A stretch of 64,000 nt of DNA from Cloacimonetes bacterium UBA6097 (lineage in GTDB: Bacteria; Cloacimonadota; Cloacimonadia; Cloacimonadales; Cloacimonadaceae), in the NCBI GenBank assembly GCA_002435865.1, contig DIWV01000002.1, positions 127,370 through 191,369 on the forward strand. The letters are read 5' to 3'. Within the stretch, counting starts at the first letter, position 1, and the number at the start of each line of letters is the position of its first letter. Below the pieces are notes generated by a model, which was not told the origin of the DNA, did not search any database, and saw nothing but the letters and a program-made list of their open reading frames with translations. Positions 1-64,000 of the stretch are shown piece after piece. The translations under genes and the position numbers were made by a program.

Positions 1-1
1 G

Positions 2-166
2 AGCGGCATAACTGTAATTTTGGTTACACATGAACAGGATATTTCTCAGTATGCACAAAGAATAATCTCTTTTAAAGATGGAAAAATTCGCTCTGATGTT
101 ATAAATAATAATCCCAAAAATGCATTGGAAGACTTAAAGGCTTTACCGCCATTGGATGAGGATTGA
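2..166 (+). CDS. ABC transporter ATP-binding protein, C-terminal fragment (MacB/LolD-like; 5' end outside window)
   Basis: Frame 2 is open from the window edge to TGA at 164-166. It reads ...ITVILVTHEQDISQYAQRIISFKDGKIRSDV..., the usual C-terminal end of MacB/LolD-type ABC ATPases. It abuts or overlaps the start of the following FtsX-type permease. Confidence 0.6.
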   Translation, partial: SGITVILVTHEQDISQYAQRIISFKDGKIRSDVINNNPKNALEDLKALPPLDED

Positions 167-1385
167 TATGCCTATCATAGCAATTATTAGAATTGCCTTC
201 AAATCCCTGCAAAGAAATAAAACCCGTACATTTTTAACTATGCTTGGCATCATTATTGGAGTTGCTGCTGTTATAACCATGCTGGCAATAGGTCAGGGAG
301 CAAAAAAAATAGTAGATGAACAAATCAGCAGTATGGGCACTAATGTTCTAACCATCTCCTCCAACTTCAGCAGCTCTCGATCCACTGCTAGTGCCGGAGC
401 TGGAACAGGAACCTTGCTTAAGATAGATGATGTTGAAGCTGTTAAAGAGAATGTTAAAGGAGTGCGTTACGCATCTCCCGTAGTCCGCACATGGGGACAG
501 ATTAAATATGGTTCACAAAACTGGCGAACCAGTGTTCAGGGTGCAGATATTGACTATTTCTACATCAGGGATATGCAGACTTCAGCAGGGAATTTTTTTA
601 ATAGTAATGAAGTTCGCTCAGGAACTAAGGTCTGTGTTATTGGTCAGACAGTTGCGCAGAATATCTTTGAAGGTGAAGACCCGATCGATAAAGTTATCAG
701 AATCAGAAATGTTCCTGTAAAAGTTGTGGGAGTTTTGCAATCTAAAGGTCAGAACGTTATGGGTAATGACCAGGACGATATTGTCATCGCACCTTATACA
801 ATGGTTTTAAGCAGATTAATGGGTGACAGACGACCCATGTTAATGATAAATGTCTCAGCAGAATCCAAGGAAATGATACCTGTTGTCCAGCAGGATATCA
901 CCAATTTATTACAGCAAAGACATCGTGATACCACCTCAGAAGATTTCTGGGTGCGTTCCCAGACTGACATTGCAGAAACATCAGAGACTGTCTCCAATAC
1001 TCTTACAATTCTTTTAGCCAGCATAGCAGGTATATCTTTATTGGTAGGTGGAATTGGCATTATGAATATCATGCTGGTTTCTGTCACAGAGAGAATTAAA
1101 GAAATCGGTATCCGCATGGCAGTGGGTGCAAAGAAAAGAGATGTTTTGCTGCAATTCATTATTGAAGCTGTTACTATCAGTGTTTTAGGCGGAATCATGG
1201 GGATTGTGTTAGGTTATGTTGCTGCTAAAATTGTAGGGAATACAATGCATTGGAGTGTTTCTGTTACTGCCTGGTCAATAATGTTATCTGTGAGCTTTTC
1301 GTGTTTGATTGGTATATTCTTTGGCTGGTATCCGGCAAAGAAAGCTGCTAATCTTAATCTGATTGATGCTTTGAGGTACGAATAG
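156..1385 (+). CDS. ABC transporter permease, MacB/FtsX family
   Basis: 409-aa ORF. The N-terminus has SLQRNKTRTFLTMLGIIIGVAAV (a MacB N-terminal TM helix). A periplasmic domain follows, then a C-terminal FtsX-type 3-TM bundle (ERIKEIGIRMAVGAKKRDVLLQFIIEA). An alternative in-frame ATG at 168 lies just after the upstream stop. Confidence 0.85.
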   Translation: MRIDMPIIAIIRIAFKSLQRNKTRTFLTMLGIIIGVAAVITMLAIGQGAKKIVDEQISSMGTNVLTISSNFSSSRSTASAGAGTGTLLKIDDVEAVKENVKGVRYASPVVRTWGQIKYGSQNWRTSVQGADIDYFYIRDMQTSAGNFFNSNEVRSGTKVCVIGQTVAQNIFEGEDPIDKVIRIRNVPVKVVGVLQSKGQNVMGNDQDDIVIAPYTMVLSRLMGDRRPMLMINVSAESKEMIPVVQQDITNLLQQRHRDTTSEDFWVRSQTDIAETSETVSNTLTILLASIAGISLLVGGIGIMNIMLVSVTERIKEIGIRMAVGAKKRDVLLQFIIEAVTISVLGGIMGIVLGYVAAKIVGNTMHWSVSVTAWSIMLSVSFSCLIGIFFGWYPAKKAANLNLIDALRYE

Positions 1386-1392
1386 GCAATAT

Positions 1393-3486
1393 CTAATATC
1401 CCCTGATGCGTTTCAGGATATTTGCCTGAACATTAGCAGGAGTAATCTCATACTTCTTAAATTCAAGAGTATACACAGCTCTGCCCTGTGACAAAGAGCG
1501 TATACGGGTTGCATATCCGAATAATTCACTTAACGGAGCTTCTGCTACTATCTCCTGTTGAAATTCACTGTGTCTTCTGAAGACATCAACTTTCCCGCGT
1601 TTGGAATTTATATCTCCGATAATATCCCCGACAAAATCCTCCGGAGTAAGTACAGTCAGCAGCATAATCGGTTCCATGATAACAGCTTCCGCTTCACGCA
1701 GTGCCTTATTTACCGCTAAAGCTGTGGCTATATGAAATGCCATTTCACTTGAGTTTACCGGATCAAAACTACCGCCAACCAATTCAACTTTGACTCTTTC
1801 CACGTTACTATTAATCAACGGTCCGTCATTTAATGCATTAAAAGCGCTTTCTTCAATGGCTTTCCAATATATGGAAGGAATAACATCATCAGTAATTTTA
1901 TTAACAAAAATGTTCTTTTGCCCTTCCGGCAGATTGGCTAATGAAACCGGAGAAAGCTGTATTTTAACTGAAGCATAATTGACTTTGCCATTCATATCAC
2001 GCTGGAAAACTTCTTCACAGGCAACATGCTTGGATATAGTCTCCTTATATGAAACCTGTGGTGCACCTACGTTTGCATGTACATTGAATTCACGCCTGAG
2101 CCTGTCGATGATTATATCGAGGTGAAGTTCTCCCATACCAGAAATCAGAGTTTGCCCTGTTTCTTTATCCACGCGGACATTAAAAGTGGGATCTTCTTCT
2201 TCCAGTCGTGCAAGTGACTCTTTAAGTATGTCCTGATCTGCCTTGGTTTTGGGTTCGATAGCTATAGAAATCACAGTATCGGGAAACTGCATTTTAGAAA
2301 GCAGGACATTGATATCACCTGATGTTATCGTGTCTCCTGTAACCAGGGCTTTGGGACCTACAATAGCACCAATATCTCCTGCATGCAGAAAATCAAGGTC
2401 GTTCTTGCGGTTGCTCATCATCTGGAGAATCCGCGCAACTCTTTCTTTTTTTCCTGAGGATTGATTAACAAAGGAAGCACCTTTTTTTAACATCCCTGAA
2501 TATACCCTGATATAGACAAGTTTACCCACATATTTATCAATCTGAACTTTAAAAGCTAAAGCTACTAATGGAGCTTTGGGATCACAAGGCAATTCCACCG
2601 GTTCATGGGTTTCCGGTTTGAATCCCTGCGTTGCACCGATATCAAGCGGTGAAGGTAAATAGTCGCATATTGCATCCAGAAGTAATTGAACGCCTTTGTT
2701 CTTTAGGGAACTTCCGCATAAAACAGGTACAAACTGGTTGCGGACTGTACCTTTTCTGATGGCACGCTTCAGTACTTCAACAGGGATTGCTTCACCTTCC
2801 AGATAGCAGGTCATGAGCTCATCATCGTATTCTGCGACAGCTTCCAGAAGCTCCTCATGATAGAGTTTGGCACTTTCCAGATAAGCTTCAGGGATTGCTT
2901 CCAAATGAGTCTGGACTCCCTGCGTTAAAGGATCGAATCGCCAGACTTTCATGGTTACAAGGTCTATAATCCCTTCGAAATTATCTTCTTTGCCAATCGG
3001 GATGTTTATGGGTATAGCTTTATTAGTAAGCCTTTCGTGAATCATAGCAATGACCCTGTCAAAATCTGCCCCGAGCCGGTCTAACTTATTGATATAAGCA
3101 AGCCTTGGCACATGATAACGCTCTGCCTGATGCCAGACAGTTTCAGATTGAGGTTCCACACCCCCGACTCCGCAGAAAATACCTACAGCGCCATCAAGAA
3201 CGCGTAAAGAACGTTCAACTTCCGCTGTGAAATCCACATGTCCGGGAGTATCGATAATGTTTATTTGGTTGTCATGCCAGTGACAGGCAACAGTTGCCGC
3301 CGTAATTGTTATGCCACGTTCGCGTTCCTGTTCCATCCAGTCGGTAAATGTATTACCATCATGGACCTCACCCATCTTATGCAGAAAACCCGTGTAAAAC
3401 AGAATACGTTCTGTAGTCGTGGTCTTCCCTGCATCAATATGGGCAATGATGCCGATGTTGCGAATCCTGGCTAACTTTGTTATCAT
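1393..3486 (-). CDS. Elongation factor G family GTPase (divergent; possibly an EF-G paralogue)
   Basis: 697 aa. G1 is AHIDAGKTTTTE, G3 is DTPGHVDF and G4 is NKLDR. The five-domain EF-G length and C-terminal layout are present. However, the domain IV loops read FQRDMNGKVNY and GGSFDPVNSSE instead of the canonical QSGGRGQ(Y/F) and GSYH(D/E)VDSSE. Confidence 0.85.
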   Translation of the reverse strand: MITKLARIRNIGIIAHIDAGKTTTTERILFYTGFLHKMGEVHDGNTFTDWMEQERERGITITAATVACHWHDNQINIIDTPGHVDFTAEVERSLRVLDGAVGIFCGVGGVEPQSETVWHQAERYHVPRLAYINKLDRLGADFDRVIAMIHERLTNKAIPINIPIGKEDNFEGIIDLVTMKVWRFDPLTQGVQTHLEAIPEAYLESAKLYHEELLEAVAEYDDELMTCYLEGEAIPVEVLKRAIRKGTVRNQFVPVLCGSSLKNKGVQLLLDAICDYLPSPLDIGATQGFKPETHEPVELPCDPKAPLVALAFKVQIDKYVGKLVYIRVYSGMLKKGASFVNQSSGKKERVARILQMMSNRKNDLDFLHAGDIGAIVGPKALVTGDTITSGDINVLLSKMQFPDTVISIAIEPKTKADQDILKESLARLEEEDPTFNVRVDKETGQTLISGMGELHLDIIIDRLRREFNVHANVGAPQVSYKETISKHVACEEVFQRDMNGKVNYASVKIQLSPVSLANLPEGQKNIFVNKITDDVIPSIYWKAIEESAFNALNDGPLINSNVERVKVELVGGSFDPVNSSEMAFHIATALAVNKALREAEAVIMEPIMLLTVLTPEDFVGDIIGDINSKRGKVDVFRRHSEFQQEIVAEAPLSELFGYATRIRSLSQGRAVYTLEFKKYEITPANVQANILKRIRGY

Positions 3487-3710
3487 TTTTTCCTGTCTTC
3501 TATTAAAATCTGTTTGTCTGTGACAAAATCACAAGTTTCTATAGTTTGTCTATGAAAAATTTTGCCCAAGTCAAATTCAGTGTAATTTTAGCTAACTTAA
3601 AGTTGTAAAAATCTAACTGTGTTAAAAATTGTTGCATGTTTATTAGATAGTAGCATTTTTCTTGACTGATAAATAAATGCAATTCCAGATGATTTTTATA
3701 GGGAGACTTC

Positions 3711-6590
3711 ATGAAAAAAGAAAACAGAGTATTATGTATTGTCTTATTTATCATCAGTTTAATTGCATTAAACACATCTCTTTCTGCGATGCAGAAATAC
3801 TGGACGGATGAGCCTTCTACCCGTAATATTGAAAGGCATGATTCACTGACCGGGTTTGATATTACAAAATATGTACAAACAATTAAAATCAATGACGCAA
3901 CTCATTATATTGAAGGTAATATCAAAGCCTATGTCACTTCAGAAAGCAACCTTACCAATATGACTTACGAGCTTATGGGTGGTACCCTGGCGGTAACACA
4001 AGTGTTGGTGAATGACTCGGTAAGTGCTTATACGCATGTAAATGGGATTATCAACATTCCTGTGAATTTCGCAAATGGACAGCAATTTACAACTACTGTA
4101 TTCTATTCCGGCGTTACGGGGCTTGCCCCTTCCCCATATGCAATTGGTCTCAAATTCAATACCAGCGGATGTTATACCTTATCCAATCCTGATGGCGGCA
4201 GATATTACTGGCCCTGTTATGACCATCCCTGGGACAAAGCTTTGGTTGACCAGCACATCACAGTCAGGAGTGACTGGCTGGTAGCAGGACAGGGAATCCG
4301 GCAAAGTATTGTAGATAATCTTGACGGCACCAGAACCCATAACTGGTCCATGAATACCCCTTGTGCTACCTATGTTATTGGTTTTGCTGCTGCTCCTTTT
4401 GTAGAATTCAACCAGATGTCTGGAACAATTCCCATTCAAAACTTTATCCTTCCTGCCAATCTGGCAAATGCCCAGATCTCCCTTTCCCATGTACCTGAAA
4501 TGATTTCTTTTTTCTCTGACTATTATGGACCATATCCCCATGAAAAATACGGACAGGCTGGCATCAGTATTTCTCCATATTCTGCTATGGAAAACCAGAC
4601 TATGACTCTTTTGAGTACTTCCTTGCTATCCGGTACTTATTCCGGAGAACACACAATAGCTCACGAACTGGGTCATCATTGGTTTGGCGATGCTGTTACA
4701 CCTACGTCTATGGTGGATGTCTGGCTTAAAGAAGGCTTTGCTGTCTACTCAGAATTCCTTTGGCAGCATCATTATTACGGTTGGACTAATGGGCTTGCGT
4801 ATTTAGCATCTTCCATACAGAATTACTATCTGAACTGGGAAACCAGCCATACAACCAGCGTATCATATAATCCTCCCTATAATTCAATGTTTTCTCCTGC
4901 AACATATGAAAAAGGCGCATCCATTATCCATATGATGAGATTAAAGATGGGCAGTCCCACCTTTGAAAACTTTGTCCACACCTGGTTTAATACTTATAAT
5001 GGCAGCAACACCGTCACTACTGAGTTTGAAGCAATGGCAGAACAGGTCAGCGGTCTCGACTTCACGCAGTTTTTTAGCCAATGGGTATATAACTATGGTA
5101 TTCCTTCTGCTAAACTTACCTATTTTTCTGATGGGATTTCACAGGCTAAAATTGTTGCCCAGACCAGCAGTACTTCAAACAATCCCTTTGATATTGAAAT
5201 ACCTCTGAAACTGGCAAATTCCACATTACTGGATTCCATCGTTGTAAGAGCTACTCCCAATGGATATGCCAATGTTTTCCCTATGGATATTGCCACCGAT
5301 AATCTTGCCAATATACAGATAGACCCAAATCACTGGGTTTTGAACAGAGGTTATACCGTTAATTATTTTCAGCTTACACAATGTCTGCCGGCAAATCACA
5401 GAGTTACCTTATACTGGAATGCTCTTGCCTGCCCTACTCCTCTAAACGGTTACAATATCTACCGTAAAAACCTGACTACAAATGTAACTTTGAAGCTCAA
5501 CATGTTTCCCCTCGCACAGCTTACCTATATTGATAACGGTGCTGTAAATGGAACCGCATATCAGTATTATATCAAAGCTGTTGACCAGGATGGATTTGAA
5601 TCTTTACCAACCAATACCATGAATGCCACTCCTATTGATTTCCCCTTTGACTGGGGATTCCTTGTTGTAGATGAAACACGTGATGGAACAGGCACAGCAT
5701 TCTCCCCTACAGACCAGGAAGTGGATGATTTTTATAGCAGTGTTTTAACTGGTATTCCTTATTCTTCATGGGATTATCAAAGCATGGGAGCCCCCTCTCT
5801 TAATACTTTGAGCCATTATCCACTGATTCTGTGGCATGGAGATGATTACAGTGAATTTATGATAGATGACGTAATTTCTACCCTGACAAGTTATGTCATC
5901 AGCGGTGGTAAATTACTCGTTTCCGGCTGGAAATACCCCGGAGCTTTACCGCAATCATTCTTTGACCAATGGTATGGAGGAATTGTACCTCTGCTTATTA
6001 ACCAGCCAACTCTTGTCTCTGCAGAGTCAGACTTTTACCAGGACCTGCATCCTGATCCTGATAAGCTGATTACGCTTTGGAATAATAACCTCAGTATGGC
6101 ATATGTCTTCCCCGGTGCTGCCCAGTTTTTCTACACTGCCAATGTTTCTGATAGTCTCATTGGGCACGGAGAACCTCTGGTGGCAAGAATTGATAACAAC
6201 GGTACTATGATTATGCTGGGTTTCCCATTGTTCTACATGATGGAAACAGAAGTACAGGCTTTCCTTAGTGTAATATTGCCGCAGCTTTATCCCAACGTTG
6301 GCGTTGAAGAAGAAAATATTACTCCAACTGCCTTGGCAGTAAAATGCTATCCAAATCCCTTTTCTGGAAACCTGACTATTGATATTTCAGGAAGTAAGAA
6401 TTCACCTGCAGATATTGGAATTTACAACATAAAAGGACAGTTAGTTAAGCAGTTGCAAAACGTAAACGATAAAACGATTAAATGGAATGGAAGTAATGAT
6501 CAGGGCTCACACGTCAGTAACGGAATTTATATCATTCGAGTAAAAGTAAGCAAAAATTCCTATTTCAAGCGCGTGACATTAATACACTAA
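3711..6590 (+). CDS. M1-family zinc metallopeptidase fused to extra domains and a T9SS C-terminal sorting domain
   Basis: Signal peptide MKKENRVLCIVLFIISLIALNTSLSA after a GGGAG RBS. It carries a gluzincin HELGHHWFGD...WLKEGFA motif and an Fn3-like segment. The C-terminus is CYPNPFSGNLTIDI...IYNIKGQLV...NGIYIIRVKV (Por_Secre_tail type). Confidence 0.85.
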   Translation: MKKENRVLCIVLFIISLIALNTSLSAMQKYWTDEPSTRNIERHDSLTGFDITKYVQTIKINDATHYIEGNIKAYVTSESNLTNMTYELMGGTLAVTQVLVNDSVSAYTHVNGIINIPVNFANGQQFTTTVFYSGVTGLAPSPYAIGLKFNTSGCYTLSNPDGGRYYWPCYDHPWDKALVDQHITVRSDWLVAGQGIRQSIVDNLDGTRTHNWSMNTPCATYVIGFAAAPFVEFNQMSGTIPIQNFILPANLANAQISLSHVPEMISFFSDYYGPYPHEKYGQAGISISPYSAMENQTMTLLSTSLLSGTYSGEHTIAHELGHHWFGDAVTPTSMVDVWLKEGFAVYSEFLWQHHYYGWTNGLAYLASSIQNYYLNWETSHTTSVSYNPPYNSMFSPATYEKGASIIHMMRLKMGSPTFENFVHTWFNTYNGSNTVTTEFEAMAEQVSGLDFTQFFSQWVYNYGIPSAKLTYFSDGISQAKIVAQTSSTSNNPFDIEIPLKLANSTLLDSIVVRATPNGYANVFPMDIATDNLANIQIDPNHWVLNRGYTVNYFQLTQCLPANHRVTLYWNALACPTPLNGYNIYRKNLTTNVTLKLNMFPLAQLTYIDNGAVNGTAYQYYIKAVDQDGFESLPTNTMNATPIDFPFDWGFLVVDETRDGTGTAFSPTDQEVDDFYSSVLTGIPYSSWDYQSMGAPSLNTLSHYPLILWHGDDYSEFMIDDVISTLTSYVISGGKLLVSGWKYPGALPQSFFDQWYGGIVPLLINQPTLVSAESDFYQDLHPDPDKLITLWNNNLSMAYVFPGAAQFFYTANVSDSLIGHGEPLVARIDNNGTMIMLGFPLFYMMETEVQAFLSVILPQLYPNVGVEEENITPTALAVKCYPNPFSGNLTIDISGSKNSPADIGIYNIKGQLVKQLQNVNDKTIKWNGSNDQGSHVSNGIYIIRVKVSKNSYFKRVTLIH

Positions 6591-6690
6591 GTTTATTACT
6601 CACAGTTATGATAGATTAGTAAAAAAAGGTATAGAAATTGCATAATATAATGTAATATTTTTTACTGCATCGCAAACATAGGAGTGCATC

Positions 6691-9600
6691 ATGGTCAAAC
6701 AGATAATTATTTTTTTGGTTTGCCTGATTACTGTACAAATTGCCAGTGCTATGGTTATGTGGGATGAGCCTGTAGCTGTTTGTTCTTATGACAATATTTA
6801 TTTCAGGGGCACCGGCACTGCCACCAGCGATGGGTGCCATATCCTACTCTGGACAGATACTGTTGGTTCGCAGACAAATGTCTGGTTACAGAAATTCAAT
6901 GCCCAGCAACAACCTCAGTGGACTTCTCCGACATCAATTCCATTCTGTAACATTTTTGACGCCCGGATAGTTGAAACCAGCGACCACAATTACCTGATAT
7001 TATCTGACGGCGGTAATTACACTTATGCCTGGAAGCTCAGCGGCAGCGGTGCTCATCTCTGGAATACCAACGGAGTAATCGCTTTCAACAGTTATGACCA
7101 AACCTTGAATCTGGATATCAAAGCCGATAATAGCGGCGGCGCATACCTGACCTGGACCGAAGAATACTGGTCTTCTTATTACCAGTTACACATTCAGCAC
7201 ATTGACAGTAGTGGCAGCACCTATTCGTTTAACGGCTTCATCATGAATCCGAATATTTCATCTCTCTATAGTCCGGAATTGATTGTGCTGCCGGATAATG
7301 ATATTGTTATAACCTGCCGTCAAGACAGCTTGATTATTTTGAAGCGTCTGAATCCGGATTTTACTACCCAATGGAGCTTGCAACTCAATTGTTACAACTA
7401 CTACAATACAATTCCAGGTCTGGCTGATAAGAATAACGGCTCATTTTATCTTACAGTTACATCTCAGACATATGTAAAAGCTTATAATTATTCTTACGAT
7501 GGAACTGCGTTATGGAACAATCCTGTTGAAATAGCAGTTGCACCCGGCTACCCATATTATTTTTCTGGAAGGAATACTCAACAGTTCTCTCCTCCGGGGC
7601 AAACTACTCTTATTGTAATGTGGACTGATGGATGTAGAGTCTGGTTACAGAAGTTGAATGACCAGGGGCAGGCATTATGGCAGCCTGGTGGATTACTCGC
7701 ATTACAAACCAGCAGTGAATTGTATACAGCAGGATTGGTTGGAGATGGCAATGGTGGTTGTTTCGTAGCAGTTAATCAGAATACATATCTGAACAACCAA
7801 ACCTATTATCCAATTTATGCTCAGCATGTTTTTAATCATGGGACTGTTCTTACTCAACAGGTGCTGATTAAAAATGCCCTGTCTCCAGTTAACTTGGGTT
7901 CTGAATATTCCGGCTTTAACAACAACGGTCAATTTCTTCTCTATTGGCTGGATTATGCTGTTAACACAGGAGGCATTTATCATCAGGTTATGGATGCTCA
8001 GGGCAACCTGTTAATCCCCGAACCTGAAACCCCCTTCCACTGCAGTTCTGTTGGTCAGATTGCCAATTTTTATTCAGTTCCCAGCTCCTGGGCTGTTCCT
8101 TCGCTGCAGAATACAATGGTTATCTGGTTAGAGCAGAACTTTTTATCCACTTCTAGCAACCGCTTGCAAATCTGCTATCAGATTATAAATCCTTCAGGAT
8201 TTCCTCTATTCCCTGAGGGAAAAAGAACGATATTTACCGGAGGGGCATATGCCAGCAGTTACGTACAAGTGGAAACAACACCCGAAGGCAATACACTTAT
8301 AGTATGGGTAAATAACGGCATTTGGGCTCAGTTGGTTGATGTTAATGGAAATCAGCTCTGGGAACCAAACGGCCGCCTTATCAAGACAGGCATTAGTAGC
8401 GGTAAAATTCAGGTCACCTCTCTTAATGGCGCTTTGTATTTCATTTGGAATGTGAATAATTCGCAGGGGCAATTACGTATCTATGGACAGAAACTTGTCT
8501 CCGGAGTTCCTTTATGGCCTGCTGATGGTCTGCAGTTAGTAGCAGACTACCCCGCTCATCCGGAATATGAGCAACAACTATACGATTTTAAACAGGGCAT
8601 ACTTTTCTTTAGTCAGGGTAGCCTTGGCGTGCATATGCTACCGCTTGATATTAACAATGACCCACCTACTAGTAGTATATTATGGGGAATGCCCCTTGCT
8701 ATGAAACCCTCATCAACTTACGGACAGGATTATATTAATAGTCATCCTCTTGATGAAAACCTATTGGTGCATTTTTCTAATTTTTACAGTTGGTGGGATG
8801 GACATGAATGGTACACACAGTTTTACCCGCATGTGCAGTTGGTCAATGCTGTATGTGACACTCTTGCAGGAAACGCAGGTGTAGGTTGGGGTTTTGGTGA
8901 TAATATTGTTACCAGTGGAAATGATGTTTATGCTTATAGTTGGTATTACAGCAGTTTTACATGGTATAAAGCTTCAACCAGTTTTAGCTTGGAATATAGT
9001 CATGTCTTTAGCTTTCCCGGCAGTGATATTAGTTCTGCAACGGTAAAAGCTCTGGATAACGGTTACTTCCTTGTTCTGGCTCAGCTTCATAGAAACGACG
9101 GATATCATTTTATCTATTTCTATATAGATCCACAGGGTAACCAAATCGTGCCTGCAGACGGAGATTTGTTTGTTAATACCAATTATCTCAATATCAACTA
9201 CTGTATCAATAATAACAGGATATATCCGCTTTGGAATAGTACCCTCAGCGGTGTAAATTACAGTTCTGCTCTGTTTCTACAGAAGCTTAGTGACGGTGGA
9301 GTCGGCATCATAGATGAAACAGATAGTTCTGCACCCTTAGTAATTTTATCAACTCCGTATCCAAATCCCTTTACCGACAAAATAAACATCCAAATCAATC
9401 AAAAAATTACTGCTCCTTTGAAAGTAAGTATCTATAACATAAAAGGACAACAAGTTACAGAGTGGATTTCTTCCGGAACAAATCAACTGGTATGGGATGG
9501 GAAAGATACCGCAAATCATACTGTTGGTAATGGAGTGTATCTGCTTAGGATAGAAACAGGAACAGAACTAATCAGCAGGAAAATTATAAAAGTCAGATAG
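6691..9600 (+). CDS. Large secreted protein of unknown function with T9SS C-terminal sorting domain
   Basis: 969 aa. AGGAG RBS and signal peptide MVKQIIIFLVCLITVQIASA. The body is W/Y/N-rich and repetitive, and looks beta-rich. The C-terminus is PYPNPFTDKINIQI...IYNIKGQQV...NGVYLLRIETG. Confidence 0.75.
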   Translation: MVKQIIIFLVCLITVQIASAMVMWDEPVAVCSYDNIYFRGTGTATSDGCHILLWTDTVGSQTNVWLQKFNAQQQPQWTSPTSIPFCNIFDARIVETSDHNYLILSDGGNYTYAWKLSGSGAHLWNTNGVIAFNSYDQTLNLDIKADNSGGAYLTWTEEYWSSYYQLHIQHIDSSGSTYSFNGFIMNPNISSLYSPELIVLPDNDIVITCRQDSLIILKRLNPDFTTQWSLQLNCYNYYNTIPGLADKNNGSFYLTVTSQTYVKAYNYSYDGTALWNNPVEIAVAPGYPYYFSGRNTQQFSPPGQTTLIVMWTDGCRVWLQKLNDQGQALWQPGGLLALQTSSELYTAGLVGDGNGGCFVAVNQNTYLNNQTYYPIYAQHVFNHGTVLTQQVLIKNALSPVNLGSEYSGFNNNGQFLLYWLDYAVNTGGIYHQVMDAQGNLLIPEPETPFHCSSVGQIANFYSVPSSWAVPSLQNTMVIWLEQNFLSTSSNRLQICYQIINPSGFPLFPEGKRTIFTGGAYASSYVQVETTPEGNTLIVWVNNGIWAQLVDVNGNQLWEPNGRLIKTGISSGKIQVTSLNGALYFIWNVNNSQGQLRIYGQKLVSGVPLWPADGLQLVADYPAHPEYEQQLYDFKQGILFFSQGSLGVHMLPLDINNDPPTSSILWGMPLAMKPSSTYGQDYINSHPLDENLLVHFSNFYSWWDGHEWYTQFYPHVQLVNAVCDTLAGNAGVGWGFGDNIVTSGNDVYAYSWYYSSFTWYKASTSFSLEYSHVFSFPGSDISSATVKALDNGYFLVLAQLHRNDGYHFIYFYIDPQGNQIVPADGDLFVNTNYLNINYCINNNRIYPLWNSTLSGVNYSSALFLQKLSDGGVGIIDETDSSAPLVILSTPYPNPFTDKINIQINQKITAPLKVSIYNIKGQQVTEWISSGTNQLVWDGKDTANHTVGNGVYLLRIETGTELISRKIIKVR

Positions 9601-9619
9601 ATTTCAAATCCTTAATCAA

Positions 9620-9653
9620 CCAGCCGGATAGTGATTTATCCGGCTGGTTTTTT
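9620..9653 (+). terminator. Rho-independent terminator after the 6691-9600 gene
   Basis: CCAGCCGGATA / loop GTGATTT / ATCCGGCTGG stem-loop followed by TTTTTT, 20 nt after the stop codon. Confidence 0.7.
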
Positions 9654-9683
9654 CTTACTTCTCACTTAAATGTTTCTTATTAT

Positions 9684-9784
9684 CTGCAGCATAGTTTCTG
9701 TATAGTTGCAGTATAGTTGCAGTATACTTTCTGTATACTTAGATACAGAAACTATGCTGTTAATATACAGTATATATGCTGCAG
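9684..9784. repeat. Composite palindromic repeat, family A (GCAGTATAGTT/TCTGTATACTT 11-mers), copy 1
   Basis: The sequence is CTGCAGCATAGTTTCTGTATAGTTGCAGTATAGTTGCAGTATACTTTCTGTATACTTAGATACAGAAACTATGCTG...GCTGCAG. It has an internal inverted repeat. It is about 90% identical by eye to the reverse complement of 51931-52020 and closely related to 41718-41803. Confidence 0.8.
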
Positions 9785-9930
9785 ATTTACATATTCTATT
9801 GAGGGAGAAGCAAGCATAGCAAAAGAGTGGAATTTGAATCATCTGATATTTACTTGACTAATTCTGATGTGATGAAAAAATTAATTTTATCAGCTCTTAG
9901 GGAGTGAAAAGAAAGATGTTGCACACTGAC

Positions 9931-9960
9931 CCGTCGTCCCTGCGCAGGCAGGGACGACGG
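9931..9960. repeat. Perfect 13-bp-stem palindrome (family B variant)
   Basis: CCGTCGTCCCTGC GCAG GCAGGGACGACGG. It shares the CCTGCGCAGGGACGAC core with 10610-10632. Confidence 0.65.
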
Positions 9961-10066
9961 ATGTTATATTTCAGAAAAATACCCGACTCATTATTATAAA
10001 TACTGCAAAAAGATAATTCCTATATAAAAAAAACAAACTATTAAATAAAACTAGTTTGGAGCTATC

Positions 10067-10567
10067 ATGAACAATAAAAAAATTAAAGGCAACACTTTTA
10101 TTGAAGACTCTTATTGTGGATTATATTGCGGGGCGTGTGAGATTTTACTGGCATACAAAAAAGCAATGGAGCACAATACAGTTGCTGACTGGGATAATTT
10201 ACCCGAGGAATTCTCTGATCATATTAATAAAGCTGAGGTGAAATGCCTGGGATGCAAAACCGATACTGTTTTTGCAGGTTGCCGCAGGTGTCAAATCAGA
10301 AGTTGTGCCAGGGAAAAAGGAGTTGAATACTGCATAGATTGTGAATGCTACCCCTGTGAGCTGATTAATCAGATGAAAGTGCGCCTGGAAGCTGTAAAAA
10401 ATATTCTTCCCCACACATCAGCCATAATAGGCAACCTTAAAGATATTCAAAAAATGGGAAGGAAAGATTGGCTAAAGTATCAAAAAGAATTGTGGAGCTG
10501 CCCGACTTGCAGTGCAAGATTAAGCTGGTACCAAAGAAAATGCACACAATGTAACCAGAAGGCGTAA
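10067..10567 (+). CDS. DUF3795-like cysteine-rich protein
   Basis: 166 aa. The Cys pattern is CGLYCGACE...CLGC...CRRCQIRSC...C.DCE.YPC...CPTC...C.QC, which is typical of DUF3795 family proteins. Confidence 0.7.
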   Translation: MNNKKIKGNTFIEDSYCGLYCGACEILLAYKKAMEHNTVADWDNLPEEFSDHINKAEVKCLGCKTDTVFAGCRRCQIRSCAREKGVEYCIDCECYPCELINQMKVRLEAVKNILPHTSAIIGNLKDIQKMGRKDWLKYQKELWSCPTCSARLSWYQRKCTQCNQKA

Positions 10568-10570
10568 AAA

Positions 10571-10676
10571 AGATTCCTGTCTACGCAGGATTGAGTTTAA
10601 AAAAAGGCTGGATCCCTGCCTGCGCAGGGACGACAAAAAACAGGCAAGATGCCTGTGCTACGCGCAGGAATGACAG
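10571..10676. repeat. Three tandem family-B units between convergent genes
   Basis: The units are AGATTCCTGTCTACGCAGGATTGAG, GGATCCCTGCCTGCGCAGGGACGAC and GATGCCTGTGCTACGCGCAGGAATGAC. They fill the whole gap between the DUF3795 stop and the AAA ATPase stop, so they are probably the terminators for both genes. They generate the spurious ORF 10591-10887. Confidence 0.6.
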
Positions 10677-12305
10677 TTACACTTTCAGGGAATATGTCTT
10701 ATTCACATATTTACTGTTCCATTTGAGGATAATCAAAGCACTCAGGAAGTCTGACCGTTTAACTTCCACATGTGAGAAATCCTTTACGATTTTATCTTCC
10801 GTTATGATGGATTTTATATCAATTGTCCTTCTTAAAGCAACCATGGCAGCTTCTTTGGCTATGAACGTAATCTGGGCAGCAGAATAACCAACAACAGATT
10901 CTGCGAAAGAGAATAAATCGACGTCATCAGCCAGTGGCATCCCTTTTGTTGCAATATCAAGTACTTTTTTACAACCAGGCAAATTGGGCTTCTTCACCTC
11001 AAGGATATAATCAAACCTGCCCGGTCTTAACAGGGCAGTATCCAGCAAATCAGGCCTGTTGGTGGAAGCCAGGACTGTGACGTTACCGAATTCTTTCATC
11101 CCGTCCATTAAGGACATAAGCTGATTTACAACTGTTGCGTACCATTTGGAAGATTCACCGGCTAATCTGGATTGGGCAATTGAGTCTATCTCGTCAAAGA
11201 AGATTATGGACGGCTGCATATCCCTTGCTTCTTCAAAAATATCCCTTAAATTCCTTTCAGATTGCCCGAAGTTTTTATCAAGAATATCCGGACCGCCAAC
11301 CGGGATAAAGTGTGCCCTCACTTCATTGGCAATCGCTTTGGCAATAAGAGTTTTACCATTGCCGGGTTCACCCCATAACATAACACCACGATAAGGTTTT
11401 ACCCCCAGATGCTCGTACAAATCAGGCTGTTTGAAAGGAAGCTCTATCACTTCCCTTATCTTCTGGATGATGTCTTCAATACCACCAATATCATCAAAAG
11501 TGATTTCGGGTATATATCTTTGTTTGTTATATTCAGTTCGCTTGCTTATCTCTTCAGCTCTCTTGTTTGAATCAATCCGGTCATTATTCTTCACTGTTTC
11601 TTTTAAATCAATCTCAGGAGCAGAAGATAATATTTTGTGATATATATTTATCGGCTTCCATTGCTTATCATTAGAAAGAACCTCATCCAGGTAAATCAGT
11701 CCCCAGTTCTGGGTATCTGTAGTATCAACAGAATTCGGCAATTCTACTACATATTTCCTATAAAACACATGCTGGAAAACCGGACAAAATTCTATGCTCT
11801 TCTTTTGTATAATGTCTGACAATACCCGGGAGATTTCTTCTTTATCTATTTTCCAGTTAGTCTTGTTTGTAAATGCTCCATATTGATACCAATATTTGTT
11901 GTTTTTATTGTAAGGAGCTTCCATGTGACGCAAAGTAATTCCAGTGAGTTGCCTGCATCCCCAGCAATCTGAACATTTTTCATCACAATATAGAGCTTTA
12001 TCATCAGCATTTGTGTAACCCAGATAGCAATCAGCAATATCTTTTATTTTCATGAAGAAACTGCCCGGATCAAGCTCAGTATTATTGAAAGATACTCCGG
12101 CAGATTTCCAATCTTCAATAGTGTTTATCAGTTTCTGGAAAAGATCATACTGTGCCAGTACTTCCTTATTATCAGTTTCAATAAGGTTAAGTTTTGAATC
12201 TGTTCCTATTGGAGTAAACTGCTTAAATTTAGAAGCATACTCAATAGCTTTTTCATAATCAGTTGAATTGGAATATCCAAAACGTATCGATAAAATAAAA
12301 TCCAT
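10677..12305 (-). CDS. Classical-clade AAA ATPase (single AAA module) with unrecognised about 265-aa Cys-containing N-terminal domain
   Basis: 542 aa. Walker A is GEPGNGKT, Walker B is IIFFDEID and the second region of homology is TNRPDLLDTALLRPGRFD (CDC48/FtsH/proteasomal type). There are no TM helices and no protease domain. The N-domain contains C-x3-C-x2-C-x2-C (CDEKCSDCWGC). Confidence 0.85.
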   Translation of the reverse strand: MDFILSIRFGYSNSTDYEKAIEYASKFKQFTPIGTDSKLNLIETDNKEVLAQYDLFQKLINTIEDWKSAGVSFNNTELDPGSFFMKIKDIADCYLGYTNADDKALYCDEKCSDCWGCRQLTGITLRHMEAPYNKNNKYWYQYGAFTNKTNWKIDKEEISRVLSDIIQKKSIEFCPVFQHVFYRKYVVELPNSVDTTDTQNWGLIYLDEVLSNDKQWKPINIYHKILSSAPEIDLKETVKNNDRIDSNKRAEEISKRTEYNKQRYIPEITFDDIGGIEDIIQKIREVIELPFKQPDLYEHLGVKPYRGVMLWGEPGNGKTLIAKAIANEVRAHFIPVGGPDILDKNFGQSERNLRDIFEEARDMQPSIIFFDEIDSIAQSRLAGESSKWYATVVNQLMSLMDGMKEFGNVTVLASTNRPDLLDTALLRPGRFDYILEVKKPNLPGCKKVLDIATKGMPLADDVDLFSFAESVVGYSAAQITFIAKEAAMVALRRTIDIKSIITEDKIVKDFSHVEVKRSDFLSALIILKWNSKYVNKTYSLKV

Positions 12306-12379
12306 GGCAGCCCTTAAAATATATTACTTATTATAATTTAAGAAAATCCAAAATAATGTCAAGGACAATTTCCTTGTAT

Positions 12380-12410
12380 CAAAATAAAGCCCGTCAATTG
12401 ACAGGCTTTA
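12380..12410 (-). terminator. Rho-independent terminator after rpsG
   Basis: On the minus strand: AAAGCCTGTCA ATT TGACGGGCTTT followed by ATTTTGAT, about 45 nt after the rpsG stop. The AAA ATPase gene starts 75 nt further on. Confidence 0.6.
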
Positions 12411-12453
12411 TATTTAATATCATATTCCCGACCAGGTCGGAATGACGATGTCA

Positions 12454-12924
12454 CTACCAGCGAAGGTGAGCAAAAGCTTTGTTGGCTTCTGCCATCTTGT
12501 GGGTATCTTCACGTTTCTTGATGCTGTTGCCTTCTTTTTTATAGGCAGCCATCAATTCTCCGGCAAGTTTATCACGCATTGTCTTTTCAGACCGGTTACG
12601 GGCATAACTGATAATCCAACGGAAAGCAATAGCTCTGCCGTTTTTCTCATTCACTTCAGTGGGAATCTGGTAGTTTGAACCACCAACACGGCGAGACATA
12701 ACTTTTACCATCGGACGTACATTTTCCAATGCAGTCTTAAAGACTTCCAAAGGATCAAGCTTTGTCTTTTCGGCAATTATTTCAAACGCACCATAGACAA
12801 TCTTTTCCGCAACGGATTTCTTGCCGCGCTTCATAACGCAGTTCATAAATTTGGTGACGATAATGTCATTATACTTCGGGTCTGGCAGTACTTCTCTAAC
12901 AACAGCTCTTCTTTTTCTTGGCAT
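12454..12924 (-). CDS. rpsG: 30S ribosomal protein S7
   Basis: 156 aa. MPRKRRAVVREVLPDPKYN..., the full-length S7 signature. Confidence 0.97.
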   Translation of the reverse strand: MPRKRRAVVREVLPDPKYNDIIVTKFMNCVMKRGKKSVAEKIVYGAFEIIAEKTKLDPLEVFKTALENVRPMVKVMSRRVGGSNYQIPTEVNEKNGRAIAFRWIISYARNRSEKTMRDKLAGELMAAYKKEGNSIKKREDTHKMAEANKAFAHLRW

Positions 12925-12933
12925 ACTACACCT

Positions 12934-13314
12934 CTACTTACTGGACTTCGGACGTTTAGTGCCGTACTTGGAACGAGAATTAACTCTTTTATCCACGCCG
13001 GCTGAATCCAATGCACCACGAACGATGTGATAACGAACACCGGGCAGGTCTTTTACACGACCGCCACGAACCAATACTATTGAGTGCTCCTGCAGATTAT
13101 GTCCTTCTCCCGGAATATAAGCGGTAACTTCAAAGCCGTTTACTAAACGGACACGTGCAACTTTACGCAAAGCTGAGTTAGGTTTCTTGGGCGTTGTCGT
13201 GTAAACACGAGTACAAACTCCGCGCCTCTGCGGACATCCCATGAGCGCCCTGGTCTTTTTCTTCTTGATGATCTCAGTTCTGCCTTTGCGAACTAACTGA
13301 TTAATGGTTGGCAC
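12934..13314 (-). CDS. rpsL: 30S ribosomal protein S12
   Basis: 126 aa. [12 protein letters not shown]...[16 protein letters not shown]..., the S12 signature. Confidence 0.97.
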
Positions 13315-13347
13315 TTCTTTTTTCCTCCACTTTATTGTGTGTTTATT

Positions 13348-16300
13348 CTAGAAATCATATATACTTTCTGATTCTTCCTTTTCTGCCGGATGAGCAATTT
13401 CCTGTACAATCTGTTGTACAGTCTTACCTTCTGCTAATGCTTGTTTAACCCGGCTTGTATAAATTCTGGAACCTGTTCCAACAGGTATTCTGTGTCCCAG
13501 AATTATGCTTTCTTTCAGCCCTTCCAGTCTGTCAACCCTACCTTCGATTGATGCCTTGGTCAAGACTTTTGTTGTTTCCTGGAATGAAGCTGAAGACAAC
13601 CAGCTTTCAGTCAACAGAGAAGTTTTGGTTATACCAAGCAGAAGTTGTTCAAACTGAGCAGGTTCCAAATCATTCTGCTGAGCAAAGTGATTTTCTTTTT
13701 CCACCAGTATTTTATCAATAATATCACCTTCAAGGAAACTGGTCTGACCGGGATCCATGATGCGAACTTTCTTAAACATCTGTCGAATAATGACGCTTAC
13801 ATGTTTGTCGTCTATCTTCACACCCTGTTTGCGGTAGATTTCCTGAACTTCATTCAGGATAAGCATCTGAGCTTCTATTATACCTTTAACCAACATGTCA
13901 TGCGGATCGAAAGGACCGTCAGAAAGTGCATCTCCACTCTCTACCCAGTCACCCTGATGAACGATGATTCTTTTTCCGGAAGGAATGGAATACTTGCGCC
14001 CGGCCAGGGGTTGACCTTCTTTAACTGGCTCGCCTGAAACAAGGATGCTTTCCTGGTCTCTTGGTACAGCAAAAACTACACCACAAAGAGGACTACCGAC
14101 TTTAACAGAATCCCCTTCATTTACAATCAATTCATATTTCTTGGGTATTTCAAGTTCAGAAGATTTGGTGTTTTTCTTGTTTATCGTAACGGTAAATTTC
14201 TTCTTCTTTTTATCTTCTGTAATGCTAACCTTACCATCTTTGTCTGCATAGACTGCATTTTCCGGAAGTACAATTATATAAGTCTGGTCATCTCTGGTTT
14301 CTACTGTAACTTTCCCTTCACTAGGTGAGTACAATCCATTGGTAGGAGTGACAAATATATCACGTCCGGTCTTTTTCAAACCGCCTATAGTAACCAATCC
14401 GTCAATTTCTGATATCTTGGCTTTATCCTTTGGAACACGTGCTTCAAATAAGTCTTGTACACGTGGCAGACCGCCAGTAATGTCTCTTTGCTTGATTGTA
14501 GTTCTGGAAGTCTGACCCAAAACATCCCCTGCATAAACATAGCTGCCGTCTTCAACGCGAACAACTAGTCCGGTCTGTAAAGGCACCTGTGTTATCGCAC
14601 CGTCATCACCAACAATTTTAAACTGTGGCTGCACTTTTCTTTCTTTTGATTCGATGATAGTTATATCACGGGTATAAGTGATATCATTATATTCTTCTTT
14701 ATAAGTAAGGTCTTTCAGGAAATTTTCAAAGTGAAGAACACCCTTGGCTGTAGAAATCAACGGATTATTGTACTGATCCCAACTCAGAAGAACAGTATCC
14801 TTGGCAACCTTTTGATTGTCTTTAACATGGATTGTGGCAGCATATTCAACCTTGTATTCTTCCAGAATTTTCTCATTATCTTTCTCATCCACAATGTTGA
14901 TTTTACCCAAGTGACTTACAGAGATGAATTGATTCTCGCGTGTTATTACATAATTCATTCTTTCAAACTTAACTATTCCATCATAATTAGATGCAACTTC
15001 TGCAAGATCTGTTGTTGTACTGGAAGCTCCACCAATATGGAATGTACGCAAAGTTAGCTGAGTACCTGGCTCACCAATGCTCTGAGCAGCAATAATACCA
15101 ACCGGATCACCAATTATAACAGGTTTTTGTGTTGCCAGATTTCTGCCGTAACATGCTCCGCAGATTCCACGGTCTGCTTCACAGGTAAGAACTGAGCGCA
15201 CTTTTACTGAAATAATCCCGTGATTCTGAATTGTTCGTGCCATTTTGTTTGTAATCTCTTCACCGGTCTGAACAATTGTCTTTCCTGTTACAGGATCAAT
15301 AATATCTTCAGCAGCCGTTCTACCTGAGATTCTTTCCGCTAAAGTCTGAACAATTTCATTACCTTCTTTGAGACAGGTCATGTTCACACCTTTGGCTGTA
15401 CCGCAATCTTCCATAGTAATAATTGCATTTTGAGCAACATCAACCAGACGTCTGGTCAGATAGCCGGCATCTGCTGTTTTCAGGGCTGTATCAGCAAGTC
15501 CCTTTCTGGCGCCGTGGGTAGAAATAAAGTACTCAAGAACAGTTAATCCTTCTTTAAAGTTAGATTTAATCGGGGTTTCAATAACATCTCCACCACCTGT
15601 AGCACTGCTCTTAGTAGGTTTATCCATCAAACCACGCATACCGCCAAGCTGTTTGATCTGGTCTTTACTTCCTCTGGCACCTGATTTATACATCATGTAT
15701 ATGGAGTTCAAGCCCTTGCGGTCTTTGGAAAGTTCTTCCATCATTTCATCAGTTACACGTACTGAGGTTTTCTTCCATTGGTCTACAGCACGGGAGAAAC
15801 GTTCATTTTCAGTAATACCGCCTTTCATCTGCAAATCAAAAATCTTGGCAACTTCCTTCTCTGCAGCTTCAAGGATTTGATCTTTCTTTTTGGGAACTAT
15901 AATGTCACCAAAACTAAATGTAACCCCTGCTTTTGTAGCATATCGGAAACCTGTTTCTTTAAGATTATCAAGGATAATGGCAGTTTCCCACTGACCTACA
16001 GCCTCGTAACAAAGCATTGCCAGGTCATTTAACTTGCCTTTATCATATGCTATATTCTGGAAACCTATTTTCCTTGGAAGTATTTGATTAAAGATAACTC
16101 TCCCAACAGTTGTTACGATAAACTCGTTATATATTTTTACTTTTATCCATGTATGTAAGTCTAAAGAGCGACCTGCCTGGATATCACCTTTTACGTTATA
16201 AGTAAGTTCTTCCTGCTCATAAGCAGTAATAACTTCATCCATTCCATAAAAGTGACGAAGTTTAGTATGGTCAGTAGGAGCAGCTTCTTCTTCCATTGTC

Positions 16301-17829
16301 AGGTAATAACAACCTAAAACGATGTCTTGGTTTGCTGCCATTGCCAGGCGACCATTTGCCGGCAGTAACAGGTTTCTGGTTGATAACATCAATAACCGTG
16401 CTTCAATTTGTGCTTCTTGTGACAAAGGAACATAAACACCCATTTGGTCACCATCAAAGTCAGCATTAAAAGGTACACAAACCATTGGATGTAATTGGAT
16501 AGCTTTATTCTCTGTTAAAACAGGCATAAACGCCTGGATGCCTAAACGATGCAGAGTAGGTGCACGGTTCAGAAGAACTGGATAGTTTTTTATAACATCT
16601 TCCAAAATGCTCCATATCTCAGGTTGCTTCTTCTCAATTAGTTTCTTGGCATTTTTTACTTTATCGACTTCACCCATTTTCTGAAGTCTTTCAATCAGGT
16701 AAGGCTTGAACAGTTCCACTGCCATCTCTTTGGGTAAACCACACTGCCAAAGCTTAAGTTCAGGACCGACTGTGATTACTGAACGTCCTGAATAATCAAC
16801 ACGTTTACCAAGCAGATTTTGACGGAAACGTCCTTGTTTTCCTTTTAATTGGTCTGTTAATGATTTTAACGGACGATTTCCCCGACCTCTTACCGGTCTG
16901 GCTTTGCGTGAATTATCTATTAAAGCGTCAATCGCTTCCTGTAACATCCTCTTCTCATTACGGAGGATAACTTCGGGTGCGCGAATTTCCAGTAGTTGAC
17001 GTAACCTGTTATTCCTGGTTATCACCCTGCGATACAAGTCATTAAAATCTGCTGTTGCAAATCTGCCACCTTCCAAAGGAACCAAGGGACGCAAGGTTGG
17101 AGGCAGCACAGGAAGAACATCCATAACCATGTGTTCAGGTTTGTTACCTGATTGCAAGAAAGCGTCAACAATCTTAAGTTTATTTATTATCTTTTGCTTT
17201 CTGAGAGTTGAGACTTCCATTTTTAGCAGAGCTTTAAGCTTTTCCTGCTCTCCTTCAAGGTCAATTCTCATCAGCAGTTCTTTAACAGCTTCTGCTCCAA
17301 TCTTAGCTATGAAATTGCCATCCAGCTTATCCCGTACTTCGTAAAATTCATCAACATCAATCAGTTCCAATCTTTCATAAGGACTATCACCCGGGTCAAT
17401 AACTATATAGGACTCATAATACAAAACACGCTCTAAATCCTTGATAGTCATATCAAGCAACACGCCAATTTTACTTGGAGCGCTTTTAATGAACCAGATA
17501 TGAGCAACAGGAACTGCTAAATCAATATGACCCATTCTGGTACGACGAATACGGGAGGAAGTAACTAAGACACCACATCTGTCACAAACTGTATTTTGAA
17601 AACGTTTCTTCTTATATTTCCCGCAAGCACATTCATAATCACGTTCCGGTCCAAAAATCCTTTCGCAAAAGAGTCCGTCTTTTTCCGGTTTTAGTGTACG
17701 GTAGTTCAAAGTGTCAGGTTTAGTTACTTCTCCAAAACTCCATTCATCACGAATTACTTCCGGAGCAGCTAATTTTATCCGCACCATATCATACGAAACG
17801 AAACGATGTTCTCTACGATTATCCTTCAT
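13348..17829 (-). CDS. rpoC: DNA-directed RNA polymerase subunit beta'
   Basis: 1493 aa. It has the zinc-binding CxC..CxxC region near the N-terminus, the NADFDGDQM catalytic motif, and bridge-helix and trigger-loop regions. Confidence 0.98.
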   Translation of the reverse strand: MKDNRREHRFVSYDMVRIKLAAPEVIRDEWSFGEVTKPDTLNYRTLKPEKDGLFCERIFGPERDYECACGKYKKKRFQNTVCDRCGVLVTSSRIRRTRMGHIDLAVPVAHIWFIKSAPSKIGVLLDMTIKDLERVLYYESYIVIDPGDSPYERLELIDVDEFYEVRDKLDGNFIAKIGAEAVKELLMRIDLEGEQEKLKALLKMEVSTLRKQKIINKLKIVDAFLQSGNKPEHMVMDVLPVLPPTLRPLVPLEGGRFATADFNDLYRRVITRNNRLRQLLEIRAPEVILRNEKRMLQEAIDALIDNSRKARPVRGRGNRPLKSLTDQLKGKQGRFRQNLLGKRVDYSGRSVITVGPELKLWQCGLPKEMAVELFKPYLIERLQKMGEVDKVKNAKKLIEKKQPEIWSILEDVIKNYPVLLNRAPTLHRLGIQAFMPVLTENKAIQLHPMVCVPFNADFDGDQMGVYVPLSQEAQIEARLLMLSTRNLLLPANGRLAMAANQDIVLGCYYLTMEEEAAPTDHTKLRHFYGMDEVITAYEQEELTYNVKGDIQAGRSLDLHTWIKVKIYNEFIVTTVGRVIFNQILPRKIGFQNIAYDKGKLNDLAMLCYEAVGQWETAIILDNLKETGFRYATKAGVTFSFGDIIVPKKKDQILEAAEKEVAKIFDLQMKGGITENERFSRAVDQWKKTSVRVTDEMMEELSKDRKGLNSIYMMYKSGARGSKDQIKQLGGMRGLMDKPTKSSATGGGDVIETPIKSNFKEGLTVLEYFISTHGARKGLADTALKTADAGYLTRRLVDVAQNAIITMEDCGTAKGVNMTCLKEGNEIVQTLAERISGRTAAEDIIDPVTGKTIVQTGEEITNKMARTIQNHGIISVKVRSVLTCEADRGICGACYGRNLATQKPVIIGDPVGIIAAQSIGEPGTQLTLRTFHIGGASSTTTDLAEVASNYDGIVKFERMNYVITRENQFISVSHLGKINIVDEKDNEKILEEYKVEYAATIHVKDNQKVAKDTVLLSWDQYNNPLISTAKGVLHFENFLKDLTYKEEYNDITYTRDITIIESKERKVQPQFKIVGDDGAITQVPLQTGLVVRVEDGSYVYAGDVLGQTSRTTIKQRDITGGLPRVQDLFEARVPKDKAKISEIDGLVTIGGLKKTGRDIFVTPTNGLYSPSEGKVTVETRDDQTYIIVLPENAVYADKDGKVSITEDKKKKKFTVTINKKNTKSSELEIPKKYELIVNEGDSVKVGSPLCGVVFAVPRDQESILVSGEPVKEGQPLAGRKYSIPSGKRIIVHQGDWVESGDALSDGPFDPHDMLVKGIIEAQMLILNEVQEIYRKQGVKIDDKHVSVIIRQMFKKVRIMDPGQTSFLEGDIIDKILVEKENHFAQQNDLEPAQFEQLLLGITKTSLLTESWLSSASFQETTKVLTKASIEGRVDRLEGLKESIILGHRIPVGTGSRIYTSRVKQALAEGKTVQQIVQEIAHPAEKEESESIYDF

Positions 17830-17841
17830 AATATACCCCCA

Positions 17842-20800
17842 CTACTCCAACTCATCTTCTTGTAAAAACTCGATGTCAAATCCTAATGATTTCAATTCGC
17901 TCACTAAAACATTGAAACTCTCAGGAACACCTGGAGGAGGAGGATTCTCTCCTCGGGTTATAGCTTTGAAAGCTGCATTACGGCCATCAACGTCATCCGA
18001 CTTGATTGTAAGCATTTCCTCTAACAAGTGAGCAGCACCATATGCTTCCAGAGCCCAGACTTCCATTTCTCCCAATCTCTGTCCACCGTGTTGTGCTTTT
18101 CCGCCTAATGGTTGCTGTGTTATAAGTGAATATGGACCTGTTGAACGAGCATGCATTTTATCTGCTACCAGATGGTTCAGTTTCATCATATAAATCACAC
18201 CAACTGTTACACGCTCTTTAAAACGTTCTCCACTCTTTCCGTCATACAGCACTTGTTTGCCGTCTTTGGGAAGATTAGCTTTTTCGAGTTCTTGCTCAAT
18301 ATCTTCTATAGCAGCTCCGTCAAAAATAGGAGTCTCAACGTCAAAACCGAGAACCCTGGCAGCCATACCCAAGTGGGTTTCCATAATCTGCCCTATATTC
18401 ATACGGGAAGGCACACCAAGTGGATTCAGAACTATATCAACTGAAGTTCCGTCTTCCATAAAGGGCATGTCTTCTATCGGAGCAATGATTGATATGACAC
18501 CTTTGTTTCCATGACGACCAGCCATTTTATCACCGACTTCTATTTTACGTTTTTTGGAAACGTAGACTTTTACCATTTTACGTACGCCGTAAGCCAGTTC
18601 ATCACCATGTTTCAGACGCTCTCTGGATTTGCGGTAAAGATTTTCACTTTCTTCTATGGCTGATTTTGCCTTCATTATCATCTCATGATAAATCTGCATA
18701 TTCTTTTCGCTATTTTCAACCATGTCCACTTCAAGATTGATCTTTTTGAAATTAATCCGCTTTAAATCTTCTTTAGTTATTTTCTTCCCTGCAGGGATAA
18801 AGAACATTCCGGTTTTTTCATCTATTATTGATTTAGCTTTTTCACCAATTAACAAAGATGATAGCTTTTCTTCTTTAAAATCTTCAATTTTTTTGCGTCT
18901 GTCAGCTAATTCCTGCTTAAGAGTTTCAATTTTATCCAGACTCTTTTCCTCGACATCTCCACTTTCTTCCAACCGCGAGAACACTTTTACGTCAATAACC
19001 ACACCTTCCATACCAGGTTTGGCTTTAAGAGAGCTATTAGTAAAATCTCCGGCTCTGTCTCCGAATAAAGCTCGCATAAGGTTTTCTTCCGGAGAAGGAT
19101 CTATCTCGATTGATTTGGGAGTGACTTTACCAACTATGACATCACCGGCATGAATTACTGAACCTACTCTAATGATACCGGTCTTATCAAGATTCCTCAA
19201 AGCATGCGCCGGAACATTGGGAATATCATAAGCAAGTTCTTCTTTACCGTTTTTGACATTTCTGACCATTACTTCCATTTCTTCAATATAAATAGAGGTA
19301 AGTGTATCTTCCCTGGCTACTTTTTCACTTAAGATAATAGCATCTTCATAATTGTAGCCATACCATGGCATAAAGGCAACCAGCATATTCGTGCCCAAAG
19401 CCAGACGATTATTCTCAACGCAGGGACCGTCTGAAACAGGTTGTCCTTTCTTTACGATATCGCCGAGTTTAACCGTAGGACGCTGATTAACGCAAGTATC
19501 CTGATTGGTTCTAAGGAACTTTTTATAATAGATTTTATTACCCTGGCTCAGATATAGTGCTTCATCCTTTTTGTTAAGAGGCTTAATTTCAACAAATTCG
19601 GAATTGACATTGACTACTTCACCTTCGTAAGGGGATAAACATACACTTGATGTATCATGTTCAGCAATAATTTCCATTCCTGTACCGACAATCGGAGCTA
19701 CAGGATTTAATAAAGGAACAGCCTGCCGTTGCATGTTTGAACCCATTAATGCCCTGTTAGCGTCATCATGCTCCAGGAAGGGTATCAAAGCAGCAGATAC
19801 AGATACCATTTGTTGAGGTGATACATCTATGTATTGGACTTCTGTTGGTTTAACCTGTATGAACTCACCTCTCTGTCGGGCAAAAATAATCTCATCAGTA
19901 ATCTTACGCTTTTTATCGAGAGTTACGTTTGCCTGAGCAATTGTATATTTCTCTTCTTCTGCAGCATCCATAAAGTCGTACTTATCAGTCACTATTCCAT
20001 TTTCCACCCGGATATAAGGAGTTTCTATAAAGCCAAACCGGTTGATATGTGAATATACCGCTGGAGAAACTATCAAACCAATGTTTGGTCCTTCCGGTGT
20101 TTCAACCGGACAGACTCTGCCATAATGTGAATGATGGACGTCACGAACTTCAAATCCAGCTCTTTCACGGGTTAATCCACCCGGTCCTAAAGCAGACAGT
20201 GCTCTTTTATGTCTTAGTGCAGCCAAAGGATTTGTTTGTTCCATAAACTGAGATAACTGACCTGTGAGGAAGAAAGACTGGACAACTGATATCAGGGCAT
20301 TGCTGTTGACAAGATCATGTACATTTACATCATCAGTATTTGCAATACTCATCCTTTCCATAATAATTCTGGAAACCATTGATAAACCTGCTGCATACTG
20401 TTCCTGTAAAAGTTCTCCAACTGTTCTGACACGTCTGTTTGCCAGGTTATCAATATCGTCAATATCATCTTCATCGCGATAGATATTGATCAATGTCTTA
20501 AAAATTTGCACAAAATCATCGACTGTAAGGGTCATAGTTGTAAGAGGAATGTCCAAACCCAAACGTGCATTCATTTTGTATCTGCCAACTTCTCCCAGAT
20601 TGTATCTCTTTTCATTGAAAAACATTCTGTTGATCATCAGTTGGGCAGCTTCAGGAGTTGATTCTTCACCCGGACGAATCAGTGTATATACTTTATCCAG
20701 AGCTTCTGCCTGATTTGATGTAGGATCTTTAGCTATAGTATTTTCCAATACTTTTCTGGCAATTTCATAATTATAGTCGATAACTTCAACTGAAGTTATT

Positions 20801-21627
20801 TTTTCTGATTCCAGGATTTTAATCAATGTATCGTTTATCAAGTCATTAGCTTTAGCAAAAGGTTTTTCAGGGTCATCGGAAAGAATGTCGTTAAATAAAT
20901 GTCTACCCTTTGCTTCTTTAATCTTCAATTTTTCTTTGTGATAGAAAACCGTCCTCAGGTTAGCATCTTCCGAAATTCCAATAGCGCGCAGCAGCACAGT
21001 TACAGGAAGCTTTCTTCTTTTATCGATATGAACGTACATTACATCGTGCAAATCAATGTCAAACTCCAGCCATGAGCCATTATACGGGATTATCTTTGCT
21101 GAATAAAGAAGCTTTCCACTGGGATGTTTCTCTTCAGCGAAATAAACACCGGGTGAACGTTGGAGCTGAGATATTACTACACGTTCGGCTCCATTTACTA
21201 TAAAAGTTCCCTGCTCTGTAATCAGCGGAATTTCTCCTAAGAATACATCCTGTTCAATAACGTCTTTAACGACTCTTTCGCCTTCTCTGTTCTCAAAAAT
21301 AGACAAACGCATTTTAGCTTTAAGGGGAGCCTGATATGACAAATTACGCTCTATACATTCAGTTATTGAGTATTTTTCCTTCAAAACATTGTATTCTATA
21401 AACTCCAGCAGAAAGTTGCCTTTTGGATCTTCCAAAGGAAATACACCTTCAAATACTGCCTGCAATCCTTTTTTCAAACGGAACTGCGGGTGTACTTCTT
21501 TTTGCAAAAACTCATTAAAAGACTCAACCTGCATAGCAAGAAGATCTGGAATATCCAGACGCGGAATACCCAGTTCTTGAAATCTCCGGGTAATACGGGA
21601 ATAACTTTTGATAGGTCTCAAAAGCAC
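17842..21627 (-). CDS. rpoB: DNA-directed RNA polymerase subunit beta
   Basis: 1261 aa with full-length RpoB similarity (e.g. [41 protein letters not shown]). The track start is a GTG placed 1 nt after an AAGGAG. A TTG two codons downstream (21621) has better RBS spacing, so the exact start is uncertain. Confidence 0.96.
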   Translation of the reverse strand: [1261 protein letters not shown]

Positions 21628-21677
21628 ACTCCTTTGTTGTATATGGGCATTAAAAATATATGAACTTTAGACAGACA

Positions 21678-21709
21678 AGGGAAGTGAGAAAAAGCTTTCT
21701 CACTCCCTT
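21678..21709 (-). promoter_or_regulatory. Stem-loop in rplL-rpoB spacer (candidate attenuator)
   Basis: AAGGGAAGTGAGAAA / TTTCTCACTCCCTT inverted repeat in the 99-nt gap between rplL and rpoB. It occupies the position of the partial terminator known in E. coli. No clean U-tract follows. Confidence 0.4.
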
Positions 21710-21726
21710 GGATAATGCAATCAATA

Positions 21727-22104
21727 CTATTTAATTTCAATACTGGCGCCGACTTCTTCTAATTTCTTCTTTACTGATTCGGCTTCTTCTTTGCTGACTT
21801 TTTCAGAGACTGTTTTTGGTGCTCCATCTACTAAATCTTTAGCTTCTTTTAAACCAAGCTTAGTAATCTCGCGGACAACCTTGATAACATTGATTTTTTT
21901 GTCCCCTGCACTTTGCAGGATAACATCAAATTCGCTCTTTTCTTCAGCTGCTTCTGCGCTTGCAGATGGTGCTGATGCGGCGGCGGCAACTGGTGCTGCA
22001 GCGGAAACGCCGAATATTTCTTCCATTTCTTTTACTAATTCGGCTAATTCTAAAACCGTCATTTCTTTAATCAGGTCAATTACTTGTTTCTTTTTATCGG
22101 ACAT
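21727..22104 (-). CDS. rplL: 50S ribosomal protein L7/L12
   Basis: 125 aa. It has an Ala-rich hinge and a C-terminal [16 protein letters not shown]...[13 protein letters not shown]. Confidence 0.95.
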
Positions 22105-22125
22105 TGTTCCTCCATGCTATGAATA

Positions 22126-22659
22126 TTAATCTTGTGATTTCGTTTTTGCTACTGCATCAACTGCGTAAACAAATTTGCGGATAATGCCTTGGGTGACTCC
22201 CAGGAATCCAATGAGCGGAGCTTGTACACTGCCGAGTATTTTAGCGAGCAGCTCGTCACGGGAAGGAAGTTTTGCCAGTGCATGCATTTGTGATTCATTT
22301 AAAAGATTTCCCGAAATGAATCCTGCTTTAAATTTTGGAAAGTCTTTATCTTCCATAACTTCTTTCAGGAATTTCGTTATAACCCTTGCAGGTCCCACTT
22401 CATCGCTCTTGCATATTGCCAGGGCTGTAGGTCCTACTAAATAATCATCTAATTCTGTTATACCCAAGTCATGCAATGCAATTTTAACCAGAGTATTTTT
22501 TTGTACCAAATAATCAACCTGTTCTTTACGAAAACGAGAACGCAGCTGATTGACTTCTTCTATGTTGATTCCCTTATAATCCACAAGCACAATCGCTCTG
22601 GCATCCTGGAGCCGCTCTTTCAAATCCTTAACGATATCTAACTTATAAGCTTGCACCAT
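22126..22659 (-). CDS. rplJ: 50S ribosomal protein L10
   Basis: 177 aa, L10-like throughout, in the conserved position between rplA and rplL. Confidence 0.93.
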   Translation of the reverse strand: MVQAYKLDIVKDLKERLQDARAIVLVDYKGINIEEVNQLRSRFRKEQVDYLVQKNTLVKIALHDLGITELDDYLVGPTALAICKSDEVGPARVITKFLKEVMEDKDFPKFKAGFISGNLLNESQMHALAKLPSRDELLAKILGSVQAPLIGFLGVTQGIIRKFVYAVDAVAKTKSQD

Positions 22660-22671
22660 TTCTCCACTCCC

Positions 22672-23376
22672 TTAGCTCTTTGCTTCCGTGGTCGCGCTTG
22701 CAATCTGAAGCTTTACGCCAGGTCCCATAGTTGTGCAAAGGGTTATGCTTTTAATATACACTCCTTTCAGAGTTGCAGGACGATCACGCAGAATAGAAGC
22801 TAATATAGATTTAATATTTTCTTTCAGATTTTCATCCGGGAAGCTTCTTTTCCCTGCCGGGATATGCAAATTAGCGAATTTATCCACTCTGTAAGTGACT
22901 TTACCGCCCTTTGCATCATTGATTGCTTTGCCGATATCCATGGTAACTGTTCCATCCTTGGGGTTTGGCATCAAACCACGTGGACCGAGAACTCTACCCA
23001 ATTTTCCGATTTTGCCCATCAGGTTAGGGGTTGTAACGACCATATCATAATCAAACCAACCACCCATGACCTTTTCGACCAAATCTTCCAAACCGACATA
23101 ATCAGCACCGGCTGCTTTTGCCTCGTCTGCTTTGTCACCTTCAGCAAATGCCAGAACTCTGACTGTTTTTCCGGTTCCAAAGGGAAGAACAATTGAGTTA
23201 CGTATTTGCTGGTCAGCTTTACGAGGGTCTACGCCGAGATTGAAGTGAATTTCGACTGATTCATCAAACTTGGAAGCAGGAAATGCTTTCATTGTTTTAA
23301 TGGCTTCATCGAGTTCAAATCGTTTCTGGCGGTCAAACATCGCATAAGCTTGTTTGTACCTTTTACTATGTTTCAT
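22672..23376 (-). CDS. rplA: 50S ribosomal protein L1
   Basis: 234 aa. MKHSKRYKQ...FDESVEIHFNLGVDPRKADQQIR..., the L1 signature. Confidence 0.95.
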   Translation of the reverse strand: MKHSKRYKQAYAMFDRQKRFELDEAIKTMKAFPASKFDESVEIHFNLGVDPRKADQQIRNSIVLPFGTGKTVRVLAFAEGDKADEAKAAGADYVGLEDLVEKVMGGWFDYDMVVTTPNLMGKIGKLGRVLGPRGLMPNPKDGTVTMDIGKAINDAKGGKVTYRVDKFANLHIPAGKRSFPDENLKENIKSILASILRDRPATLKGVYIKSITLCTTMGPGVKLQIASATTEAKS

Positions 23377-23481
23377 TTATTCTCCTTAACGAATACTATC
23401 TCCTGCAAAGATTGGCTGTTACGCCCCGCTGACGGGACATAAGATTTCCTGTTATACTCCTGTTGCGGAATATAAAGAAAA

Positions 23482-23913
23482 CTAATCTTCAACAGTTACA
23501 CCCATGCTTCTCGCAGTGCCGGCGATCATACTCATCGCGGATTCAAGGGAATGACAATTCATATCCTGCATCTTTTGCTCAGCAATCCGACGCAGTTGTT
23601 CCTGGTTAACTTTACCCACTTTAGTCTTGTTGGGAACACCGCTCCCTTTGGCTAATCCGGCTTCTTTCTTGATTAGAATAGAAGCTGGAGGGGTCTTTAT
23701 TTCAAATGTAAATGATTTATTCTTTGCAACATAAATAATTACAGGATATACCATACCCGGTGCATCTGAAGTCTTTTCATTGAACTGACGACAGAATTCC
23801 GGTATGTTTACACCTGCCTGACCTAATGCAGGTCCAACCGGTGGTGCCGGAGTAGCTTTTCCGGCGGGAAGCTGTAGTTTTATTATTGCTGCATAATCTT
23901 TAGGTTTTGCCAT
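23482..23913 (-). CDS. rplK: 50S ribosomal protein L11
   Basis: 143 aa. ...[27 protein letters not shown]..., the L11 signature. Confidence 0.95.
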
Positions 23914-23990
23914 TAAAGCACCTCAATATTTTTGTCATTTCTGCTGTTTATCCACACAATTTTAGCGTAGATATTTTTGCAGAAAACTGG

Positions 23991-24515
23991 TTATCGTTTT
24001 GTCATTTCTACTTGGTCAGCATTTAGTTCGACCGGTGTAATCCTGCCAAACACTGTAACGTTAATGACCAGTTTTAAACCGTCATCACTGGATTTGACTA
24101 TTACACCTTCGAAGTCAGTAAAAGGACCTGATACAACTTTTATCATATCGCCGGGAATAAAATCAAATGTTTTTGATATCTTATCCCTGTCGGCAATACC
24201 AAGCAAGCGTTTGACCTCTTCCTCACTCAGGGGAATAGGTACTTTACCATGTCCAAGAAAATTGGTAACACCAGCTATATTACGAATATATGTAATTAAT
24301 TCAGGAGTCAGATCTGCTTCCAGAATTATATAACTGGTAAAGAGTTTCTTTTCTCGTTCTACTTTTTTGCCATCCCTGATTTGGAACGTTTTTTGTACCG
24401 GGACAAGTAATTGTCCTACCTGCTTTCCTAATTCAGTTTCTGCCAGACCCTTTTCAATTGCGGTCTTTACTCTGTTTTCATGAGCTGCAAAAGTATGAAC
24501 GACATACCATTTCAT
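23991..24515 (-). CDS. nusG: Transcription termination/antitermination factor NusG
   Basis: 174 aa. The N-terminus is MKWYVVHT...ENRV (NGN domain) and the C-terminus has a KOW motif (GDMIKVVSGPFTDFEGVI). Confidence 0.95.
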   Translation of the reverse strand: MKWYVVHTFAAHENRVKTAIEKGLAETELGKQVGQLLVPVQKTFQIRDGKKVEREKKLFTSYIILEADLTPELITYIRNIAGVTNFLGHGKVPIPLSEEEVKRLLGIADRDKISKTFDFIPGDMIKVVSGPFTDFEGVIVKSSDDGLKLVINVTVFGRITPVELNADQVEMTKR

Positions 24516-24532
24516 CTAACTGACCTTTCTCA

Positions 24533-24721
24533 CTAAAAAATGCTGCGTACAGCTAAACCGAACATGAAATCTACAGCTGACAGGAATAAAGCGACTATCG
24601 TAGACATAATAATAACTACAATAGTACCCTCTTTTAAATCATCTTTGGTAGGCCATGTGACTGATTTCATTTCAGTATGCACATCACGGAAAAAGCGGAT
24701 TGCGCCGTCTAATATCTTCAT
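24533..24721 (-). CDS. secE: Preprotein translocase subunit SecE
   Basis: 62 aa. FFRDVHTEMKSVTWPTKDDL followed by a single TM helix, in the conserved position upstream of nusG. Confidence 0.85.
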   Translation of the reverse strand: MKILDGAIRFFRDVHTEMKSVTWPTKDDLKEGTIVVIIMSTIVALFLSAVDFMFGLAVRSIF

Positions 24722-24758
24722 ATTGTTTTACCATTTACTGTCAAATCCGAGTCTAAAA

Positions 24759-24834
24759 TGGCAGGACAGGCAGGAATCGAACCCGCAACCCTCGGTTTTG
24801 GAGACCGATGCTCTACCAATTGAGCTACTATCCT
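24759..24834 (-). tRNA. tRNA-Trp (anticodon CCA)
   Basis: The reverse complement folds by hand into a cloverleaf. The acceptor stem is AGGATAG/CTGTCCT, the anticodon loop is CUCCAAA and the T-loop is GGTTCGATTCC. It has an encoded CCA end. Confidence 0.9.
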
Positions 24835-24843
24835 ATGCCAAAT

Positions 24844-24993
24844 CTATCGGGTTTGTTTGTGTAAAGTATGTTTCCGGCAGAACGGGCAAAATTTCTTTAT
24901 TTCCATTCTGTTCGGATGCTTGCGTTTGTTGCGTGTTGTCGAATAATTACGATTTTTGCAATCTTCGCAAGCTAAGGTTATAATATCTCTCAT
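24844..24993 (-). CDS. rpmG: 50S ribosomal protein L33 (missed by ORF track, <60 aa)
   Basis: Hand translation gives [49 protein letters not shown]. It has the L33 CxxC...CxxC zinc-ribbon signature. An AAGGAAA RBS lies 6 nt upstream. It is 34 nt after the tuf stop and 9 nt before tRNA-Trp. Confidence 0.9.
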
Positions 24994-25027
24994 TTAAATT
25001 TCCTTACACCAGGTAAACCTGACGTTA

Positions 25028-26212
25028 TTATTCAGCAATACTTGCTACAACGCCGGAACCGATAGTACGTCCACCTTCGCGAATAGCGAAACGGAGACCC
25101 TGTTCCATAGCAATCGGAGTAATAAGTTCTGCACTGATTTGAACGTTGTCACCGGGCATAACCATTTCCACGCCTTCAGGCAGGTGCAGGGTTCCGGTCA
25201 CGTCTGTTGTACGGAAATAGAATTGAGGACGATAACCTGAGAAGAAAGGTTTGTGGCGTCCGCCTTCATCAGTGGTGAGGACATAAGTCTGACCAATAAA
25301 TTTTGTATGAGGTTTGATTGACTTAGGTTTGGCAAGCACCATTCCACGTTCCACGTCATCCTTGGCAAATCCGCGCAGTAAAACACCAATATTGTCACCG
25401 GCCTGGGCTTCATCCATCAATTTACGGAACATTTCCACGCCTGTGCAGGTGGTTTCTACAGTCTCACGAATACCTACGCGTTCAACTTTATCCTGTATTT
25501 TGATAATTCCGCGCTCTACACGACCTGTAGCAACAGTTCCACGTCCGGGAATAGAGAAAACGTCTTCAACCGGCATCAGGAAAGGCTTGTCTGTAGCACG
25601 TTCGGGCATGGGAATATAGTTATCAAGAGCGTCAATCAATTCTATCAGAGCTGCTTCGCCTTCAGGTTCGCCGTTCAATGCTTTGAGGGCAGAACCACGA
25701 ATCACGGGGCAGGAATCTCCGGGAAAATCATACTTATCAAGAAGTTCTCTGACTTCCATTTCCACAAGGTCAAGAAGTTCAGGGTCATCAACTAAGTCAC
25801 ACTTGTTCATAAACACAACCATAGAAGGCACACCAACCTGGTGGGCAAGCAGGATGTGTTCGCGGGTCTGAGGCATTGGGCCGTCAGCAGCGGATACAAC
25901 AAGTATTGCACCGTCCATCTGGGCAGCACCGGTAATCATGTTTTTGATATAGTCGGCATGACCGGGACAGTCAACGTGTGCAAAGTGTCTGTTTTCTGAC
26001 TGGTATTCAACGTGTGCGGTTGCAATCGTGATACCACGGGCTTTTTCTTCGGGAGCGTTGTCAATACTGTCGAATGAGCGGAAAGTAGCTCCACCTTTTT
26101 TGCTCAGATACAAAGTAATCGCAGCAGTTAAAGTGGTCTTGCCATGGTCAATATGACCAATAGTACCAACGTTAACATGGGGCTTATTACGCACGAATTT
26201 CTCTTTCGCCAT
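25028..26212 (-). CDS. tuf: Elongation factor Tu
   Basis: 394 aa. [33 protein letters not shown]..., canonical EF-Tu throughout. Confidence 0.98.
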
Positions 26213-26357
26213 TGTTCCTCCTGGATTCTTACATCCATTCTTTTGTTATTTTCTGTTAATTGTTAGCGGTAAACGAGGAGTTTACCCGGTTAGTGTTACC
26301 AAATCTATTTGGTAGTGGTCGTTCCCAAATTTATTCAGTAGAAATAAATAAAATCTG

Positions 26358-26433
26358 TGGAGCTCACAATCGGACTTGAACCGATGACCTCCTCCTTACC
26401 AAGGAGGTGCTCTACCGGCTGAGCTATGTGAGC
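26358..26433 (-). tRNA. tRNA-Thr (anticodon GGU)
   Basis: The reverse complement is GCTCACATAGCTCAGCCGGTAGAGCACCTCCTTGGTAAGGAGG...GGTTCAAGTCCGATTGTGAGCTCCA. The cloverleaf was drawn by hand, with anticodon loop TTGGTAA. Confidence 0.9.
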
Positions 26434-26457
26434 TGCTGTTTTCATGTAATATAAAAA

Positions 26458-26533
26458 TGGAGCGGGAAACGGGGCTCGAACCCGCTACCCTCAGCTTGGA
26501 AGGCTAATGCTCTACCAAATGAGCTATTCCCGC
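26458..26533 (-). tRNA. tRNA-Gly (anticodon UCC)
   Basis: The reverse complement is GCGGGAATAGCTCATTTGGTAGAGCATTAGCCTTCCAAGCTGA...GGTTCGAGCCCCGTTTCCCGCTCCA, with anticodon loop CTTCCAA. Confidence 0.9.
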
Positions 26534-26548
26534 ATGAAATAAAATTTA

Positions 26549-26634
26549 TGGTGGAGAGGGGGGGATTCGAACCTCCGAAGTCGTCTGACGACAGATTTAC
26601 AGTCTGTTCCCTTTGGCCGCTCGGGAACCTCTCC
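26549..26634 (-). tRNA. tRNA-Tyr (anticodon GUA), long variable arm
   Basis: The reverse complement is GGAGAGGTTCCCGAGCGGCCAAAGGGAACAGACTGTAAATCTGT CGTCAGACGACTTC GGAGGTTCGAATCCCCCCTCTCCACCA. It is an 86-nt class II tRNA. Confidence 0.9.
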
Positions 26635-26640
26635 ACACTA

Positions 26641-26715
26641 TGGAGCCGATGAAGGGAGTCGAACCCCCAACCTATTGATTACAAATCAATTGCTCTACCA
26701 TTGAGCTACATCGGC
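26641..26715 (-). tRNA. tRNA-Thr (anticodon UGU)
   Basis: The reverse complement is GCCGATGTAGCTCAATGGTAGAGCAATTGATTTGTAATCAAT...GGTTCGACTCCCTTCATCGGCTCCA. It is the first gene of the Thr-Tyr-Gly-Thr-tuf cluster, the same order as E. coli thrU-tyrU-glyT-thrT-tufB. Confidence 0.9.
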
Positions 26716-27110
26716 AACACGTTTTGTCACAATCCTTAGCACCTCGGTCTATTGTCAACCGAAAACTACACTCTATTATCGTTTAAATATCATTTTTCCA
26801 GTGTAAATGCCAAAAAAAACTACTCAAGATATATGTCAAATGTTTTTCTTTAATTGTGATTATTTGTTGAAAATCAGCGGTCTTTCCCTACCTTGTGTCA
26901 TATTAGAAAAGGAAGAACACTCATTATTCCACAGAGATACTCCATGTATCCTGTTATTTTATGTTTTCTGAATTATGCTCTGTTCGTTTCTTTCCACATT
27001 ACAAGATATATACAGAGATTAACTAAACAGAGGCCTTCCCAACAAATTTCGATTGCATTGATAAAATCATGATGAAAATTCCAAAAATATATATTAAAAC
27101 CATATACCAG

Positions 27111-28364
27111 TTATATTGCTTTAACATTTTCTATTGTTGTATCGAGATCTTCTATATGTCCTTGCAAAGTAAATCTTGTTCTGATACTCTCAAGAAATTC
27201 AACTGCTTTATTTTTGGGATAAGCATTAAATAATTCACTTCGGACTCTTTCGTTATCTCTTATCATAGTTAATAATAACCGTAACTTGTCAGTATTTAAG
27301 GAGCTTATGAAATCTGCAAGGATATTATGACTTTCGGATCTCCCCCAATAATTTCCAAAGAATGTCGATAAAATCTCTTGATAAACTTCTTCAAAAACAA
27401 CAGATGGAACTGAAGGTCCCAATTGGGACAATACCCTAGCTGCACTATTTTCCGAAGCCCAGCCATAAGATGCATCCTTTGCATTGGCAAGTTTACTAGC
27501 TGCTTTTCTATATATATTGGCTCTTGAGCCATCAGGAATATATTTAATCGCATTTAGAGAAACAAGCATTTCTAACAACCTAGTTTTTGCGCCCTTATCA
27601 ATACTATTATCTGCTGTTTCATCAACCGCAAAAGAATGGTATTTTAAACCAGCTGTTTTTCTTAGGTCTTCAATTGACAATTCCCATACAACAGGAAAAA
27701 GAACTTTTGAATTACTTAAACTTGGCTCAGTACCATTGCATAATAATTCTAATAAAAATCCAAATAGTTTTCTTAAATCAGGGCTTTTTAAACTCTTTAT
27801 TTGGTCAATATGGATCAAGATTTGTTCTTGAGCTAATGCAACATTTTTAATAGGATCAAATAAAGAAAATACTGAATGTCCAGGTTCTGGTATGCTCGCT
27901 TCAAATAAGTTCTTTTGAAGTAAAAGTGCTATAGCTATAGAATCTTCAACATCTACTTTAACATCTGATTCATGTGCAGCTGAAACATGATTTCTCATCC
28001 AGTTTATCATTTCCAATGCTTTACTAGCTTTAGGGTTTAATAATCCAAGATTTTTTGCTCCTTGAATAAGCATTAAATCATCTACATTTTCCCATCTTTC
28101 TGCGATTGTACTACCATCTTTATCATATTTTTTTCTTCCATTTTCTGTTTTAACAACAAACTCCCATAATTCTACACCAAAAGCTTCTACGCGTCTTTTC
28201 AAATTATGCATTGCGGCATTCCACAAAGCTAAAATTGAATAACTATAAAATCCAGATTCGAATAACCGAGTAGCTTCATTTACGTAGCCGAATTCAATTG
28301 CATCAAAGTTTGTCATTTGCTTACATGCCGATGAGACTAGTATTTCAGGAAGATATATACTCAT
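27111..28364 (-). CDS. Hypothetical protein with N-terminal HEPN/Abi-like helical domain (RN-x5-H motif)
   Basis: 417-aa AT-rich ORF, all-helical in appearance. Residues 121-131 read NWMRNHVSAAH, i.e. R124-N-x5-H131, which fits the HEPN Rx4-6H consensus with the Abi-type RN. The remaining 270 aa are unrecognised. Confidence 0.7.
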   Translation of the reverse strand: MSIYLPEILVSSACKQMTNFDAIEFGYVNEATRLFESGFYSYSILALWNAAMHNLKRRVEAFGVELWEFVVKTENGRKKYDKDGSTIAERWENVDDLMLIQGAKNLGLLNPKASKALEMINWMRNHVSAAHESDVKVDVEDSIAIALLLQKNLFEASIPEPGHSVFSLFDPIKNVALAQEQILIHIDQIKSLKSPDLRKLFGFLLELLCNGTEPSLSNSKVLFPVVWELSIEDLRKTAGLKYHSFAVDETADNSIDKGAKTRLLEMLVSLNAIKYIPDGSRANIYRKAASKLANAKDASYGWASENSAARVLSQLGPSVPSVVFEEVYQEILSTFFGNYWGRSESHNILADFISSLNTDKLRLLLTMIRDNERVRSELFNAYPKNKAVEFLESIRTRFTLQGHIEDLDTTIENVKAI

Positions 28365-28440
28365 TTTTTCTCCAATGAATCACTTTGTTTGAGGAAATAA
28401 TTTTGTTCTAAGTCAATTGTAAACATCATATAGAAAATTC

Positions 28441-29460
28441 TCAAAATCCTTTAGGCACTAAATCCAATTTGTTAATAGATATATTGATATATTCAAGGTT
28501 TTCCCAAACTCGTAAGACTTCAATGTAATCCCAATACTTAAGCTTGTCTTTTAATCCCTGAACACCACTTGCGTGCTTTCTAATCTTTTCTATTTGTTTT
28601 GCATCTGATACTGCAACAATTCCTTGAACCGCATTATTATTTAAGGATTTGAGTAAATTCATGCAAAGACTATCTATGCTACCTTTGGTTTGAACTTCAA
28701 AAACATAGATAACCCTTCCCATGTTTCCAATTGTCTGTTCCCAAATGGTGTCAACTTTTGAACCATCAGCAACCCTCTTTTCAATATCTGCTGTAAACCC
28801 AAGCCAATTGCCAATGTCTTTGATTTTATCTCTTACTTCATTGTGGAGTTTTTTATCAGATATATTTTTAATATTAATTTCTTTACCTGATACTTCAAAT
28901 TCATTTTTTCTACTTGGTTCTTTAATTTTCTTTCTTTCTTTTACTTTTTTGGTTTTTTCTCTAACAATCTTAGCTTTTTCGATGAGTTTTGGGTCAAATT
29001 CATATACTTTCTTAGCTATATTCTGTTCAAACAGAACTCTTTCCAGATACTTACCATCTGCATCACTTAATTTATTTAGGCTTCCCCTAACCATCATCGT
29101 CCATTTCTGGCTTGTTTTTGGCAGATTTTTTGTAAAGGAAAGATTCTTCCAGATAATATCTTCTTTTATTGGTAGACTGTTTTTAAAATTAAGCCAAACA
29201 AGTTCTTTGACTTTAAACCTTATGCAAAAAGGATCTTCTTTGGTCATAAATATTGGAGTTGAATCTTCAAAATAGTTCGATTTAACTTCTAAAATCCCAA
29301 ACCATCTTGAGAGTCTTGTAACATAACATATTAATTTATCACCAGGCTTCATCTTCGCAGCAATGTTCTCTTGTCTTTTTCTAAAGCCAGAAATAAATTT
29401 ATCTGAATCCTTGAATGCCTGATATGTTTCAGGAGAGAATAAATCAATATAATAAGCCAT
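28441..29460 (-). CDS. EVE/PUA-like domain fused to restriction-endonuclease-like (PD-(D/E)xK-type) domain; putative modification-dependent nuclease
   Basis: 339 aa. Residues 1-145 read YYIDLF...KPGDKLICYVTRLSRWFGILEVKSNYFEDSTP...FCIRFKVKELVWL...GSLNKLSDADG, which resembles the EVE fold pattern. Residues 160-200 form a Lys-rich linker. Residues 205-300 read HNEVRDKIKDIGNWLGF...VDTIW...VIYVFEVQTKG...GIVAV, giving candidate catalytic residues D237 and E255/Q257-x-K259. Confidence 0.7.
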   Translation of the reverse strand: MAYYIDLFSPETYQAFKDSDKFISGFRKRQENIAAKMKPGDKLICYVTRLSRWFGILEVKSNYFEDSTPIFMTKEDPFCIRFKVKELVWLNFKNSLPIKEDIIWKNLSFTKNLPKTSQKWTMMVRGSLNKLSDADGKYLERVLFEQNIAKKVYEFDPKLIEKAKIVREKTKKVKERKKIKEPSRKNEFEVSGKEINIKNISDKKLHNEVRDKIKDIGNWLGFTADIEKRVADGSKVDTIWEQTIGNMGRVIYVFEVQTKGSIDSLCMNLLKSLNNNAVQGIVAVSDAKQIEKIRKHASGVQGLKDKLKYWDYIEVLRVWENLEYINISINKLDLVPKGF

Positions 29461-29815
29461 CTTTGATTCCTTATTGTTTTTTTTAAAAGGAAATAGAAAG
29501 TCATATTTGTCAAGAAATATTCATCAAGATTATACTTTAAGCTCAAGCATATGTTCTACTTCCATATTTCTTTCAATCGGATTTCTAGTACTTAGCTATC
29601 TTTGCACATCAGTCAAATCATAATAGAATTACGGAGTAAGTCCGTAATGGTAGCGTATTGCTCTTAATTAAAAATGGTACAACCCCTGGCATAGATTTTT
29701 AAAGTAATGTACTGCTTCAATTAATTTGCGGATAAAGCATATGTTTTCAATTCCTGCTATATCCAATAACCATGCTTATTCCCATGTTTCTTTCTTCTTT
29801 ATATCTTAATTACAA

Positions 29816-29870
29816 CCCGGGTAGTTCCCGGGTAGTTCCCGGGTGATTCGCGGGTGAAACCCGGGAAGTA
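29816..29870. repeat. Tandem 11-nt repeat x5
   Basis: CCCGGGTAGTT CCCGGGTAGTT CCCGGGTGATT CGCGGGTGAAA CCCGGGAAGTA, read directly from the sequence. Confidence 0.85.
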
Positions 29871-30000
29871 CCTGATATAATCCCGGTATAATCTTGGGAT
29901 GAATTAAAGAGTGAAAAGATACGACAAATGGACTGCGTTCATTTGAATTAAAAATTTAGATTAAGAATTAAAAGAGATATTTAATCACAGAAAACAGCGT

Positions 30001-30202
30001 GGATCCCTGTCCCGTTCTTCAACGGGAGGGACCCTCGAACCGCAGGAATGACGGGAAAGGAAATGGATCCCCGCCTTCGCGAGGATGACGTAAGGGATGG
30101 CAAGCTCCTGTTTGCCATTTGCCAAGCTGGAGCTTGGCAACCCTAAAAAACTGGATGATGCTTTCGCATGAGAGAAGTTTCTGCCTTCGCTGGTATGACA
30201 TC
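30001..30202. repeat. Cluster of family-B short repeats (GGATCC...GC..GGAATGAC/GAGGATGACG type)
   Basis: The units are GGATCCCTGTCCCGTTCTTCAACGGGAGGGACCCTCGAACCGCAGGAATGACGG, GGATCCCCGCCTTCGCGAGGATGACG, the CCAAGCTGGAGCTTGG hairpin and TTTCTGCCTTCGCTGGTATGACATC. They generate the spurious ORF 30019-30204. Confidence 0.7.
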
Positions 30203-30285
30203 AAAGAATCCCGTAGGGATGCTATATGGTAGCCCAGGATTTTGAATCCTGGGTATGGATGAATAATATTTTTTTTTTGTAACTC

Positions 30286-30331
30286 CCCCCATCTCAGTCA
30301 TGCGACAAAGGTCGCATGACTGAGATGGGGG
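30286..30331. repeat. Perfect 21-bp-stem hairpin flanked by T-runs on both strands
   Basis: CCCCCATCTCAGTCATGCGAC AAAG GTCGCATGACTGAGATGGGGG. It is preceded by T10 and followed by AAGTGCTTTTTTTG. Confidence 0.85.
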
Positions 30332-30469
30332 AAGTGCTTTTTTTGTATTTTGTGTTCATATCTTTCCCAGGGTTCGAAACCCTGGGCTAATAAATGTCAC
30401 CCTTACGGGTTGTTTGGCACATAGCTGCTTTGCACCCTTGCGACTTTGCGTTTAAAAATAACTTAGTTA

Positions 30470-30675
30470 TGCCATTTGCAAAAAGGCGCTACTCTCTTTT
30501 CCCTCTGAGTCTCTGTGGTGAAAGGAAATATGGAACTGGATCCCCGCCTTCACGAGGATGACGAATAGGGAATAACTTTGCGGCTTTGCATCTTTGTGCC
30601 TTTGCGTTTTGGATTTATGCCTTTTGGAAAAAGGTGCTACTCTCTTTCTCCTCTGAGTCTCTGTGGTGAAAAAAC
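30470..30675. repeat. Two about 56-nt direct repeats (family C, ...CTCTGAGTCTCTGTGGTGAAA)
   Basis: 30470-30525 reads TGCCATTTGCAAAAAGGCGCTACTCTCTTTTCCCTCTGAGTCTCTGTGGTGAAAGG. 30618-30675 reads TGCCTTTTGGAAAAAGGTGCTACTCTCTTTCTCCTCTGAGTCTCTGTGGTGAAAAAAC. A third partial copy lies at 35765-35790. Confidence 0.8.
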
Positions 30676-30852
30676 GGACAGGCACAAGACCTGTCCCTAC
30701 AAGCATAAAAAAACATAGATCCCCGATCGGGTCGAGGATGACGGACGCAGGTAATCTATAGCATAAATAAGTTGACAAATATCATGGCAATCGGTAACGT
30801 TATATTAGCGTGGTTCAGCGCATTAAATCAATTAAAACCTGGGGAGGAAAAG

Positions 30853-31944
30853 ATGAGAAAGAGTTTTTTTGTTGTCCTGTGTTTAATTATAATACTGCTT
30901 CTGGTAATGTCCTGCAGTACAAAATCCACCGAACCGAAAACCGTAGCTACCCCAACCTTTTCTCCTGCCGGAGGTACTTATTCTTCCGGACAGACGGTTA
31001 CCATCTCCTGTGCTACAAGCGGTGCGGAAATAAGATATACTTCTGACGGAACTGTACCGACCTCTGCATCAACATTGTATAGTGCTCCTATAACAGTATC
31101 TGCCACATCAACTATCAAAGCCAAAGGCTTCAAAGATGGCTGGGATGCCAGCCAGACTGCAACTGCAGCGTACATTATTTATGCACTTCCTGCAGAATTT
31201 GTACTTGTTGAAGGCGGGACTTTCTTTAACGGTTTATCAAACGTCACTCTTAGCAGCTATTACATTTCCAAATATGAGCTGACCCAGACCGAATACACTG
31301 CTGTGATGGGAACGAACCCGTCTAATCATCAGAGTGTTACAAATGGACCTGTGGAAAATATGTCCTGGCTCAATACTATTGTGTATTGTAATAAACGCAG
31401 CGTGATGGAAGGTCTGACCCCCTGCTACAGTTACAGCACCTTTGGAACAAATCCGGTCAACTGGCCGGAAGAATGGGATGATGAAGACGTTTATCCGCCC
31501 TATTCAAATCATGAATTGATTGCCTGTAACTGGGCTGCTAATGGATATCGTCTGCCCACTGAGATGGAATGGGAATACGCTGCCAGGGGTGGAAATCTAT
31601 CCCAGGGATATACATACAGTGGAAGTAATGATATAGATTCAGTAACCTGGTACTCAGATAATTCAGGCAATACTACTCATCCCGTAGACTCCAAAGCTCC
31701 CAATGAATTGGGAATATATAATATGAGCGGTAATGTTAATGAAATGGTATGGGATATTCAGGATGCATATCCTGCAGGTGACCAAACCAATCCGCATGGA
31801 CCTGAAAATGGTTGGTATAGAGCTGTCCGCGGAGGTGAGTATTTGGGACTGGAAGCACACTGCCAGGTTAATTACCGGGGAGCTTGTTCTGTAACGTATC
31901 CTTCTTTCAACCGTGGTTTCCGTATTGCCAAAAACTATCCGTGA
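30853..31944 (+). CDS. Lipoprotein with chitobiase/Hex C-terminal-like Ig domain and FGE-sulfatase (SUMF1-like) domain
   Basis: A GGGGAGGAAAAG RBS precedes the ATG at 30853 (the track ORF starts further upstream at 30772, inside repeat DNA). Lipobox is MRKSFFVVLCLIIILLLVMSC. The Ig-like segment reads PTFSPAGGTYSSGQTVTISC...IRYTSDGTVPT. The FGE motifs are GYRLPTEMEWEYAARGG...YNMSGNVNEMVWD...RGG. Confidence 0.85.
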   Translation: MRKSFFVVLCLIIILLLVMSCSTKSTEPKTVATPTFSPAGGTYSSGQTVTISCATSGAEIRYTSDGTVPTSASTLYSAPITVSATSTIKAKGFKDGWDASQTATAAYIIYALPAEFVLVEGGTFFNGLSNVTLSSYYISKYELTQTEYTAVMGTNPSNHQSVTNGPVENMSWLNTIVYCNKRSVMEGLTPCYSYSTFGTNPVNWPEEWDDEDVYPPYSNHELIACNWAANGYRLPTEMEWEYAARGGNLSQGYTYSGSNDIDSVTWYSDNSGNTTHPVDSKAPNELGIYNMSGNVNEMVWDIQDAYPAGDQTNPHGPENGWYRAVRGGEYLGLEAHCQVNYRGACSVTYPSFNRGFRIAKNYP

Positions 31945-32114
31945 TTGATTAAGAATTGCAGATAATCTGAACAGCGTGTCTTCCCAAACTTGATTTGGGA
32001 TCCAGCTCCGCTAAAGAAATCCGGAATGACATAAAGAGGTTGACAAGATATCAGGTCTGACGTTCTTTTGCAATATACATTTGAATAAATTATGAATACT
32101 ATATAGAACAATTT

Positions 32115-35100
32115 ATGGGGGATATCATGAAGTGTTTATTAGTAGCAATAATGTTATTCATGGTGGTCGGTTTGGCATTTGCCGAATGGACTGTTGTAGG
32201 TTCTTATCCCATCAGCGGAAAAGCTTCCGGGCTTGCTTCTGACGGGACATATCTTTACTACGGCATCTATGGTACAAACGGTGGTCGCGTCTACCGGTTT
32301 AATCCGGCAAATCAACAGGAAACTATGCTGTTTGATAATTCAACAATTAACGACAGCTATGGAATGACCTATGACGGTCAGTATCTCTGGATTACAGACC
32401 ACGTTACTTCTACGACTGTTCCTGCTTATGCTCTCCAGCTTGATTTTACAGGTGCAGTTGTTTCACAGTTTAATCTTCCCGACTATTATATGTCCGGTAT
32501 TGCCTATGATGACGGGAACTACTGGGTTAATACCTATTATCCTGACCCCGGGACAATTTATAAAGTAACCGGTACAGGAGCTATTCTTCAACAGTTTACA
32601 GCTCCCAATGCACAGCCCTGGGATATATGCGTGGAAGGTAACAATCTCTGGATAGCAGATTACAACGCATCAATGTTTTATAAAGTTACTGAGACAGGTA
32701 CTGTTTTGGAAAGTCATGCTTCAGAGATTCAAAGACCTGCAGGTGTAGTATATGATGGGCAGTATTTGTGGTATGTGGCAGGAGCTTTGAGCGCTCCCAG
32801 CACTCTTTATAAAGTAGATTTATCCGGTACAGGGACTCCCGTTATCAATGTAGCTGTTGATGAATATGATTTTGGCAATGTAATAGCCACTCAAACCGCA
32901 ACTGATAATATCACTGTTACAAACACAGGAGTTGGTGACCTGATATTAAATAATATAAATTTCTCCTCTGCCTTTTATTCAACCACTGCTGTTTTACCGG
33001 ATACACTGTCGCAGAATGAAAGTGTTCAGATCCCTGTAACGTTCTCACCTAACGCCCTGGGAGAATTTCCTGATGTTATGACCATTGCTTCCAATGACCC
33101 GATACATCCGGCCGTGACGGTAGATTTAACCGGGTATGGAGTTTCAGCCAATGCATCAATTGCACTCTCGCCTTTAACAACAGATTATGGAGTGGTCAGG
33201 ATAAATGGTGATACAGGCAGGTTTTTCACTATTCTTAACCAGGGATTAGCCAGTCTTCTGATTACCAGCATCAGTTTCTCTAATCCTGATTTCTTTATTG
33301 ATAACAGCGTTCAACTGCCTATTAACCTCCTTACCCGGGAGGAATATTCACTGCGTATTTGGTTCAGTCCAGGTTCTGCAGGACAGATTATATCCACTGC
33401 CTTTTTCAGTAGTAATGATCCCGTAAATCCTCAGGCAAGCATTAGTCTCACAGGAGTTGGAGAAGCATCGAACCTGGCAATGGGTTCGCAGCTTTGGGAT
33501 TATCAGATTGAAGACGGAACTTTCACAAATATCAGGGCAATCAAGCCAATATCCGATATCTGGGGTAACGGACTAGACGATGTGATTGAATGCGGAGAAG
33601 ACTATTATGTAAGAGCTTTGAACGGTAATTCCAGCGGAACTGCAGATGTTATCTGGGAACAATATATATATTCCGGGGCTATATATTCATACCGTGGTCT
33701 GGCAATCAGCAATGACCTTAACGGTGACGGAATCAAAGATGTGGTTGTCGGCACTACAGGCGGAGACCGTGCAGTAAGGGCATATTCAGGAAAAACAGGG
33801 ACTTTGCTCTGGATTTTTAATACTGATATTTACGGAGAAGGCGGCTGGGTATACATGGTGGATGCAGGTCATGATTTTAATAATGACCAGATACCTGATG
33901 TACTTGCAGCAACAGGTGATGATGCATATGAAACAGGACCTAAACGTGTTTTCCTGATTAATGGAGCTACCGGATTAGTGATTTGGGAACGTTATGCACA
34001 GGGTCCTGCCTTTGCAGTAATAAGCGTAGAAGATTTTACCAATGACGGGGTACCGGATGTAGTTTCCGGAACTTCCAACGAAGCGGAAAACCAGGCATTT
34101 GTAAAAGGTATTAACGGAGCGACCGGAGCTATAGAATGGAGCATGGAACCAGCCGGAACATCTGTATGGGCTCTGGCTCAGATAGATGATTTGAACAATG
34201 ACAACATTGATGATATAATTATCGGTTCTTTTAATGACAACGGTAACTATTATGCTTTAAACGCTGCTACAGGCAGTGTCATCTGGTCCGGTTCTACAGG
34301 AGCATCACTGATTATGCAGTTTGAAGTATTGGGAGATGTTAACGGAGACGGATTTAATGATATAGCTATTGGTCATGTTTCACCAAATGCTGTTCTTGTA
34401 AGCGGATTGACAGGTCAATTCATCTGGTCTCAACCAATTGCTGATAACGGCTGGTATATAGCTAACGGCGGCGACCTGACAGGTGACGGGATAAATGACC
34501 TGATGATAGGCACTCTATATATAAATAATGCAGCATACTATATAGACAGTACAGACGGGGATATTCTGGCAACTATAACACCAGGAACTCCCGTAGATGC
34601 AATAGGAGCAATCAGGGATGTAACAGGAGATAACTCCAAGGAAATGATTGTCGGAGGAAGGAACGGTACTATCCGTTGTTATTCCGGTGGACCTGTTACA
34701 TTACCTAATCCGGGATATATTGCAGGTTCTGTAGCCATATCAGAAGGACCCGGAATCATTACACAGGTAGTCGTATCGGCAGGAAACGTAAATGTAAATC
34801 CAAACCAGCAAGGGGAATATACTATAACTATTGCACCGGGAACGTACACTGTTACTGCCACTCTTCCCGGCTATTATGCACCACCTATTCCCAATGTGAC
34901 TGTTATTGCAGGTCAGACTGTTGGTGATGCTTTTTTCCCGTTACAATTGCTGCCGTTGGTACATCCGGTTAATCTGGCAGTTAATGTTGAGACTGGCGTC
35001 TTTACCTGGGAGGATTCCTTATCAGCACATGATTATTATCCTGACAGCTATAACGTCTACCTGGATGGTAATCTGGCAGGAAATACGACTGATTCGATCT

Positions 35101-35513
35101 ATACTTTTGCCGGTCTGGTAGTTAATACCACATATCTTGCTGGTGTGCAGGGAGTTTACCCTACCGGTGAAACTGATATAGTAACTACTCAATTCACTTA
35201 TACCGGTTCAGGAATCGGTGATGAGCCAGTTCCCATAGTTACCGGATTACTGGGTAACTATCCAAATCCTTTCAATCCAAGCACAACTATCAGCTTTTCA
35301 TTGGAGAAATCAGATTATGTTACTTTAGAAATTTATAACGTAAAAGGTGAAAAGATTAGGCGGCTTGTAGGCGAAACTATGAAAAGAGGTATACACTATC
35401 TCTTATGGGATGGGAAGGATGACTCACATAAACAACAGGCAAGTGGTGTCTATCTGTATCGTTTTGTTACAGGCAAACATAGCGAAACAGGTAAAATGCT
35501 GCTCCTTAAATAG
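32115..35513 (+). CDS. Giant secreted protein: N-terminal propeller-like region, Ig-like domains, 7 FG-GAP/VCBS-type repeats, CarboxypepD_reg-like and Fn3-like domains, T9SS C-terminal domain
   Basis: Signal peptide MKCLLVAIMLFMVVGLAFA (the start may be the ATG at 32127, 5 nt after GGGGG). The seven Ca-binding-like loops are DLNGDGIKDVVVG, DFNNDQIPDVLAA, DFTNDGVPDVVSG, DLNNDNIDDIIIG, DVNGDGFNDIAIG, DLTGDGINDLMIG and DVTGDNSKEMIVG. The C-terminus is NYPNPFNPSTTISFSL...LEIYNVKGEKI...SGVYLYRFVTG. Confidence 0.85.
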   Translation: MGDIMKCLLVAIMLFMVVGLAFAEWTVVGSYPISGKASGLASDGTYLYYGIYGTNGGRVYRFNPANQQETMLFDNSTINDSYGMTYDGQYLWITDHVTSTTVPAYALQLDFTGAVVSQFNLPDYYMSGIAYDDGNYWVNTYYPDPGTIYKVTGTGAILQQFTAPNAQPWDICVEGNNLWIADYNASMFYKVTETGTVLESHASEIQRPAGVVYDGQYLWYVAGALSAPSTLYKVDLSGTGTPVINVAVDEYDFGNVIATQTATDNITVTNTGVGDLILNNINFSSAFYSTTAVLPDTLSQNESVQIPVTFSPNALGEFPDVMTIASNDPIHPAVTVDLTGYGVSANASIALSPLTTDYGVVRINGDTGRFFTILNQGLASLLITSISFSNPDFFIDNSVQLPINLLTREEYSLRIWFSPGSAGQIISTAFFSSNDPVNPQASISLTGVGEASNLAMGSQLWDYQIEDGTFTNIRAIKPISDIWGNGLDDVIECGEDYYVRALNGNSSGTADVIWEQYIYSGAIYSYRGLAISNDLNGDGIKDVVVGTTGGDRAVRAYSGKTGTLLWIFNTDIYGEGGWVYMVDAGHDFNNDQIPDVLAATGDDAYETGPKRVFLINGATGLVIWERYAQGPAFAVISVEDFTNDGVPDVVSGTSNEAENQAFVKGINGATGAIEWSMEPAGTSVWALAQIDDLNNDNIDDIIIGSFNDNGNYYALNAATGSVIWSGSTGASLIMQFEVLGDVNGDGFNDIAIGHVSPNAVLVSGLTGQFIWSQPIADNGWYIANGGDLTGDGINDLMIGTLYINNAAYYIDSTDGDILATITPGTPVDAIGAIRDVTGDNSKEMIVGGRNGTIRCYSGGPVTLPNPGYIAGSVAISEGPGIITQVVVSAGNVNVNPNQQGEYTITIAPGTYTVTATLPGYYAPPIPNVTVIAGQTVGDAFFPLQLLPLVHPVNLAVNVETGVFTWEDSLSAHDYYPDSYNVYLDGNLAGNTTDSIYTFAGLVVNTTYLAGVQGVYPTGETDIVTTQFTYTGSGIGDEPVPIVTGLLGNYPNPFNPSTTISFSLEKSDYVTLEIYNVKGEKIRRLVGETMKRGIHYLLWDGKDDSHKQQASGVYLYRFVTGKHSETGKMLLLK

Positions 35514-35519
35514 ATAAAA

Positions 35520-35790
35520 CACAGGCAGGAGAGATTTAACCGCAGAAAGCACAGAAAAACAGACAAAGAATTAGAACACGAAATACACTAAAAAGAAGAA
35601 ATATACGAAAACAACACTTTAGTGTCATTCCGTACTTAATACGAAATCCAGCTCCGCAATAAAAGTCTGCGAAACAGACAAATGTTATAACTTAAAACCT
35701 GGATAACAGCCTGCGCTGGAATGACCCAACCACTTAACTCGTAACTCGTAACTCGTAACATAAACCCTCTGTGTCTCTGTGGTGAAAAAA
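35520..35790. repeat. Intergenic mosaic of short repeats (families B and C, AACTCGT x3)
   Basis: It contains GTCATTCCGTACTTAATACGAAATCCAGCTCCGC (the 12-mer ATCCAGCTCCGC is shared with 31999-32010) and CCTGCGCTGGAATGACC. It also has the AACTCGT heptamer x3 at 35736-35756 and CCCTCTGTGTCTCTGTGGTGAAAAAA. Together these explain the spurious ORF 35636-35827. Confidence 0.7.
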
Positions 35791-36447
35791 TCACATAGTC
35801 AGGTTGTGGCTGTTTTCCTTCAGCCATTTACGTCTCGATTTATAATCCGGTATAATGGATTCCACTTTGTGCCAGAAGGCTTTGGAGTGGTCATGATGTT
35901 TTAGGTGAACAAGTTCGTGCACAACAACATAGTCGATGATTTCCAAAGGAGCCATAATCAACCGCCAGCTGAAATTGACATAGCCTTTGGGAGAACAGGA
36001 ACCCCATCTCTGTTTAGCATTGGATAATCTGATTGCTTTAACTTGTAGTCCTGTTGCTGCTGAATATTGCTCTACCCTATCTGTAATGACCTGCAAAGCT
36101 TCTTTTTTGTACCATGAATATAAAACTTTCTGCACATGATGACTGTGCTTTGGTGCTATATATAGCTTTCCGTGAAGTTCTACAGTTGATTTAAGGATAT
36201 CGGAAAACTCCAGGATATAGCTTTCACCCAGATAGAGAAACTCCTCGCCTTCTGTAAAAGCTTTTTGTATCACAGCATTGTTACGGACTCTGGTTACTTG
36301 TTTCTCTATCCAGTCCTGCTTCTTCAGGATAAAATCCTCAATCACCTTTACTGATAACTTCAGAGGTGCACGTACTTCAAGTTCGCCATCCTTAGTTATA
36401 TGAATGGCTAAAGTTCTGCGTCTGGAGCGGATAAGATTATATTCCAT
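35791..36447 (-). CDS. YgjP-like metal-dependent hydrolase (DUF45 / M48-SprT-like)
   Basis: 218 aa. RRRTLAIHITKDGELEVRAP...WGSCSPKG.VNFSWRLIMAP...IDYVVVHELVHLKHHDHSKAFW, the HExxH-containing DUF45 signature. Confidence 0.85.
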   Translation of the reverse strand: MEYNLIRSRRRTLAIHITKDGELEVRAPLKLSVKVIEDFILKKQDWIEKQVTRVRNNAVIQKAFTEGEEFLYLGESYILEFSDILKSTVELHGKLYIAPKHSHHVQKVLYSWYKKEALQVITDRVEQYSAATGLQVKAIRLSNAKQRWGSCSPKGYVNFSWRLIMAPLEIIDYVVVHELVHLKHHDHSKAFWHKVESIIPDYKSRRKWLKENSHNLTM

Positions 36448-36461
36448 GGGTATTAAGTCTG

Positions 36462-39400
36462 CTATCTGATGATAGCTTTTAACTCCTTCCAGGTTACTTT
36501 ACTACTTCTGGAGACTAAATCATTAAAAGCAGTTTCCTGTTCACGTGTGTAGAACTTTACTGCCACTACCTTGTAAAACATTGAGGTGCAGAACAATGCT
36601 ACTTCCTGATGAATATATGTCAACCCTGTTGTGCTTCCAAGATACCAGAAATAGTCATCATCATCCGGAGTTTCATTAAACAGGATAATATACCTGTCCG
36701 GAGTGGCAGGAACACCGTAAATAGTAGTTGAAACCGCATCCCAGCTTATTTCAGCATTGTTTGCATTAATTGTAATCAGGACATTTTCCGGTATAGAAAG
36801 TGGAACTTCCACATTACCAATAAGGGTAATCATTATTACCGGCTGATTTATTGAATTATTAATAATCCTCATCGTATCGTATACAGCAGCATTAGTTAAC
36901 GGTGCAAAGGTCACTGTTATAAGAATTGAACTTCCTGCATATACAGGAACCGGAATTATTCCATGTGGAAAAAACCTTGTCTCTGGTTGTGCAAAAGTTA
37001 TTTCGTTAATCCACAAAGTGTCTGTGCCGTTATTCAGAATTTCAATTTGCTGATGAGACTGCTGTCCGGGATTAACCATACCATAACTCATTATAGCAGG
37101 TGACAATAATTGTGCCATTGGAACATGAGGAGTTGCCGTAATGTAATCCGTTCTGGTATAGGTCTGCACTCCGTCAAAGGAGTTTGTAACTGTCAGTGAT
37201 ACAGTATATGTTCCCGGGATTTCATAAATATGCGTAGGATTTTCCATGTCGGAAGTATTTCCATCGCCAAAGTCCCATAGCCGGGTTGAGATTATGCCAC
37301 TTCCGGGATTGACTGTTTCGGTAAAATTAACTTCAAGGGGAATCTCTCCGGTTGTGTTGTCAGCCACAAAGTCAATTGTCGGCAGAACCACTTCAAAAGG
37401 ATGAATAATAAAACTGCCTGAACTTTCAATATGCATATAGCTGTCTTCTGTGGAGGTTAATCTTACCCTGCAGGTAGTTGAAGGCAAATTCGGCACTTCC
37501 CATGCATAGTAACTATACCAGGCAGGAACGTTGCCGGCAAGATTAGTCCAGGTTATTCCATCATCATAACTGAGATCAATATTAATGGCATTCAAGCCAA
37601 ATTCATCCCAGGTTATCTCCTGATTGGAAAGAGCAAAATAGTTCTCACCACCATCTGGAGCTTGCAGAACAAGTACTTTGTCAGTAACTACAAAAGGATT
37701 CTCAGACTTGCCTATTATCCGGCTGGAATTGCTTTCAACTGCCCTCAGCCACATCTCATTTGCCTGTCCGGTAATACAAAACCACTGCATTTCCTGATTT
37801 AACACTGAAACTGCATTGTTGTTTATTCTAGTCCAGATGGTATCATCAGTGGAAAATTCCCACCAGATATTCCAGGCAGGATTTACAGCCTGGTTTGTCC
37901 ATCTGATGGGGAAAAGAGATGTATTGGTAACAAATCCACCGCCATTGGCATTCATCAGTTTAAGAGGATTGCGAATACTGAAGTCAGCATCGCTAATGTC
38001 ATACATGGCAGGATTATCAGCATTTGAAACCCTGATTCTGCCGGTTGAGGTTGGTGTTCCGGGGACCGATGTAATAAAGCTTCCTGCACTTGCAGGAGTT
38101 GAAGATATTATCTCAGACCAGTTGTTTCCGCCGTCCGGAGAATACTCTATCTTTACATTGGTAACTCCAGGCGCAGACCACATAATATCAGCGTTATAAT
38201 AATCAGAATAATCACCTGTAATCACTTCTCCGCCATTGGGAGAAATTACCTGTACTTTACCTATACCAAAGACATTATCCGAAATGTCATATATTTCAGG
38301 ATTAGCTATACTGCGAACCCTTATTCTGCAATTGGAAGAAGGATTGTCGGGAACAGACCACTGGTAGGTATTTGTATCTAATCCTGTAATAATTTCAGTC
38401 CAGGATACGCCATTATCTATGCTCAAATCAAGAGCTACATTTGTTACATTTTGCCTAATCCAGTTGATATCGATACTTTGCCCCACATTAAAGTGAATAC
38501 CGCTGTTATTGGGATATGAGAACAATAACTTTGGCAAAGTACTACTTGTAGTAATCCTGAAGGCATCACTCACATCGTTAAACAATTGATTGTCAGCCGA
38601 AGCTATCATAATTTTACATAGGGTGGAATTCAGCGCCGGCACCTGATAGTAATAAAATCCCTGGCTGCCTGCAACAGTTGCCAGGTTATACCATTGGCTG
38701 CCATTATCAAATGATATGTATAATACAACCTGCGGAGGAGGATTAATCGTTGACCAGCTAACTGTTCTGGTTGTTCCTGATAGCCATATGTCTCCTGCCA
38801 CAGGATATTCCAACACATCATAACCATACGTTTGAAAGGACCAGACAGGACAATCCGGTGCATCTCCAAATGAGTTATACGGTACTATTTTCCAATAGTA
38901 AGTAGTATTTAATTCCAAATCAGGAGATGGATTATAATTTAGAGTTGCTCCCAAATCCAGGCTATCAACAATATTGGTGGGCGGATTATCTGTCCCGAGC
39001 CAGATTTTGAAACCTGATGGAATATTTGAACCCAAAGAGTTGATATTGCCATTCCAGTTTAGTATTTTGGATGGTAATATTGACACAGAAGTATTTCCTG
39101 GAAGAGGTTGTGATGCTATGTCAGGGATTTGTGTCACTTCTGTCAGTTTTGCCACATAGATATTGTCACTGTAGTCACCTGTAGATAGACTATTGTAGCC
39201 AAAAGTTGCAGCGATCCTATAACTTCCGGTTATAAATACTTCTCCGGCGTTATTTACAGCATTTGAAAATGCTATGTCATAATCATTACCACCCGCGCTT
39301 TTTGCCCAAACCCAGTTACCGAGACTGTCTATTTTTGCAACGAAAGGGTCATAATGAGGTGAATTAAGGATTGTTGTACCAAAAGTAGCATTTCCACTAA

Positions 39401-40484
39401 AATAACCTGATGTGTATAAATTGCTAGCGCTGTCAATTGATAAACCCCTGCTTTCCACATTACTTGTTACGACTGCCTGGGTTGCCCATTGCCAGATACC
39501 TGCGCTGTCAATTTTCGCTACGTAAGCATTCATATTAGGGGCACCGGCTAAACTTATAGCGCCGAAACTTGCAGAATACTGATATGTTCCGGATATATAT
39601 GCATCTCCATTATTATTTGCTGTTATACTATAACAGGATTGATAGTTGGGTCCTCCGCCTTGTGTTGTCCAAATCCAGTTACCCTCGGTATCGAGTTTTG
39701 CTACAAATACATCATTATCCCATTGTTGGGTACTGGATAATTGAGTAGTCCCAAATGTAGCAGTTCCTGCGAAATAACCGGATAGATAAACATAACCGGC
39801 ATTATCTGCAGTGATGGAGTATCCGGTCTCATTAGCTGACCCTCCGGCATTTTTCGCCCATAGCCAGTTGCCATTTGTGTCAAGTTTTGCTATGAAAATG
39901 TCTGTAGATCCCAATCCGGGTAAAACTGTGGAACCAAATGCAATTGTGTTATAATAATACCCGGTAACATAAGCATTTCCTGCGATGTCGCATGCTACAG
40001 ACCAGGAGTAATCACTGTCCCAACCACCGGCTTTTATTGCCCATAGCCAATTACCGTTCGTATCAAGTTTTGCCACAAAAATATCATGAGAACCAAAACT
40101 GGATAAAGTGGTCCCACCTATAGTGGTAGTATATTGAAATGCTCCTGTAAGGTAAATATTACCCGCACCGTCTAAGGCGATTGAGGTGCAATTATCATCT
40201 TCGGGTCCACCACCTTTTATTACCCAAAGCCAATTGCCGGCTGCATCAAGCTTGGCTATAAAAAAATCTCTTTGACCACTACTGGTTAATGTTGTTGTAC
40301 CTATTGTGGTTGTATCATAAAATATTCCCGCAACATAAGAATTGCCGGAATCATCAACTTTGATAGCCATTCCCTGATCCGTACTCGTCCCTCCGGCATC
40401 TTTCACCCATTGCCAGTCCATATTCTGTCCATAAAGTGCAGTTAGCACCAAAGCCATCACTAAAATTACAAATCTTCTTACCAT
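36462..40484 (-). CDS. Giant secreted protein with SBBP beta-propeller repeats, Ig-like repeats and a PKD domain (no T9SS tail seen)
   Basis: Signal peptide MVRRFVILVMALVLTALYG. About 9 repeats of the type GNWLWA..GG...D....A.D..GN.Y.TG.F.....FG......G..D.F.AKLD (SBBP-like). Repeated about 90-aa modules are present (SPNGGE...W...). PKD motif is WDFGDGNTS...HIYEIPGTYTVSLTVTN. Confidence 0.85.
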   Translation of the reverse strand: MVRRFVILVMALVLTALYGQNMDWQWVKDAGGTSTDQGMAIKVDDSGNSYVAGIFYDTTTIGTTTLTSSGQRDFFIAKLDAAGNWLWVIKGGGPEDDNCTSIALDGAGNIYLTGAFQYTTTIGGTTLSSFGSHDIFVAKLDTNGNWLWAIKAGGWDSDYSWSVACDIAGNAYVTGYYYNTIAFGSTVLPGLGSTDIFIAKLDTNGNWLWAKNAGGSANETGYSITADNAGYVYLSGYFAGTATFGTTQLSSTQQWDNDVFVAKLDTEGNWIWTTQGGGPNYQSCYSITANNNGDAYISGTYQYSASFGAISLAGAPNMNAYVAKIDSAGIWQWATQAVVTSNVESRGLSIDSASNLYTSGYFSGNATFGTTILNSPHYDPFVAKIDSLGNWVWAKSAGGNDYDIAFSNAVNNAGEVFITGSYRIAATFGYNSLSTGDYSDNIYVAKLTEVTQIPDIASQPLPGNTSVSILPSKILNWNGNINSLGSNIPSGFKIWLGTDNPPTNIVDSLDLGATLNYNPSPDLELNTTYYWKIVPYNSFGDAPDCPVWSFQTYGYDVLEYPVAGDIWLSGTTRTVSWSTINPPPQVVLYISFDNGSQWYNLATVAGSQGFYYYQVPALNSTLCKIMIASADNQLFNDVSDAFRITTSSTLPKLLFSYPNNSGIHFNVGQSIDINWIRQNVTNVALDLSIDNGVSWTEIITGLDTNTYQWSVPDNPSSNCRIRVRSIANPEIYDISDNVFGIGKVQVISPNGGEVITGDYSDYYNADIMWSAPGVTNVKIEYSPDGGNNWSEIISSTPASAGSFITSVPGTPTSTGRIRVSNADNPAMYDISDADFSIRNPLKLMNANGGGFVTNTSLFPIRWTNQAVNPAWNIWWEFSTDDTIWTRINNNAVSVLNQEMQWFCITGQANEMWLRAVESNSSRIIGKSENPFVVTDKVLVLQAPDGGENYFALSNQEITWDEFGLNAINIDLSYDDGITWTNLAGNVPAWYSYYAWEVPNLPSTTCRVRLTSTEDSYMHIESSGSFIIHPFEVVLPTIDFVADNTTGEIPLEVNFTETVNPGSGIISTRLWDFGDGNTSDMENPTHIYEIPGTYTVSLTVTNSFDGVQTYTRTDYITATPHVPMAQLLSPAIMSYGMVNPGQQSHQQIEILNNGTDTLWINEITFAQPETRFFPHGIIPVPVYAGSSILITVTFAPLTNAAVYDTMRIINNSINQPVIMITLIGNVEVPLSIPENVLITINANNAEISWDAVSTTIYGVPATPDRYIILFNETPDDDDYFWYLGSTTGLTYIHQEVALFCTSMFYKVVAVKFYTREQETAFNDLVSRSSKVTWKELKAIIR

Positions 40485-40729
40485 TATATCCTCTCAGGTT
40501 CTTTATTTAGTTGGATTTTTTTTATTTTAATTGGAATGTGGTTTTGTTATCCCTTAAAGCAGAGATGTTTTACTGTCAAGAAATATTCTATTTTATATCC
40601 TGGCTTGGAGGTTTTTTCCCTTAATTGAATTTTTTCTTCAGCTACAATTCTATAAAAGAAATGTATTTAATGCTTTACTTAATTAAGATTAGCTGTTTAA
40701 ATATGAGCTCTTTTTAACGTTAAATGAGC

Positions 40730-41521
40730 TTATAACAACTTTCTTTCAGTCAGTTTTTTTCTCAGGATTTCTTTCAAAAGTTTATATGTTGGCGGCGGAC
40801 CAAATTCTACGGGTTCTGAATCGAAGTAAAAAGCATCAGAAAGTCCCCATTCTTCCATCACAGCTTTATCACGTGTGTTGTATTCTTCAAACAATACAGT
40901 ATTGGGATATTTTGCTGCCAGTCGTTTTATTCGTTCATAAGTGATGTTCTGATCAAGGCACCAGCCATTTACAAAGACGCTGATTTTCAGTTTATTTTCA
41001 CCCGGTGTTGGAGTCTTCTTTGGTTTAATCCATTTGGGTGGAACTGCATCATCAGCATATGTTTTCCAGACAAGTGCAGCCATCCCGTCACTGTCGATTT
41101 TCTCATATCCGTGTTTGATATACCAGGCAGCAGTCATCCAGAATGGCATTTCCAGACCCCAGGCAACGATACCTTTTGCCCCAAGAGACTGTACATCAGC
41201 TTCTGTAGCTTCCAAAAGAGCTGTGCCAAGTCCTTTACCGGATAGGTCTCCCCTGCCTGCTTTGTGACCATGCACCCAGATACAACAGATAAAATAAAGG
41301 TCTTTACCTTCTATAATAGAATACTCTACCGGCAGATATTGTATCATGCCTGCAATCACTCCCTCATCGTTCAAAACCAGCTTTACCCTGAGTCCTTTTT
41401 CTTTCATATCATTGAACCAAAGCTGTTTTTGATTACCTGCTTCTTTCATTTCGTCGGACCATTCTTCCAGACAGACAAAATACAACTGCTCATGTTCAGG
41501 AGTTAAATCTATTACTTTCAT
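40730..41521 (-). CDS. GNAT-family N-acetyltransferase with C-terminal thioredoxin-like extension
   Basis: 263 aa. ...CIWVHGHKAGRGDLSGKGLGTALLEATEADVQSLGAKGIVAWG is an acetyl-CoA binding Q/R-x-x-G-x-G/A-type motif. The function is not specified further. Confidence 0.7.
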   Translation of the reverse strand: MKVIDLTPEHEQLYFVCLEEWSDEMKEAGNQKQLWFNDMKEKGLRVKLVLNDEGVIAGMIQYLPVEYSIIEGKDLYFICCIWVHGHKAGRGDLSGKGLGTALLEATEADVQSLGAKGIVAWGLEMPFWMTAAWYIKHGYEKIDSDGMAALVWKTYADDAVPPKWIKPKKTPTPGENKLKISVFVNGWCLDQNITYERIKRLAAKYPNTVLFEEYNTRDKAVMEEWGLSDAFYFDSEPVEFGPPPTYKLLKEILRKKLTERKLL

Positions 41522-41717
41522 GCTGACCTCCAGATCGGATTCAATAAATTATTTAGAATAGCCTGCCTGTCAAGGTTTATCATTCCTAATATTGAACCAT
41601 CTGTGATAATGAATAGTGTGTAGTCCTGTGTACTTATTCTCTCTTCATTTCTAATCCGGAAAGCAAATAAATGTTGAAATGACTCTCTTTTTCCCCTTGG
41701 ATGTTCCTTAGGATTTT

Positions 41718-41803
41718 CAGTATATCTGCAGTATAGTTTCTGTATACTTGCAGTATAGTTTCTGTATACTTGGATACAGAAACTATACATTAAATATACT
41801 GCA
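41718..41803. repeat. Composite palindromic repeat, family A, copy 2
   Basis: A perfect 22-nt tandem GCAGTATAGTTTCTGTATACTT x2 (41728-41771) is followed by the inverted partial GGATACAGAAACTATAC and ...ATATACTGCA. It generates the spurious ORF 41518-41790. Confidence 0.85.
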
Positions 41804-41967
41804 AATACACAATTGATTTATTGAAGTAAAAAAGCACAAAAAAAGCATTTAAGTAGGACTAAATTAGCTAAGAAAAATAAAGTATTTGCATAAAATTGTG
41901 AGGGTAAATATATTGGTTTATGTATATAATGAAGATACTGAAGTATAAATAATATCAAGGAGATAAG

Positions 41968-42798
41968 ATGTTTACAAAAAAGAAAGTAGTCTTCTTACTG
42001 GTTATAATAGTAGCTCTTGGAGCACTTCTGTTTGCCGAAGAAGCAAAGAAAAAGGATGTTAATGATATGTCAAACCTGATGAACAAAAAAGTCAATGTTG
42101 TAATGAAAACAAATCAAGGCACGATTGAGCTTGAACTCTGGCCCGATATGGCTCCGGAAACCGTAAAGAACTTCACTAAACTCAGTAAAGACGCCTTCTA
42201 TGAGAAGACTTATTTCCACAGGGTAATTCCTGATTTTATGATTCAGGGCGGAGATCCCAATACCAAGGATTCAACACGAGCAAACGACGGACAGGGCGGT
42301 CCCGGATACCAATTTGAAGATGAGTGTTATATTGATGGTGAGCCAATAACCGGTAATATCGATACTGATGAAATGGCATTCAAGGTCTGGACTGAAGTTA
42401 TCATGCCATATATGCAAAGCACAGAAAATCCTAATCCAGTCATCCAAGCGATTGTCGATTCCGTACAGATTAAGCAAAGTGGTGAACCCATTATGGAGAA
42501 AACTATTGGATTTTTCACCGATGCAACAGGAATTCAATTGAAGGAAAAAACCCTGAAGCATAGCGTTGACTACGGTACAATCTGCATGGCAAACAGCGGT
42601 CCCAATACAAATGGCTCGCAGTTCTTTATCGTTACCAAGAAAGACGGAGCTGCCTGGTTGGCTGGCAAACATACAGTCTTTGGACAAGTAACCAAGGGAA
42701 TGGACATTGTCCATAAAATAGAAGCCCTTCCCCGTGATAAATCAGATAATCCACTGGTGGAGAACCAGGCAATAATTCAAAAAATAACTATTAAATAA
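41968..42798 (+). CDS. Cyclophilin-type peptidyl-prolyl cis-trans isomerase (secreted, with about 70-aa insertion)
   Basis: 276 aa with an N-terminal signal or anchor. Motifs are FHRVIPDFMIQGGDP, GGPGYQFEDE, GTICMANSGPNTNGSQFFIV and HTVFGQV..GMDIVHKIE. Confidence 0.9.
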   Translation: MFTKKKVVFLLVIIVALGALLFAEEAKKKDVNDMSNLMNKKVNVVMKTNQGTIELELWPDMAPETVKNFTKLSKDAFYEKTYFHRVIPDFMIQGGDPNTKDSTRANDGQGGPGYQFEDECYIDGEPITGNIDTDEMAFKVWTEVIMPYMQSTENPNPVIQAIVDSVQIKQSGEPIMEKTIGFFTDATGIQLKEKTLKHSVDYGTICMANSGPNTNGSQFFIVTKKDGAAWLAGKHTVFGQVTKGMDIVHKIEALPRDKSDNPLVENQAIIQKITIK

Positions 42799-42819
42799 TA
42801 TTCCATTAACCCTGTTCCA

Positions 42820-42855
42820 TATACCATTCCTGCTTGGCGGGAATGGTATATTTAT
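42820..42855 (+). terminator. Rho-independent terminator after the cyclophilin gene
   Basis: TATACCATTCC / 9-nt loop / GGAATGGTATA followed by TTTAT. Confidence 0.55.
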
Positions 42856-42868
42856 CTATGAGGTGGTA

Positions 42869-43078
42869 ATGAAAGCTATTTACACTTTTGAAGATGAACA
42901 CACCGGTAAAGTCTATGTTCTGATTCCAAAAATACGTGAAATCTCTACCGCTTTAGGTAGTATTGTAATTACATATGATAATGGTGATAAAAAGACTTTT
43001 GACGTACCAAACCTAAAACAAACGATGGACCATTTGCTTATATCCATTGAAGCTTATTACGCTGATTTGAGAAAGTAA
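42869..43078 (+). CDS. Small hypothetical protein
   Basis: 69 aa from the ATG at 42869 (the track uses the GTG at 42863). A GAGGTGG RBS lies just upstream. It has no recognisable motif. It is supported only by its position in a co-directional gene string. Confidence 0.45.
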   Translation: MKAIYTFEDEHTGKVYVLIPKIREISTALGSIVITYDNGDKKTFDVPNLKQTMDHLLISIEAYYADLRK

Positions 43079-43134
43079 AGCTCTTTTTTTTCAAACAACT
43101 AATAATTCAACTTTAAAGAAGAGAGGTTTTGAGC

Positions 43135-43998
43135 ATGAGTACTCCCCTATTTGACCTTCATCAATTTTGGGTTAATATTGTAACACCTGAAAAAATCGCA
43201 TTATATGTAAAAATCCTGTTGATTCTTTTTATCGGAATACCTCTGGTAGGATTCATTAAACGCCTGACGGGAAGACTGATCAAGGATAAATTTTCGCTGC
43301 AGTCAGAGATGCTGATAAAGAGATTTGTCTATTACATCGGGATGATGATTATCTTTATCAGCGTTCTGAATGAAATGGGATTCAAGCTGTCTGCACTGTT
43401 AGGTGCTGCAGGTGTTTTAGGTGTAGCAATCGGATTTGCTTCCCAAACCAGCTTTTCCAACATTATCAGCGGTATCTTTCTTATTTCAGAAAAGCCTTTT
43501 ACTGTAGGTGATATCATCCAGATTGGCGACACTGTCGGATACATTATATCAATAGATTTGCTCTCTATCAAAGTACGCACCTTTGATTACAGGTTTGTGA
43601 GAGTCCCTAATGAAAATATGATTAAGGCCGAAATTGTTAACCTCACAAGGTTTGACACCCGTAGGGTAAATATTAATATCTCCGTGGCTTATAAAGTTGA
43701 CCTTAATAAAGTATTCACTATCCTGAAAGATGTTGCAGCTAAGGAACCTATGGCTATGAAAGAGCCGGAACCGGTTATTTTCATTGATAAGTTTGGGAAT
43801 TCAGGCATTGATATTATGTTTGGGGTTTGGGGCAATACAGAAAATTTCGTTGAACTTAAAAATGCTTTGTATATGAAAGTAAAGGAACGTTTTGAAGCTG
43901 AAGATATTGAGATTCCTTACCCTCATATAAAAGTAGCCAACACTGAAGATTCCCTCATTCCGGTTGGAGTTCAGATGAGGAGTAAAGCAGAAGCTTGA
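43135..43998 (+). CDS. Small-conductance mechanosensitive channel (MscS family)
   Basis: TM helices are followed by FSNIISGIFLISEKPFTVGDIIQIGDTVGYIISIDLLSIKVRTFDYRFVRVPNENMIKAEIVNLTR. The ATG at 43135 is 8 nt after AGAGAGG (the track start at 43129 is a TTG). Confidence 0.85.
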   Translation: MSTPLFDLHQFWVNIVTPEKIALYVKILLILFIGIPLVGFIKRLTGRLIKDKFSLQSEMLIKRFVYYIGMMIIFISVLNEMGFKLSALLGAAGVLGVAIGFASQTSFSNIISGIFLISEKPFTVGDIIQIGDTVGYIISIDLLSIKVRTFDYRFVRVPNENMIKAEIVNLTRFDTRRVNINISVAYKVDLNKVFTILKDVAAKEPMAMKEPEPVIFIDKFGNSGIDIMFGVWGNTENFVELKNALYMKVKERFEAEDIEIPYPHIKVANTEDSLIPVGVQMRSKAEA

Positions 43999-43999
43999 A

Positions 44000-44677
44000 A
44001 TGCAGATAATAAAAGGCATAATATTTGATCTGGACGGCACTTTACTCTATACCCTGGATGATATTGCAGATGCAGAAAACAGTGCCCGGGCAGAATTAAA
44101 TCTTCCTCCCTTACCTGTTGAGGACTATCGCTGGATTGTAGGCGGTGGAGCAGATGACCTGGCAAGGAAACTATTGCCTGAAAACAGGCAGTCAAACGAA
44201 GATATCATTAAATTCGTAGAGCGGTTCCGCTATTATTATCACCTGAACTGGCATCACAAGACAAAACTCTATCCCGGCATCTCAGAATTAATCAAATTCC
44301 TGCGGGATAAGCAATATCCTCTAGCAATACTGTCCAATAAACCTGAAGAATTTGCCCTGAAAATAGTTGACTACTACTTCCCTGACTGGCAGGGAATAAG
44401 CAAGCCTAAGACATTCACTCATGTTATAGGACAGAGAAAAGGCTGTAAGATAAAACCTGACCCGGCAGCAGCACTTGAAATTGCAACTGAATGGAATATA
44501 AGCCCGGAATTTATTGGACTGGTTGGCGACTCTGATATTGATATAATCACCGCTCATAATGCAGGAATGATATCTGTAGGTGCCGAATGGGGATTTAGAG
44601 GAAGTGATGAACTGGCAGCTAATAATGCACATATCCTGTTAACATCCCCTCTGGATTTAATCAAATACTTAGATTAG
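44000..44677 (+). CDS. HAD-superfamily hydrolase (phosphoglycolate phosphatase-like)
   Basis: Motif I is IIFDLDGTLLYT, motif II is ILSNK and motifs III/IV are K...VGDSDIDIITAHNAGM. Confidence 0.85.
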   Translation: MQIIKGIIFDLDGTLLYTLDDIADAENSARAELNLPPLPVEDYRWIVGGGADDLARKLLPENRQSNEDIIKFVERFRYYYHLNWHHKTKLYPGISELIKFLRDKQYPLAILSNKPEEFALKIVDYYFPDWQGISKPKTFTHVIGQRKGCKIKPDPAAALEIATEWNISPEFIGLVGDSDIDIITAHNAGMISVGAEWGFRGSDELAANNAHILLTSPLDLIKYLD

Positions 44678-44686
44678 GATTAGAGT

Positions 44687-45103
44687 ATGAAAAGCTATCG
44701 TAAAGAGTTATGGTTTAACACAAGTAACCGCAGGGAGTATATAAATATTACTCCTCAGGTTGATGAATGTCTCAGGGAAAGCGGCATCAGGGAAGGTCTC
44801 TGCCTGGTTAATCCCATGCATATCACTGCAAGTGTGTTCATTAATGACAATGAACATGGATTACATCAGGATTTTGAAAAATGGCTGGAAAAACTGGCAC
44901 CGGAGCTTCCCCATTCGCAATATGCTCATAACGGCTTTGAAGATAATGCGGATGCTCATTTAAAAAGACAGGTGATGGGCAGAGAAGTTGTGGTAGCAGT
45001 TACCAACGGTAAATTGGATTTTGGTACATGGGAACAAATATTCTATGGTGAATTTGATGGGAAAAGACGCAAACGTGTGTTGGTAAAGATAATTGGTGAT
45101 TAG
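44687..45103 (+). CDS. YjbQ/UPF0047 family protein (secondary thiamine-phosphate synthase-like)
   Basis: 138 aa. ...[31 protein letters not shown]...[47 protein letters not shown]. Confidence 0.85.
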
Positions 45104-45128
45104 GTTTTAAATACCGGACAGAATATTA

Positions 45129-45773
45129 ATGGCAAACAAAGTCTTAGTAATTTCGGGGATTAGTGCAGTTCTTTTTATAGGTTATCTAATATATAATTCT
45201 GTAACTGAACCTGTTTTCCGGCAAAGCGATACTTCTATAGATATAGCAGATGATCCGGCACAAAAAACGCTTAAAGATGTTACTTTAGCTCCGATGCAGC
45301 TCGGAAGTTCCAGGTTTTTCTTCGATGTTAAAGCTTCTTATACGCTTAAAGGTATGCTGGTTAGTAAAAGAAGATATTCCAGGGGATTTATGAGCAGACT
45401 TTCACCCTATGATTATGCAATCATCTGGGGTAAGACTATTGATATGCTGCCACATTTAAGATTCACTCAGACTTACAGGTACTGCCTGTATAATTACAAA
45501 CTATCCACTCCTGTAGATCCTAAGTATGTTCAGTCACATATGTCAAATAATCATATGATTCCATCCACCCAAAATATCCGCAAAGCTCTTAAATATGCAA
45601 AGAAAGGTGATTTGGTAGAGATAGAAGGATATCTGGTGTATGTAACTGCTACCTCAAAGAATAAAGGGACAAGCAATTGGAATTCAAGCTTAATAAGGGA
45701 AGACGATGGTAATGGAGCCTGCGAAGTTATTTATATAACTAAGCTTCGAATCAAAGACAAGATTTATGAATAG
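45129..45773 (+). CDS. Membrane-anchored hypothetical protein
   Basis: 214 aa with a single N-terminal TM helix (VLVISGISAVLFIGYLIY). No recognised motif. It is the last gene of the mscS-HAD-yjbQ string. Confidence 0.6.
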   Translation: MANKVLVISGISAVLFIGYLIYNSVTEPVFRQSDTSIDIADDPAQKTLKDVTLAPMQLGSSRFFFDVKASYTLKGMLVSKRRYSRGFMSRLSPYDYAIIWGKTIDMLPHLRFTQTYRYCLYNYKLSTPVDPKYVQSHMSNNHMIPSTQNIRKALKYAKKGDLVEIEGYLVYVTATSKNKGTSNWNSSLIREDDGNGACEVIYITKLRIKDKIYE

Positions 45774-45783
45774 TTAACTAAAG

Positions 45784-47757
45784 CTATTTCTTAAAATATC
45801 CCCTTACAATTCGAACGCCGATACTTGTATACTTGCCTGTAGCATTTTCTTTTCCTCTGCCGGCAACGCGCTCATAGTTTCTGCTGTCAGCCCAGGAACC
45901 ACCTCTCAATACTCTGTATGAACCGTTTTCTGCACCTTTGGGATTTGCCTGTGGTTCACTGCTATAAGCATCATACCAGTCCCAGCACCATTCCCAAACA
46001 TTACCGCTCATATCATACAATCCAAGTTCATTGGGTTTCTTTTGTCCTACATTTTGTGTTTTATATCCTGAATTGTCTTTATGCCAGGCAACATCATACT
46101 CGTTATCACTACCCGAAAAATTATAAAAATTGCTGTTTAAGCCACCCTTGGCAGCGAATTCCCATTCCGCTTCAGTAGGCAGCCTGTATCCATCAGCTTC
46201 CCAATTGCAGGTTACTGTCCACTTCATACTATCGTTTTTGTTAACATTGTTAGGATCTGGATTATTTTTATCAATTGTATAACAGGGTGTGAATCCTGCC
46301 AATAAACTTAGGTTATTGCAGAATTCGATGCATTCATACCAGCTTATATGTTCCACCGGTAAATCAAATCCGTGGAAATTGGAAGGATTGCTTTCTGTAG
46401 CAAGGTTCCAGATTTTTTGAGTTACTTGTATTTTACTGATTAAAAATGAGTTCAGTTCAACTTCATGAATAGGTTTTTCGTCGCTTCTGCCCACACTGTT
46501 AGTATCTCCCATACTGAATTTACTGCCCTCAACAAGGACCATATCGTATTCTGCCAATACCTTGCCTGTGAAGAACATAAATATATCCCGGAAGATATCG
46601 ATTTCATACTTGTTTTTCTTCTTTTTCTCAACTAACCGGTTCTTTGTGATAAATTTAGTTTCTTCTTTCCGTAACCAATTCCCGGGTTTTACAACAACTC
46701 TTTCACGATAAGGTTCCATTACTTTAACCGTAACATCATGCTCAAACTTCAGCTTTTCTATAGCTTTGCTCATAAAGACAGGTTTGATTTTAAAGTTATT
46801 CCATTCTTTTTCAGCATTACTCAGCTCCAGCAAAGGTTTTTCTGTGGAGAATCTATCTACTATTTCCTGTAACTCGGAAGGTACCTTGTGAGCTTTCATT
46901 GCGTTCATATCATCGGAAATTCTTTTTGACAGGTTAGCAAATTTTTCGCTTTTAATACTTGATAAGCAATCTCTCAATTCACTTTCATAAACCTGGAAGT
47001 CACCATCACCGGCTGCTTTCAAAGCATAAAAACCATGTTTGTTGATTACATTGTTTAATAAATGTATTGCAGGTTCAATTTGTTTTGCTGCCATATTATA
47101 CTTCGCCAGCATAAAATATGCTTCAGTCAGATTTTGATTCATTTCAACAGCTTTACCTGCGAATGATATAGCTTCGTCAAACTTCCCCTGACAATAATTC
47201 GCCCAGCTTATGCACAAGTATGCTAAAGCTGTGTCGGAAGGGAAATCTGTATGTGCAAAAGCAACCACATGTTTAAATGATTCCTCAGCTTTTTTCAGAT
47301 CGACAGCTTTGAGATTACAATCATAAAATCCCAATCTGATAATTCCCTGTAGTTGGTAAAAGCGCCATTCAGACTTAAATCCCGAAGAAGTCTGGTTTCC
47401 ATAAACTGCTTTCTCAATTTCTTCCAAAGCCGTCGTATCGTCTTCTCTAGAAAATGCTTCGCGTGCTTTATCAAAGTGGTTGAAAGCTAAAGTTTGTTCA
47501 GGTGAATCAGTAGAGTGAACTAACAAACTTAGCTTCTCATTCATATGCCCCATTCTGGCTATTCTGTTTGTTAGACCCCAATGAAAGGTATGGTGCATTT
47601 CCGGGTATGCTTCTAATGATTCCTGGGGAATATAAGATAAGGCGACCTTATCAGATGCTTCAGTTAATGAATGCTCAAGGATATTTAATCCATTTTGTTC
47701 GAGGGTGTTTTGGTCTGCTATCAGTTCAAGTGTTTGTTTTGAAACTTCAATTAACAT
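45784..47757 (-). CDS. Cytoplasmic TPR-like / FGE-sulfatase (SUMF1-like) domain protein
   Basis: 657 aa with no signal peptide. The helical N-half looks TPR-like. The C-terminal 250 aa carry PVEHISWYECIEFCN, DGYRLPTEAEWEFAAKGG, YDMSGNVWEWCWDWY and RVLRGGSW. Confidence 0.8.
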   Translation of the reverse strand: MLIEVSKQTLELIADQNTLEQNGLNILEHSLTEASDKVALSYIPQESLEAYPEMHHTFHWGLTNRIARMGHMNEKLSLLVHSTDSPEQTLAFNHFDKAREAFSREDDTTALEEIEKAVYGNQTSSGFKSEWRFYQLQGIIRLGFYDCNLKAVDLKKAEESFKHVVAFAHTDFPSDTALAYLCISWANYCQGKFDEAISFAGKAVEMNQNLTEAYFMLAKYNMAAKQIEPAIHLLNNVINKHGFYALKAAGDGDFQVYESELRDCLSSIKSEKFANLSKRISDDMNAMKAHKVPSELQEIVDRFSTEKPLLELSNAEKEWNNFKIKPVFMSKAIEKLKFEHDVTVKVMEPYRERVVVKPGNWLRKEETKFITKNRLVEKKKKNKYEIDIFRDIFMFFTGKVLAEYDMVLVEGSKFSMGDTNSVGRSDEKPIHEVELNSFLISKIQVTQKIWNLATESNPSNFHGFDLPVEHISWYECIEFCNNLSLLAGFTPCYTIDKNNPDPNNVNKNDSMKWTVTCNWEADGYRLPTEAEWEFAAKGGLNSNFYNFSGSDNEYDVAWHKDNSGYKTQNVGQKKPNELGLYDMSGNVWEWCWDWYDAYSSEPQANPKGAENGSYRVLRGGSWADSRNYERVAGRGKENATGKYTSIGVRIVRGYFKK

Positions 47758-47917
47758 CTGCGGATTGGCTTTATTATCAGTTTTGATATACTTCTTATCT
47801 TTCAGGTAATCAAGATAAGAATATCCTGAGTCATATACATAATAAGACGTAAGACAACTCCTTATAAATAATGTGTTTAACTAAAAGCCTGTTAAGTATA
47901 AAATACTAGAAAGGCTA

Positions 47918-48379
47918 TTAAAACCTATACTCCATCCGGAGTAATTTATCTTCAAATTTTATTTTAATTCTATTCTTTTCAGCGTTATAATTGTACAAAT
48001 GAGCATCTACAAAAGCATCTGCTACTGAAAGCACTAATACTGTCCCTATCCACCAGTAGTCACTTCTCAAGTCATCTTTATAGCTGTCTCTTTTAACTTT
48101 GTAAAAAAGAAAATCTGCCTGACTTGAATTATCCATTAAATCCTGATATTTATTCACTTTGTCATTATCATTAACGGCATTAGCTATTAAAAAAGCCTGC
48201 AATCCAATAACAGCAGCAGCCTTGATGTATGCGTGATTGTATATTTGTCCCCCGCCTGGAAGTACAGCAGAATATAGCATTGCCCTGATTGGACTTTTTG
48301 TGTATTCCAGGGCTTCAACTTTCGTGTTAAACAACAAAGCTCCGGTTATGAGTAAAATCAGTATCAGGACTTTATTCAT
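47918..48379 (-). CDS. DUF5683-like membrane protein
   Basis: 153 aa with a signal or TM segment. MLYSAVLPGGGQIYNHAYIKAAAVIGLQ matches the S..PG.GQ.YN motif of DUF5683. It overlaps the upstream gene by 4 nt. Confidence 0.6.
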   Translation of the reverse strand: MNKVLILILLITGALLFNTKVEALEYTKSPIRAMLYSAVLPGGGQIYNHAYIKAAAVIGLQAFLIANAVNDNDKVNKYQDLMDNSSQADFLFYKVKRDSYKDDLRSDYWWIGTVLVLSVADAFVDAHLYNYNAEKNRIKIKFEDKLLRMEYRF

Positions 48380-49317
48380 CCGCTTAACCTTTCCTTTAGG
48401 GATAAAAGAAACAAGGGAATTAAAATCTCGTGATGTCCGACAAAGTAATATCCTTTGCCGTTATTTAAAACAGGTCTTTGCACAATATTAACCATTGGCC
48501 TGTACTGCATATTCATATCAAATACTGCTGTTGTAAATCTCTTTAGTGGATTACCGAGATTCCTGACTACAGAGACAGCTTTAAGAAAGACTTCAGGAAT
48601 AATTACACTGGAACCAAAATTTATAAATACTCCACCATCATTAAGGTCAACCAGTTTTTGGCAGAAAATGCGGAAATCCCTTAAACTTGTATCGCCAATT
48701 GCTGCACCATCAGCAGATGGATGCTGGTGAATGATATCTGTTCCCAAAGCTACATGCACTGTGCAGGCAATCCCGGCTTCAAATGCCTTCGCCAAAAGTG
48801 AAAGTTCCTTGTGTGGTGCAGTTTCTGACAGTGCTTTGCCGATTGCTTCACCTAAACCTGATTGTTTTGCCTGAGCTTCTTTTATGATATAATTTATTCC
48901 GTCTGCTGTATCAGAAGCCATACCAAAAGAACCATCTTCCAGAGCAGTTGCCACATCTTCAGAAGTCTTGCCGAACATGGCAATCTCATAGTCATGAATA
49001 ATGACAGAGCCATTTACAGCTATGCCTTTTACTACTCCAAGCTCAATCATTTCGATAATCAGAGGAGACAATCCGCATTTGATGACATGTCCGCCTAAAC
49101 CGAGATAAACAGGTTTTCCTCTATTATGTGCATTAACACAGGCATTGATTAGTTCATTAAGTTCTTTGGCTTTGAGAATATCAGGTACAACAGCCCAGAA
49201 GTCAGCTAATCCTTTTTTACCTGATTTGGCAAACAGAGAGCTGTCGACATTACTCAGCCTGTCTTTGGTTTTATATGTTTTCAGATTGGTAAGATCAATT
49301 TCGCGAAACTTACTCAT
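48376..49317 (-). CDS. Conserved hypothetical, deoxyhypusine-synthase-like fold suspected
   Basis: 313 aa. ...LGLGGHVIKCGLSPLIIEMIELGVVKGIAVNGSVIIHDYEIAMFGKTSEDV...FGMASDTADG...VHVALGTDIIHQHP. The assignment is a weak by-eye resemblance only. Confidence 0.5.
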   Translation of the reverse strand: MSKFREIDLTNLKTYKTKDRLSNVDSSLFAKSGKKGLADFWAVVPDILKAKELNELINACVNAHNRGKPVYLGLGGHVIKCGLSPLIIEMIELGVVKGIAVNGSVIIHDYEIAMFGKTSEDVATALEDGSFGMASDTADGINYIIKEAQAKQSGLGEAIGKALSETAPHKELSLLAKAFEAGIACTVHVALGTDIIHQHPSADGAAIGDTSLRDFRIFCQKLVDLNDGGVFINFGSSVIIPEVFLKAVSVVRNLGNPLKRFTTAVFDMNMQYRPMVNIVQRPVLNNGKGYYFVGHHEILIPLFLLSLKERLSG

Positions 49318-49327
49318 AACTTCGTGT

Positions 49328-49882
49328 TTATTTTATTACTTTACCCGGTTTCCAATAGCGTTCTTTTTCACTGAAGATGCATCCGCAATAAGACTGACGG
49401 TACATACCGGCAGCTTTTGACATATCTATTCCTGACTGCCAAAGCTCACGCCAGTCCTGATAGTAAAAATCCACACCGAACTGTCCGGCAAGCCTCTCTC
49501 CGATTGCTTTTACTGCCTCATGTTTCTGATATTTACTATACAGCAGGGTCGTGGTAAAAGCATCGAATTCTTTACCCATTGCTATCTGGGCAGTTCTGAC
49601 AAGTCTTAATTCATAACAGCTATGACAGCGCACAACGTCTTTTTTATCCGTTGCTTTCAAATACATATCAAGGTCATACTCATCCTGCCAGATTACAGGA
49701 ATTTTTTCTTTCTCAGCAAAGTCTTTCAGGGTATCCCTGCGTTTAAGATATTCCGTATAGGGATGGATGTTGGGATTGTACCACAACAGTGTAACATCCC
49801 ATTCTCTGCGCAGCTCCTGTAAAGGTGCTATCAAACAGGGGGCACAACAGGTGTGCACCAGAATTTTCTTTTTATCTGACAT
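49328..49882 (-). CDS. queH: Epoxyqueuosine reductase QueH (DUF208)
   Basis: MSDKKKILVHTCCAPC...WYNPNIHPYTEYLKR...VRCHSCYELRL...FTTTLLYSKYQKH...YRQSYCGCIFSEKE. The probable start is M14 of the track ORF (49882), which overlaps the upstream gene by 11 nt. Confidence 0.85.
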   Translation of the reverse strand: MSDKKKILVHTCCAPCLIAPLQELRREWDVTLLWYNPNIHPYTEYLKRRDTLKDFAEKEKIPVIWQDEYDLDMYLKATDKKDVVRCHSCYELRLVRTAQIAMGKEFDAFTTTLLYSKYQKHEAVKAIGERLAGQFGVDFYYQDWRELWQSGIDMSKAAGMYRQSYCGCIFSEKERYWKPGKVIK

Positions 49883-50207
49883 GATGCTGCATCTCCTTTG
49901 GCAGTTCAATTGACATTTCAACTACACCGGCAACTTCTCCGTTTTTGAACCAGGGCTGCTGATATATCAGTTTACATAGACCTTTTTTATCAATCGTGTA
50001 GGTATTTGGATTTCCTGTTGCCATCATTTGCAGGATTTTCTGCCATGATTCAGGCTTATGGCAGTCCTTAAGGCTATGCCCTATAAGGTCTTTCCCACCT
50101 TCATCAGCAAATGTTAAACAGGCTTTATCATTCATCTCAATAACAATTCCCTGCCGGTCACATACTGTGATAGCTGCAGGAAATTCCTTTATCCATTCAA
50201 AATTCAT
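49872..50207 (-). CDS. Small PAS-domain protein
   Basis: 111 aa. ...FPAAITVCDRQGIVIEMNDKACLTFA...GKDLIGHSLKDCH..., a PAS-like pattern. It is translationally coupled to queH. Confidence 0.55.
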   Translation of the reverse strand: MNFEWIKEFPAAITVCDRQGIVIEMNDKACLTFADEGGKDLIGHSLKDCHKPESWQKILQMMATGNPNTYTIDKKGLCKLIYQQPWFKNGEVAGVVEMSIELPKEMQHHVR

Positions 50208-50316
50208 ATTATCCTATTTTTTTTAAACTCATCATAGGGCGCAGCCCTATACAATATCGGGTGGTGGGTGGGAGTTGATAAAACTCTTTATTCAAACTTC
50301 TCTATTTCCCAAGTGG

Positions 50317-51462
50317 TTAATACTCTTTTAATATTGCATTCGCCACGATTCCACGCTGGATTTGGTTTGTGCCTTCATAAATCTGCAGAATCTTGGCATC
50401 GCGCATCATCTTTTCAACCGGATATTCTTTCATGTAACCATAACCACCGCAAATCTGAACTGCATCTGTTGTAACCTGCATTGCCACATCAGAAGCAAAA
50501 TACTTGCACATAGCGCTTTCCTTGGCGTAATTGCGTGCACCGGAATCTATCATCAGGGCAGTATTTCTCACCAATGCCCTGGCAGCTTCAATTTGTGTTC
50601 CCATGTCCGCCAGCATAAACTGTACGCCCTGGAAGGAAGATATCGGCTTGCCGAATTGTATTCGCTGGTTAGCATATTTGGCTGCATACTCAAAAGCACC
50701 TCTGGCTACACCAACAGCCTGAGCACCTACCATTGGACGAGATTTATCAAATACTTTCATTGCTGTGATAAATCCTGTCCCTTCCCTGCCTATCAGATTT
50801 TCTGCAGGGATTACACAATCTTCAAAGACAAGCTCACGAGTCGAGTTTGCCCTGATACCCATCTTGTTTTCTTTCTTACCAAAGCTGAATCCCGGCGTAT
50901 CTTTTTCCACTATAAAGCAGGAACATCCGCGAGGTCCTTTGGATTTATCTGTCATGGCAAAAATTGTATAAATCTCAGCTTCTCCGCCATTGGAAATCCA
51001 TTGTTTGGTTCCATTCAGGATATATTTATCACCGTCTTTGCGGGCTGTTGTTTCAATTCCGCCTGCATCACTGCCGGCATTAGCTTCTGTTAAACCAAAA
51101 GCAGCAAGCCTTTCTCCTGTAGCAATCTGACCCAGGTATTTTTTCTTCTGCTCTTCACTACCTGCAATGGAAATAGGATACATTCCCAATCCTGTTACAC
51201 CAAAAGCCAGCGAAATACCCATATCAACAGCACAAAGCTCTTCTGTTACTATAGCAAGGTCAACAACCTTACCGCTGATTCCGCCGTACTCCTCCGGGAT
51301 TAAAACAGCAAATAAATCGCTTTGGCGCATAACTTCCACGATATCCCAGGGGAAGGTGCCTTCTTCATCGTATTTTTCACTCAGGGGTGCCATCTTTTCA
51401 ACGGCAATCCTTCGGGCAATGTCTCTCATTTCTTTTTGTTCATCAGTCAGGAAATATTCCAT
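50317..51462 (-). CDS. Acyl-CoA dehydrogenase (short/butyryl-CoA dehydrogenase-like)
   Basis: 381 aa. ...FGLTEANAGSDAGGIETTA...KQWISNGGEA...QIYEGTNQIQR..., the full ACAD architecture. Confidence 0.92.
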   Translation of the reverse strand: MEYFLTDEQKEMRDIARRIAVEKMAPLSEKYDEEGTFPWDIVEVMRQSDLFAVLIPEEYGGISGKVVDLAIVTEELCAVDMGISLAFGVTGLGMYPISIAGSEEQKKKYLGQIATGERLAAFGLTEANAGSDAGGIETTARKDGDKYILNGTKQWISNGGEAEIYTIFAMTDKSKGPRGCSCFIVEKDTPGFSFGKKENKMGIRANSTRELVFEDCVIPAENLIGREGTGFITAMKVFDKSRPMVGAQAVGVARGAFEYAAKYANQRIQFGKPISSFQGVQFMLADMGTQIEAARALVRNTALMIDSGARNYAKESAMCKYFASDVAMQVTTDAVQICGGYGYMKEYPVEKMMRDAKILQIYEGTNQIQRGIVANAILKEY

Positions 51463-51714
51463 AAGGCAAACTCCTTAAATTATTCTTATTCAGTTTTATC
51501 CAGTTTAAATCAGAATCTATGCATATTTGATTTCTGTCAATTAAAATGTCTATCCTCTTGTTATACTTATTAGTAAATGTTTTAACTTTAACTGACTCTT
51601 TGCGATTGATACATTTGATGATAGATTTAGAATACATTGAACAGCAGAGTATTAAATAATATCAAGCTTACACACCTCTCAGTATTTTACTAAACCAGGC
51701 AGGCAGGACACATT

Positions 51715-51876
51715 GAGATCAGACATGCGAGACGCATATCACTACGATTGTATGTCGCTACGGGTGTATGTTGTAGGTACAGGCGTCCCCGCCTGTATAA
51801 AATCAGACATGTGGACACCTCAAAATCAGACATGTGGGACGCCTTGAAATTTGACATGCGGGACGCATGTCACTAC
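51715..51876. repeat. Four copies of a 23-31-nt CAGACATG(C/T)G(G/A)GAC(G/A)C unit plus a TACAGGCGTCCCCGCCTGTA hairpin
   Basis: The copies are GAGATCAGACATGCGAGACGCATATCACTAC, AAAATCAGACATGTGGACACCTC, AAAATCAGACATGTGGGACGCCT and GAAATTTGACATGCGGGACGCATGTCACTAC. The last is a perfect 9-bp-stem palindrome, TGACATGCG GGA CGCATGTCA. Confidence 0.75.
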
Positions 51877-51930
51877 TTACTTAGCGCTCATTTATCTCTT
51901 ATTCACTTCAATAAATCTAATATATATTCA

Positions 51931-52020
51931 CAGTATATTTACAGTATAGTTTCTGTATCTCAACATACAGAAAGTATACTGCAACTATACTGCAACTATA
52001 CAGAAACTATACTGCAACTA
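51931..52020. repeat. Composite palindromic repeat, family A, copy 3 (inverted relative to copies 1 and 2)
   Basis: CAGTATATTTACAGTATAGTTTCTGTATCTCAACATACAGAAAGTATACTGCAACTATACTGCAACTATACAGAAACTATACTGCAAC. Its reverse complement aligns with 9684-9784. It generates the spurious ORF 51748-52062. Confidence 0.85.
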
Positions 52021-52119
52021 CTGAGAATTAAGAAAGAAAAAAGCAAGGGAAAACTTAGGTGAAAGACAAAACAGAGAAAGGGGAAAAATGTGCGGTTGTT
52101 CCAGACAGAAAATATAACT

Positions 52120-52168
52120 CTGCAAAAAGAAAAGGGAACAAGGCTATAGAGTTTATCCTTGTTCCCTC
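52120..52168 (-). terminator. Rho-independent terminator after the 52245-52859 gene
   Basis: On the minus strand: GGGAACAAGG / 13-nt loop / CCTTGTTCCC followed by TTTTCTTTTTG. Confidence 0.6.
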
Positions 52169-52244
52169 TTATAGTAAATAATAACTTATTATGTGATTAT
52201 TTAAGTTTGCTTCATTCTAATTCAGCAGAACCATTACAAATTAA

Positions 52245-52859
52245 TCAGAACTTAAAGCCAAAGTTTGCACCGGGCTCGAATTTATAGTTTGGTTTTCCAT
52301 CTTCTATTTCATCAAAGGAATCCGGGAAATTGGAATTGACCGGCCAGTATTTGAGAGCAATTGCAGGTTCCACAAACCAGCGTTTGTTAAGGAATTCCAA
52401 GCGGTATCCAGTAATAAATTGCAGATATAATTGGAAACCGTCCTGGATTTGCTTATTATCTTCATCATAAAATTTCTGAAGAAAAGGCGTTGCAACAGCA
52501 GATGCGTACATATTATTCCAAAAGAACCGCTGATAACCAAGCCCCACACCAAAAGCCTTAACCTTGCCGGGATATAATTCATCGGAATTTCCATAGGTTC
52601 CCAAAGGTTCATTATATGCCCAGGAAGTAGCTTCGACTAACAGAATTTCTTTGTCAGTCAATTGATAGCCATAGTTCAACTGATAAAAATGAGGGGGATT
52701 TTCTGCATCCAGATTACCCAGCAGGAAAAGTGAGCTCCCTATGGAATGACGCCATGTTTGTACAACCTTATCGGACACAAAATCTGATTGAGCCAAATCC
52801 TGGCTATAGGCTAAAGTGACTGATAAGACGAATAGTACTGTTATTAAAACGCTTTTCAT
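52245..52859 (-). CDS. Putative outer-membrane beta-barrel protein
   Basis: 204 aa. Signal peptide MKSVLITVLFVLSVTLAYSQ, an alternating aromatic/hydrophilic pattern and a C-terminal ...GANFGFKF (terminal Phe). It is the last gene of the TonB-receptor operon. Confidence 0.6.
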   Translation of the reverse strand: MKSVLITVLFVLSVTLAYSQDLAQSDFVSDKVVQTWRHSIGSSLFLLGNLDAENPPHFYQLNYGYQLTDKEILLVEATSWAYNEPLGTYGNSDELYPGKVKAFGVGLGYQRFFWNNMYASAVATPFLQKFYDEDNKQIQDGFQLYLQFITGYRLEFLNKRWFVEPAIALKYWPVNSNFPDSFDEIEDGKPNYKFEPGANFGFKF

Positions 52860-52877
52860 TTCACTACATTCCTTTAC

Positions 52878-54011
52878 TTACTTCACGATTTTGGTATACA
52901 TTACGCCGCCGCTGGCAGACCCAAAGCAGCCCAGAGCGTTTTGAACACCGCCATGATAGTAGCCTTCCGGCATATATTTGTACCGGAAATAGTTATCGTC
53001 CATTATGTAGGCTGTTACCTGATACCTTCCGTAAAAGACAAATGCCTGGCGGTAATCGGTAAGAGATACATACCAGTTTCCGTCTGTATGCTGTTTGGAA
53101 ATGAACTTGGACATGATGTTTATCCTGCGGATAGTTTCTCCGGAAGCCTGGTAATAATTGGATTCCATATCTGCAGGCGGGTGTTCCTGCCCAAAGAAAA
53201 CGGTGGTGAATTCCAAATCAGTGGAAAACTCTTCCAGGCAGTAAAGCTCCACCATGTAATTAATGCTTTGATAGCCATCTACTTTAAGAGTTACAGGATA
53301 GTGAACATCAACCAGAGGATAAGATATTGAAGTAGTGCTGTCATCAGGATCTGTTGTATATCCCTGCCCTGCCGGTGGTGTGTAATTAAAATTTGGAATC
53401 AGTTCTGCTGCTTTGGGAACTGTGGTTTCCGCATAAATCAGCTTTTCGTAACCGGGTATTGTAACTTCAATCCTGTAGGTATATTCCGGCATAATTTCGT
53501 GGCTGTCTGCGTCTATATAGAATGTTACAACCCTGTCTGATTCAGGAATCGGGACTGACATTGCAGTCAGGTAAAAGCTCATAGTATCGCCGTTGACTGC
53601 TGTCTCAAGGATTTTGACTGTTGCATTGTCGACAAACAATTCAGCAGAATTGAGATTGTCCAATGATGTGCTTTTGCCTATCCAGACCGGATTTTCAAAT
53701 GAAATTGTAGTTCCTGCCTTCAGGATACCGTTCAAGGTATAATGCGACTTTGTAAAACGCTCCGGAGATACGAAGTCTGAACAGGCAGTGAAGAGCAGGC
53801 TGAAGAGCATAATTCCCATGAAAAGGAATAGATTCCAACCAAATCCGTAAGATTGATTTTCTGTCTTTTCAGGGTCACCGGATTGACTATTATCGGTTTC
53901 GTTCCGGGTCATACTGAGCATAGTCGAAGGATGAAGTCTGTTCTCTCTGTCTGCACTACTACCGGGCTCAGTTGGACAAACTGCAGGGATGGATTTATTG
54001 TTTTTTTTCAT
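52878..54011 (-). CDS. Lipoprotein, DUF4249-like by context (downstream partner of a CarboxypepD_reg TonB receptor)
   Basis: 377-aa ORF starting 12 nt after the receptor stop. A lipobox-like LFSLLFTAC appears only at residue about 76, after a hydrophilic extension. The true start may therefore be internal (M31, M34 or M65). Confidence 0.6.
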   Translation of the reverse strand: MKKNNKSIPAVCPTEPGSSADRENRLHPSTMLSMTRNETDNSQSGDPEKTENQSYGFGWNLFLFMGIMLFSLLFTACSDFVSPERFTKSHYTLNGILKAGTTISFENPVWIGKSTSLDNLNSAELFVDNATVKILETAVNGDTMSFYLTAMSVPIPESDRVVTFYIDADSHEIMPEYTYRIEVTIPGYEKLIYAETTVPKAAELIPNFNYTPPAGQGYTTDPDDSTTSISYPLVDVHYPVTLKVDGYQSINYMVELYCLEEFSTDLEFTTVFFGQEHPPADMESNYYQASGETIRRINIMSKFISKQHTDGNWYVSLTDYRQAFVFYGRYQVTAYIMDDNYFRYKYMPEGYYHGGVQNALGCFGSASGGVMYTKIVK

Positions 54012-54023
54012 TTTTACACTTCC

Positions 54024-56351
54024 TTACCACTTTACATTAACGCCAACAAATGGCACTATGGGAAATTGTCCGCTGTCAGACTTTTTAAGAACTGCATTGT
54101 TATCATCATCATAGACAATGTAGTAGTTCCTGCTTCCGATATTTTTATGGTCAAAAACATTGATAACTTCTATATAAGGCTCAATTGAACCCCAGCTCTT
54201 TGTCCACTCAGTCTTTATACTTAAGTCCAGTCTGCTGTAAGCCGGCAGGCGAACCCTGTCTTTATAGCTGTACAGTATCTGAAACTGCTCACCGTCAAAG
54301 AAGACGCCTTCCGGCTTGGAAGTAGGCTGACCTGTGGAATAGGCAAAATTCATGCCGAACTTCACATCTCCACCAAAGAATTCCCAACCTGTATTTTCTG
54401 AGAATTTAAAAGTTTCCACAACATTCATCTGATGAGTTTTATCGTACAAAGGATAGAAATATTGCGGTTCTTCGGTCTGCGGATTGATATTGGTGTCTGC
54501 CATTTTACGGCGGGTGTTGCTAAGAGTATAACCAATGAAGCCCTCCAGACCAAGCCAATCTGTCCTGAGTTGAGTATCAATACCATAGGTATAACCTTTC
54601 CCAACGTGGAAGGTATCTTTTAGCTGTCCTGTTTCATTATTCCAGGTATAATCGTTGGCAGTATTGTATTCGAGGAGGTTTTTATAATTCTTGTAATATA
54701 CTTCAAAATCAAAAGCAAAATTAGAAGTAAGCTCGTTTTTATAACCTATAGAATAATGGTCCGATGCGGCAGGTTCAAGGCTGCCATCCAAAGGAAACCA
54801 CATATCCATAGGCGAGCCCATTCCCACATTCATAAGCGTTAGATATTGATAATAACGACCGTAACTGACAAATACATTTTCAGCAATGTCAAGTTTTCTG
54901 CGCAAGGAAAGCCTTGGTTCCAGATTTGTATAATTAGCGCCTGGACTGCTTTTAAGATTATTTGTAAGAGTATTGTAAACAGATAATCTGAGTCCGGGTT
55001 GAAGGGTCCAGAATTCATCGATATCCCAAATGTCCTGAATATATACAGCACTGGTTAAAGATGTGAGATCCACATCAGGTAGTGTGGTCGGGTCAATCTG
55101 ATAAATAGTTTCCATCATAAGCTTTGTTTCGTTCCACTTAAGTTCCATACCAAAATCAACCTGATGGTTATTATTAATCACCCAGGAGTAGATACCCTTC
55201 AGAGTGATATCATCAATAGAATTCATGCGTGCAAATACCTTGCCGTTTTGTGAGGTCTGGTCCAGATTACTCTCAAACTGGCTTCCTGCCAGGACAAAAT
55301 GTGAAAACAAACGCGGAGTAAACAGATGTACCCATTGCGATGAAAAAGTGCGGTTTCCCCAATCCAGGTGAAGCTTATCCCCCACATCCATATCCAGGTT
55401 GTCTTTGCCAAAATACATGCTGGCGCTAACCTTATCTGTGTTACTAATATCCCAATTCAATTTCCAGTGTCCATCGTAGAAATAGTAATCGGGCAAGTCA
55501 AAGGCTTTTTTAAGCAAATCCAGGTATGTCCTGCGAAAAGAACCCATATAAGAACCGCTTTCATTGCCAATCTTCCAGGGACCTTCCAGAGTGGCATTGG
55601 CAGATATCAGACTAAGCCTTGCTACACCCTGGTGATAATTTCTGTTGCCCTGACGGTTGGTTACATCCAGTACAGATGACAGTCTTCCGCCGTATTTGGC
55701 AGGATATCCACCCTTCATAAGCTCCACACTCTCAACAGCATCAGTGTTAAATGTGCTGAATATTCCTCCAAAATGACTGGGATTATAGACATCAATATCA
55801 TCTATCAGGATAAGGTTTTGGTCAGGACTTCCACCTCTTACATACAATCCGCTGGAAAAATCTGAAACAGGCGTCACTCCCGGTAAAGTCAATATGCTTC
55901 GAAAGACATCAGCTTCTGCAACAGCAACTGTATTTAGGATATCTTCCGTGGTTTGGGTAAGGGTGCTTACTTTGATGTCCGGAGTATTGATCTCATTAAG
56001 TCCACTCTTGCTGGCTGTAACAGTTACCTTGCTTAACTCGATAGCTGCCTTTTCCATCTGGATATTCTGGATAACTTCATCTGAAGTTTCTTTAATTATT
56101 ACAGGCAGGCTGATTTTGCCGTATGAAACCATCGTTGCAACCAGAGTATATTTGCCCGGGGAGTCAATATTGATAACATAATAACCTTTCTTGTTGGTTT
56201 GAGTACCGGCTTTGGTCTCTGTTATCCTTACATTTACATACTGCATTGGTTCTTCACTGTCTTTTCTTGTGATAAAACCACTTACAGTTGCAGCATTGGC
56301 TAATGTTATACAAAACAACAGCCCTATACATAATACTAATAACTTGTTCAT
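54024..56351 (-). CDS. TonB-dependent receptor with N-terminal carboxypeptidase-regulatory-like domain
   Basis: 775 aa with a signal peptide. ATVSGFITRKDSEEPMQYVNVRI...TNKKGYYVI is the CarboxypepD_reg part. Plug region is DVFRSILTLPGV...GLYVRGGSPDQNLILIDDIDVYNPSH. A long beta-barrel ends ...VGVNVKW. Confidence 0.88.
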   Translation of the reverse strand: MNKLLVLCIGLLFCITLANAATVSGFITRKDSEEPMQYVNVRITETKAGTQTNKKGYYVINIDSPGKYTLVATMVSYGKISLPVIIKETSDEVIQNIQMEKAAIELSKVTVTASKSGLNEINTPDIKVSTLTQTTEDILNTVAVAEADVFRSILTLPGVTPVSDFSSGLYVRGGSPDQNLILIDDIDVYNPSHFGGIFSTFNTDAVESVELMKGGYPAKYGGRLSSVLDVTNRQGNRNYHQGVARLSLISANATLEGPWKIGNESGSYMGSFRRTYLDLLKKAFDLPDYYFYDGHWKLNWDISNTDKVSASMYFGKDNLDMDVGDKLHLDWGNRTFSSQWVHLFTPRLFSHFVLAGSQFESNLDQTSQNGKVFARMNSIDDITLKGIYSWVINNNHQVDFGMELKWNETKLMMETIYQIDPTTLPDVDLTSLTSAVYIQDIWDIDEFWTLQPGLRLSVYNTLTNNLKSSPGANYTNLEPRLSLRRKLDIAENVFVSYGRYYQYLTLMNVGMGSPMDMWFPLDGSLEPAASDHYSIGYKNELTSNFAFDFEVYYKNYKNLLEYNTANDYTWNNETGQLKDTFHVGKGYTYGIDTQLRTDWLGLEGFIGYTLSNTRRKMADTNINPQTEEPQYFYPLYDKTHQMNVVETFKFSENTGWEFFGGDVKFGMNFAYSTGQPTSKPEGVFFDGEQFQILYSYKDRVRLPAYSRLDLSIKTEWTKSWGSIEPYIEVINVFDHKNIGSRNYYIVYDDDNNAVLKKSDSGQFPIVPFVGVNVKW

Positions 56352-56372
56352 TACAAATATTCCTTTATATGC

Positions 56373-57056
56373 TCATTTTGATTGATAACTTGTCAGAATT
56401 GCTTTCCAGAGGTTTTTGAGCAGCTGCTCATAATCCAATTCATCCATTTTACGAAGATAATCATCACGTCTTACATATACTTCGTGGCACTGACCCAAAT
56501 GAGTTGTCTCTACATGATTCATCAGATTGAGCATGCCGTTACTGGCTGACCATAACGTGATGGCAACTTCCATGGAGTTTACATCTTTGCGCAGATAACC
56601 GTTTTTAATAGCATCATCTATAGGATCACAGATTATCCTCCACAGATGATTTGATTTTGCCAGGATATCATTGTAAATTTCCAGATTGGAAAAATCATAC
56701 CCGGATGTTGAATCCTGTGAGTTTAGAATGACATATTGACTGTGGCATTCATGATAAAACTTCAGGTATGCTTCACCAATCATCAATATCTTTTCCCGGG
56801 AGGATTTTGCATTTGCCATCTCTGTTTCCAGATATTCCGTAAAAGTCTGCAAGACACATCCAATCGCATGCAGAATTAATTCTTCTTTGTTCTTAAAATA
56901 AAGATATAGGGTTGCCTTGCTAAGCTCTGCACATTCCGCAATCTCATCCATGGTGGCAGAGATCATGCCCTTTACAAGAAAGACCTTCATAGCGCAGTCA
57001 ATAATGGCTGCTTTTCTCTGTTCTCTCTCTCTTTCCTTGCGTTCCTGAATTCCCAT
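56373..57056 (-). CDS. TetR/AcrR family transcriptional regulator
   Basis: 227 aa. The N-terminal HTH reads AIIDCAMKVFLVKGMISATMDEIAECAELSKATLYLYFKNKEEL. Confidence 0.9.
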   Translation of the reverse strand: MGIQERKEREREQRKAAIIDCAMKVFLVKGMISATMDEIAECAELSKATLYLYFKNKEELILHAIGCVLQTFTEYLETEMANAKSSREKILMIGEAYLKFYHECHSQYVILNSQDSTSGYDFSNLEIYNDILAKSNHLWRIICDPIDDAIKNGYLRKDVNSMEVAITLWSASNGMLNLMNHVETTHLGQCHEVYVRRDDYLRKMDELDYEQLLKNLWKAILTSYQSK

Positions 57057-57160
57057 AACGTACGTCCTTTTATTACTAAGAGATTATTTACTGACTAATG
57101 GTCACCAAATTAATGGACGTATAAAATTGTCAAGATATTTGTTTTTTGTTTGTTGTATAA

Positions 57161-57198
57161 AACATAAAGAGCCCTGTTGTTACAGGGCTCTTTATGTT
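57161..57198 (-). terminator. Rho-independent terminator after the ppiD/surA-like gene
   Basis: A perfect 16-bp stem AACATAAAGAGCCCTG / TTGTTA / CAGGGCTCTTTATGTT lies 17 nt after the stop. A T-rich tract follows on the minus strand. Confidence 0.7.
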
Positions 57199-57214
57199 AG
57201 GATTAATTATTATA

Positions 57215-58981
57215 TCATTGTGGATTCAATTGTATTTGCTGTCCACCTTGCGGTTTGGGAAGATCATAGAAATCTTTGCGGTTATCCTCAATTTTCATTT
57301 TTTGCCTTTGAGCATAATACCATTTATTCAGGTGGTCAGTTTTTATTTTGTCATTTGCTTCTGCAATAAGTTTATTCTTTTGCTTCGCCCATACTGCCAT
57401 ATCTGGTTTTACTCTGTTTGTTACAAGAGCCAGAAAAGCATTAGTCACATTTTCTATAAGAGAGGTATATTGTCCTTCTTCAGTAGCCAGCAGGGAATCA
57501 TTAAGAGCTTGGTTGGCAGGGATTCCGGGAATATTGGAATCATGTTTTATATCTTTTGCCTCTATAATCTTCATCGAATCCCTCTCAGCTATTGCTATAT
57601 AATCCTCACCCTTGTGCTGATTGTAAAAATTACGGGCAAATTCTTTATTGGCTTCTATCTTCATACTCTTTTCAAGATTTGTGTTGATACCGGCTTTTTC
57701 TTTTTCATAAGGAGAGTAATGAGTTCCCAGGCTGTCTGATAATTCGAGGACATAAGCTTCGCCATTTCTTCCTGCTACGAATGCAGGAATGTATCCAACA
57801 GAATTTTTAAAAGCATCGGTTATTAATTCCGGATATTGCCCAATTTCTCTTATTCCTTTGTCTTTTTCGTAAAATTCCTGTGTTTCTTCTACGGAGTAAT
57901 CAAGCTTTGCAGCAGCTTCACTTAAACCCAGTTCCCTGGCAGCTAACATTAACCTCTCAGCAGCTTCTTTATCCGGCTCTGGTTTAATAAGTATATGTCT
58001 GGCTCTGACTTCGTCATTGCCTTGTTCATCCTTTCTTTTCTCAAGCGTCTGGATGATGTGCCAGCCAAATTGACTTTGAACCGGTACTGAAATTTGATTT
58101 ATTTCCAAGGCAAAGGCTGTGTCTTCAAATACTTTTACCATTCTGCCTTTGCCAAACCAGCCTAAGTCTCCCCCCTGTTTACCAGAACCGGGATCTGCAG
58201 AGAATTGCTGAGCAAGTTCAGCAAAATCTGCTCCGTCAACAAGAGCCTGATATATTGAATCTGCTTTTGCTTTGGCTGCATTTTCGGATGTTATCTTGAC
58301 AAAACGGTATTTTCTGGCAGGTTCTTTTATATAACTTTCTTTGTGACTGTTATAATAATTTACGGATGCTGAATCCGGAACTACCATATCAGGCATTGTA
58401 GTATAATCAAAATATATGATTCTGGCTGAAGCAAAATTGTTATTCTTTAGCCAAACGTTTTTGATGCTATCAGGTTTAGCCTTGACCTGATATTTAATAG
58501 TTGCAAAAAGCTTATCATATATCATGGTTTCCTTCACTAAATTCAATACGCTTTCTTTAAACTTAGCATCCATGTCCAAAGCTTGTTTAAACTTCGCAGG
58601 ATCGAATGAACCATTGGTTTTAAGTGCTTCAATCTGCTTAACCTGGATAGGTGTATTCTTTAAAGCGCTATCAAGAGCTTCCTGGTCTGTTATAACAATA
58701 CCGCGTTGCTTAATCTCGCTGTCATAGATTGCTCTGCCAATCAGTTCATCCCAGCATTGGTTATTAAGCTCTTTCTTTCTTTCAGTGCTAAGGGTTCCTT
58801 CCTTGGATTGCCAGTAGCTGTAGTAATTATTAAGAATACCATTGAATTCTTCGTATGTGTAAGTCTTGTTGTTTATCTTTCCAACAATTCCTTTAGGATT
58901 GCGGTTGGTCTGAGCCGATAAAACAACTGCTAATGAAATGAGGATCAATATCAATCCAGAAGTATGAATTGCTTTTAACAT
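57215..58981 (-). CDS. Periplasmic chaperone / parvulin-type PPIase (PpiD/SurA-like)
   Basis: 588 aa with an N-terminal anchor or signal. The parvulin domain reads FAELAQQFSADPGSGKQGGDLGWFGKGRMVKVFEDTAFAL...FGWHIIQ, followed by ARHILIK. Confidence 0.85.
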   Translation of the reverse strand: MLKAIHTSGLILILISLAVVLSAQTNRNPKGIVGKINNKTYTYEEFNGILNNYYSYWQSKEGTLSTERKKELNNQCWDELIGRAIYDSEIKQRGIVITDQEALDSALKNTPIQVKQIEALKTNGSFDPAKFKQALDMDAKFKESVLNLVKETMIYDKLFATIKYQVKAKPDSIKNVWLKNNNFASARIIYFDYTTMPDMVVPDSASVNYYNSHKESYIKEPARKYRFVKITSENAAKAKADSIYQALVDGADFAELAQQFSADPGSGKQGGDLGWFGKGRMVKVFEDTAFALEINQISVPVQSQFGWHIIQTLEKRKDEQGNDEVRARHILIKPEPDKEAAERLMLAARELGLSEAAAKLDYSVEETQEFYEKDKGIREIGQYPELITDAFKNSVGYIPAFVAGRNGEAYVLELSDSLGTHYSPYEKEKAGINTNLEKSMKIEANKEFARNFYNQHKGEDYIAIAERDSMKIIEAKDIKHDSNIPGIPANQALNDSLLATEEGQYTSLIENVTNAFLALVTNRVKPDMAVWAKQKNKLIAEANDKIKTDHLNKWYYAQRQKMKIEDNRKDFYDLPKPQGGQQIQLNPQ

Positions 58982-59052
58982 TCTGATCTCCTGTTTCTAG
59001 TTTTTTCCATAAATGCAATGTTTGAGAATAAGCTTTTTCGTCAACTTTCTTT

Positions 59053-59083
59053 TAAAAAAAAGCCCGGTCATACAACCGGGCCT
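59053..59083 (-). terminator. Rho-independent terminator after the 59109-61901 gene
   Basis: On the minus strand: GCCCGG TTGTATGA CCGGGC followed by TTTTTTTT. Confidence 0.7.
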
Positions 59084-59108
59084 CTTAGTATATTGTCTTA
59101 TGTGTTAA

Positions 59109-61901
59109 CTATTTGCTCAGCAGCATTTTCCTGGTAAGGCTCCGGTTATTATTATCCAATCTGTAGAAATAAATTCCACTGGCTACTGAATTATTCATGT
59201 TATCAGTACCATTCCAAACAGCTTTGTATTCACCTGCTTTAAGATTGTTATTTACCAGAGTTTTGACAATCTGACCCTTTGTATTGTATATAGTCAAAGA
59301 AGTCTGACCATCTTTGGGAATGCTGTAGCTGATAGAAGTTTCAGGATTGAAAGGATTGGGATAGTTACTTGCTGTAAATACAAAAGGAACTATTCCGGGA
59401 TCTTCTGAACCTGTACCGTTTTCAACTATGCAATGGATCATAATCTCACCTGTTGTAACTGCTTCCCAGCCTGTCGGTAATTTCTTGTAGCTGTGTCCGT
59501 TTGAACTTGTATCCAGTCCAATAGTTGAAGCATTCGAATATTCATAGATTGCAATATAGAAATCACCATCATCAATAGTAATATCTGAGCCGGTCGGAAC
59601 AGGAATATAATTCCAGCCCTCTACAATTGATGTTGCAGCATATGTAAACTGAGTAAGATGACTGGCGCCCGGCATTCCGTCAACTCCGTTGTCATCATAT
59701 ACCCTGATTATCATTGGTGAGTTTCCAACACTGCTTACATAAATCTTTATAAATTTAATTGTTGAAACATAGTTATTCTCGAACTTGACAGCCATTGAAT
59801 TGGATGAGCCTACACTGAAAGCCTGCTCTGCAGATCCATCATCATAACCCAAATCAGCATAACCCACAGGTAATACATACACTGTTACTAAGTTTGACGG
59901 CAAAGATTCATTTACTCCGTACATACCGGTAACTTTATATGTGTGCAGTCCGCCCGTAACGTTTGCATCTGAGTAAGTCAAGACAGTGGGTAATACTGTT
60001 CCAATTTCAACGTCATCCTTGTAGATTCTATATGCTGTAAGCTCTCGGTCATTGCGTGAACTGTTATGTTCCATTAAAACAGTTCTGTTGGTAGCATCGG
60101 CTACATATGCCTGTATGTTCCAGTTAGCATCAACATCGCCTGATGAAGCATCATATAAAGAACTCCAGGTAGAACTTGTACGATATAAGTCTCCATAACC
60201 TGCAACTGCAGGACCTGCATCATTACCTGCCGGATATTCGCCTGCTGCATGTGGACACATGTATCCTACCCATACATACTGACCCGTAGGAATCGCAAAA
60301 GGAGTGGTTAATGTAACTGTATTCCAGGCACCAATTGTTGGATTGGTAACAACCTGAGAATATACTTCGTTACCTGTTGCACCGGTGTAAATTTTAATTG
60401 TATAAGTAATTCCAGCTTGATTGGGCCAGAATTTTACCTGAGTTATGTTCATTCCGATATAAGGAAGTATACTATTGGGACCTGATGGAGCCCATTTAAC
60501 AGCAACCTCAAGATTTCCGCCATTAGTAAGGCCTATAGCATCAGCGTTTGTGCCATCATCATAACCAATCCAACCGGGTTGACCACCACCGCCCGGTTCA
60601 CTCCAGTTCAGTTCTACAGTGTTTCCTAAAACTGAAGCAGTCAAATTGGATGGTTCTGCCAGGAAGATATCGTTATAAATCTTGAAATCATCTATCATGA
60701 TGCCGGTTCCCGATGGAGTATCAGCATCTGATTGAAAATACCAGCGGAATTGAGCAGTCATGCCATGATAATCAGTAATATAACCATCTAATGTATAACT
60801 TTCTATAGCTGATGACCATAAATCCGGGGCATCAGTATAAACATAATTATTACCTGTTGGACTACCATATGGATTACTCATTGCATTCCAGGTTATCCCA
60901 TTATTTACTGTTATTTCCCATCCCCAATAATCTACATTAGGGAATGTGTCTGGATCAGTAAAGAGACCTTTTATCATAAAGTCTACGCGGATATCTCCAT
61001 CAGCCGGAAGTACAATCGGAGGAGAAATCAAATAATTCATCATATTAGGATTGTAAGTCATCTGAGCATTTTGATTGACATAAGCATGAGTTGGTGACGG
61101 TGCATCTGCTACAACAGTTAAATTCCATAAATCTCCACCTAACGGAACCAAGCTGTCCCATGTCATTAGATCATCATCTACACCGTTGTTTGTATATGTG
61201 CCTAATGCAATATCATCAACCATCATTCCAAACATAGCAGGTGCATCACCGGTTGAATAAGCCGGATCAGAAGCAAAGGCAAACCTGATTTTTACGTTTT
61301 GACCTGCATAACTGGTAAGAGCAAAGGTTGCATTCTGCCATCCATTAGAGTTACCGCCCCAACCGGGAATATTAGGACCTTCGCCATGTTCAAAACCAAA
61401 AGCATAAGAAGAAGTCATATTATACGCTGGAGTTCCGCTAATCGGTGTCCAGGTCATTCCGTTATCAATTGAGATTCTTACATTACAGGCATCCCATCCG
61501 TTATAGGGTGGATCTGCACCGGCAGTAGCTTCTACATTATATTTGACTTTGAATGTCAATGTAGGGCTTGTGGTAGGAACTAAAATCTGTGGTGTATCGA
61601 GAACCAGATACTGATGATCATAATAGCCACCGATATTGGTACCCACTGCTAAGGAAGGATCACCCATCCACCATGCATCACCCTGGGGTGCTCCATCATT
61701 ATAAATATGCCATTCACTTGGTGAAACCGCACCATCAAAATGTGTCCATCCTGTTCCACCTGTTTCGAAGTTTTCAGAATAAGCCACAACTTCATATCTG
61801 CTTGTCTTGCTTTGGGGTGTTCTTTGAGTTGCTGTAACCCCATTTGCAAAAACTACAGAAACCAATAAAAGAGTCAGGACAATAATCCAAAATTTTTTCA
61901 T
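59109..61901 (-). CDS. Large secreted protein with T9SS C-terminal sorting domain
   Basis: 930 aa. Signal peptide MKKFWIIVLTLLLVSVVFA. The N-terminal YSENFETGGTGWTHFDG...EWHIY is MAM/choice-of-anchor-like. The C-terminus is NYPNPFNPETSISYSIP...LTIYNTKGQIV...SGIYFYRLDNN. Confidence 0.8.
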   Translation of the reverse strand: MKKFWIIVLTLLLVSVVFANGVTATQRTPQSKTSRYEVVAYSENFETGGTGWTHFDGAVSPSEWHIYNDGAPQGDAWWMGDPSLAVGTNIGGYYDHQYLVLDTPQILVPTTSPTLTFKVKYNVEATAGADPPYNGWDACNVRISIDNGMTWTPISGTPAYNMTSSYAFGFEHGEGPNIPGWGGNSNGWQNATFALTSYAGQNVKIRFAFASDPAYSTGDAPAMFGMMVDDIALGTYTNNGVDDDLMTWDSLVPLGGDLWNLTVVADAPSPTHAYVNQNAQMTYNPNMMNYLISPPIVLPADGDIRVDFMIKGLFTDPDTFPNVDYWGWEITVNNGITWNAMSNPYGSPTGNNYVYTDAPDLWSSAIESYTLDGYITDYHGMTAQFRWYFQSDADTPSGTGIMIDDFKIYNDIFLAEPSNLTASVLGNTVELNWSEPGGGGQPGWIGYDDGTNADAIGLTNGGNLEVAVKWAPSGPNSILPYIGMNITQVKFWPNQAGITYTIKIYTGATGNEVYSQVVTNPTIGAWNTVTLTTPFAIPTGQYVWVGYMCPHAAGEYPAGNDAGPAVAGYGDLYRTSSTWSSLYDASSGDVDANWNIQAYVADATNRTVLMEHNSSRNDRELTAYRIYKDDVEIGTVLPTVLTYSDANVTGGLHTYKVTGMYGVNESLPSNLVTVYVLPVGYADLGYDDGSAEQAFSVGSSNSMAVKFENNYVSTIKFIKIYVSSVGNSPMIIRVYDDNGVDGMPGASHLTQFTYAATSIVEGWNYIPVPTGSDITIDDGDFYIAIYEYSNASTIGLDTSSNGHSYKKLPTGWEAVTTGEIMIHCIVENGTGSEDPGIVPFVFTASNYPNPFNPETSISYSIPKDGQTSLTIYNTKGQIVKTLVNNNLKAGEYKAVWNGTDNMNNSVASGIYFYRLDNNNRSLTRKMLLSK

Positions 61902-62200
61902 TGTTCCTCCTTAATATTTCTCCGTTTATTATTAATTTAAGCTATTTACATCATATACGCAAACTGCTCTTTTTTGTCAAAAGATTTTTTTCTACCTTTG
62001 AACCGAAGTTATCTAAATCATAATTATGTAATATTTATTCCAATTACATTGGTTAATCCTGAACCATACTGTTAAAATACTTTCTGCTTGACTTAAAAAA
62101 GATTAGTCTGTAAATGAGAAACATCAGACAAAATTAATCTCAATCACTTTAATACCGGACTTTTAGAACATCATAAGAGATTGTAAATAATGAGGTAATA

Positions 62201-63004
62201 ATGAACCTATGGAATGACATCTTCCCTAAAAGGAAACCTGTTATCGGGATGATACACGTACAGGCATTACCAGGTACACCCAAACATCACTTATCACTCA
62301 AGAAAATTATTGAGCAGGCTGTTAAGGAAGCAATTCTGTATGAAAAGTGCGGACTTGATGCCATTATGCTTGAGAATATGCATGATGTACCTTATTTAAA
62401 CAAAAAAGTGGGAGCAGAGGTAATCGCTTATATGACTGCAATTGCCTGTGCTGTGCGCAAGGCGGTCAATGTCCCTGCTGGTATCCAGATTCTGGCAGGC
62501 GCAAATATGGAAGCTTTGGCAGTTGCACATGCGGCTAATCTTAATTTTATCAGGGCAGAAGGTTTTGTCTTTGGACATATTGCAGATGAAGGTTACATGG
62601 ATAGCTGTGCCGGAGAGCTTTTACGCTACCGCAAGCTTATTGGAGCAGAAAACATTGCGGTTTTTACTGACATTAAGAAAAAGCATTCTGCTCATAGTAT
62701 AACTTCCGATGTTTCCATTGCTGAAACTGCCAAAGCAGCAGAGTTCTTTCTCAGTGACGGACTGGTAGTCACAGGTTCTTCTACAGGCAAAGCTGTTAGT
62801 ATAAAAGACCTGACAGATGTAAGAAAAGCTTCGTCTTTACCTGTCCTGGTTGGCTCAGGTATAACATCTGACAACTTAAAAGACTATTGGCAACATGCTG
62901 ACGGCTTTATTGTGGGCTCTTTTTTCAAAGAAGCAGGACTTTGGTCTAATCCAGTGTCTGAATCACGCATCAGAGATTTGATAAAAAAGGCAAAAGCACT
63001 TTAA
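62201..63004 (+). CDS. BtpA/SgcQ family TIM-barrel protein
   Basis: 267 aa. ...KPVIGMIHVQALPGTPKH...GLDAIMLENMHDVPY...VLVGSGIT..N, the BtpA family pattern. Confidence 0.85.
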   Translation: MNLWNDIFPKRKPVIGMIHVQALPGTPKHHLSLKKIIEQAVKEAILYEKCGLDAIMLENMHDVPYLNKKVGAEVIAYMTAIACAVRKAVNVPAGIQILAGANMEALAVAHAANLNFIRAEGFVFGHIADEGYMDSCAGELLRYRKLIGAENIAVFTDIKKKHSAHSITSDVSIAETAKAAEFFLSDGLVVTGSSTGKAVSIKDLTDVRKASSLPVLVGSGITSDNLKDYWQHADGFIVGSFFKEAGLWSNPVSESRIRDLIKKAKAL

Positions 63005-63041
63005 TTCAATAAAATAAGAATAACCATCAGATAAAAAGTAC

Positions 63042-63085
63042 TTGACACTTTCACTATTTTTATTATCATATTATTATGATAATCA
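63042..63085 (+). promoter_or_regulatory. Candidate sigma70-type promoter with overlapping inverted repeat
   Basis: TTGACA (63042-63047), a 16-nt spacer, then TATCAT (63064-63069). The inverted repeat TTATCAT ATTATT ATGATAA overlaps the -10 element. It lies about 40 nt upstream of the AAGGAG RBS and the ATG at 63106. Confidence 0.35.
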
Positions 63086-63105
63086 ATACATTAAGGAGAA
63101 TCAAA

Positions 63106-63729
63106 ATGAAAAAAATCATATTACTGATAACAACAATTACACTTTTGCTATTTGCAGCTTCGCTTTTAGCAGAAGATATGATGAAAACAATACCCGGGGC
63201 AGACGGCGAAAATGTACAAAAAGCTGTCGATCCTGATGCCGAAAGAGCCTTTTACGGTTACTTATCTGATGTGATGTGTGGAGAAAAGGGTATAGATCCT
63301 GAGGAAAATGATCTCACCCAAACTCCCGAGAAACATACTAAAGCCTGTATGATGGCTGAAGAATGTGCAAATTCAGGTTATGGAATCTTTGTAAAGGATG
63401 AAAAAGGTACATATGAATTCTTTAAGTTTGCCGAGAATGGGAATCAGATGGTAAGAGACAATTTACTCCCCAATACTGAAAAAGAATATGGCATCATGAT
63501 AATTGTTATGGGAAGAATGAATAAAGATGGTTTTATTGATGTAAAATCCATTAATGAAGCAGCGATGGAAAATGAAGCTGCAGAAATGAAAGAAGAAGAA
63601 ATGAAAGAAGAAGAAATGAAAGAAGAAGTAAAAGAAGAAATCATGAAGAAACAAGCTAATGAAGAAATGAAAAAAGCTGAAATGGAAAAACAGGTACCCG
63701 GATTGAAAACTAACAAAGTTAAAGAATAA
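63106..63729 (+). CDS. Secreted hypothetical protein with C-terminal E/K/M-rich repeat
   Basis: The AAGGAG RBS is 7 nt before the ATG at 63106 (the track ORF starts at 63076). Signal peptide is MKKIILLITTITLLLFAASLLA. There is a Cys-containing central domain and a tail of EEMKEEEMKEEEMKEEVKEE. Confidence 0.65.
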   Translation: MKKIILLITTITLLLFAASLLAEDMMKTIPGADGENVQKAVDPDAERAFYGYLSDVMCGEKGIDPEENDLTQTPEKHTKACMMAEECANSGYGIFVKDEKGTYEFFKFAENGNQMVRDNLLPNTEKEYGIMIIVMGRMNKDGFIDVKSINEAAMENEAAEMKEEEMKEEEMKEEVKEEIMKKQANEEMKKAEMEKQVPGLKTNKVKE

Positions 63730-63746
63730 TCTAATTAAACCTAAAT

Positions 63747-63778
63747 AAAAAAAGGCAGGTTAATTCCTGCCTTTTTTG
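63747..63778. terminator. Bidirectional rho-independent terminator
   Basis: AAAAAAA AGGCAGG TTAATT CCTGCCT TTTTT, between the convergent 63106-63729 gene and the glgB-like fragment. Confidence 0.7.
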
Positions 63779-63796
63779 TTTTGAAAAACAACTATT

Positions 63797-64000
63797 CTAA
63801 TCATATCTTGATAATATTATTACACTATAAGGACCTATAGTAATCTCTGCTGAATATTTGAAACCATGTTTTCTGCTTTCTGAAGCAAACACATCCATAC
63901 TGGGATGATTACTGAAATCCCTGCCGTAACCATTCCAGTCGCTGTTGAAAAGCAATTTCCATTTACCCGGATGAGGAAATCCTATTTTATAATTGTACTG
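63797..64000 (-). CDS. 1,4-alpha-glucan branching enzyme-like (GH13) C-terminal fragment; 5' end outside window
   Basis: The hand-translated reverse strand gives ...QYNYKIGFPHPGKWKLLFNSDWNGYGRDFSNHPSMDVFASESRKHGFKYSAEITIGPYSVIILSRYD*. This resembles the GlgB C-terminal beta-sandwich (G.P.PGKW....N.D...YGG...HG...S..LT.PP...I.L). The stop is at 63797-63799. Confidence 0.6.
   Translation of the reverse strand, partial: QYNYKIGFPHPGKWKLLFNSDWNGYGRDFSNHPSMDVFASESRKHGFKYSAEITIGPYSVIILSRYD

Follow-up and report, generated by a model that had tools for sequence, protein, structure and literature searches.

Two adjacent single-gene defence candidates in an AT-rich islet beside the tRNA-tuf operon of a Cloacimonadota bacterium

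Overview

Upstream of its tRNA(Thr-Tyr-Gly-Thr)-tuf operon, Cloacimonetes bacterium UBA6097 carries a small AT-rich islet that contains two co-directional genes, referred to here as A and B. On balance, we think it probable that the islet holds two independent single-gene defence candidates lying side by side, rather than a two-component system: A being a type IV restriction enzyme, and B a solo abortive-infection effector of HEPN type. A and B are not a conserved two-gene system, because their families never co-occur elsewhere, and this removes a false lead, namely that the pair might represent a new two-gene system. Two concrete candidates remain – the superfamily to which gene B belongs, and the nuclease module of A. 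We infer the enzymatic activities of both proteins, the trigger and the defence phenotype, and these are worded below as predictions.

An AT-rich islet upstream of the tRNA-tuf operon

The window is a 64,000-nucleotide stretch of contig DIWV01000002.1 (assembly GCA_002435865.1; positions 127,370 to 191,369 of the forward strand), and all coordinates are those of the window. The features of the locus are as follows.

26358..26715, minus strand: tRNA Thr-Tyr-Gly-Thr cluster, the downstream boundary of the islet and outside it
26716..29990, no strand: AT-rich islet of GC 0.32, flanked by the 5′ end of the tRNA-tuf operon and by a GC-richer repeat field
27111..28364, minus strand: gene B, 417 aa, with a HEPN-like N-domain and an alpha-solenoid, from an unannotated superfamily
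28365..28440, minus strand: A-B gap of 76 nt, with a GGAG ribosome-binding site before B
28441..29460, minus strand: gene A, 339 aa, with an EVE reader and a PD-(D/E)xK-like nuclease, a predicted type IV (modification-dependent) restriction endonuclease

The four tRNA genes placed by ARAGORN are tRNA-Thr(tgt), Tyr, Gly and Thr(ggt), and they are followed by tuf (25028-26212, minus strand). On the other side, the region upstream of A (29461-30771) contains repeats and is without a long ORF. The layout described in the initial annotation – the sizes and positions of the two ORFs, the spacer between them, the adjoining upstream side of the tRNA-tuf operon and the gene-free repeat field beyond – was thus recovered in full. 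A and B are the only long ORFs within 26716-30771, and no cognate methyltransferase is encoded there.

The same annotation regarded the cassette as compositionally foreign, and both sliding-window GC and per-ORF values agree. Between 27 and 30 kb, 1-kb windows have a GC content of 0.31-0.33, against approximately 0.40 for the whole window; gene A has a GC of 0.315 and a GC3 of 0.260, and gene B 0.330 and 0.199, compared with means of 0.406 +/- 0.026 (GC) and 0.368 +/- 0.041 (GC3) for the remaining 35 long ORFs. A and B are the two lowest in both measures among the 37 long ORFs of the window, and given this deviant GC and GC3 the best reading is that the islet is small and horizontally acquired. 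A tRNA-linked integrative element was considered and rejected, because the ORF list contains no integrase by the islet and because the islet lies on the 5′ rather than the 3′ side of the tRNA cluster. Direct repeats resembling att sites around the islet did not exceed chance expectation, the matches being AT-rich and at chance level.

A and B are not partners elsewhere

The proposal that A and B form one system does not survive comparison with their relatives. Searches with tblastn identified an A homologue in none of 25 genome loci of B homologues (0/25), and a B homologue in none of 83 loci of the family of A's nuclease domain (0/83). At the profile level, HMMs run against 1.2 Mb of sequence from 34 B-type and 89 A-type loci, with positive controls that passed, similarly gave no cross-matches (0/34 and 0/89 loci), and B is without a conserved neighbour across the 25 genome loci with its homologues. 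The A-B arrangement is present only on contigs with these exact proteins, from three assemblies. That the pairing is not a named system does hold, as neither protein has a match in PADLOC-DB v2 at E≤1.

A and B could nonetheless constitute a true two-component system of this lineage, for instance with A as the sensor or nuclease for modified phage DNA and B as a co-transcribed back-up RNase that triggers dormancy. Consistent with such a partnership are the co-directional orientation and 76-nt gap without a terminator-like site between the genes, the unusually low GC common to both, and the same layout in the three assemblies with these exact proteins; moreover, the exact A chimera (see below) is a singleton, which places a lineage-specific partnership beyond the reach of comparative data. 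We consider it improbable, as co-occurrence at the profile level is nil, members of each family regularly stand alone or have other partners, and a promoter-like site precedes B. This site at the A-B gap (28416-28444, minus strand; TTGAGA-17-TACAAT, 10/12 matches) is a weak one, shuffled sequence yielding more such sites, and it lends the independence of A and B slight additional favour.

Gene A, a probable type IV restriction enzyme for modified DNA

Gene A encodes two domains of different ancestry joined by a linker.

29026..29460, minus strand: A residues 1-145, EVE (PUA-like) domain, from Pfam, NCBIfam and PDB matches
28876..29025, minus strand: A residues 146-195, lysine-rich linker and domain-swap junction, where homologies end and start
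28444..28875, minus strand: A residues 196-339, restriction-endonuclease-like (PD-(D/E)xK-type) domain, from AlphaFold2 and Foldseek
28690..28782, minus strand: candidate catalytic segment E227...D237...E255-V-Q257 of A, from the translation and conservation, with catalysis predicted

The EVE/PUA-like N-domain noted by eye in the initial annotation is borne out by a match to Pfam EVE PF01878 (E=5.8e-6, 26.8 bits) that passes the GA cut-off of 23. Residues 1-139 also match NCBIfam PRK00809 (E=2.9e-12, under that model's cut-off), and the domain matches PDB entries 1wmm/2p5d (UPF0310; E=4-5e-4, with PH1033 at 4e-4), the solved structures of the EVE-like proteins PH1033 and MJECL36. Over residues 1-175, A shares 60% identity with EVE+NmeDI_C proteins, and this EVE-family homology stops at approximately residue 175, with homology to a different, nuclease-containing family beginning at approximately residue 186-194.

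Searches of PDB by sequence and profile with the C-domain returned nothing meaningful. Its AlphaFold2 model (pLDDT 75) has an alpha-beta-beta-beta-alpha-beta-alpha-beta-alpha order, and the best Foldseek PDB matches are mostly PD-(D/E)xK nucleases, the best with an E-value of 1.1e-3 and none at or below 1e-3; the list includes R2 endonuclease, SfsA, FokI, BamHI (prob 0.98, TM 0.43), EcoT38I, PaqCI, Cdn1, SPARDA and VRR-NUC. Both topology and matches fit the restriction-endonuclease-like C-domain that had been suggested. Residues E227, D237, W240, E255 and K271 do not vary, even among homologues from archaeal plasmids at 30-48% identity, and position 257 is Q or H, where (D/E)xK has its canonical lysine.

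The nuclease half of A is 67-74% identical to a family that has an OGG-like N-domain, and the nuclease domain itself is an unnamed family without a Pfam model. The OGG-like+nuclease family is usually located downstream of type I restriction-modification operons, and A's nuclease family lies behind co-directional hsdM/hsdS/hsdR genes in 16 of the 26 loci with at least 4 kb of upstream sequence. For one member, the surrounding island also encodes pAgo, a type IIG system and a KAP NTPase; the family is absent from IMG/VR. The exact A chimera is a singleton, unique among approximately 5.8 billion protein clusters, and its domain combination is seen in this organism only.

From sequence comparison and the structural model, A is probably a type IV restriction enzyme that targets modified DNA. 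It probably arose when an EVE+NmeDI_C-type enzyme exchanged domains with the nuclease family that is normally associated with an OGG-like reader and type I restriction-modification operons. Recognition would fall to the EVE domain, flipping a modified base out of the incoming DNA, and cleavage of that DNA to the PD-(D/E)xK-like domain, through E227, D237 and E255, with no need for a methyltransferase. The recurrence of this nuclease module with an EVE or OGG-like reader and with type I restriction-modification operons suggests that it is an unrecognised accessory layer of those operons, directed against modified DNA.

A has counterparts among known systems. The EVE-HNH protein VcaM4I is an EVE-nuclease type IV restriction endonuclease, beside which stand the EVE-PD(D/E)XK fusions (PMC7897488, PMC6765204, PMC7641849), previously catalogued as putative type IV enzymes (PMC7641849; PMC6765204). 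In EVE-nuclease type IV enzymes as in A, one polypeptide joins an EVE reader of the PUA superfamily, at the N-terminus, to a nuclease, a putative one in A, at the C-terminus; there is no partner methyltransferase, and the genes are foreign and fast-moving. Unlike VcaM4I, the nuclease of A is not HNH, but belongs to the unnamed family with Q or H in place of the (D/E)xK lysine, and its activity is a predicted one. NmeDI is a characterised restriction enzyme (PMC2095814), and the proteins to which A's EVE half is 60% identical have a C-domain of the R.NmeDI type (NmeDI_C, PF27126). NmeDI_C and the C-domain of A align end to end, with an 'FEV(E/Q)' strand and an 'SI.S' helix in both; however, NmeDI works as an ordinary type II enzyme alongside a methyltransferase, which A does not have. 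Assignment of the A C-domain to NmeDI_C was rejected, as the precomputed Pfam annotation lists just PF01878 and hhalign of the domain alignments gives 0.13, which is not significant.

A different role for A is conceivable, as a reader of modified RNA – tRNA, for instance, given the adjacent operon – or in DNA repair, with a C-domain that is either non-catalytic or a repair nuclease. Binding of modified RNA and a presence in housekeeping settings are likewise known for EVE domains (PMC7641849). The N-domain of the sister family is OGG-like and of glycosylase type, and the (D/E)xK lysine of A is replaced. Nonetheless we assign this role a low probability. The gene is foreign in composition and a singleton chimera, and is therefore not a conserved housekeeping gene; in addition, its nuclease family travels with type I restriction-modification operons and its EVE half derives from EVE+NmeDI_C proteins.

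Gene B, a HEPN-like domain with an alpha-solenoid

Gene B encodes an all-helical protein in two parts.

27870..28313, minus strand: B residues 18-165, all-helical N-domain (HEPN-like), from AlphaFold2 helices
27972..27995, minus strand: motif R124-N-H-V-S-A-A-H131 (Rx6H) of B, from the translation
27114..27869, minus strand: B residues 166-417, alpha-helical solenoid (ARM/HEAT-like), a proposed sensor or scaffold, from AlphaFold2 and Foldseek

B has no match in Pfam, PADLOC, NCBIfam or PDB, and a search of PDB with the N-domain likewise gave nothing meaningful. It belongs to a widespread and strongly conserved superfamily: there are 403 homologues of approximately 417 aa at 50-60% identity, distributed across very different phyla, and the closest full-length relatives are 59-61% identical. 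At 50% identity the superfamily comprises at least 423 representative clusters, which are missing from Pfam, PADLOC and NCBIfam, and a sister branch has at least 723.

The N-domain is modelled by AlphaFold2 as helices at residues 22-36, 40-62, 96-105, 111-126 and 139-154. Among 30 diverse N-domains, with a mean column identity of 36% and identities to B down to 16%, the sole invariant residues are W48, R124 and H131. The superfamily consensus MRNxxSAAHPN is present in approximately 65 of 79 members, and the R...H motif is missing in about one-sixth of aligned superfamily members. The RN-x5-H motif reported in the initial annotation is therefore real, with its R and H invariant in the set of 30, but its designation as HEPN-type is without a significant HEPN profile match. 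Abi_C (the AbiJ C-terminus, PF14355) and DUF4145 (PF13643), both HEPN families, are among the few Pfam families matched repeatedly by the superfamily, in three and two of 79 relatives, respectively; all five matches are sub-threshold (best E 0.007-0.1), and B itself has none. A match to the unrelated Pfam family Nif11 also recurs, in two superfamily members. The motif together with these weak profile matches makes HEPN membership of B probable.

The solenoid is modelled with pLDDT values mostly of 85-95. Foldseek with full-length B returned just ARM/HEAT/MO25-type matches (E≥0.03), and against PDB and BFVD generic solenoid and TPR matches dominate, so that the full-length search is silent on the N-domain. 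In P0382, a caspase-like domain is followed by the same solenoid module.

B would serve, on its own, as an abortive-infection effector. As a putative HEPN-type RNase it would assemble its active site (R124/H131) upon dimerisation, and the C-terminal solenoid would keep it latent until a phage-derived trigger is bound. A proven example of a solo HEPN abortive-infection defence is HepS of prophage Gifsy-1 (PMC13043305). HepS, like B, is encoded by one gene without a conserved partner and carries an Rx4-6H-type motif; like homologues of B, it occupies a lambdoid-prophage accessory slot (PMC13043305). The logic proposed for B is also that of HepS, in which a phage protein frees an RNase from its latent state. 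The two differ in that HepS homologues are shorter than 250 aa, have an Rx4H motif and are without a solenoid, whereas B has 417 aa, Rx6H, a solenoid and a putative HEPN fold; no sequence similarity was detected between HepS and B.

Genomic contexts of the B superfamily

The neighbourhoods of B homologues are mixed: they include defence islands and lambdoid prophages, and some are housekeeping. In Burkholderia they adjoin UvrD-like+DUF2290 and H-NS genes, and in Pseudomonas an AAA_15+HNH pair, MvaT, and GTPase conflict-system genes. In lambdoid prophages they are located between the replication genes and the Q antiterminator, an accessory slot, and more distant relatives are found on plasmids next to toxin-antitoxin and bacteriocin genes. 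Searching 123 neighbours of B against PADLOC gave, among the matches listed, restriction-modification, BREX/DISARM-type methyltransferase and SIR2 models. A tblastn comparison of A and B with GenBank phages gave no match.

We tentatively propose, as a possibility somewhat short of probable, that B represents a large, unnamed family of single-protein abortive-infection systems found across bacterial phyla and in E. coli prophages, in which sensing of a phage protein by a C-terminal ARM/HEAT-like solenoid governs a HEPN-type RNase, with this sensor module reused beside a caspase-like protease effector. Alternatively, B may be neither a nuclease nor a defence gene, but a helical scaffold or regulator on mobile elements, with a role, for example, in anti-defence or in plasmid or prophage maintenance, and with R...H serving for binding rather than catalysis. 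This would accommodate the lack of a significant HEPN match to profiles or structures (the structure search being with full-length B and solenoid-dominated), the members in which the motif is missing, several uninformative neighbourhoods, and the distant plasmid-borne relatives, whose neighbours are toxin-antitoxin and bacteriocin genes and not classic defence genes. We regard it as unlikely, because conservation at 36% mean column identity is confined to W48, R124 and H131, the spacing of the motif and its next polar residue are typical of HEPN, and the recurrent weak Pfam matches include two HEPN families; the prophage accessory slot and defence-island contexts likewise fit defence, and the solenoid also follows a caspase-like effector.

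Least probable of the readings, and one to which we attach very little weight, is that the cassette is decaying cargo, with at least one of the two genes inert and A a product of recombination that has no function. The uniqueness of the A chimera among approximately 5.8 billion clusters and the lack of mobility genes in the islet would be expected of such a remnant. However, neither ORF is disrupted or truncated in comparison with its family, every invariant residue is kept in both proteins, and B is as much as 59-61% identical to its closest full-length relatives.

With B as a candidate solo effector, its E. coli homologues are of practical interest. A homologue is present in a Qin-like prophage beside hokD in 13 of 5426 complete E. 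coli genomes. Its accession was not found in the accessible portions of the literature and of the DefensePredictor supplements; those portions of the supplements do list a 418-aa E. coli 'HEPN domain-containing protein'. The E. coli prophage member of the superfamily, WP_000042049.1, is directly testable against standard phage panels.

An AT-rich islet beside the tRNA-tuf operon

Two co-directional ORFs, A and B, are separated by 76 nt and lie exactly where the initial annotation placed a two-ORF cassette beside the tRNA-tuf operon. From the operon coordinates, the end of B is 395 nt upstream of the operon.

Features of the islet and the adjoining operon
25028-26212, minus strand: tuf, after the tRNA cluster on the same strand
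26358-26715, minus strand: tRNA-Thr(tgt), Tyr, Gly and Thr(ggt) (ARAGORN and Rfam)
about 26716-29990: AT-rich islet holding A and B
27111-28364, minus strand: ORF B, 417 aa (ORF list)
28441-29460, minus strand: ORF A, 339 aa (ORF list)

The foreign-looking composition described earlier was borne out. Between 27 and 30 kb, 1-kb windows have a GC of 0.31-0.33 versus about 0.40 elsewhere, and A (GC 0.315, GC3 0.260) and B (GC 0.330, GC3 0.199) have the two lowest values of both measures among the 37 non-overlapping ORFs that reach 150 aa, the remainder averaging GC 0.406 +/- 0.026 and GC3 0.368 +/- 0.041. No integrase was found in the islet's ORF list, nor any direct repeats flanking the islet beyond chance. 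We favour, with reasonable confidence, a small acquired islet carrying two independent defence-type genes, A being a predicted type IV endonuclease and B a HEPN-like candidate.

Gene A and its parent families

The domains first called by eye proved largely right. The N-terminal 140 residues of A are an EVE domain, matching Pfam EVE at 26.8 bits (cut-off 23), NCBIfam PRK00809 at E=2.9e-12 (under that model's own cut-off) and, by phmmer, two UPF0310 proteins of solved structure, PH1033 and MJECL36 (E=4-5e-4). The restriction-endonuclease-like C-domain is upheld in part: PD-(D/E)xK nucleases dominate the top of its Foldseek list, but none of the PDB matches reaches E<=1e-3. The AlphaFold2 model of residues 190-339 (pLDDT 75) has the order alpha-beta-beta-beta-alpha-beta-alpha-beta-alpha; its best match is the R2 retrotransposon endonuclease (1.1e-3), and SfsA, FokI, BamHI (Foldseek probability 0.98, TM 0.43, rmsd 3.6), EcoT38I, PaqCI, Cdn1, SPARDA and VRR-NUC are also near the top. 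E227, D237, W240, E255 and K271 are invariant in an alignment that takes in archaeal plasmid homologues at 30-48% identity, and the canonical lysine position is Q or H.

Residues 1-175 share 60% identity with roughly 372-aa proteins combining EVE with PF27126 (NmeDI_C in neighbourhood look-ups), as found by database search, and residues 186/193-339 share 67-74% identity with the C-domain of another large protein family, roughly 360 aa in length, whose N-domain gives a weak-to-threshold match to OGG-like PF21790. As judged from its sequence, A is thus a chimera of these two families, and its domain combination was found in no other protein of a 5.8-billion-cluster collection. The A C-domain and NmeDI_C are not significantly related by hhalign (P=0.13), though the alignment spans the whole length. 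An earlier catalogue lists EVE-PD(D/E)XK fusions as putative type IV enzymes (PMC7641849), and characterised examples exist among EVE-HNH enzymes (PMC6765204, PMC7897488). On that background the best reading of A, a predicted type IV restriction endonuclease, is a new, domain-shuffled addition to a known enzyme type.

A metagenome scan for the nuclease-domain family yielded 80 loci, every one of the OGG-like type. Their neighbours, identified by clustering and Pfam scans of cluster representatives, include hsdM (N6_Mtase), hsdS (Methylase_S) and hsdR (ResIII, EcoEI_R_C), and of the 26 non-redundant loci that extend 4 kb or more upstream, 16 have the OGG-like+nuclease gene behind type I restriction-modification genes (hsdM-hsdS-hsdR) of the same direction. 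The gene has the look of an accessory of such operons that has so far gone unrecognised. The family (about 360 aa; loci L032-L111, e.g. L062 8001-8417, L092 and L108) is unannotated, and its nuclease-like C-domain, the same as A's, keeps about 70% identity across phyla. At loci L026/L027 (6595-9083) a KAP-family NTPase gene stops 12 nt before the OGG-like+nuclease gene, and in this lineage the two could belong together as a unit; the island also carries a pAgo (Piwi) gene and a type IIG, Eco57I-type enzyme. An approximately 500-aa protein (cluster c10) without a Pfam match is encoded between hsdS and the OGG-like+nuclease gene in L056, L068 and L094. Among EVE+NmeDI_C genes, one adjoins a ResIII/Eco57I protein and two others lie in ordinary contexts.

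Gene B, a HEPN-like candidate

B has no matches in Pfam, PADLOC, NCBIfam or PDB, and matches phrog_27609 (function not known) end to end (E=4e-93). A first search returned 403 homologues with 50-61% identity to B, nearly all 416-420 aa long; their hosts include Bacteroidota, Chlorobium, Burkholderia, Pseudomonas, Acidobacteriota and candidate-phyla-radiation (CPR) bacteria, among others. When 1.84 billion representatives were searched with a profile, 423 clusters matched at E<=1e-3 (196 at E<=1e-10), among them a sister branch of about 472 aa that comprises at least 723 clusters at 90% identity, includes plasmid members and has no Pfam annotation or name. The AlphaFold2 model (pLDDT 85) is helical throughout, and Foldseek matches only ARM/HEAT/MO25-type solenoids (E>=0.03), all concerning residues 166-417 rather than the N-domain.

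In the N-domain, B's close relatives show no variation in the block EMINWMRNHxxxAHxxD. Over 30 diverse B-type N-domains full invariance is limited to W48, R124 and H131, while N125, S128 and A130 come close to it, and the superfamily consensus is MRNxxSAAHPN. This Rx6H motif, with asparagine after the arginine, falls inside the Rx4-6H definition of HEPN nucleases (PMC13043305). Three Pfam families are matched by more than one of 79 superfamily members, all below threshold: Abi_C (3/79, best E 0.1), DUF4145 (2/79, 0.007) and Nif11 (2/79, 0.088). The first two of these are HEPN families. The motif is missing from about 14 of the 79 members; in one of these, P0382 (692 aa, from the profile search), the HEPN-like domain is replaced by a caspase-like Peptidase_C14 domain (residues 7-225, E=6e-15) with a B-type solenoid behind it (residues 431-615), a fusion that suggests a swappable effector on a common sensor module. 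The HEPN-type motif initially proposed is thus supported by the invariant R124 and H131, but the HEPN profile matches in relatives stay below threshold; weighed against the motif-less members, this makes membership of B in the HEPN superfamily probable, not demonstrated. Most likely, members of the B superfamily are HEPN-like effectors that act alone and carry a solenoid sensor; if confirmed, they would add a new form of solo HEPN effector.

Genomic context of B

Across 25 genome loci of B, drawn from widely separated phyla, the only neighbour families that recur do so in near-duplicate genomes. Four integrases are among the 123 nearest neighbours, as are restriction-modification genes of types I and IIG, Schlafen/AlbA_2 and AAA_14 proteins, and plainly housekeeping genes. 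B adjoins a UvrD-like helicase + DUF2290 pair and an H-NS gene in Burkholderia cepacia, and in Pseudomonas moorei it has an AAA_15+HNH pair with MvaT on one side and a GAAD/GASH/DO-GTPase cluster on the other; its neighbours in Empedobacter are uninformative.

Homologues also occur on three IMG/VR contigs. PHROG scans place one between O-like replication genes and a Q antiterminator, on a contig with 100% identity to E. coli, and another after RecE/RecT-like genes and an Ant anti-repressor. The E. coli homologue (WP_000042049.1, 'hypothetical protein'; 13 of 5426 complete genomes) occupies a slot in a Qin-like prophage, with the replication region on one side and hokD-rem-ydfU-ydfT on the other. 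The solo HEPN protein HepS, whose role in abortive infection is established by experiment, resides in Gifsy-1 without conserved partners (PMC13043305); B shares both the kind of prophage slot and the lack of conserved partners. In E. coli 2012EL-2448 (L127 9001-10254; NZ_CP027586.1 4955633-4956886) WP_000042049.1 is immediately before hokD, and the locus also holds an integrase fragment and encodes a hypothetical protein of 373 aa.

A and B as a pair

The proposal that A and B form an undescribed defence pair did not survive comparison. By tblastn, A (whole, N-half or C-half) was not found in 25 B loci, nor B in 83 loci of A's nuclease family, and HMMs for the B superfamily, EVE half, nuclease domain and NmeDI_C, searched against all stop-to-stop ORFs, gave no cross-matches in 34 B-type and 89 A-type loci (1.2 Mb), all positive controls matching. 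A partnership that arose in this lineage alone would be touched little by such comparison, because A's exact architecture is unique, yet the two families show no co-occurrence in those loci, and we consider it very unlikely. A promoter-like site in the A-B gap (10/12 matches) is weak evidence for independence, because shuffled sequence has such sites at least as often.

The gene-free field upstream of A

The Acido-Lenti-1 RNA motif (RF01687) occurs twice in the gene-free region, in opposite orientations on either side of a near-perfect 25-nt hairpin; one copy scores 44.4 bits (gathering score 37) and the other 31.1 bits. Several short dispersed repeats, among them one GGATCCCCGCCTTCGCGAGGATGACG-type element and a 57-nt repeat of 91% identity, occur in this 1.3-kb field.

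Elements of the gene-free field
30207-30253, minus strand: RF01687 copy
30282-30335: hairpin
30366-30411, plus strand: RF01687 copy
30059-30090 and 30532-30563: dispersed repeat
30467-30523 and 30615-30671: dispersed repeat
30419-30453 and 30575-30609: dispersed repeat

A short CCCGGGTAGTTCC-like tandem run lies at about 29817-29870.

Follow-up and report, generated by a model that had tools for sequence, protein, structure and literature searches.

The window analysed here, a stretch of 64,000 nucleotides, carries on its minus strand a complete open reading frame of 339 codons that starts with ATG and ends with a stop codon at 28441–28443 (Table 1); the plus-strand frame over the same positions is full of stops. 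The peptides quoted in the initial annotation all occur in the 339-aa translation at the residue numbers given there, with KPGDKLICYVTRLSRWFGILEVKSNYFEDSTP at residues 38–69, FCIRFKVKELVWL at 78–90, GSLNKLSDADG at 126–136, KAKIVREKTKKVKERKKIKEPSRK at 162–185, HNEVRDKIKDIGNWLGF at 206–222, GSKVDTIW at 233–240, GRVIYVFEVQTKGSIDSL at 248–265 and QGIVAV at 279–284, and its numbering of D237, E255, Q257 and K259 is likewise correct. The identical protein is encoded on six contigs that JGI, ENA and Logan assembled independently, each time followed by the same 417-aa gene, and is therefore not an assembly chimera.

These two genes are the sole occupants of a low-GC island that lies between a tRNA cluster/tuf (tRNAs at 26358–26715) and a repeat-rich non-coding gap. 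No convincing att-like direct repeats flank the island, which is located on the 5′ side of tRNA-Thr, and a tRNA-integrated origin was rejected on these grounds. The co-directional 417-aa gene follows after a gap of 76 nt and has its own promoter-like site at 28444–28416. Along its entire length, the product matches PHROG 27609, a group of unknown function (E = 3.8e-93), and it belongs to a family whose members are 52–61% identical across phyla. Homologues elsewhere occupy variable mobile or defence-like contexts and, in other genomes, never adjoin an EVE or C-domain protein; a role as functional partner was thus rejected for this gene, which is apparently mobile in its own right. Up to 10 kb away from the EVE–nuclease gene in either direction, no called gene encodes a protein with a DNA-methyltransferase Pfam domain.

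Table 1. Features of the EVE–nuclease locus, in window coordinates.
Feature	Position	Strand	Basis
Complete ORF: EVE domain, linker, PD-(D/E)xK nuclease domain	28441..29460	-	339 aa + stop
EVE/PUA-like modified-base reader domain, residues 1–150	29011..29460	-	Pfam, NCBIfam, PDB, AF2, Foldseek
Lys-rich inter-domain linker, residues 151–201; domain-swap junction	28858..29010	-	AF2, translation, similarity breakpoints
PD-(D/E)xK (restriction-endonuclease-fold) domain, residues 202–339; unannotated family	28444..28857	-	AF2, Foldseek
Predicted active-site hairpin D237...E255-V-Q257 (DTIWEQTIGNMGRVIYVFEVQ)	28690..28752	-	Translation, conservation
417-aa gene, downstream, co-directional; context only	27111..28364	-	Same low-GC island
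Low-GC island holding just the EVE–nuclease gene and the 417-aa gene	27000..29999		31–34% GC vs 39.8% for the window

The N-terminal region scores above the cut-off of the Pfam EVE model PF01878 (26.8 bits against 23, E = 5.8e-6, residues 17–101). NCBIfam PRK00809 is also matched over residues 1–139 (E = 2.9e-12), with a score of 46.5 bits that lies under the model cut-off of 139 bits and therefore places the protein outside the PRK00809 subfamily. A sequence search of the PDB retrieves PH1033/MJECL36 (1wmm/2p5d) at E ~4e-4 and, judging from these scores, the EVE signal exceeds chance. The AF2 model of residues 1–150, with pLDDT values mostly of 85–96, shows a barrel whose Foldseek matches include PH1033 (2hd9; E = 6e-10, TM 0.75), MJECL36 (1e-8), VcaM4I (E = 1.6e-5) and YTH domains (~2e-5). 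Profile score and barrel model together confirm the EVE/PUA-like character proposed for this domain in the initial annotation. The closest relatives of the EVE domain, namely PH1033, MJECL36 and YTH domains, are RNA-associated or uncharacterized, which leaves room for an RNA or free-nucleotide ligand.

The Lys-rich linker that had been predicted between the two domains is borne out by the AF2 model, in which a helix (residues 157–178) is followed by a disordered stretch (181–192) with pLDDT values below 50. A fold search with the full-length model is dominated by EVE/YTH matches, and the C-domain was modelled separately. On its own it reaches a pLDDT of 93.7 and a pTM of 0.87, and displays the succession of elements H-E-E-E-H-E-H-E-H (helices 202–219, 262–272, 287–297 and 312–330; strands 223–231, 234–244, 248–256, 278–285 and 307–311), which contains the αβββαβ core of the PD-(D/E)xK superfamily. 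The best 20 Foldseek matches in the PDB are nearly all PD-(D/E)xK nucleases, the best of them at E = 1.5e-3 and none at E ≤ 1e-3. As modelled, the C-domain has BamHI, and not Mrr, as its closest solved structure (prob 1.00, r.m.s.d. value of 2.9 Å calculated over 102 columns, ~20% identity, E ~9e-3), and R2 RLE, BsaWI, EcoT38I, OkrAI, NucS, Cdn1 and Bax1 are also retrieved. A structure search of BFVD returns five matches at E ≤ 1e-3, and the lower named matches (E from 1e-3 to 1.2e-2) comprise restriction endonuclease, MmcB-like, RecB-family and Mrr-like proteins. The Mrr-like proteins stand low in that list, at E ~1e-2. The restriction-endonuclease fold initially assigned to the C-domain from sequence is thus upheld both by the core of a high-scoring model and by its best structural matches.

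The C-domain matches no profile in Pfam, NCBIfam, PADLOC or PHROGs, and PADLOC holds no model for the whole protein. Sequence searches of the PDB, whether started from the protein itself or from a profile of its family, match the EVE part alone and retrieve nothing for the C-domain. Alignment by hhalign of the C-domain family with the verified BamHI sequence gives nothing meaningful, and the link to BamHI is therefore one of fold level only. Neither profile scans nor hhalign provide a significant sequence-profile link between the C-domain and any characterized nuclease.

Conservation was assessed in an alignment of 78 diverse homologues. D237 is retained in 77/78 of them and E255 in 75/78, while position 257 is occupied by Q in 57 and by H in 21 and is never K; the three residues occur together in 74/78. 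Position 259 is variable (K33/S21/R8/H6), and 65/78 homologues have a basic residue at 258 or 259. When EVE+NmeDI_C proteins are added to the alignment, D237 and E255 are still invariant. In the AF2 model, D237 is located on strand β2 (234–244) and E255/Q257 on strand β3 (248–256), and the strand register would place D237 and E255 opposite each other across the β2/β3 hairpin. Among the catalytic residues put forward in the initial annotation, D237, E255 and position 257 (Q/H in 78/78) therefore stand, whereas K259, a lysine in 33/78 only, does not. The accompanying Mrr-like D...(E/Q)xK reading is wrong because K259 is not conserved; moreover, the Mrr_cat profile is unmatched even at E ≤ 10 and the nearest solved fold is that of BamHI. 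The predicted site is instead a D...E-x-Q/H variant.

BglII reportedly has a glutamine, Q95, at the third position of its strand E93-x-Q95, as Lukacs et al. are said to have described in 2000. BamHI, an active enzyme with the strand E111-x-E113, has E113 in place of the lysine (PMC3025578), and D...E-x-Q/H can accordingly be regarded as a variant motif and not as a failed one, since non-lysine variants are known in BamHI. The strand register suggests residue equivalences to E77/D94/E111/E113 of that enzyme. Replacement of the canonical lysine by Q/H nonetheless means that catalytic activity cannot be assumed. A catalytically dead restriction-fold domain retained for DNA binding or oligomerization, with the protein acting as a reader, regulator or accessory factor, would account for the missing lysine and for the lack of a significant sequence link to an active nuclease, and Lutz et al. 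found little in vitro activity for some PUA/DUF3427-PD-(D/E)XK fusions (PMC6765204). We consider this explanation unlikely: the near-invariant D237 and E255 occupy canonical positions and are accompanied by conserved H206, E/D208, E227, N268 and Q279, a pattern that indicates an active site kept under selection; enzymes that lack the lysine, BamHI for one, are active; and there is no conserved partner effector, the 417-aa neighbour being unlinked elsewhere.

The EVE–nuclease protein is a chimera produced by domain swapping. In the EVE half it shares 57–60% identity with EVE+NmeDI_C proteins, and in the nuclease half 72–79% with the C-domain of ~360-aa proteins; similarity to the former stops near residue 175 and similarity to the latter begins at 193–205. 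One nuclease module has thus replaced another behind the same EVE reader. The nearest full-length relatives are EVE+NmeDI_C proteins, with 40% identity over 97% of the length. They carry PF27126, whereas the precomputed Pfam list for the EVE–nuclease protein (P0001) comprises PF01878 only, without PF27126; similarly, the PADLOC Type II REase model (REase_II) matches the C-domain of EVE+NmeDI_C proteins at 1e-14 and does not match the protein studied here. The EVE+NmeDI_C locus L006 is likewise devoid of a methyltransferase. Alignment of the C-domain family with NmeDI_C by hhalign brings the motifs in register with P = 0.025, or 0.0036 when 110 extra NmeDI_C sequences are included, values too weak for a claim of homology, although a distant one is possible. 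Recent recombination or an assembly artefact was rejected as the origin of the chimera, given that DNA identity to genes of the ~360-aa family is only 68–75% and that the assemblies agree; both halves of the gene also have the same GC and GC3, which again speaks against recent recombination.

The ~360-aa nuclease family is widespread, unannotated and often found within Type I R-M operons. Its distribution is patchy and HGT-like, with 55–76% identity across >15 bacterial and archaeal phyla, and among 80 genome loci of relatives of the nuclease half, HsdS occurs in 18, HsdM in 12 and HsdR in 9, other neighbours being NERD, McrB-like AAA_5, OLD-like and KAP NTPase genes. A tblastn search of phage genomes gives no match, and one of a plasmid collection gives four matches only, all of them C-domain proteins annotated as hypothetical. 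The usual head of the module, in the ~360-aa proteins, is a weakly OGG/HhH-like domain. The module has been joined to an EVE domain at least twice, the EVE domains of P0230, P0233, P0253 and P0269 having no BLAST similarity to the one studied here, and is elsewhere fused to a Type I R-subunit domain, OLD-type ATPase-TOPRIM, ParE and N6-methylase/Eco57I. It is possible, if doubtful, that the nuclease half defines an uncharacterized, widely transferred BamHI-like defence module of ~140 aa, mounted on interchangeable base-sensing heads (OGG/HhH-like and two unrelated EVE subtypes).

With a reader domain (EVE, residues 1–150) and a nuclease domain (202–339) in one chain, the protein is best read, with moderate confidence, as a modification-dependent (Type IV) restriction endonuclease that is solitary and needs no NTP; its most likely role is that of a small enzyme directed against phages, with modified foreign DNA as its target. 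A single-chain Type IV enzyme would be consistent with all findings, and the absence of a methyltransferase within 10 kb fits the pattern reported for PUA-nuclease MDREs (PMC6765204). A Type IV role was predicted for EVE-PD(D/E)XK fusions by Bell et al. (2020, PMC7641849), and our search of the literature turned up no study that examines the protein itself, its two parent families or a simple EVE-PD(D/E)xK enzyme by biochemistry or genetics. In the mechanism that we propose, a modified base of the invading DNA would be bound by the N-terminal EVE domain, into whose pocket it would probably be flipped, as happens in VcaM4I. The C-terminal BamHI-like domain would be tethered, and perhaps also gated, by the flexible Lys-rich linker and would cut the DNA near the modified site with a metal site formed by D237, E255 and Q257, possibly aided by E208 and/or E227. 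Unmodified host DNA would be spared, and no partner methyltransferase would therefore be needed. We infer that the substrate is DNA and not RNA, and the same holds for catalytic activity, modification dependence, the modification read, the oligomeric state and gating by the linker.

The kinship of the EVE domain raises the question of an RNA substrate. An EVE/YTH-like domain could read a modified RNA base, such as m6A or one of those found in tRNA, and the PD-(D/E)xK domain could cut RNA, in toxin-like defence or in RNA turnover. The nearest EVE relatives are indeed archaeal UPF0310 proteins and YTH m6A-RNA readers, EVE domains were for a long time seen as RNA binders (PMC6765204), and RNA is the predicted target of some McrBC-related EVE systems (PMC11090510). 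This scenario seems improbable to us in view of the solved structures closest to the catalytic domain, which are dsDNA restriction enzymes, of the fusion partners and neighbours of the module, which are DNA R-M components, and of the VcaM4I EVE domain, which reads DNA in such an architecture.

A DNA-directed Type IV enzyme also has to be set against two explanations that we regard as very unlikely. In the first, the ligand of the EVE domain would be a modified nucleotide in free form or a degradation product, and its binding would unleash a non-specific nuclease by which the infected cell is killed or arrested. A preprint reports a PUA-domain defence system triggered by m6-dAMP (bioRxiv 10.64898/2026.01.15.699771); furthermore, the linker helix of VcaM4I auto-inhibits its nuclease, removal of EVE and linker leaves a toxic non-specific nuclease, and the protein studied here also has a predicted linker helix. 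Against such ligand gating, there is no direct evidence for it, the sequence has no sign of nucleotide-binding adaptation, and the NTP-independent MDRE architecture is the simpler match. The second explanation, a DNA-repair or sequence-specific (Type II-like) nuclease whose EVE domain recognizes a lesion or adds DNA affinity and whose protective methyltransferase, if any, is encoded elsewhere, could draw on the OGG/HhH-like domain to which the module is usually fused, on NucS and MmcB-like repair nucleases among its structural neighbours and on NmeDI, the Type II enzyme (PMC2095814) after which the C-domain of the related EVE proteins is named, but the patchy HGT-like distribution, the low-GC island, the relatives in R-M or defence loci and the absence of a nearby methyltransferase point to defence and not to housekeeping repair.

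If active, a Type IV enzyme of this kind would be among the smallest to combine reader and nuclease, would offer a first biochemical handle on the predicted EVE-PD(D/E)XK class and could become a reagent for mapping DNA modification, as MspJI and AbaSI. The nuclease half points to a large, horizontally mobile family in Type I R-M loci that is missing from current defence-system catalogues. Should the OGG/HhH-like head prove to sense modified bases itself, or to be a glycosylase directed at modified phage DNA, a new and abundant Type IV-like class would be constituted by the ~360-aa family, and the EVE–nuclease protein would in that case be a natural head-swap experiment, showing that the module works with any modified-base reader. 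By joining the same EVE head to another nuclease tail, the protein exemplifies the assembly of modification-dependent restriction enzymes from exchangeable parts, an incremental addition since that principle is already established.

Among characterized nucleases, the Type IIP enzymes BamHI and OkrAI, together with BglII, offer a comparison for the nuclease domain: in BamHI, and reportedly in BglII, a residue other than lysine takes the third place of the active-site strand, as in E255-x-Q/H257. BamHI differs in being sequence-specific, in having a partner methylase and no reader domain, and in its size (213 aa, compared with ~138 aa for the nuclease domain described here). The NmeDI_C domain (PF27126), which takes its name from the characterized enzyme R.NmeDI (PMC2095814), shows a motif IDVLW...AFEVEHTTSIYSG in register with VDTIW...VFEVQTKGSIDSL of our protein, although it has an insertion of ~28 residues between helix 1 and the D strand.

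MspJI, AspBHI and LpnPI (cited in PMC6765204) likewise combine an N-terminal PUA-superfamily reader with a C-terminal PD-(D/E)xK nuclease, with cleavage that depends on the modified base recognized by the reader. These enzymes are the best mechanistic counterpart within the same nuclease superfamily, although their reader is SRA-like and not EVE and they have no detectable sequence similarity to the protein studied here. The catalytic motif of MspJI is reportedly D...QxK with an essential lysine, a description said to come from Horton et al. in 2012, whereas the corresponding K259 is not conserved in the present family.

VcaM4I and TspA15I (EVE-HNH modification-dependent restriction endonucleases, PDB 6yex; PMC7897488, PMC6765204) resemble the EVE–nuclease protein in being single chains of ~300–340 aa with an N-terminal EVE domain, a helical linker and a C-terminal nuclease, without NTPase and without partner methylase. 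The VcaM4I EVE domain provides a hydrophobic/aromatic pocket for the flipped modified base, lined by P24, W82 and Y130 (PMC7897488, PMC6765204). The catalytic domain of VcaM4I is of the HNH (ββα-Me) type in place of the PD-(D/E)xK domain found here, and the two EVE domains are only ~13% identical. Core architecture and predicted role are shared with the EVE-PD(D/E)XK Type IV enzymes predicted by Bell et al. (2020, BMC Biol, PMC7641849, section 9, Fig. 7), and the novelty of the protein is accordingly less than the initial annotation assumed, as such candidates had already been catalogued. That class is a computational catalogue; the nuclease domain studied here has no Pfam model and has a D...E-x-Q/H site. 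The EVE–nuclease protein should be filed under this predicted class, of which it is a rare new example and not a new principle.

The gene proposed by the initial annotation for the query protein is a single minus-strand ORF with a Shine–Dalgarno-like AAGGA a few bases 5′ of its ATG, and the matching frame of the plus strand is closed; the peptides quoted earlier and the numbering of D237, E255, Q257 and K259 agree with its translation. Because gene calling on six contigs, drawn from independent JGI, ENA and Logan assemblies, yields the identical protein, each time followed by the same 417-aa gene, the ORF is real and an assembly chimera is ruled out as its origin.

Features of the query gene, its flanks (window coordinates) and its product (residues)
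Feature	Position	Strand	Remark
Query ORF	28441-29460	-	339 codons; ATG at 29460, stop at 28441-28443
417-aa gene	27111-28364	-	Immediately downstream of query; full-length PHROG 27609 (function unassigned there), E=3.8e-93
Tandem GGTAGTTCCCGGGT, two copies	29820-29872		Inverted copy 14-25 nt off; ~360-410 nt upstream of query start codon
Repeat pair	30059-30090/30532-30563		94% identical
Rfam Acido-Lenti-1 RNA motif (RF01687)	30207-30253	-	44.4 bits; gathering score 37
Hairpin	30282-30335		20-bp perfect stem
Inverted copy of Acido-Lenti-1 motif	30366-30409		77% complementary
Repeat pair	30419-30453/30575-30609		~150-nt spacing
Repeat pair	30467-30523/30615-30671		~150-nt spacing; 91%
Lys-rich linker	residues 151-201		Predicted helix 157-178; disordered 181-192
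C-domain helices (model)	residues 202-219, 262-272, 287-297, 312-330
C-domain strands (model)	residues 223-231, 234-244, 248-256, 278-285, 307-311

Profile matches and the predicted structure confirm that the N-terminal domain is EVE/PUA-like, as had been proposed. It scores above threshold against Pfam EVE (PF01878; 26.8 bits against a gathering score of 23, E=5.8e-6), residues 1-139 match NCBIfam PRK00809 at E=2.9e-12, yet under that subfamily's cut-off, and a PDB sequence search retrieves the archaeal UPF0310 structures PH1033 and MJECL36 at E~4e-4. The AlphaFold2 model of the full-length protein, built from an alignment of 58 sequences, has a mean pLDDT of 87.5; in a Foldseek comparison with the PDB its top matches are PH1033 (E=6e-10, target-normalised TM 0.75) and MJECL36, followed by VcaM4I, an EVE-HNH restriction enzyme (1.6e-5), and by many YTH m6A readers. 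The linker is Lys-rich, as described initially, and is modelled as a helix of moderate confidence and then a disordered stretch (pLDDT <50).

The C-domain (residues 202-339) has no match in the Pfam, NCBIfam, PADLOC and PHROGs profile libraries or in PDB sequence and profile searches. Modelled alone (pLDDT 93.7, pTM 0.87), it is predicted to be an α-β-β-β-α-β restriction-endonuclease core with one additional β-α unit. Top Foldseek matches in the PDB, none at E<=1e-3, are almost exclusively PD-(D/E)xK nucleases: the R2 retrotransposon restriction-like endonuclease (E=1.5e-3), BamHI (several entries; prob 1.00, r.m.s.d. of 2.9 Å over 102 columns, ~20% identity, E~9e-3), and further BsaWI, EcoT38I, OkrAI, NucS, Cdn1, Bax1 and Cap4. 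BFVD yields five matches at E<=1e-3, and the named ones lower down (E 1e-3 to 1.2e-2) are restriction endonucleases and MmcB-like, RecB-family and Mrr-like proteins. On these PDB and BFVD matches the initial PD-(D/E)xK call stands, but not its Mrr-like character: judged by the model, the solved structure that it most resembles is BamHI rather than Mrr.

When the C-domain was searched exhaustively with HMMER against 1.84 billion representative proteins, only 254 clusters were recovered; conservation was counted over 78 diverse full-length C-domains with identity down to ~35%. Of the 78, 77 have D237 and 75 have E255, and residue 257 is either Q (57) or H (21). Since D237, E255 and Q/H257 occur jointly in 74 whereas just 33 have K at position 259 (21 have S, 8 R and 6 H), the aligned sequences indicate a D...E-x-(Q/H) site, not the Mrr/MspJI-type D...Q-x-K motif; of the catalytic residues first nominated, K259 alone is not conserved. 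A basic residue occupies 258 or 259 in 65 C-domains, and strong conservation extends to H206, E/D208, G217, E227, W240, N246, G260, D263, S264, N268 and Q279. The register of the modelled strands would place D237 opposite E255 across the β2/β3 hairpin. BglII reportedly has Q95 at the third catalytic position, a finding said to be that of Lukacs et al. 2000. BamHI offers a precedent for a non-lysine third residue, E113 there and Q/H257 in the query family; its catalytic residues are E77, D94, E111 and E113, and the OkrAI paper stresses the rarity of such a site (PMC3025578). With hhalign, no alignment was obtained between the BamHI sequence (checked against the PDB) and the C-domain family, so that residue equivalences between the two are putative.

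The 1,898 homologues of the query form two classes. Class (a), of ~372 aa, resembles the query through the EVE domain and into the first part of the linker (residues 1-175, 57-60% identical) and has a different C-domain, Pfam PF27126 'NmeDI_C', which matches a PADLOC Type II REase model at 1e-14 and takes its name from the characterised enzyme R.NmeDI, which cuts on both sides of RCCGGY (PMC2095814). Class (b), of ~360 aa, carries a C-domain 72-79% identical to the query's behind an unrelated N-domain with weak likeness to Pfam 'OGG' and helix-hairpin-helix (10 of 42 members, best E 4e-6). Among the first 120 matches only the query has both halves, and sequence comparison shows it to be a clear case of natural swapping, the head coming from one family and the tail from another; the junction lies within the disordered linker. 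The fusion is old, and a recent one is ruled out, because DNA identity to class (b) genes, which starts near residue 205, is only 68-75% and both gene halves are alike in composition (GC 31-33%, GC3 27-28%). EVE and the query-type nuclease were joined at least twice, since P0230, P0233, P0253 and P0269 (~295 aa) carry another EVE subtype (Pfam E=1e-10) on a short linker before a query-type C-domain. When the best 150 of the 254 representative clusters were considered, the fusion was seen in the query and in four clusters.

The NmeDI_C motif ...IDVLW...AFEVEHTTSIYSG... is in register with ...VDTIW...VFEVQTKGSIDSL... of the query, and neither C-domain family varies at G217, D237, W240, F254, E255 or L269; profile against profile, the two families match weakly (P=0.025; 0.0036 with a broader NmeDI_C profile). 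NmeDI_C (P0395-P0514), highly conserved at 63-85% identity, is itself a swappable module with varied N-terminal heads including Mrr_N (PF14338), a modularity that parallels that of the query C-domain. The query-type nuclease also lies C-terminal to Type I R-subunit domain 3, OLD-like ATPase-TOPRIM, a ParE toxin domain or N6_Mtase/Eco57I (P0157, P0153, P0150, P0223, P0191); some of these fusions may be read-through or gene-calling joins of adjacent genes.

Class (b) genes, at 55-76% C-domain identity, span more than 15 bacterial and archaeal phyla (an example gene is L004:6001-7083). Within 4 kb of class (b) genes at 80 GTDB genome loci (L012-L091), HsdS is found at 18 loci, HsdM at 12 and HsdR at 9; wherever it occurs, HsdR precedes the class (b) gene in the same orientation, separated from it by a median of 129 nt. 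Type III-like methylases and NERD, McrB-like AAA_5, AAA_21/OLD and KAP NTPase genes recur there, and one class (a) gene adjoins a ResIII+Eco57I enzyme. Taken together, these neighbourhoods have the pattern of a defence island, and none of the partners is obligate. The ~360-aa family is annotated as hypothetical everywhere and may form a Type IV-like class, so far unrecognised, in which the sensor is HhH/OGG-like; abundant, mobile, often embedded in Type I R-M operons and without a PADLOC model, this parent family is the more interesting lead.

In the window, the query gene and the 417-aa gene, which run in the same direction, make up a 3-kb island of low GC (31-34%, where the window as a whole has 39.8%) between a tRNA/tuf/secE-nusG-rpl cluster and a repeat-rich non-coding gap; no DNA-methyltransferase domain was found among genes within 10 kb of the query. 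The 417-aa protein has no match in Pfam, NCBIfam, PADLOC or the PDB, and its family extends at 52-61% identity across Bacteroidota, Chlorobium, Burkholderia, Pseudomonas and CPR. Homologues elsewhere occupy variable mobile or defence-like settings, adjoining N6_N4 methylase, UvrD/AAA_11-DUF559 helicase, H-NS and Bro-N genes; as they lack any EVE protein nearby, the gene is not counted as part of the query system and could be a mobile gene or a defence gene in its own right. The 1.3-kb gap upstream of the query holds repeats that look like REP/MITE-like elements, as well as the Acido-Lenti-1 motif and its inverted copy, with the hairpin between them. The tandem and inverted GGTAGTTCCCGGGT could be an operator-like site.

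The best-supported reading, which we consider somewhat better than evenly probable, is that the query is a solitary, NTP-independent, modification-dependent restriction endonuclease, whose substrate, modification, oligomeric state and activity we infer. Less probable alternatives, all of which suit the context less well, are an enzyme of DNA repair or of Type II-like character, a dead nuclease fold, a nuclease under the control of a free modified nucleotide, and an RNA-directed nuclease. A modification-dependent restriction endonuclease would use its EVE domain to bind a modified base, as suggested by VcaM4I, where the EVE domain takes a flipped 5mC/5hmC into a pocket (PMC7897488), and its BamHI-like domain would cut DNA nearby through a putative metal site on D237, E255 and Q257. 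The linker would perhaps be a plain tether or, alternatively, gate the nuclease as the linker helix of VcaM4I does (PMC7897488).

The architecture is already known, since Bell et al. 2020 explicitly catalogued 'EVE-PD(D/E)XK' Type IV candidates (PMC7641849) and other reader-nuclease enzymes of this kind are well established, namely MspJI and PvuRts1I (SRA and PD-(D/E)xK) and TspA15I and VcaM4I (EVE and HNH) (PMC6765204, PMC7897488). Novelty is modest: a nuclease whose family is unannotated and whose active site is a variant lacking the usual lysine, in a very rare EVE fusion that is a clear head/tail swap.
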